Source of the DNA: an uncultured delta proteobacterium
GTDB lineage: Bacteria > Desulfobacterota > Desulfobacteria > Desulfobacterales > UBA2156
Direction of reading: 5' to 3'
Assembly (NCBI GenBank): GCA_963736855.1
Contig: CAVTQK010000005.1
Coordinates: 1 to 18,932 of the forward strand
DNA: 18,932 nt
Shown: positions 1 to 18,932 of the stretch, one piece after another
How the letters are laid out: each line of letters starts with the position of its first letter
How positions within the stretch are numbered: the first letter of the stretch is position 1
Position numbers and translations under genes: made by a program
The notes under the pieces: generated by a model
Databases searched by the model: none
Told to the model about the DNA's origin: nothing
What the model saw: the letters and a program-made list of their open reading frames with translations, nothing else

Positions 1-47
1 CAAATCTTAAAAAAATTCTCCTTTTTTATGGGAAACATGCTTTGGGA

Positions 48-77
48 TTTACGCAACGGTTAGAAAACTGATATAGT
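48..77 (+). promoter_or_regulatory. Candidate sigma-70 promoter for the DUF4388/cNMP gene
   Basis: TTTACG (48-53), 18-bp spacer, extended -10 TG-A-TATAGT (69-77) in an AT-rich region; GGAG RBS at 156-159. Confidence 0.35.
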
Positions 78-166
78 TTCTTATAAATACCATTGGAAAT
101 CATGAAGCTGATTTGTTTATGCGACTTTCTTAAAATCCATATATTTCGAACTATCGGAGATTAAAC

Positions 167-1347
167 ATGATGGATGCTCGACCTTCTTTATCCGGTGATT
201 TTAATTTTTTAAATCTCGGGGAATTGCTGCAGGTTTTAGGTTCCAACGGGAGTACCGGCATTCTCGAGTTAAGAAGCAAATACGTCCAAACTCCTGGTTT
301 CATCTATTTCCATAACGGGAATCCTATTGATGCGGTGAATGGATTGTTTTCGGGACTGGAGGCGATTCATTCCCTTTTCGGATGGTCGGAGGCCGAGTTT
401 TTTTTCTTTGAAACCCCTCTCCAGAGGGAGAAAGACCATCCATGAGGGAAGGATGCATATTATTCTCGAGGGTCTGCGTTGCTTGATGAGGGCATTATCC
501 AAAGACAAGGTCCCGTCGTCCATTCTCCAAGCGCCTCATCCCTCCCGATCGTCAAGGGACCTTTGATTGATTATTCCTATGTTTCGGGCGAGGACTATTT
601 TAGAAAAGGTCGGGAGATCGTCACCGAAAACAAGCATGGTCAATGGATCTGGGTTGTTTTGGATGGAATTATTGAAATCAGCAAGTTTACATCCAAGGGA
701 CCAGTGAAAATTATCCGCATCACCAACGGATCTTTCCTGGGAAGACCGGCGACTTTAAGATTTACCGGATCGGTAAGAGCGCCAGCGCCACGGCTGTGAC
801 GAATGTCACTTTAGGGGTCATTAATTCGCAACAATGTCTGGATGATTTTAACGCGCGTTCGCAGTCCTATCGCCGCCTGGTCAACAGCCTGGATAAGCGG
901 CTGAGGCAAGTTACCGATTATGCGGCAAAGATCTTTATTGGAGAAAACCCGGCCGAGGTTATCCTTAATCAGCGGACCCCTTATGACTTACCGAAAGGAG
1001 ATGATAATTGGGGTGCCTTCATTAAAAAGGGAACAGCTTCCATAATACGACGTATGGAACAGGGTCTCGTTCCCCTGGCTCTGCTTGAAACCGATGACTT
1101 TTTAGGCCGTGTTCCCTTCATGGATGTGGGCCATGAACCCGGTGCCGCCTCAGTATTTGGATCCAAAGACCTGGAACTGGAGGTAATAGACTCGAAAGAA
1201 CTCCGAAAGGACCACAACCGGGCTTCGCCCACACTCAGAAATATTACTGAACATATCATCACCTGCGTTTCGGTAACCTCTTCATTGGCATGCCAATTCC
1301 ATAAGCAACACTCCGAGGAATCTCAATCACTCCCAAAATCGGTGTGA
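167..1347 (+). CDS. DUF4388 (PATAN-like) domain plus cyclic-nucleotide-binding domain protein, split by 3 apparent frameshifts
   Basis: The N-terminus LSGDFNFLNLGELLQVLGSNGSTGILEL...IYFHNGNPIDA...LFGWSEAEF is DUF4388-like. Correcting indels at about 431, 480 and 778 joins ORFs 167-445, 479-799 and 796-1347 and restores a cNMP fold (IVTENKHGQWIWVVLDGIIEI...GSFLG...VRSASATA) plus a second degenerate repeat (FIKKGTASI...DDFLG). Confidence 0.75.
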
Positions 1348-1402
1348 CCGGCATCCGAGATTACCCTTTGGAAAAACCGGCGAAAACCCTGGAGAACCAG
1401 CC

Positions 1403-2328
1403 TTGAAATACAGACCGGATGTCCTCGTTGTGGGGCGCTGTTGTGTGGATTATATCGCGGTCGTCGATACTTTCCCTAAAGAGGACACCAAGGCGCCGCT
1501 CGCATTCAGATCATCGAAGGAGGGGGACAGGGAGGAACCGCTTCATCCTGTATTGCAAGACTCGGAGGAAAGACTCTGTATGTCGGCAGGTTGGGAAATG
1601 ACGCAGAGGGTCGATTCTGCATGCAGCGATTGAAAGATTTCGGAGTAGACACATCCCTGGTCAATGTCGTGGAGGGCGGCACAACACCGGTGGCTTATAT
1701 CTTCGTAACGCAATCCAGCGGCAAGAGAACCATTATCTATGAGCGAAATGCGCTGCCTCGGCTTAAAATCATGGATATAAAGCCCGCCCTATCCCATAGG
1801 CCGAGGGTACTCCTGTTGGACCCGGAAACGACCTATCTGGCAAAAAGCCTAAAACCCAAAACGGCCGGTAACACCCGAATCGTTTATGACTGTGAAAGGT
1901 GGCGAGAGGGTATGGAGGCCATGATGGCTGAAGCCGATTTTTTCATACCGTCTTCTTCATTCCTGGATTCGGAACAACTCGGCTTCGAAGCGCTTGGATT
2001 TGCGGAAAAAATGTTTTATTTTAAAGCCCGCATCAAAGGCGAATTGATCGTGACGCGAGGTTCCAAGGGCGCCTTCTATATTTCAGATGATGCTCTGTTC
2101 CATGTCCCGGCACCGAAAGTGCCCGTCAAAGACACGACAGGAGCCGGAGACAATTTTCATGCTGCATTTGCCCTTGCCCTCGCCCGGGGTCTGAACATTC
2201 ATGAAACGGTACGTTTCTCTGTTGCCGTTGCCTCCCTTTCATGCCGGGAGTACGGCGGTCGAAACGGCATCCCTGAAAACCAGGAAGCGACCCGTCTGGC
2301 CGAGACGCTTAAAACAAGAAGACTTTAA
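1403..2328 (+). CDS. PfkB/ribokinase-family carbohydrate kinase (1 apparent frameshift at about 1510)
   Basis: TTG start with GGAG RBS. VLVVGRCCVDYI, then after the shift GGGQGGTASSCIARLGG...VGRLGND (PfkB signature 1), and DTTGAGDNFHAAF (signature 2). Confidence 0.88.
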
Positions 2329-2345
2329 ATCTTTCCTCCCCCGCA

Positions 2346-2684
2346 TTATTGCTGCCATCCGCCGAGCAGGTGCAAATGAAGATGAAAAATCACCTGCCCG
2401 CCCCCTCGCTCGACATTAAAAAACAGTTTATATCCGGACATGTGTATCTCAAGGCGTCTGGCCATCTCCCTGGCTGTTAAAACTAAATCGGCAAGGAGCT
2501 CCCGATCCGCATCCTCCATATCATTGATGCTTCGAATATGCTTTTTGGGCACGATCAGCAGGTGAACCGGGGCATGGGGGCGGATATCCCTGAACACCAC
2601 CAATCGATCGGTTTCATGCAAAAACTCCGTATCCGTCTTCCCGGAAGAAATCTTGCAAAACAAACAGTCGGTTTCCATGTTCAT
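2346..2684 (-). CDS. Histidine triad (HIT/HinT-like) nucleotide-binding protein
   Basis: DCLFCKI N-terminus, FRDIRPHAPVHLLIVPKKHI, and GGQVIFHLHLHLLGG histidine triad. Confidence 0.93.
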   Translation of the reverse strand: MNMETDCLFCKISSGKTDTEFLHETDRLVVFRDIRPHAPVHLLIVPKKHIRSINDMEDADRELLADLVLTAREMARRLEIHMSGYKLFFNVERGGGQVIFHLHLHLLGGWQQ

Positions 2685-2731
2685 TTTCCTTAGACCTAAA
2701 TTGATCGTTTTAAATAATCGCTCAATTTAGG

Positions 2732-3463
2732 TTAGAGTATTTTCGAATCGTTCTTCGAATGCAGCGCCTTTTCTTTATCAATTTTCCATTTTCCCGGCCG
2801 GGTGGGAGTTTTCAGGGACTTTTCCAGAATCTCTAAAAATAGACCGCGCGGTATATGCTGGGCTCCCATGCGTATCAGGTAAGTCGTAGTGGTTTGGCAA
2901 TCGATCATGGAAAAGGACCATTTTAAAAGCTGACCGACAAGATAGACCAGCGCCACCTTCGATGCGTTGGGTATACGACTGAACATGGATTCACCGAAAA
3001 AGCTACTTCCCAACGCCACACCATAAAGACCGCCGCAAATTTTGTCCTCATTCCAAATTTCCACCGAATGGGCAAATCCATATTCATGAAGGCGACAATA
3101 AGCTTCGATCATGTTTTGATCGATCCAAGTCTCTCCCCCTCTTTCCAGACGGACCCGGCCGCATTCGGTGATCACCTCCCGGAAAGCCGTATCCATGGTT
3201 ACCGTAAAAGGTCCGTTCTTAAGCACCCGCTTGAGGCGTCTTGAAATATGGAGCTTTTTCGGGAAAAGCACCAGACGGGGATCCGGAGACCACCACAGGA
3301 TAGGTTCACCTCCTCCGTACCATGGAAAGATCCCGTTTCGATAGGCGGCAATCAGGCGTTCAATGCTAAGATCGCCGCCTACCGCCAGAAGACCGTTGCT
3401 CTGGGCAAGGTACGACGGAGGAAAAACCGGTTTATCTGAAAGGAGAAAAACAGCCATTGGCAT
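2732..3463 (-). CDS. aat: Leucyl/phenylalanyl-tRNA--protein transferase
   Basis: GLLAVGGDLSIERLIAAYRNGIFPWY, WWSPDPR, AHSVEIW, FFGESMFSR and NASKVAL motifs; lies downstream of clpS-clpA. Start could be 3457. Confidence 0.96.
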   Translation of the reverse strand: MPMAVFLLSDKPVFPPSYLAQSNGLLAVGGDLSIERLIAAYRNGIFPWYGGGEPILWWSPDPRLVLFPKKLHISRRLKRVLKNGPFTVTMDTAFREVITECGRVRLERGGETWIDQNMIEAYCRLHEYGFAHSVEIWNEDKICGGLYGVALGSSFFGESMFSRIPNASKVALVYLVGQLLKWSFSMIDCQTTTTYLIRMGAQHIPRGLFLEILEKSLKTPTRPGKWKIDKEKALHSKNDSKIL

Positions 3464-3570
3464 TTCGGTGTGACCGGCCGCCTGGACTCAGCATAAACCA
3501 GTTGCCGGCGATTATGGAAACGGGCACGGATCGAAGCGTTCGGTTGCCCGGAAGTTGAAAAACAGGGCCT

Positions 3571-5808
3571 TTATGTAAATTCAAATTGCAGCGTATCCGT
3601 TTTCAGATAAATGGCAACCTTCCCTCCTTTTTCCAACTTTCCGAACAAGATCTGTTCAGACAAAACATCTTTGATTTCCGTCTGGATCACCCGGGCCAAA
3701 GGCCTGGCCCCATAAGTGGGGTCATACCCTTTTTGAGCCAGGTACCGCCGAACATCCGGAGACATGGAGACAGTGACTTTCTTGGGAATCAGCTGATCGT
3801 TCAGCTCATCCATAAATTTGTCCACGATCTTTTCCACAATATCCAGGGAAAGCGCACTGAAGTGAACGATGGCATCCAAACGGTTTCGAAATTCCGGGCT
3901 GAAAAAGCTTTCCACGGCCTTTTTCCCCTTGGCTTTCAAGTCGCCCTTGGGATCGCCGAATCCGATAGTCATGGAACTCATCTCTCGCGCCCCTGCATTG
4001 GACGTCATGATGACGATGACGTTTCTGAAATCCGCCTTTTTCCCGTTGTTGTCCGTCAGTGTGGCATGATCCAGTACTTGGAGCAGGATGTTGAAAAGGT
4101 CCATGTGGGCTTTTTCGATTTCGTCCATCAGAAGCACGCTGTGGGGATGTTTACGGATGCCATCCGTCAGGAGTCCTGCCTGATCGAAACCGATGTATCC
4201 CGGCGGGGCACCGATGAGCCGGGCGACGGTATGCTTTTCCATGTATTCGCTCATGTCGAACCGAATAAATTGAATGCCCAGGTTCATGGCGATCTGCCGG
4301 GCCACCTCGGTCTTGCCGACACCGGTGGGCCCGGTGAAAAGGAATGACCCGATGGGTTTTTCCGGTGTCCTCAAGCCGGCCCGAGCCCGCTTGATGGCGG
4401 TCACAATGGCATGAATGGCCGGATCCTGTCCGAAGATCTTGTCTTTCAGTCGCCCCTCCAATTCCTCCAGGCGGGCCTTGTCGTTGGAGGACACACTCAC
4501 TGTGGGGATCTTGGCCATTTTGGCCACGATCTTTTCGATGTCGGAAGGATGGATATTTTTCCTGGACGCGCCCCCACCGGATAGGCGGACTGCGGCTCCC
4601 GCCTCATCGATGACATCGATGGCCTTGTCCGGAAGGAAACGGTCATTGATATATTTGGCGCTCAGTTCCACCGCTGCCTTCAGGGCGGCATCCGTATAGA
4701 CGATTCCGTGATGGGCCTCATATCTGGATTTAAGCCCTTTTAAAATCTGAATGGTTTCGGAAACAGGGGGTTCCGGAACTTCGATCTTTTCGAACCGGCG
4801 GGACATGGCCCGGTCTTTTTCAAAGTGGTTCTTATATTCCTCGTAGGTGGTGGATCCGATGCATCTCAGTTCGCCGGTAGCAAAGACCGGCTTGAGGATG
4901 TTGGACGCATCCATGGAGCCGCTGGATGTGGCACCGGCCCCGACGATGGTATGGATTTCATCGATGAACAAAATGGCGTTCTTCTTGTTTTTCAGCTCGG
5001 CGATTACTCCTTTAAGGCGTTGTTCGAAATCACCACGGAATTTGGTCCCTGCCAGCAATGCCCCCATATCCAACGAATAGATCTGGACATTTTTCAACAG
5101 GTCCGGGATGTCTCCCTTGTGGATCTTCTGCGCCAGTCCCTCTGCGAGGGCCGTCTTCCCCACACCGGGATCTCCCACGAAAATCGGGTTATTCTTACGT
5201 CTGCGGCAGAGAACCTGCACGGTCCGCTCCAGTTCCCGTTCCCTTCCGATGAGAGGATCGAGCTTTTCCTTTGCCGCCATCTCCATCAGGTCGACCGTAA
5301 ATAACGCCAGGGGATCGTCCTTTTTCTTTTCCGCCTTCTGGGTTTTGACAAACCCTCCGATCACGTCCGCAAACGGATCTTTGGGCACGCCGTGGGTAAT
5401 AGAGTTGAGAACGTCCAGCCGGGTGATCCCCTCCTGTCCTAAGAAATAAGCCGCATAGGAATCGGTTTCCAGAAAAATGGAGGCTAAAATGTCACCGATT
5501 TCCACTTCCTGTTTCTCGGCATTTCGCACGTGATTGACTGCGCGCTGGATGACTCTCTGGAATCCCAGCGTCTGCTGGAGCACGTAATCGCTTTCCTCCG
5601 GAACTGTCGCCATCTTTTCATCGAAGAATCGCTTCAGGCGTTGCTTAAGATTGCCGATGTCTCCACCGCAGTTCTGAATGATTTCTTTCCCATTTTCATC
5701 ATGAAGAATGGCAAACAGGATATGTTCGATGGAGACATACTCGTGGCGTCTTCTCTTGGCTTCACTGACGGCAAAACCGAGCGTCGCGCTCAATTCTTTG
5801 CTGATCAT
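3571..5808 (-). CDS. clpA: ATP-dependent Clp protease ATP-binding subunit ClpA
   Basis: 745 aa with Clp N domain and two AAA+ modules (GDPGVGKT, GPTGVGKT), RFDMSEYMEKH motif, no ClpB/ClpC middle coiled coil, directly after clpS. Confidence 0.96.
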   Translation of the reverse strand: MISKELSATLGFAVSEAKRRRHEYVSIEHILFAILHDENGKEIIQNCGGDIGNLKQRLKRFFDEKMATVPEESDYVLQQTLGFQRVIQRAVNHVRNAEKQEVEIGDILASIFLETDSYAAYFLGQEGITRLDVLNSITHGVPKDPFADVIGGFVKTQKAEKKKDDPLALFTVDLMEMAAKEKLDPLIGRERELERTVQVLCRRRKNNPIFVGDPGVGKTALAEGLAQKIHKGDIPDLLKNVQIYSLDMGALLAGTKFRGDFEQRLKGVIAELKNKKNAILFIDEIHTIVGAGATSSGSMDASNILKPVFATGELRCIGSTTYEEYKNHFEKDRAMSRRFEKIEVPEPPVSETIQILKGLKSRYEAHHGIVYTDAALKAAVELSAKYINDRFLPDKAIDVIDEAGAAVRLSGGGASRKNIHPSDIEKIVAKMAKIPTVSVSSNDKARLEELEGRLKDKIFGQDPAIHAIVTAIKRARAGLRTPEKPIGSFLFTGPTGVGKTEVARQIAMNLGIQFIRFDMSEYMEKHTVARLIGAPPGYIGFDQAGLLTDGIRKHPHSVLLMDEIEKAHMDLFNILLQVLDHATLTDNNGKKADFRNVIVIMTSNAGAREMSSMTIGFGDPKGDLKAKGKKAVESFFSPEFRNRLDAIVHFSALSLDIVEKIVDKFMDELNDQLIPKKVTVSMSPDVRRYLAQKGYDPTYGARPLARVIQTEIKDVLSEQILFGKLEKGGKVAIYLKTDTLQFEFT

Positions 5809-5812
5809 CGGT

Positions 5813-6127
5813 TTACTCTCTTTCCATGGTGCATTTTAGCGGAAAACCGTTTTCATGCGCCAGTGCATGAACCTTTTGGACTTTTGTTTCCGCAACCTCA
5901 AAGGTGAACACTCCGCATATCCCGATACCGATTTTGTGTACATTCAGCATGATCCGTGTGGCATCTCCCATCGACTTGTTGAAAACACTCATTAGAATAA
6001 AAACGACGAAATCCATGGTGGTATAATCATCATTGTGGAGGAGTACCCGATACATAGCCGGCTCCCGTGTCTCAACATCGGACTCCGAAAGGGCGGTTTC
6101 TTCTTCACCGGGTTCGTATCCACCCAT
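5813..6127 (-). CDS. clpS: ATP-dependent Clp protease adaptor ClpS
   Basis: [20 protein letters not shown]...MLNVHKIG...EVAETKV...[15 protein letters not shown] on the - strand. Confidence 0.97.
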
Positions 6128-6189
6128 TCATCTTTTCTCCTAAAATGACGATTCATCGGCTCATTTCATTAAAAGGGGCTTATATTAGA

Positions 6190-6218
6190 AATATAAAGTT
6201 GCAGACTGTAAAAATCAA
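6190..6218 (-). promoter_or_regulatory. Candidate sigma-70 promoter of clpS-clpA-aat
   Basis: On the - strand, TTGATT (6218-6213), 17-bp spacer, TATATT (6195-6190), about 60 bp upstream of the clpS ATG. Confidence 0.45.
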
Positions 6219-6245
6219 GCCCTACGACGCCTTGAAATTAATCTT

Positions 6246-6398
6246 GATGGCTTCGTAAAAAGTCCAATTTCTGCGTTGCGCTTCATCCCGTTGCGATTTC
6301 GACGTACGATAAGTACGCCTCATCACACGGGATTCGCGACGCCTTGAACTTGAACTTTTTACTTTGCCATCTAATTTTCGACTTTTTATGAGTTCATC
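6246..6398. mobile_element. 153-bp MITE-like hairpin element, copy 1
   Basis: Ends GATGGCTTCGTAAAAAGTC ... GACTTTTTATGAGTTCATC are imperfect terminal inverted repeats. Flanked by AATCTT/AATCTC (5/6 duplication). Homologous to 8976-9128; non-coding. Confidence 0.85.
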
Positions 6399-6422
6399 AA
6401 TCTCCAAACCTAGCGATATTTT

Positions 6423-8945
6423 TTAGCGACCACAACATTTCTTGTATTTTTTACCGCTGCCGCACGGGCATGGATCGTTTCTTCCTACCTTTTTCTGATC
6501 CCGTCGCACCGGTTCTTTTCGGTCTCCTTCGTCACCGCCGGAATAAATAAGCATCTGTTCCTTGGGCTTTTGCAGCTCCGAAAGACTTTCCGGTTGTGCG
6601 ATCTCAATACGAAACAGGATTCCAAGCGTCTCTTCCTTGACCCGGGAAATCATGTCGGAAAACATCCCGAAACCCTCTTTCTTATAAACCAATAGAGGAT
6701 CCTGCTGGGCATATCCCCGAAGGCCGATCCCCTCTTTGAGATGGTCCATGCTGAGCAGATGGTCTTTCCATAGATGGTCCACGGTCTGGAGCATAACGAT
6801 GCGTTCCAATTCCCGACACTGTTCGACGCCTATGGCCTTTTCCCGCGTCTCATAGACTTCGAGCGCGCGCTTAGTTATGGTTTCAGCCAGCCCATCGGGA
6901 TCTTCGCCCTCCAATGTCTCATCGCCTACATCGAGTTGAAAATTGAACTGCTTGAATACCGCTTCCCGAAGGCCTTTGATGTTCCATTCCTCGGACGGCA
7001 CCTTTTCATCGGCATATGTTGTGGCGATTTCCGCGGCTTTTTCTCCGATCATCTCTATAATGTTGCCTTTCAGGCTTTCACCGCTGAGGGTCTCCCGCCG
7101 CTGACGATAGATGACCTCCCTCTGCTGGTTCATCACGTTGTCATATTCCAGAAGTTGCTTACGAATCTCGAAGTTATGAGCCTCCACCTTCTTCTGAGCG
7201 TTTTCGATGGCTTTGGAAATGTAAGGATGTTCGATGGGTTCACCCTCCTGCATGCCCCCCCATTCCCAGAACTTGCCCATCCGTTCACCCCCGAAGATCC
7301 GGAGCAAATCATCCTCCAGGGCCAGATAAAACCGCGATGTACCCGGATCCCCTTGCCTGCCGGAACGACCTCGAAGCTGGTTGTCGATTCGCCGGCTTTC
7401 ATGTCGCTCCGTCCCGAGGATATGGAGCCCTCCCAGTTCGACAACACCCTCTCCCAAGACGATGTCTGTCCCGCGGCCCGCCATGTTGGTGGAAATGGTG
7501 ACAGCCCCTTTCTGCCCGGCCATGGCCACGATTTCAGCTTCCTTCTTGTGGTTCTTGGCGTTTAGGACCGAGTGCTTGACCCCCCGCTTGCTCAGCTTTT
7601 CACTCAAGGCTTCGGAGACGTCGATGGAGATCGTCCCTACCAGGACCGGTTGTCCCCGACGGTAGCAATCCTCGATCTCATTTAAGGCCGCTTCATATTT
7701 TTCTTTCTTGGTCTTGTAGATCACATCAGGATGATCCGTCCGGATCATCGGCTTATGTGTCGGGATTACGCAGACATCCAGATTATAAATCTTTTTGAAT
7801 TCAGCCGCTTCCGTGTCTGCAGTGCCTGTCATCCCGGCCAGCTTTTTATACATCCTGAAATAATTTTGAAAAGTAATGGTGGCAAGCGTCTGGTTTTCGT
7901 TCTCGATCTTGACGTTTTCTTTGGCCTCCAGGGCCTGGTGCAGCCCCTCGCTGTAGCGCCGGCCGGGCATGAGACGACCTGTAAATTCGTCAACGATGAC
8001 CACCTCTCCGTCTTTGACGATATAATCCACATCCCGCTTGAAGAGCTGATGAGCCTTCAGCGCCTGATTAACGTGGTGCAGCAGTTCGATATATTTGGGG
8101 TCATAGAGGTTTTCCACCTTGAGAATGGCTTCGGCGTGGGCCACGCCTTCTTCAGTGAGAACCACGGTTCTGGCCTTTTCATCGATGGTAAAATCCTGAT
8201 CCTTCTTCAATCGCCCGATGATGCCGTTCACCTGATAGTAAAGCTGGGTCGACTTCTCCGCCAGCCCGGATATGATCAAGGGGGTCCTGGCCTCGTCGAT
8301 GAGGATACTGTCCACCTCGTCCACGATGGCATAATTCAGTTCCCTCTGGACCAGGGAGAAGCGGTCGAATTTCATGTTGTCGCGTAAATAGTCGAATCCG
8401 AATTCGTTGTTGGTGCCATAGGTAATATCACAGCGATAAGCTTCGTGGCGCTCCCGATCGTCGATCCCGTGCACAATGGTTCCAACGGTCAACCCGAGAA
8501 AGCGATAGATATTTCCCATCCATTCCGTGTCGCGCCGTGCCAGGTAATCATTCACCGTGACGATATGAACCCCTTTACGGCTCAGGGCGTTGAGATAGGC
8601 GGGAAGGGTTGCAGCCAGTGTTTTTCCTTCACCGGTTTTCATTTCCGCAATTATTCCCTGATGCAAGACGATTCCGCCGACCGACTGGGCATCGAAATGA
8701 CGCATCTTGAGGGTGCGGACCGAAGCCTCCCTAACGGTGGCAAAAGCTTCGGGAAGGATCGCATCCAGAGGCTCCCCTTTTTCGACGCGTTCCCGATAAA
8801 GGTATGTCTGGGCTTTGAGCTGGGCATCGGACATGCCCTGCATCCGCGGCTCCAGGTTGGTAATCTGGTCAACCAAGGGCACAAGCTTCTTGAGTTCTCG
8901 ATCGTTCTTACTGCCGAATACTTTCGTTAAGACATTAAACAACAT
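6423..8945 (-). CDS. secA: Preprotein translocase ATPase subunit SecA
   Basis: [58 protein letters not shown] and a C-terminal SEC-C motif [19 protein letters not shown]. Confidence 0.99.
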
Positions 8946-8975
8946 GACTCAATCATCTTTCAAAGCATCAAAATT

Positions 8976-9128
8976 GATGGCTTCGTAAAAAGTCCATCTG
9001 CTGCGTTGCACTGCATCCTTCGTCATTGCGGCGTACCCATATGTACGCCTCATTCCTCAGGATTTGCGCGCCTTGCATCTGAAGCTTTTTACTTTGCCAT
9101 CCTAATTTTGAGTTTTTACGATTTCATC
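8976..9128. mobile_element. 153-bp MITE-like hairpin element, copy 2
   Basis: Ends GATGGCTTCGTAAAAAGTC ... GAGTTTTTACGATTTCATC. Perfect 6-bp flanking duplication AAAATT (8970-8975 and 9129-9134). Same length and orientation as copy 1. Confidence 0.88.
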
Positions 9129-9158
9129 AAAATTGATATCCGGTAAACGAATTTTGTT

Positions 9159-9169
9159 ATTATAACACA
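9159..9169 (-). promoter_or_regulatory. Candidate extended -10 promoter of secA
   Basis: The - strand reads TGTGT-TATAAT, a consensus TGnTATAAT, pointing toward secA across MITE copy 2. Confidence 0.5.
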
Positions 9170-9267
9170 GACGCCCTCAGAGAAAAAGGTGCAAGGCAAT
9201 CACTGGATCAGACCCGTGATAAAGAGGCGGGGATGAAACTTATGACAAACCCGTAGATGGGTCAATG

Positions 9268-10185
9268 TTACATGAATTTTTTAGGATCTACCGGGGTACC
9301 GCCCACGATAATTTCGTAATGAAGATGCGGTCCGGTGGTTCGACCGGTATCGCCCACCCTGGCGATCACCTCTCCGCGTTTGATGCGATCTCCCGGTTTT
9401 TTGTCGGCTATACTCAAGTGCCCGTATCGGGTAATGACACCGTTGCCATGGTCAATGACCAGCACTTTCCCCAGGCCACCCTTACGTTCGACATTAATGA
9501 CAATACCGTCCGCCGGCGATTTTATCGGCGCCCCATAATGAGAGGAAATATCCACGCCGCTATGAAATTCACGCATATCATTGAACGGTGATTGCCGCCA
9601 GCCATACCCGGAAGAAATGTGCCCCGGCACCGGGCGTCCCGTGGGAGTGCATGAAAAGATCTCCCGCTGTCGTCCCAACAGGTCCAGAAGCTTTTCGAAC
9701 TTTTTCTCCTGGTCGATGGAGGTTTGCTGAAGCTGTTCCATCTCTTGTCGCATTTCAGAAAGGAAGTCCCCCGGCATGTTTTTGATTTCCGATTTGGGAT
9801 CGACGTCCTCAGGAAGCGGTCCTCCAACGCCATCTAATTTGGCAGCTGCTCCAAAATCCTCTTTGGCGATGAGTCTCAGCTTTTCCTCCAGAACGTACAT
9901 CCGGGCCAGTTTCGATTTTAACCAATTGATATCATAATCTAATTTTTTAATTTGGTCCCAAAGGTGCTCTGCAGAATTCCTTTGCCGCGAGGCACTGTTT
10001 CCATCAGAGGCCAGATCCATATGACGTTGCCGGAGCGAAAAATAGTCCATCATCAAAAACATCCATCCTGCAATGAGGACGATGATACAACCCGACAAAA
10101 ATTTTAAGAATTTTTTAGAGAGGGTCACTTTCTTGACGGGTCCAGTCGAATTGCTGGTTACAAAAAACGTGATCTTCTCCTTCAT
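9268..10185 (-). CDS. M23-family metallopeptidase with N-terminal TM segment and coiled coil
   Basis: Hydrophobic segment (FLSGCIIVLIAGWMFLMM), coiled-coil region, and zinc motifs HSGVD (HxxxD) and TGPHLHYE (HxH). Confidence 0.93.
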   Translation of the reverse strand: MKEKITFFVTSNSTGPVKKVTLSKKFLKFLSGCIIVLIAGWMFLMMDYFSLRQRHMDLASDGNSASRQRNSAEHLWDQIKKLDYDINWLKSKLARMYVLEEKLRLIAKEDFGAAAKLDGVGGPLPEDVDPKSEIKNMPGDFLSEMRQEMEQLQQTSIDQEKKFEKLLDLLGRQREIFSCTPTGRPVPGHISSGYGWRQSPFNDMREFHSGVDISSHYGAPIKSPADGIVINVERKGGLGKVLVIDHGNGVITRYGHLSIADKKPGDRIKRGEVIARVGDTGRTTGPHLHYEIIVGGTPVDPKKFM

Positions 10186-10350
10186 GATTGTTAATTCCTT
10201 GAGATGTTCGTTTCCTGGTTAAAGTAATTCCGGCGCCGGGTATCTCTGCACTTCCATCATAGAGCCGAGGTCAGGCGGATTGGTGTTTGGATGCCCCTTA
10301 TGGGATCCGTTTCAGCCGATCGTTTTTTAAAAGGTGCTGTGTTTAAAGTC

Positions 10351-10396
10351 GAATCCTTTCGGCGAAACTCATAATGTGTATCCGCCGAAAGGATTC
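10351..10396 (-). terminator. 14-bp perfect stem just after the folD stop; probable terminator or RNA-stabilising hairpin
   Basis: GAATCCTTTCGGCG (10351-10364) pairs with CGCCGAAAGGATTC (10383-10396). The loop is 18 nt and the U tract is short, so it is atypical. Confidence 0.55.
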
Positions 10397-10408
10397 TAAT
10401 TGAAAAAA

Positions 10409-11317
10409 TCAGGCAATACCGAGCTTGAACTTCAAGGATTTCAGAGTGTTTTTCATGAGCATGGTGATGGTCATGGGTCCAACGCCGCCCGGAACCGGGG
10501 TAATCCATCCGGCAATCTCCTTGGCCGCATCGAAATCCACGTCCCCTTTGAGGATTGCAACCTTTTTACCGGTTTTTTCGCTGACCTTTTCCCCTACCCG
10601 GTTGACTCCCACATCAATGACACAGGCGCCTGGTTTGATCCATTCGGGTTTTACCAGACCGGGCACTCCGGCAGCCACAATGAGAATATCCGCCCGTTTG
10701 CAATGCACGTCCATATTCTTGGTCCGGGTGTGGACAACGGTTACCGTGGAATTGGCCCCCGGGCCTTTTTGGAGCATCATGTTGGCGATGGGCTTTCCGA
10801 CGATGTTGGATCTTCCCACAACCACCACCTCCGCGCCGGAGGTTTCAACTCCCGAGCGCACGATCAACTCCTGGATTCCGGCCGGTGTGCAAGGCGGATA
10901 CTTGACTTCCTTTCCACCGATCATCAGACGCCCCACATTGACGGGATGAAACCCGTCCACGTCCTTGTCCGGGTCAATGGCGTTGAGAACTTTTTTCTCG
11001 TCGATATGCTTGGGAAGCGGCAACTGAACCAGGATGCCGTTGATGGTATCATCTTTGTTGTATTTGTCGATGAGGGCCAGAAGATCTTTTTCGGAAAGCT
11101 TCTCGGACTGACTGTCCTGGACCTCCTTGAACCCAACTCGATGAGCCGTTTGTATCTTCAGGGTCACATAGGAAATGGATGCGGGATTTTGCCCTACGAG
11201 GATGGTTACCAGTCCCGGAACCACACCATGTGTTTTTTTGATCTGGGCCACTTCGGCGGTGATCTCCTCCAGAATCTTCTCCCGGACCTCTGTCCCCACA
11301 ATCAATTTTGCCGGCAT
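10409..11317 (-). CDS. folD: Bifunctional methylenetetrahydrofolate dehydrogenase/cyclohydrolase
   Basis: GILVQLPLP, KDVDGFHPVN, PCTPAG, VGRSNIVGKP and ITPVPGGVGPMTITMLM motifs; AAGGAG RBS. Confidence 0.98.
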   Translation of the reverse strand: MPAKLIVGTEVREKILEEITAEVAQIKKTHGVVPGLVTILVGQNPASISYVTLKIQTAHRVGFKEVQDSQSEKLSEKDLLALIDKYNKDDTINGILVQLPLPKHIDEKKVLNAIDPDKDVDGFHPVNVGRLMIGGKEVKYPPCTPAGIQELIVRSGVETSGAEVVVVGRSNIVGKPIANMMLQKGPGANSTVTVVHTRTKNMDVHCKRADILIVAAGVPGLVKPEWIKPGACVIDVGVNRVGEKVSEKTGKKVAILKGDVDFDAAKEIAGWITPVPGGVGPMTITMLMKNTLKSLKFKLGIA

Positions 11318-11442
11318 GTCGCTTCTCCTTTCTTGATGGTATTAACTCCTTTATCGATTGGATTTCGCCTCCATGATCGTCTTATTCTTGAAAGCCCACA
11401 TCCGTAAAGACCGAAATGCTCCTCATGGGATCAATCTAGATC

Positions 11443-11471
11443 TATGTAGTGAAAAAAGATAGCCCTGTCAA
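11443..11471 (-). promoter_or_regulatory. Candidate sigma-70 promoter of folD
   Basis: On the - strand, consensus TTGACA (11471-11466), 17-bp spacer, weak -10 TACATA. Confidence 0.3.
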
Positions 11472-11572
11472 GTCACGCCGCCAGAAATGCCTTTTTAATT
11501 AGGTTTGACGGTCCAATAATCATGCCACTTACGTCGATTGAGTCTTCCTTTTTCACACAGTGCAAATATCGA

Positions 11573-12610
11573 TCATATCGGATAGGGTACACCCGTCAGC
11601 CCTGTTCTTTCCTCCAGTTTACACATCAGGTTCATGTTCTGGACCGCCTGTCCGGATGCCCCCTTTACCAGGTTATCGATGGCCGACATGAGAATGATCC
11701 GTCCGGCCTCTTTGTCGATGACGAACCCGATATCGCAGAAATTGGTCCCCCGGACATGCAGCGTATCCGGAACGACCCCGTTCCCGCGGATCCGGATGAA
11801 CGGTTTCCGGCCGTAATGGCTTTCAAAACATTGCGTCACCGCTTCGGGTCCCGCGTCATGTTTCAAGGTCGCATAGACCGTGGAAAGCATCCCCCTGGAC
11901 ACGGGCAAAAGATGCGGGACAAAGGTGATATGCACTGGGCTTCCGGCGATATGACTTAAAACCTCCTCCATTTCTGGCGCATGCCTGTGGGAACCGACAC
12001 CATAAGGCTTGAAGGATTCAGCCACTTCACAAAAAAGCGTTTTCAGGGACGGCGACCGCCCTGCCCCGCTCACTCCTGACTTGGCATCGATGATTATGCC
12101 CTCCGTCTCGACGAGGCCTTCACGGATCAGGGGGATAAGCGGCAGCATGCTGCAGGTGGGATAACATCCCGGGTTGCCCACAAGTCTCGCCTTCGCGATC
12201 TGATCTGAAAAGACCTCGCTCAACCCGTAAACCGCCTCCTTCAAAAGATCGATTGCGGTGTGGGGCTGGTAGTATCGTTCGTAGGTGGTCGGATCCCGGA
12301 ACCGGAAATCCGCGGAAAGATCGATCACTTTAAGGCCCCTTCCCAGGAGCCCGGGAATGATTTCCATGGGGAGCTTGTGCGGAAGGGCTGTGAAAACCGC
12401 ATCCGCCTTATACCCCACCGCATCCGGATCGAAGGCCTCCAGGGTTTTCCGTACCGCCCCGGCCAGGGCCGGATAGACCTCTGAAATTTCCTTTCCCACA
12501 TATTGCGTGGAGGTCAATACCGTCAACTCAACATCCGGATGCCCGCTGAGGATGCGGACCAGTTCCGCGCCGGTATAGCCGGTCGCGCCCACGATCCCTA
12601 CCCTGATCAT
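11573..12610 (-). CDS. argC: N-acetyl-gamma-glutamyl-phosphate reductase
   Basis: MIRVGIVGATGYTGAEL start with GGGAGG RBS, so the start is 12610 rather than 12706. IDLSADFR, catalytic NPGCYPT, SGVSGAG and DNLVKGASGQAVQNMN motifs. Confidence 0.97.
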   Translation of the reverse strand: MIRVGIVGATGYTGAELVRILSGHPDVELTVLTSTQYVGKEISEVYPALAGAVRKTLEAFDPDAVGYKADAVFTALPHKLPMEIIPGLLGRGLKVIDLSADFRFRDPTTYERYYQPHTAIDLLKEAVYGLSEVFSDQIAKARLVGNPGCYPTCSMLPLIPLIREGLVETEGIIIDAKSGVSGAGRSPSLKTLFCEVAESFKPYGVGSHRHAPEMEEVLSHIAGSPVHITFVPHLLPVSRGMLSTVYATLKHDAGPEAVTQCFESHYGRKPFIRIRGNGVVPDTLHVRGTNFCDIGFVIDKEAGRIILMSAIDNLVKGASGQAVQNMNLMCKLEERTGLTGVPYPI

Positions 12611-12728
12611 CTTGTTTCCTCCCTTCCCGCGGGGATTTTCCCACAGAAATGGTATTTCATCGAACCCCATGGCCGGGATACCAGATCCACGGCAAATTTC
12701 AAGCAAAACATCAAGCTGTGTTATCCGG

Positions 12729-12757
12729 TTGACTCTGCACGGTCGATTTTTTATCGT
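12729..12757 (+). promoter_or_regulatory. Candidate sigma-70 promoter of the NUDIX gene
   Basis: TTGACT (12729-12734), 17-bp spacer, TATCGT (12752-12757). Confidence 0.45.
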
Positions 12758-12816
12758 CTACTTAAAAGGTGCTTTTTCAACCGATTCTTTCGACATTAGG
12801 AAGGGATGGCCAGGCC

Positions 12817-13332
12817 ATGGAAGAAAAAGTCATGGTGGTGGATGCCGAAAATCGACCCATCGGTTCCGTGCCGCGCTCCGAAATGCGGGCTAAAAACCTT
12901 TTCCATCGGGCGGTGTATATCCTGGTGTTCAACTCCCGGGGAGAGCTTTTCAGGCACCAGCGGACCTTTACCAAGGACATCTACCCCGGATACTTCGACA
13001 TCGCTGCAGGAGGCGTTGTTCTGGCCGACGAGGCCTGGGAAGCGGCGGCGGCCCGGGAACTTCAGGAGGAGATGGGGATCCAAGAAGTTCCTCTGAAATT
13101 GGCCTTCGACATTTTCTTCGAGGAGCCCAACAGCCGGGTTTTCGGCCGCGTCTATACCTGCGTTTTTGACGGTGACATCACACTTCAAGCCGAAGAGGTC
13201 CTCTACGGCGCCTTCCTGCCCATGCAAACCATCCTCGAGGAGGCCAAGCAGCTCCCCTATACACCCGACGGATGGATGATTCTCGAGCGCTGGTTAAACG
13301 CCCCGGATTCCCTCAAGACGAAAATGGATTAA
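12817..13332 (+). CDS. NUDIX hydrolase, YfcD/IPP-isomerase-like
   Basis: VVDAENRPIG, HRAVYILVFN, QRTFTKDIYPGYFD and Nudix box GGVVLADEAWEAAAARELQEEMGI; likely ATG at 12817. Confidence 0.88.
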   Translation: MEEKVMVVDAENRPIGSVPRSEMRAKNLFHRAVYILVFNSRGELFRHQRTFTKDIYPGYFDIAAGGVVLADEAWEAAAARELQEEMGIQEVPLKLAFDIFFEEPNSRVFGRVYTCVFDGDITLQAEEVLYGAFLPMQTILEEAKQLPYTPDGWMILERWLNAPDSLKTKMD

Positions 13333-13336
13333 AAAC

Positions 13337-13622
13337 CGTCCGCGCAAATCGCAAAACTCTCCTTATTACCAAATAGTGTAGAGGACGACTTCGAGGCATT
13401 CGAAGGCATCTATGAAGATCGATTGGAGAGAGCATACGGTTCCTTTTCCACGAAAGCGGCATACTCACCGTGGCGCATTGGATCGATTGCCGGACTCTGG
13501 AGCGTCTCTTCAGACATCACGTGCTCCAGATGCTTTTGGAAAACGGTAAGATCACCCGGGATGTGATCGCCCTTCTGGATCGATGGCGGCATACCGGAAT
13601 CAAAATCTATTGCGGCAAATGA
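13337..13622 (+). pseudogene. Degraded, internally deleted IS91-family-like (Y2/HUH rolling-circle) transposase remnant
   Basis: Translation across three frames gives RPRKSQNSPYYQ / VEDDFEAFEGIYEDRLERAYGSF / FHESGILTVAHWIDCRTLERLFRHHVLQMLLENGKITRDVIALLDRWRHTGIKIYCGK*. From recall, these resemble the N-terminus and the WRH(S/T)GF region of deltaproteobacterial IS91-like transposases. Confidence 0.72.
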
Positions 13623-13778
13623 ACTCTTGCCGATGAATTTCAGATTGACAGCGCATTCACCTGCGCGTATGTAAAAATCCATACGCAATGAAAATGTGTG
13701 TTCCCATATCTTGGGGTTCAGGTAATGGCAAAACACAATTCATTCAATCGATCTAGCGTAACCCGAAAAAACAAGTTC

Positions 13779-13827
13779 TTATCACCTCACCTATCACTTT
13801 ATCACCTTACCTCACCTTGAGTGAGGT
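13779..13827. repeat. Cluster of short direct and inverted repeats (candidate operator or enhancer sites)
   Basis: TTATCACCT at 13779 and 13799; ACCTCACCT at 13784 and 13809; inverted repeat ACCTCAC-N5-GTGAGGT at 13809-13827. Confidence 0.6.
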
Positions 13828-13866
13828 TTATCCAGATCCGCAAATGGCTGATGCTTCTTCAGCCCA

Positions 13867-13882
13867 TGGCATTGGAATCGCG
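13867..13882 (+). promoter_or_regulatory. Candidate sigma-54 (-24/-12) promoter of the FNT/molybdoenzyme operon
   Basis: TGGCATT-GGAA-TCGC compared with consensus TGGCACG-N4-TTGC; exact GG-N10-GC spacing (13868-69 and 13880-81), about 43 bp before the FNT ATG. Confidence 0.6.
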
Positions 13883-13924
13883 TAATTGGGATTTTAACGA
13901 TAAAAATCAGAAAGAGGAAAGATT

Positions 13925-14806
13925 ATGCCGGCCGATGTGGATGAACTTGTCGTAAGGGTCGCCGACATCTGTTCTTACAAATGGGACATGATCCGTCACA
14001 GGCCCATGGCCTATCTCATTTCAGGATTCACCGGGGGGGCCATGGTCGTCTTCGGAGCAACACTGGCCCTTGCGGTGAGCGCCGGTGTTCCGGAAAAGCT
14101 TGCCCCCGGACTGGCCAACCTGCTCATGGGTCTCGTGTTCATGTTCTCCCTCGTGATCATCATGGTCAGCGGCATGACCCTTGTTACGGCCGACATGTAC
14201 ATCGGAATAATCGGCGTTTTCCACCGCCGCATTCGCTGGGGATGGTTCGTCTGGGGCATTACGCTCGGGTACGCGGGCAACTTCCTGGGCAGCATGATCT
14301 TCATGTGGCTCATCAGCAAGTCCGGCAGTTATGCATACATGCCCTGGCTCCTAAGGGCGCATGCCATCGGTGTGTCAAAATTGGGCCAGACCGCAACCCA
14401 GATCTTTGTCATGGGCATCGTCTGCACATGGATGCTTCAGACCGCTGCCATACTCTATGTTAAAGCTGAAGGCGACATTGCCAAGATCGCCATGGCTGCC
14501 TACGGGCCGCTTGCTTTCGTGGCCGGCATGACAGAGCACTGTATCGCCAATATCGGATTTTTGGCTCTGCCGCTTTTTCAACAAGACCTTTATCTGAAGG
14601 CTGTGGCGAACATGCCAGACGTAACTCCGATCCTTCTCCGCTGGGGATTCGGCCAGTACGGCTGGGCCCACAACCAGCTCTATACGGTTTTAGGGAACCT
14701 TATCGGAGGCATCCTGTTCGTGGGGATCGTATTTCAACTCGTATCCCATCCGGAGAGGGTATCGGAACTGTATAAAAACAAAACAAATTACATGCTCAAA
14801 CTCTAA
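13925..14806 (+). CDS. Formate/nitrite transporter (FNT) family anion channel, divergent
   Basis: About six hydrophobic helices; GMTLVTAD (loop Thr), YAGNFLG, AFVAGMTEHCIAN (central His) and GNLIGG motifs; AGAGGA RBS. Confidence 0.88.
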   Translation: MPADVDELVVRVADICSYKWDMIRHRPMAYLISGFTGGAMVVFGATLALAVSAGVPEKLAPGLANLLMGLVFMFSLVIIMVSGMTLVTADMYIGIIGVFHRRIRWGWFVWGITLGYAGNFLGSMIFMWLISKSGSYAYMPWLLRAHAIGVSKLGQTATQIFVMGIVCTWMLQTAAILYVKAEGDIAKIAMAAYGPLAFVAGMTEHCIANIGFLALPLFQQDLYLKAVANMPDVTPILLRWGFGQYGWAHNQLYTVLGNLIGGILFVGIVFQLVSHPERVSELYKNKTNYMLKL

Positions 14807-14837
14807 AATCAGCAGCTTAGAGGGAGGCTTCTTCACG

Positions 14838-14990
14838 ATGGATTATTCACCGTTTAACGCCGTTGTCTGGCTTGTTTTTGCCGGATTCGTCGCAGTCACC
14901 TACCTGACGGTCAGGGCATTCCACGGCAAATATCCCAAGTATCCCAATGCGAAAAAGAAAGGGAGAAACCAAACTGAAACCTTCGCCTAA
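14838..14990 (+). CDS. Small 50-aa single-pass membrane protein (not in the ORF track)
   Basis: AGGGAGG RBS at 14821-14827, then MDYSPFNAVVWLVFAGFVAVTYLTVRAFHGKYPKYPNAKKKGRNQTETFA*: one TM helix and a basic tail, in operon position. Confidence 0.7.
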   Translation: MDYSPFNAVVWLVFAGFVAVTYLTVRAFHGKYPKYPNAKKKGRNQTETFA

Positions 14991-15100
14991 AAGCGAGAGT
15001 TTTTCTTCCAATCCACGAAATGGACAATAGTCACCCGAATGCCGGGGGATTTCTGCACAGGGCCCCGGTGCATCGAGCTAAGGGAAAGGAGGCAAAAGAC

Positions 15101-17241
15101 ATGAAGAAGTCAGAATGGATTCCGACTGTGTGCTATCAGTGCAAGGCGGAGTGCGCCATCATTGCACGGGTTGAAGACGGAAGGGTAAAGGAAATCAGGG
15201 GAAATCCAAAGGCCCGCGGAAAGGCCTGCGTCAAGGGGATGGCAGGTGTGTCTTCGGAATATTCTCAGGATCGCCTGACCTATCCGATGAAACGCGTGGG
15301 CGAGCGCGGCGGGGGAAAATTTGAAAGAATATCCTGGGATGAGGCGATCGACATCATCTACAGGAAACTCAAAGATCTGAGGGACCGTGGGGATGCCCAC
15401 AAACTGACCGCCAATTTTTTTCCCCACAGTATAACAGATCCGAAATGGCGTTTTCTAAATGCCTATGGTGGGTTTATCAATACGGCGCTTCCTCACTGTG
15501 ATTCCGCCAAAATTGTGTCATTTATCAAAACAATGGGAGGAGTTCCGAACCATCATATCCCTCCTGCATGGTTCACGGTGCCCAAAGGAGGGATCATGAT
15601 ACTGGCGGGCCGCCACGCCTTTGGCGGTCTGGAAGATGCCGCGGTGCCAAGGGACATCCTCGATGCAAAAGCCCGCGGAGCCAAACTCGTTGTCATAGAT
15701 CCCATTTTTACGGCCGAGGCTGCCAAGGCCGATCAGTGGATACCCATTAAACCAAGCGGCGACACGGCGTTCTTTGTCGGCATGATCCACCACATCATAA
15801 TGAACGACCTGTATGACAAAGACTTTGTCGAAAACTGGATCCGTGAAGGGGACTTTGAAAAATTAAAGAAGTATGTTGCAGACAAAACTCCGGAAAAAAT
15901 GAGTAAAATCTGTGATGTCCCTTCTGAAACGATCAAGCAATTGGCTGTGGAATGCGCAAAGGCGCCTTCCGTGGGTGTAGACAGCTTTAAAGGTGTGATG
16001 CTCGGCAATGCCCTTGATTTTGCCCATGCATGGTGCATCTTTTTAGCGATTACCGGAAATATCGATAATCCGGGGGACAACCGCTTCCGGATCTGACCCC
16101 CCTGTCACCGGTGGCACCCGGCCCGGCCGGCCCGGCCCTGCACGAACTGGGTTGGCATCGAACCGGTCCGGATAGAGATAAATTTGCAAAATACTCTTTT
16201 ATTATGGAGCCGACATGGTACGAGGCCCAGGCGATAAAAAACGGCGGTCTGAAAGTTCTCATCACCGCAGAGTCGAATCCTGCTTTGACGGAAATGGGAC
16301 AAAATTCTGGCAGGAAGCGGTTTGCGAAAAAGACGGAAAGGGCGACTACAAACTTGAATTGCTGGTCAGCTTTGAAATTATGTTGTCGGAGACCGCCAGG
16401 TTTGCGGATCTGGTGTTGCCGGACAAGTCCTATTTTGAACGATGGGAGCTCCTCTACATGCCGTGGTGGTACAATTTTGGCCATGGAGTGGCATTGCGCC
16501 AGCCGGTTGTCGAGCTTCCGGGAGAATGCCGGCATTCCAATGAGATTTTTATCGAACTCGGCAAACGGCTGGTTCCGGACTATTTTCAATTTGAAAACGA
16601 TATCGCTTACTATGACATTCAACTGGCCGGCTTGGGACTTTCAGTTGAAAAACTCCGGGAGATCGGCGGGCTCTGGTCCCCCGGCACCATGGGATTCAGA
16701 AAATACAAAAAAGCCGGCGGGTTCGGTACACCGAGCAGAAAAATTCATCTTTATTGGGAGGATCTCGAAGCATCCCCTTGGAATCAAAAGGCCCCCAGAG
16801 TGGAGCTTGCACCGGAATACAGGGTGAAATGTCGAGAAATTTCCGTTTATCCTTATTTCTTATCGAACCATTTATCATTCAGGATCAGGACAATGGACCC
16901 ACAACAACCCTCAGTTTCGAGACAGGATTTCGGGACTTCATGAAAATCCGCTTATGATGAATCCTACAACTGCCGGTAAATTGGGCATTTCTCAAGGGGA
17001 TCGGGTAACGGTGGAATCCCCGAGCGGAAGCATTCAGGTAAAGGTCCATCTTACCGAAGGGATTCGACCCGACTGTGTAGGGCTGGGACATGGTTTTGGA
17101 TCCAGCGTCGGTCGGGTAGCAACCGTCGGCAAAGGGGTAAGCAACAACCTGCTGGTTCCTGACGCAGGCTCCACCCTGGACTGGCAGGATGTTGTAGGGG
17201 GTGAATCACATGTTTCCACGCGCGTTCGTATCGTGAAATAA
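15101..17241 (+). CDS. DMSO-reductase-family Mo/W-bisPGD oxidoreductase catalytic subunit, cytoplasmic, about 713 aa (3 apparent frameshifts)
   Basis: AAGGAGG RBS then ATG at 15101. FS0 motif CYQCKAEC...CVKG, DRLTYPMKR, ISWDEA, KLVVIDP, ADQWIPIKPSGD, AITGNIDNPGG, SETARFADLVLP, FGTPSRKI and a C-terminal molydop-binding domain. Indels at about 16075, 16300 and 16827 join the ORF pieces. Confidence 0.9.
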
Positions 17242-17252
17242 AGGAGGAAAAC

Positions 17253-18932
17253 ATGAAACAGTTAAGTTTGATGATAGATCTGAATCGGTGTACCGGGTGC
17301 CGAACCTGCATTGTTGCATGCAGAAACTATCATGAGATCATCGATCATGCCACGGCCATGCCGAATGAAATACCCTATTACCTGAGAGTGGAAAGCCGCA
17401 GCCGGGGAACATATCCAGCTATTTCAGAGGACACATGGGTCGTTCCCTGTCAGCATTGCGGCGAGCCGAATTGCGCGGCCGCTTGCCCGGAGGGGGCAAT
17501 CCGCAAAGTCCTGAAACAGGGATCGTTCGCATCGATAAAGAGATTTGCAACGGGTGCAATGCACTCAAGGGACTCTGACGGCCCATAAACAACTTACTTC
17601 GCCCTGCAAGGTCGCCTGCCCGGCGCATATGAATGTCCAGGGATACATCGGTCTGGTTGCCAAGGGGAAATTTAAGGAAGCGCTGAAGGTCATGAAGGAG
17701 GATAATCCCCTGCCCGCTATATGCGGCAGAGTCTGCGACCATCCTTGCGAGTCAAAGTGCAATCGGGGCGAAATTGACGAGCCGGTCGCCATCAATGCGA
17801 TCAAAAGATTCGTGGCGGATCTGGATTTAAAAGAAGATACACGGTATGTGCCTGAAGTTAAAGATAAAAAAGAAGAGAAAATTGCAGTCGTCGGTTCGGG
17901 TCCAGCAGGTCTGAGCTGCGCCTATTTTCTTGCCCGTGAAGGGTATCCGGTCACTATATTTGAGAAAGCGCCTCTCTAGGAGGTATGCTGACCTTCGGCA
18001 TCCCATCGTACCGGCTTCCCAGAACCCTTATCGAAGCGGAAATCAAGGTCATCCAAGATATGGGGGTTGCCATGAAAACAGGCATGGAACTGGAGGGATA
18101 TCACCGTGGAGCAGTTGAGGCAGCAGGGTTTTAAAGCCTTTTTCATTGGAATCGGCGCGCAGGAATGCAAAAGCCTTGGCATAGAAGGCGAGGATCTGAG
18201 TGGTGTATATCCGGGCATTGACTTTCTCAACAGAATTAACCTTGGAGAATCGGTTTCCCTGGGAAAACGGGTGGCCGTGATTGGAGGAGGCAATGTAGCG
18301 CTGGATGCGGTGCGGACGGCCCGACGCCTCGGCGGGAAAGAGGCCTGTATCATCTACCGAAGAAGCTTTGATGAAATGCCGGCAAATGCGGGTGAAATCA
18401 AAGAAGGTCAGGATGAGGGCATTCCCATGCATACCCTGACCCAGCCGGTTCGATTCATCGGAAGAAATGGACGCGTGAGTAAAATAGAATGCATAAAGAT
18501 GCAGCTGGGAGCGCCGGATGAAAGCGGACGTAAAGTTCCTATGCCCGTTGCCGGTTCGGAGTTTACGATGGATGTGGATGCTGTCATCACCGCTTTGGGA
18601 CAGGAAACGGACTGGGCCTGCCTGACTCCGGAATGCGCCTGCCGGTTGACGGACTGGGGAACCATGACGTCGATCCGCTCACCTATCAAAGCGATGATCC
18701 GGATATTTTTGCAGGAGGAGATGCGGTGACCGGACCCCGGACGGTCATTGAAGCAATTGCCGCCGGAAAAGAAGCGGCTATATCTATTGACCGGCTTATT
18801 CGAGGGGCTAATCTCCGTGAAGGCCGGGGCAAAGAATGGGCTGTTGCAGCCGAGGTTCAAAAAGGAGAAATATCATCCTGCAAAGCGCACCCGGATGCCT
18901 GCTCTGAAACCTGAAGAGAGGGTGAACAACTT
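17253..18932 (+). CDS. Fusion of DmsB/NrfC-like 4Fe-4S dicluster domain and GltD/NfnB-like FAD/NADPH oxidoreductase (about 6 apparent frameshifts, truncated by window end)
   Basis: AGGAGG RBS. CTGCRTCIVAC, CQHCGEPNCAAACP, CNGC, then PCKVACP, CGRVCDHPCE, GSGPAG, GGMLTFGIPSYRLP, GGGNVALD...YRRS, FAGGDAVTGP and RMPALKPEERVNNF. Indels at about 17506, 17565, 17975, 18095, 18666 and 18860. Confidence 0.85.

Follow-up and report, generated by a model that had tools for sequence, protein, structure and literature searches.

The question raised by this locus is which anion is handled by four genes at the end of a contig from an uncultured sulfate-reducing member of the Desulfobacterales (CAVTQK010000005.1; the complete contig, 18,932 nucleotides, was analysed and is referred to as the window). 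An initial annotation proposed a soluble, NADP(H)-coupled Mo/W redox module with its own FNT channel and named HS-, bisulfite and hypophosphite among the candidate substrates. The features of the locus are listed in Table 1.

Table 1. Features of the locus, in coordinates of the window
Feature	Position	Strand	Remarks
Transposase-like remnant, multi-copy	13336..13745	+	At the place taken in relatives by the ECF sigma gene and promoter
Sigma-54-like -24/-12 site	13867..13881	+	Pattern present, not conserved
FNT channel, distinct subfamily, 293 aa	13925..14806	+	PF01226
Single-TM microprotein, 46 aa in C14	14838..14990	+	Follows FNT
Predicted Mo/W-bisPGD catalytic subunit, cytoplasmic, 713 aa	15101..17241	+	Fe4S4 motif; indel-broken in the window
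PsrB/DmsB-type Fe-S subunit with GltD-like insert	17253..18932	+	Cut by contig end; 665 aa in C14

Duplicates of the window occur on contigs C10/C11 and C14 at 96-98%, and the module copy on C14 is intact, encoding proteins of 293, 46, 713 and 665 amino acids. The window differs from C14 by 115 synonymous and 51 non-synonymous codon changes with no new stop, and the bases missing from it are present at most of the same places in contigs of run X3, from another study, and run X1, which may be the source sample. Given this pattern and these bases, the frameshifts and indels of the window are assembly errors; a pseudogene reading was rejected on the same evidence. A one-base assembly loss near 14952 alters the C-terminus of the microprotein in the window. 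The transposase-like remnant, presumably IS91-like, has an HUH-type motif in its C14 copy, and the ECF fusion with its promoter motif is absent from the window and from the organism's own genome.

The four genes are co-directional, each preceded by a ribosome-binding site, as first described. The -24/-12 promoter described with them did not hold up: the strict pattern is found in 1 of 84 upstream regions, that of the C14 copy in the same organism (one region in the set was mis-cut), compared with 41 of 425 coding 260-mers drawn at random, so that the site is probably due to chance and sigma-54 control of the operon is unsupported. The gene downstream, recovered from C14, is MetE-like (a label read from the sequence by eye, with no Pfam match), unconserved and not an NrfD/PsrC anchor. 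A link to the Wood-Ljungdahl pathway or MetE was rejected, as folD, present in the window, and metF, next to a single locus, are both unconserved. The four-gene module is a real, conserved operon and apparently undescribed; no description was found in a title- and abstract-level literature search, and subscription journals or supplements may hold one.

All three MopB Pfam domains (Fe4S4, molybdopterin, dinucleotide-binding) score above cut-off in the C14 catalytic subunit, which is predicted to be a Mo/W-binding member of the DMSO reductase (MopB) superfamily. Its start is the ATG at 15101, which has a ribosome-binding site, and not 15020, which has none. The predicted Cys ligand lies within an LPHCDS motif, is invariant in 73 of 73 sequences and aligns with the Cys of PsrA and PhsA; a P[NC]HHI motif is also conserved. 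The best structure match is PsrA (2vpw, E 1e-60), the score against the PhsA model (NF012032) is 296 bits against a cut-off of 694, and identity to annotated PhsA and PsrA-like matches is 26-28.5%. In the tree, the catalytic subunits form an isolated, long-stemmed clade on the Psr/Phs/Arr/Ttr side, outside the PsrA/PhsA clade and the ArrA/ArxA and TtrA clades, which also differ by their Tat leader (the Arr and Ttr references are ArrA-like and TtrA-like proteins under NCBIfam cut-offs). NapA/NasA, FdhF and NarG stand across a 0.99 split, and the subunit is far under their cut-offs. By this sequence-based placement the subunit is a new family, grouping inside no characterised clade placed in the tree, from which SoeA, bSreA, SrrA and AioA references were absent. 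The nearest protein outside the family, P0173, has a locus with chaperone and NrfD genes and no substrate hint. An AlphaFold2 model of the subunit from 13 sequences (pLDDT 47.8) was set aside.

No Tat leader is present in any of 83 catalytic-subunit N-termini, extending what had been noted for the window. Tblastn of 85 loci with three anchor queries (including NrfD and PhsC) gave no match, with the proviso that very divergent anchors could escape, and neither did TorD-like, YeeE or rhodanese queries. A soluble, anchorless and conserved anion-handling module with its own channel, as initially proposed, is thus supported by the 85 loci and the tree; none of the three observations by which the initial annotation would have been overturned (a known clade, an unconserved FNT linkage, a downstream anchor) was made.

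The GltD-like flavin domain reported for the partner subunit is not appended to the B subunit; it is an insert of ~470 amino acids (about 17581-18930) that interrupts the distal Fe-S motif, and its GGGNxAxD...YRR motif is presumably of the NADP(H) type. The insert is found in only 23 of the 85 loci, with a plain B subunit in 54 and an incomplete one in 8, so that NADP(H) coupling is not supported as a general feature. Plain forms lack one distal Cys in 40 of 54 cases (5 keep four and 9 were not read), which suggests a [3Fe-4S] exit cluster.

Among the closest known systems, PsrABC/PhsABC (PDB 2VPW; NCBIfam NF012032) share with the module the Mo-bisPGD fold, the Cys at the ligand position, the N-terminal Fe4S4, a four-cluster-type B subunit and the side of the tree. 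The module differs by less than 30% identity, by having no Tat leader, by loci in which no C anchor or chaperone gene was found, and by its LPHCDS and PNHHI motifs, linked channel, and probable [3Fe-4S] or flavin insert in B. SoeABC and SreABC have a membrane anchor. Compared by description only, SoeABC and bacterial SreABC are likewise cytoplasmic, Cys-ligated sulfur-cycle MopB enzymes, and the accessible part of the source describing them does not mention the anions proposed here (PMC10100899). The MOLY disproportionation cluster is different, being Tat-exported with a chaperone, and five named carriers are absent from table 1 of that work (PMC12998232).

The transporter slot of the 85 loci holds an FNT channel in 36 and an HPP protein in 41, never both. 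The channel matches PF01226, has the conserved pore residues and retains counterparts of the Thr, Lys, His and Asn of FocA. The pairings focA-pflB, nirC-nirBD, fdhC-fdhAB and hsc-asrABC also place an FNT gene beside a cytoplasmic enzyme. The module FNT differs from these in belonging to another subfamily, with scores that reach at most roughly one third of the cut-offs (FocA 89.5 against 290, NirC 53.6 against 293, and far under that of the fnt model), in being swappable with HPP and in having an accessory microprotein. The signatures LVT[AS]D, CTWxLQ and YGPxAFVAGMxEH occur in 35-36 of 36 Mo-operon FNTs and in 15 of 15 sister FNTs. The microprotein follows the FNT gene in 30 of 36 FNT loci, in none of the 49 others, and also behind sister FNTs in unrelated operons; its co-fold score with FNT is 0.74 against 0.00 for the best control. 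It is a probable accessory subunit of the channel.

An ECF sigma factor fused to an HxCC binding domain is encoded in 47 of 85 loci, each with a matching promoter of the form GAACyTTTT...CTCT. The sensor domain carries H.CC in 43 of 43 cases, belongs to the NrtA/CmpA Pfam family and has as best PDB match 3UN6, presumably S. aureus SA0167. In the available portion of one study, 3UN6 binds Zn, has no assigned ligand and resembles the binding proteins of clade B CODHs (PMC13592312); that of another has SA0167 under CymR control (PMC5480029). The HxCC domain probably binds Zn. ESM Atlas returned only generic NMT1 clusters for it, and the ECF fusion query found no fusion in 301 genomes of the phylum, only 4 binding-protein matches. 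Hosts include the culturable Nitratidesulfovibrio oxamicus, Desulfocurvibacter africanus, Pseudodesulfovibrio mercurii and Desulfohalobium retbaense, as well as a Desulfocapsa MAG and a Desulfolutivibrio MAG. D. alaskensis and D. vulgaris, whose Dde_1076 and PhsA are discussed in the accessible part of PMC4215793, are absent from the carrier scans, which omit some known carriers.

Clues to the anion come from relatives of the transport parts. Fifteen full-length sister FNTs (41-55% identity) were compared; related mine-drainage MAGs are included, so the 15 cannot be counted as independent. In 6 cases the thiocyanate hydrolase genes scnB/scnA lie no more than 4 kb away, and 3 more have the cyanase gene cynS. 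The neighbourhood of the other 6 offers just an acyl-CoA-dehydrogenase-like gene accompanied by DUF4242 or OsmC. ScnC, CynS and CynR are above NCBIfam cut-offs where scanned. The flavoprotein operons of these 6 elsewhere use HxCC importers and cyanase, and one locus of Acidithiobacillus ferrianus (L299) combines the flavoprotein set, FNT, cynS and rhodanese. In plasmids (180 records), all 4 of the homologue loci that were inspected rely instead on an ABC importer whose binding protein carries HPCC; 2 of them have cynS and 1 has a sulfurtransferase. The long HPP of the module loci, which had no plasmid match, also stands behind a clade-B-like, His-rich CODH in 7 of 52 loci from metagenomes, and these CODHs are 52-55% identical to a CODH beside an HxCC importer. 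By these findings, four enzyme systems, including a known thiocyanate enzyme, have three unrelated transport or sensor parts in common. These gene contexts favour thiocyanate or cyanate over the HS-, bisulfite and hypophosphite first named.

Several observations weigh against a link to thiocyanate. In the 85 Mo loci and the organism's own genome, scn, cyn and flavoprotein genes were not found. Both FNT and HPP proteins are promiscuous, and the one transport role known for HPP is with nitrite, according to a second-hand statement in the accessible part of PMC7898387. A closer FNT (70%, L283) sits with MtrH and a UroD/B12 protein and fits neither thiocyanate nor cyanate. Counting neither way is a clade-B-like CODH in 2 of 50 carriers, a number without a background rate.

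The reading favoured here, tentatively and at somewhat below an even chance, is that the module would be a cytoplasmic thiocyanate/cyanide-converting system of strict anaerobes catalysing SCN- <-> HS- + CN- at Mo. Thiocyanate would be the anion that FNT (with the microprotein) or HPP lets through and that the ECF sigma factor detects with its HxCC domain. The Cys-ligated Mo centre would perform Psr/Phs-type sulfur-atom transfer, SCN- + 2H+ + 2e- <-> HS- + HCN (estimated E0' about -616 mV; the other thermodynamic values given here are likewise estimates), with electrons passing through the B subunit to NADP+ in the GltD-insert form or another carrier in the plain form. That the enzyme is nearest to the sulfur-transferring PsrA counts for sulfur transfer. 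There is a slight lean towards the direction HCN + HS- -> SCN- + NADPH, in which cyanide would be scavenged and the channel would release SCN-, since this runs downhill with either type of B subunit. The ABC importers of the sister systems argue against this direction, since they imply that the anion is consumed; SCN- would then be taken up and cleaved reductively as a sulfur or nitrogen source.

Cyanate fits the context as well, because HPCC proteins occur in a plain cynABDS-like order (L313; cyanate ABC systems are described in the available part of PMC6627978), and cynS and cynR each adjoin 6 of the 15 sister FNTs. An oxygen transfer centred on cyanate, HCN + H2O -> OCN- or, as a Mo analogue of thiocyanate dehydrogenase, SCN- + H2O -> OCN- + S0, with the channel passing cyanate, is unlikely but carries real weight. 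Estimated E0' values are -516 mV for HCN/OCN-, making cyanide oxidation downhill to NADP+, and -169 mV for SCN-/OCN- + S0, whose oxidation with NADP+ would cost +29 kJ/mol. Against it, cyanase is found in only 3 of 50 carrier genomes, by a search of incomplete sensitivity that missed its E. coli control (E. coli has cynS; PMC6627978, accessible part), and L298 has scnBAC and FNT with no cyn gene in the DNA examined.

The PsrA and PhsA matches, dsrA in 37 of 50 carriers, the Desulfocapsa and Desulfolutivibrio MAGs and a thiosulfate reduction near the NADPH potential would suit a soluble thiosulfate/polysulfide reductase or sulfite oxidase whose channel passes HS- or bisulfite. Such an enzyme is improbable given the low PhsA score and identity, the lack of YeeE or rhodanese in the loci, and the scn/cyn context, which it leaves unexplained; in addition, 13 of 50 carriers gave no dsrA match, among them 10 of the 18 with the GltD insert, MAGs being incomplete.

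A reading in which the enzyme would be a new nitrate reductase of the cytoplasm, and the channel would pass nitrite, draws on the nitrite-transporting members of both the FNT and HPP families, on the NrtA/CmpA family of the sensor and on the probable [3Fe-4S] of plain B, which resembles the [3Fe-4S]-type cluster of NarH. The enzyme lies outside the Nap/Nas and Nar clades, nrfA was found in only 15 of 50 carriers and, beyond a weak partial match, not in the organism's own genome, and the sensor has HxCC in place of HPEK, the NrtA-type motif; tree placement, nrfA count and motif together make this reading quite improbable. In the accessible parts of two papers, NO induces an HPP gene of D. desulfuricans, which speaks for this reading (PMC5701242), and a clade B CODH with a similar binding protein did not turn over nitrate, which speaks against it (PMC13592312). 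Equally doubtful is selenite, hypophosphite, an arsenical or a methylated sulfur anion, for which the As and Se oxyanion enzymes of the Psr supergroup (PMC10100899, accessible part), ArsP-family permeases beside 2 loci (L034, L261) and the methyltransferase context of L283 speak, against the lack of any conserved Se, P or As gene among scanned neighbours and the scn/cyn links left unexplained.

The thiocyanate/cyanide reading can be set beside two known systems. The scnBAC and cynS/cynR clusters use the same FNT subfamily and differ in co-dependent hydrolysis, in their aerobic or facultative hosts and in having no Mo enzyme; both known thiocyanate routes are essentially aerobic according to the accessible part of PMC5778177. 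Clade B CODH operons (RfCODH) share 3UN6-like Cys/His binding proteins, and the CODHs beside the same long HPP have a His-rich N-terminus, as clade B CODH does; the enzyme differs in being Ni-Fe-S. The accessible main text of that study mentions neither thiocyanate nor cyanate and leaves the CODH substrate open (PMC13592312).

It is possible, though on balance doubtful, that the module holds the first molybdoenzyme to act in thiocyanate/cyanide chemistry, on a route that is strictly anaerobic, within a thiocyanate network that would also give clade B CODH and the 3UN6-type importer their substrate. If so, cyanide and sulfide would be converted to thiocyanate with NADP+ reduction, or the reverse, and the joint markers of that network would be the FNT channels of this subfamily and their microprotein, along with the long HPP and HxCC binding proteins. 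By the same reasoning from gene context, clade B CODH gains a candidate substrate and an FNT channel a candidate accessory subunit, and a named enzyme family in culturable hosts would make the proposal directly testable.

The window is the whole of contig C5 and is duplicated within its assembly by contigs C10/C11 and C14 at 96-98%; relative to these strain-level duplicates it carries many single-base indels. The C14 copy supplies the repair of the indels foreseen in the initial annotation, with an intact FNT channel (293 aa), microprotein (46 aa), Mo/W-bisPGD catalytic subunit A (713 aa) and Fe-S subunit B (665 aa). Because these genes are intact, the codon changes between the window and C14 (115 synonymous, 51 non-synonymous) include no new stop, and contigs of the sequencing runs X1 and X3 contain the missing bases at most of the same places, the frameshifts in the window are assembly errors. 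Other findings on the window are best read on the C10/C11 and C14 copies. The genome encodes dsrA, with only a weak partial match to the nrfA family.

The module is a real, conserved system and apparently an undescribed one; no description was found in the literature searched, which mostly excluded subscription journals. The 85 loci compared (80 from a first scan, the C14 copy and four new loci from a second scan) are not all independent, a few coming from the same MAG. Hosts are Desulfobacterota, Syntrophaceae, Coriobacteriia, Anaerolineae and Victivallales, and Promethearchaeota proteins match at 72-75% identity. Searches of 50 carrier genomes (from 66 first selected), mostly incomplete MAGs, found 37 with dsrA, 15 with nrfA and three with cyanase. 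The transporter slot holds FNT in 36 loci, the alternative transporter HPP in long form in 38 and short form in 3, never FNT and HPP together, and is empty in 8, five of which have short flanks. FNT and HPP alternate across the tree of A, in three mixed clades at support of at least 0.99 and about three weaker ones. Of 52 metagenome loci with long HPP, 34 also contain a match to A or B (for one of them just a remote enzyme at 24%), while FNT is absent from all 52. The microprotein directly follows FNT in 30/36 FNT loci and is found in 0/49 others. Co-folding the microprotein with two FNT chains gave a score of 0.74 (best control 0.00), against a mark that 116/157 solved pairs and 2/215 mismatched ones reached, rates that apply only roughly to this model; contact agreement between runs was 94% or higher, with a partner pLDDT of 81 or more. 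This modelling supports a predicted binding of the microprotein to FNT.

Coordinates and gene content of features in the window, its genome and related loci
Feature	Location	Observation
MITE-like repeat, 157 bp	window 6240-6400; 8974-9130	terminal inverted repeats TTGATG...CATCAA; genome has 80 near-full copies; site 8974-9130 empty in C14
MetE-like gene after module in C14	L081:10989-12095	identified by sequence reading, no Pfam match; paralogues on C17, C20; not conserved at other loci
Separate HPCC-type ABC binding protein, own genome	G000:C18:9007-9873 (L144)	
ECF sigma with C-terminal HxCC solute-binding domain	L062:6407-7846, plus 46 further loci	has a promoter motif of its own; literature search found no paper
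Module in Anaerolineales MAG	L017:12472-16179	followed by GltD-MvhD fusion, metV, metF
FNT of same subfamily (70%) with microprotein	L283:4001-7899	then MtrH and UroD/B12 fusion
Sister FNT	L293:4953-6986	then Mo enzyme sharing just 28% identity with A; OsmC and flavoprotein gene upstream
OsmC/DUF4242, acyl-CoA-dehydrogenase-like gene, FNT or HxCC importer	L289-L291, L293-L295, L299, L310-L313	joined at some by cynS, rhodanese or FAD reductase
Clade-B-like His-rich CODH	L322, L326, L327, L329, L330, L335, L339, L307:5147-8871	partner either long HPP (often with GAF sigma-54 activator) or HxCC ABC importer

By sequence, A is one isolated family: against its profile the family's representative scores 1130 bits and the next full-length protein about 341. 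In a midpoint-rooted FastTree phylogeny (97 sequences, 637 columns, SH-like support), A was monophyletic (support 1.0, stem 0.82). It fell on the Psr/Phs/Arr/Ttr side (0.993), apart from Nap, Nas, Fdh and Nar, among references mostly named by annotation alone and without SoeA, SreA, SrrA and AioA. None of 83 A N-termini has a Tat motif, and module loci gave no match to anchor, chaperone, YeeE or rhodanese genes, in agreement with the leaderless subunit and missing membrane anchor described initially. The NADPH-type GltD domain assigned to its partner holds for the 23/85 loci where B has a GltD-like insert, but B is plain in 54 and incomplete in 8. No locus has both the insert and long HPP. Plain B would carry a [3Fe-4S] cluster, since in 40/54 its distal motif lacks the second Cys (four Cys kept in 5, not read in 9).

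The suggested -24/-12 promoter was not supported by comparison, a sigma-54 site occurring in 1/84 upstream regions, under the background of 41/425. A fusion of an ECF sigma factor with an NMT1_2 binding domain is encoded upstream in 47/85 loci, with H.CC in 43/43 sensor domains. A GAAC[CT]TTTT-N13-15-CTCT-type motif, a pattern composed after inspection of these upstream sequences, precedes the first structural gene in 47/47 ECF loci and 1/36 others. The window lacks both the ECF gene and the motif and has a transposase-like remnant at that place. Among eight binding proteins compared, the closest to the ECF sensor adjoins a CODH (locus L307).

An FNT-alignment scan gave 53 loci, 15 of them with full-length sister FNTs (41-55% identity, subfamily signatures shared). 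In six of the 15, scnB/scnA are no further than 4 kb away, another three have cynS as a neighbour, and for the other six the only such context is an acyl-CoA-dehydrogenase-like (flavoprotein) operon with DUF4242 or OsmC. The closer FNTs of L283 and of the rearranged L261, which has an A fragment, are exceptions to this pattern. In A. ferrianus (L299) the flavoprotein set, FNT, cynS and rhodanese occur together, and in 4/4 plasmid loci inspected the set accompanies an ABC importer with an HPCC binding protein (cynS in two). The OsmC/DUF4242 loci are a candidate aerobic thiocyanate-to-cyanate route. Long HPP follows CODH in seven loci, in the same group as the L307 CODH. The binding protein 3UN6 and the flavoprotein set probably correspond to S. 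aureus SA0165-69. The control of SA0165-69 by sulfur starvation (PMC5480029) favours thiocyanate, as do the hydrolase operons and the rhodanese and sulfurtransferase neighbours. The CODHs before long HPP share a His-rich N-terminus with the clade B RfCODH, as described in PMC13592312, a likeness drawn from the N-terminus. The pairing of such CODHs with long HPP or an HxCC importer suggests thiocyanate or cyanate as a candidate substrate. By guilt by association, the same two anions are the common denominator of the FNT, HxCC and HPP contexts, and the module's substrate is fairly probably in the class of thiocyanate, cyanate or cyanide, taken together.

E0' values computed from formation energies are -616 mV for SCN-/HS- + HCN, -516 mV for OCN-/HCN and -169 mV for OCN- + S0/SCN-. 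Among these three couples, only the two cyanide-consuming oxidations run downhill to NADP+ and also suit a [3Fe-4S] exit. Alternatively, thiocyanate would be cleaved reductively; this shifts to about -410 mV at mM SCN- and low products, and the presence of ABC importers in the sister systems speaks for consumption of the anion. The direction is therefore close to evenly balanced, leaning slightly towards cyanide-consuming oxidation. For that oxidation the sulfur-transfer couple SCN-/HS- + HCN would operate at the Mo enzyme, a choice favoured by Psr-type ancestry and by the fact that cyanide is known to cleave Mo-sulfido groups, giving SCN-. The module would work like an anchorless PsrAB, and A is not a member of PsrA/PhsA.
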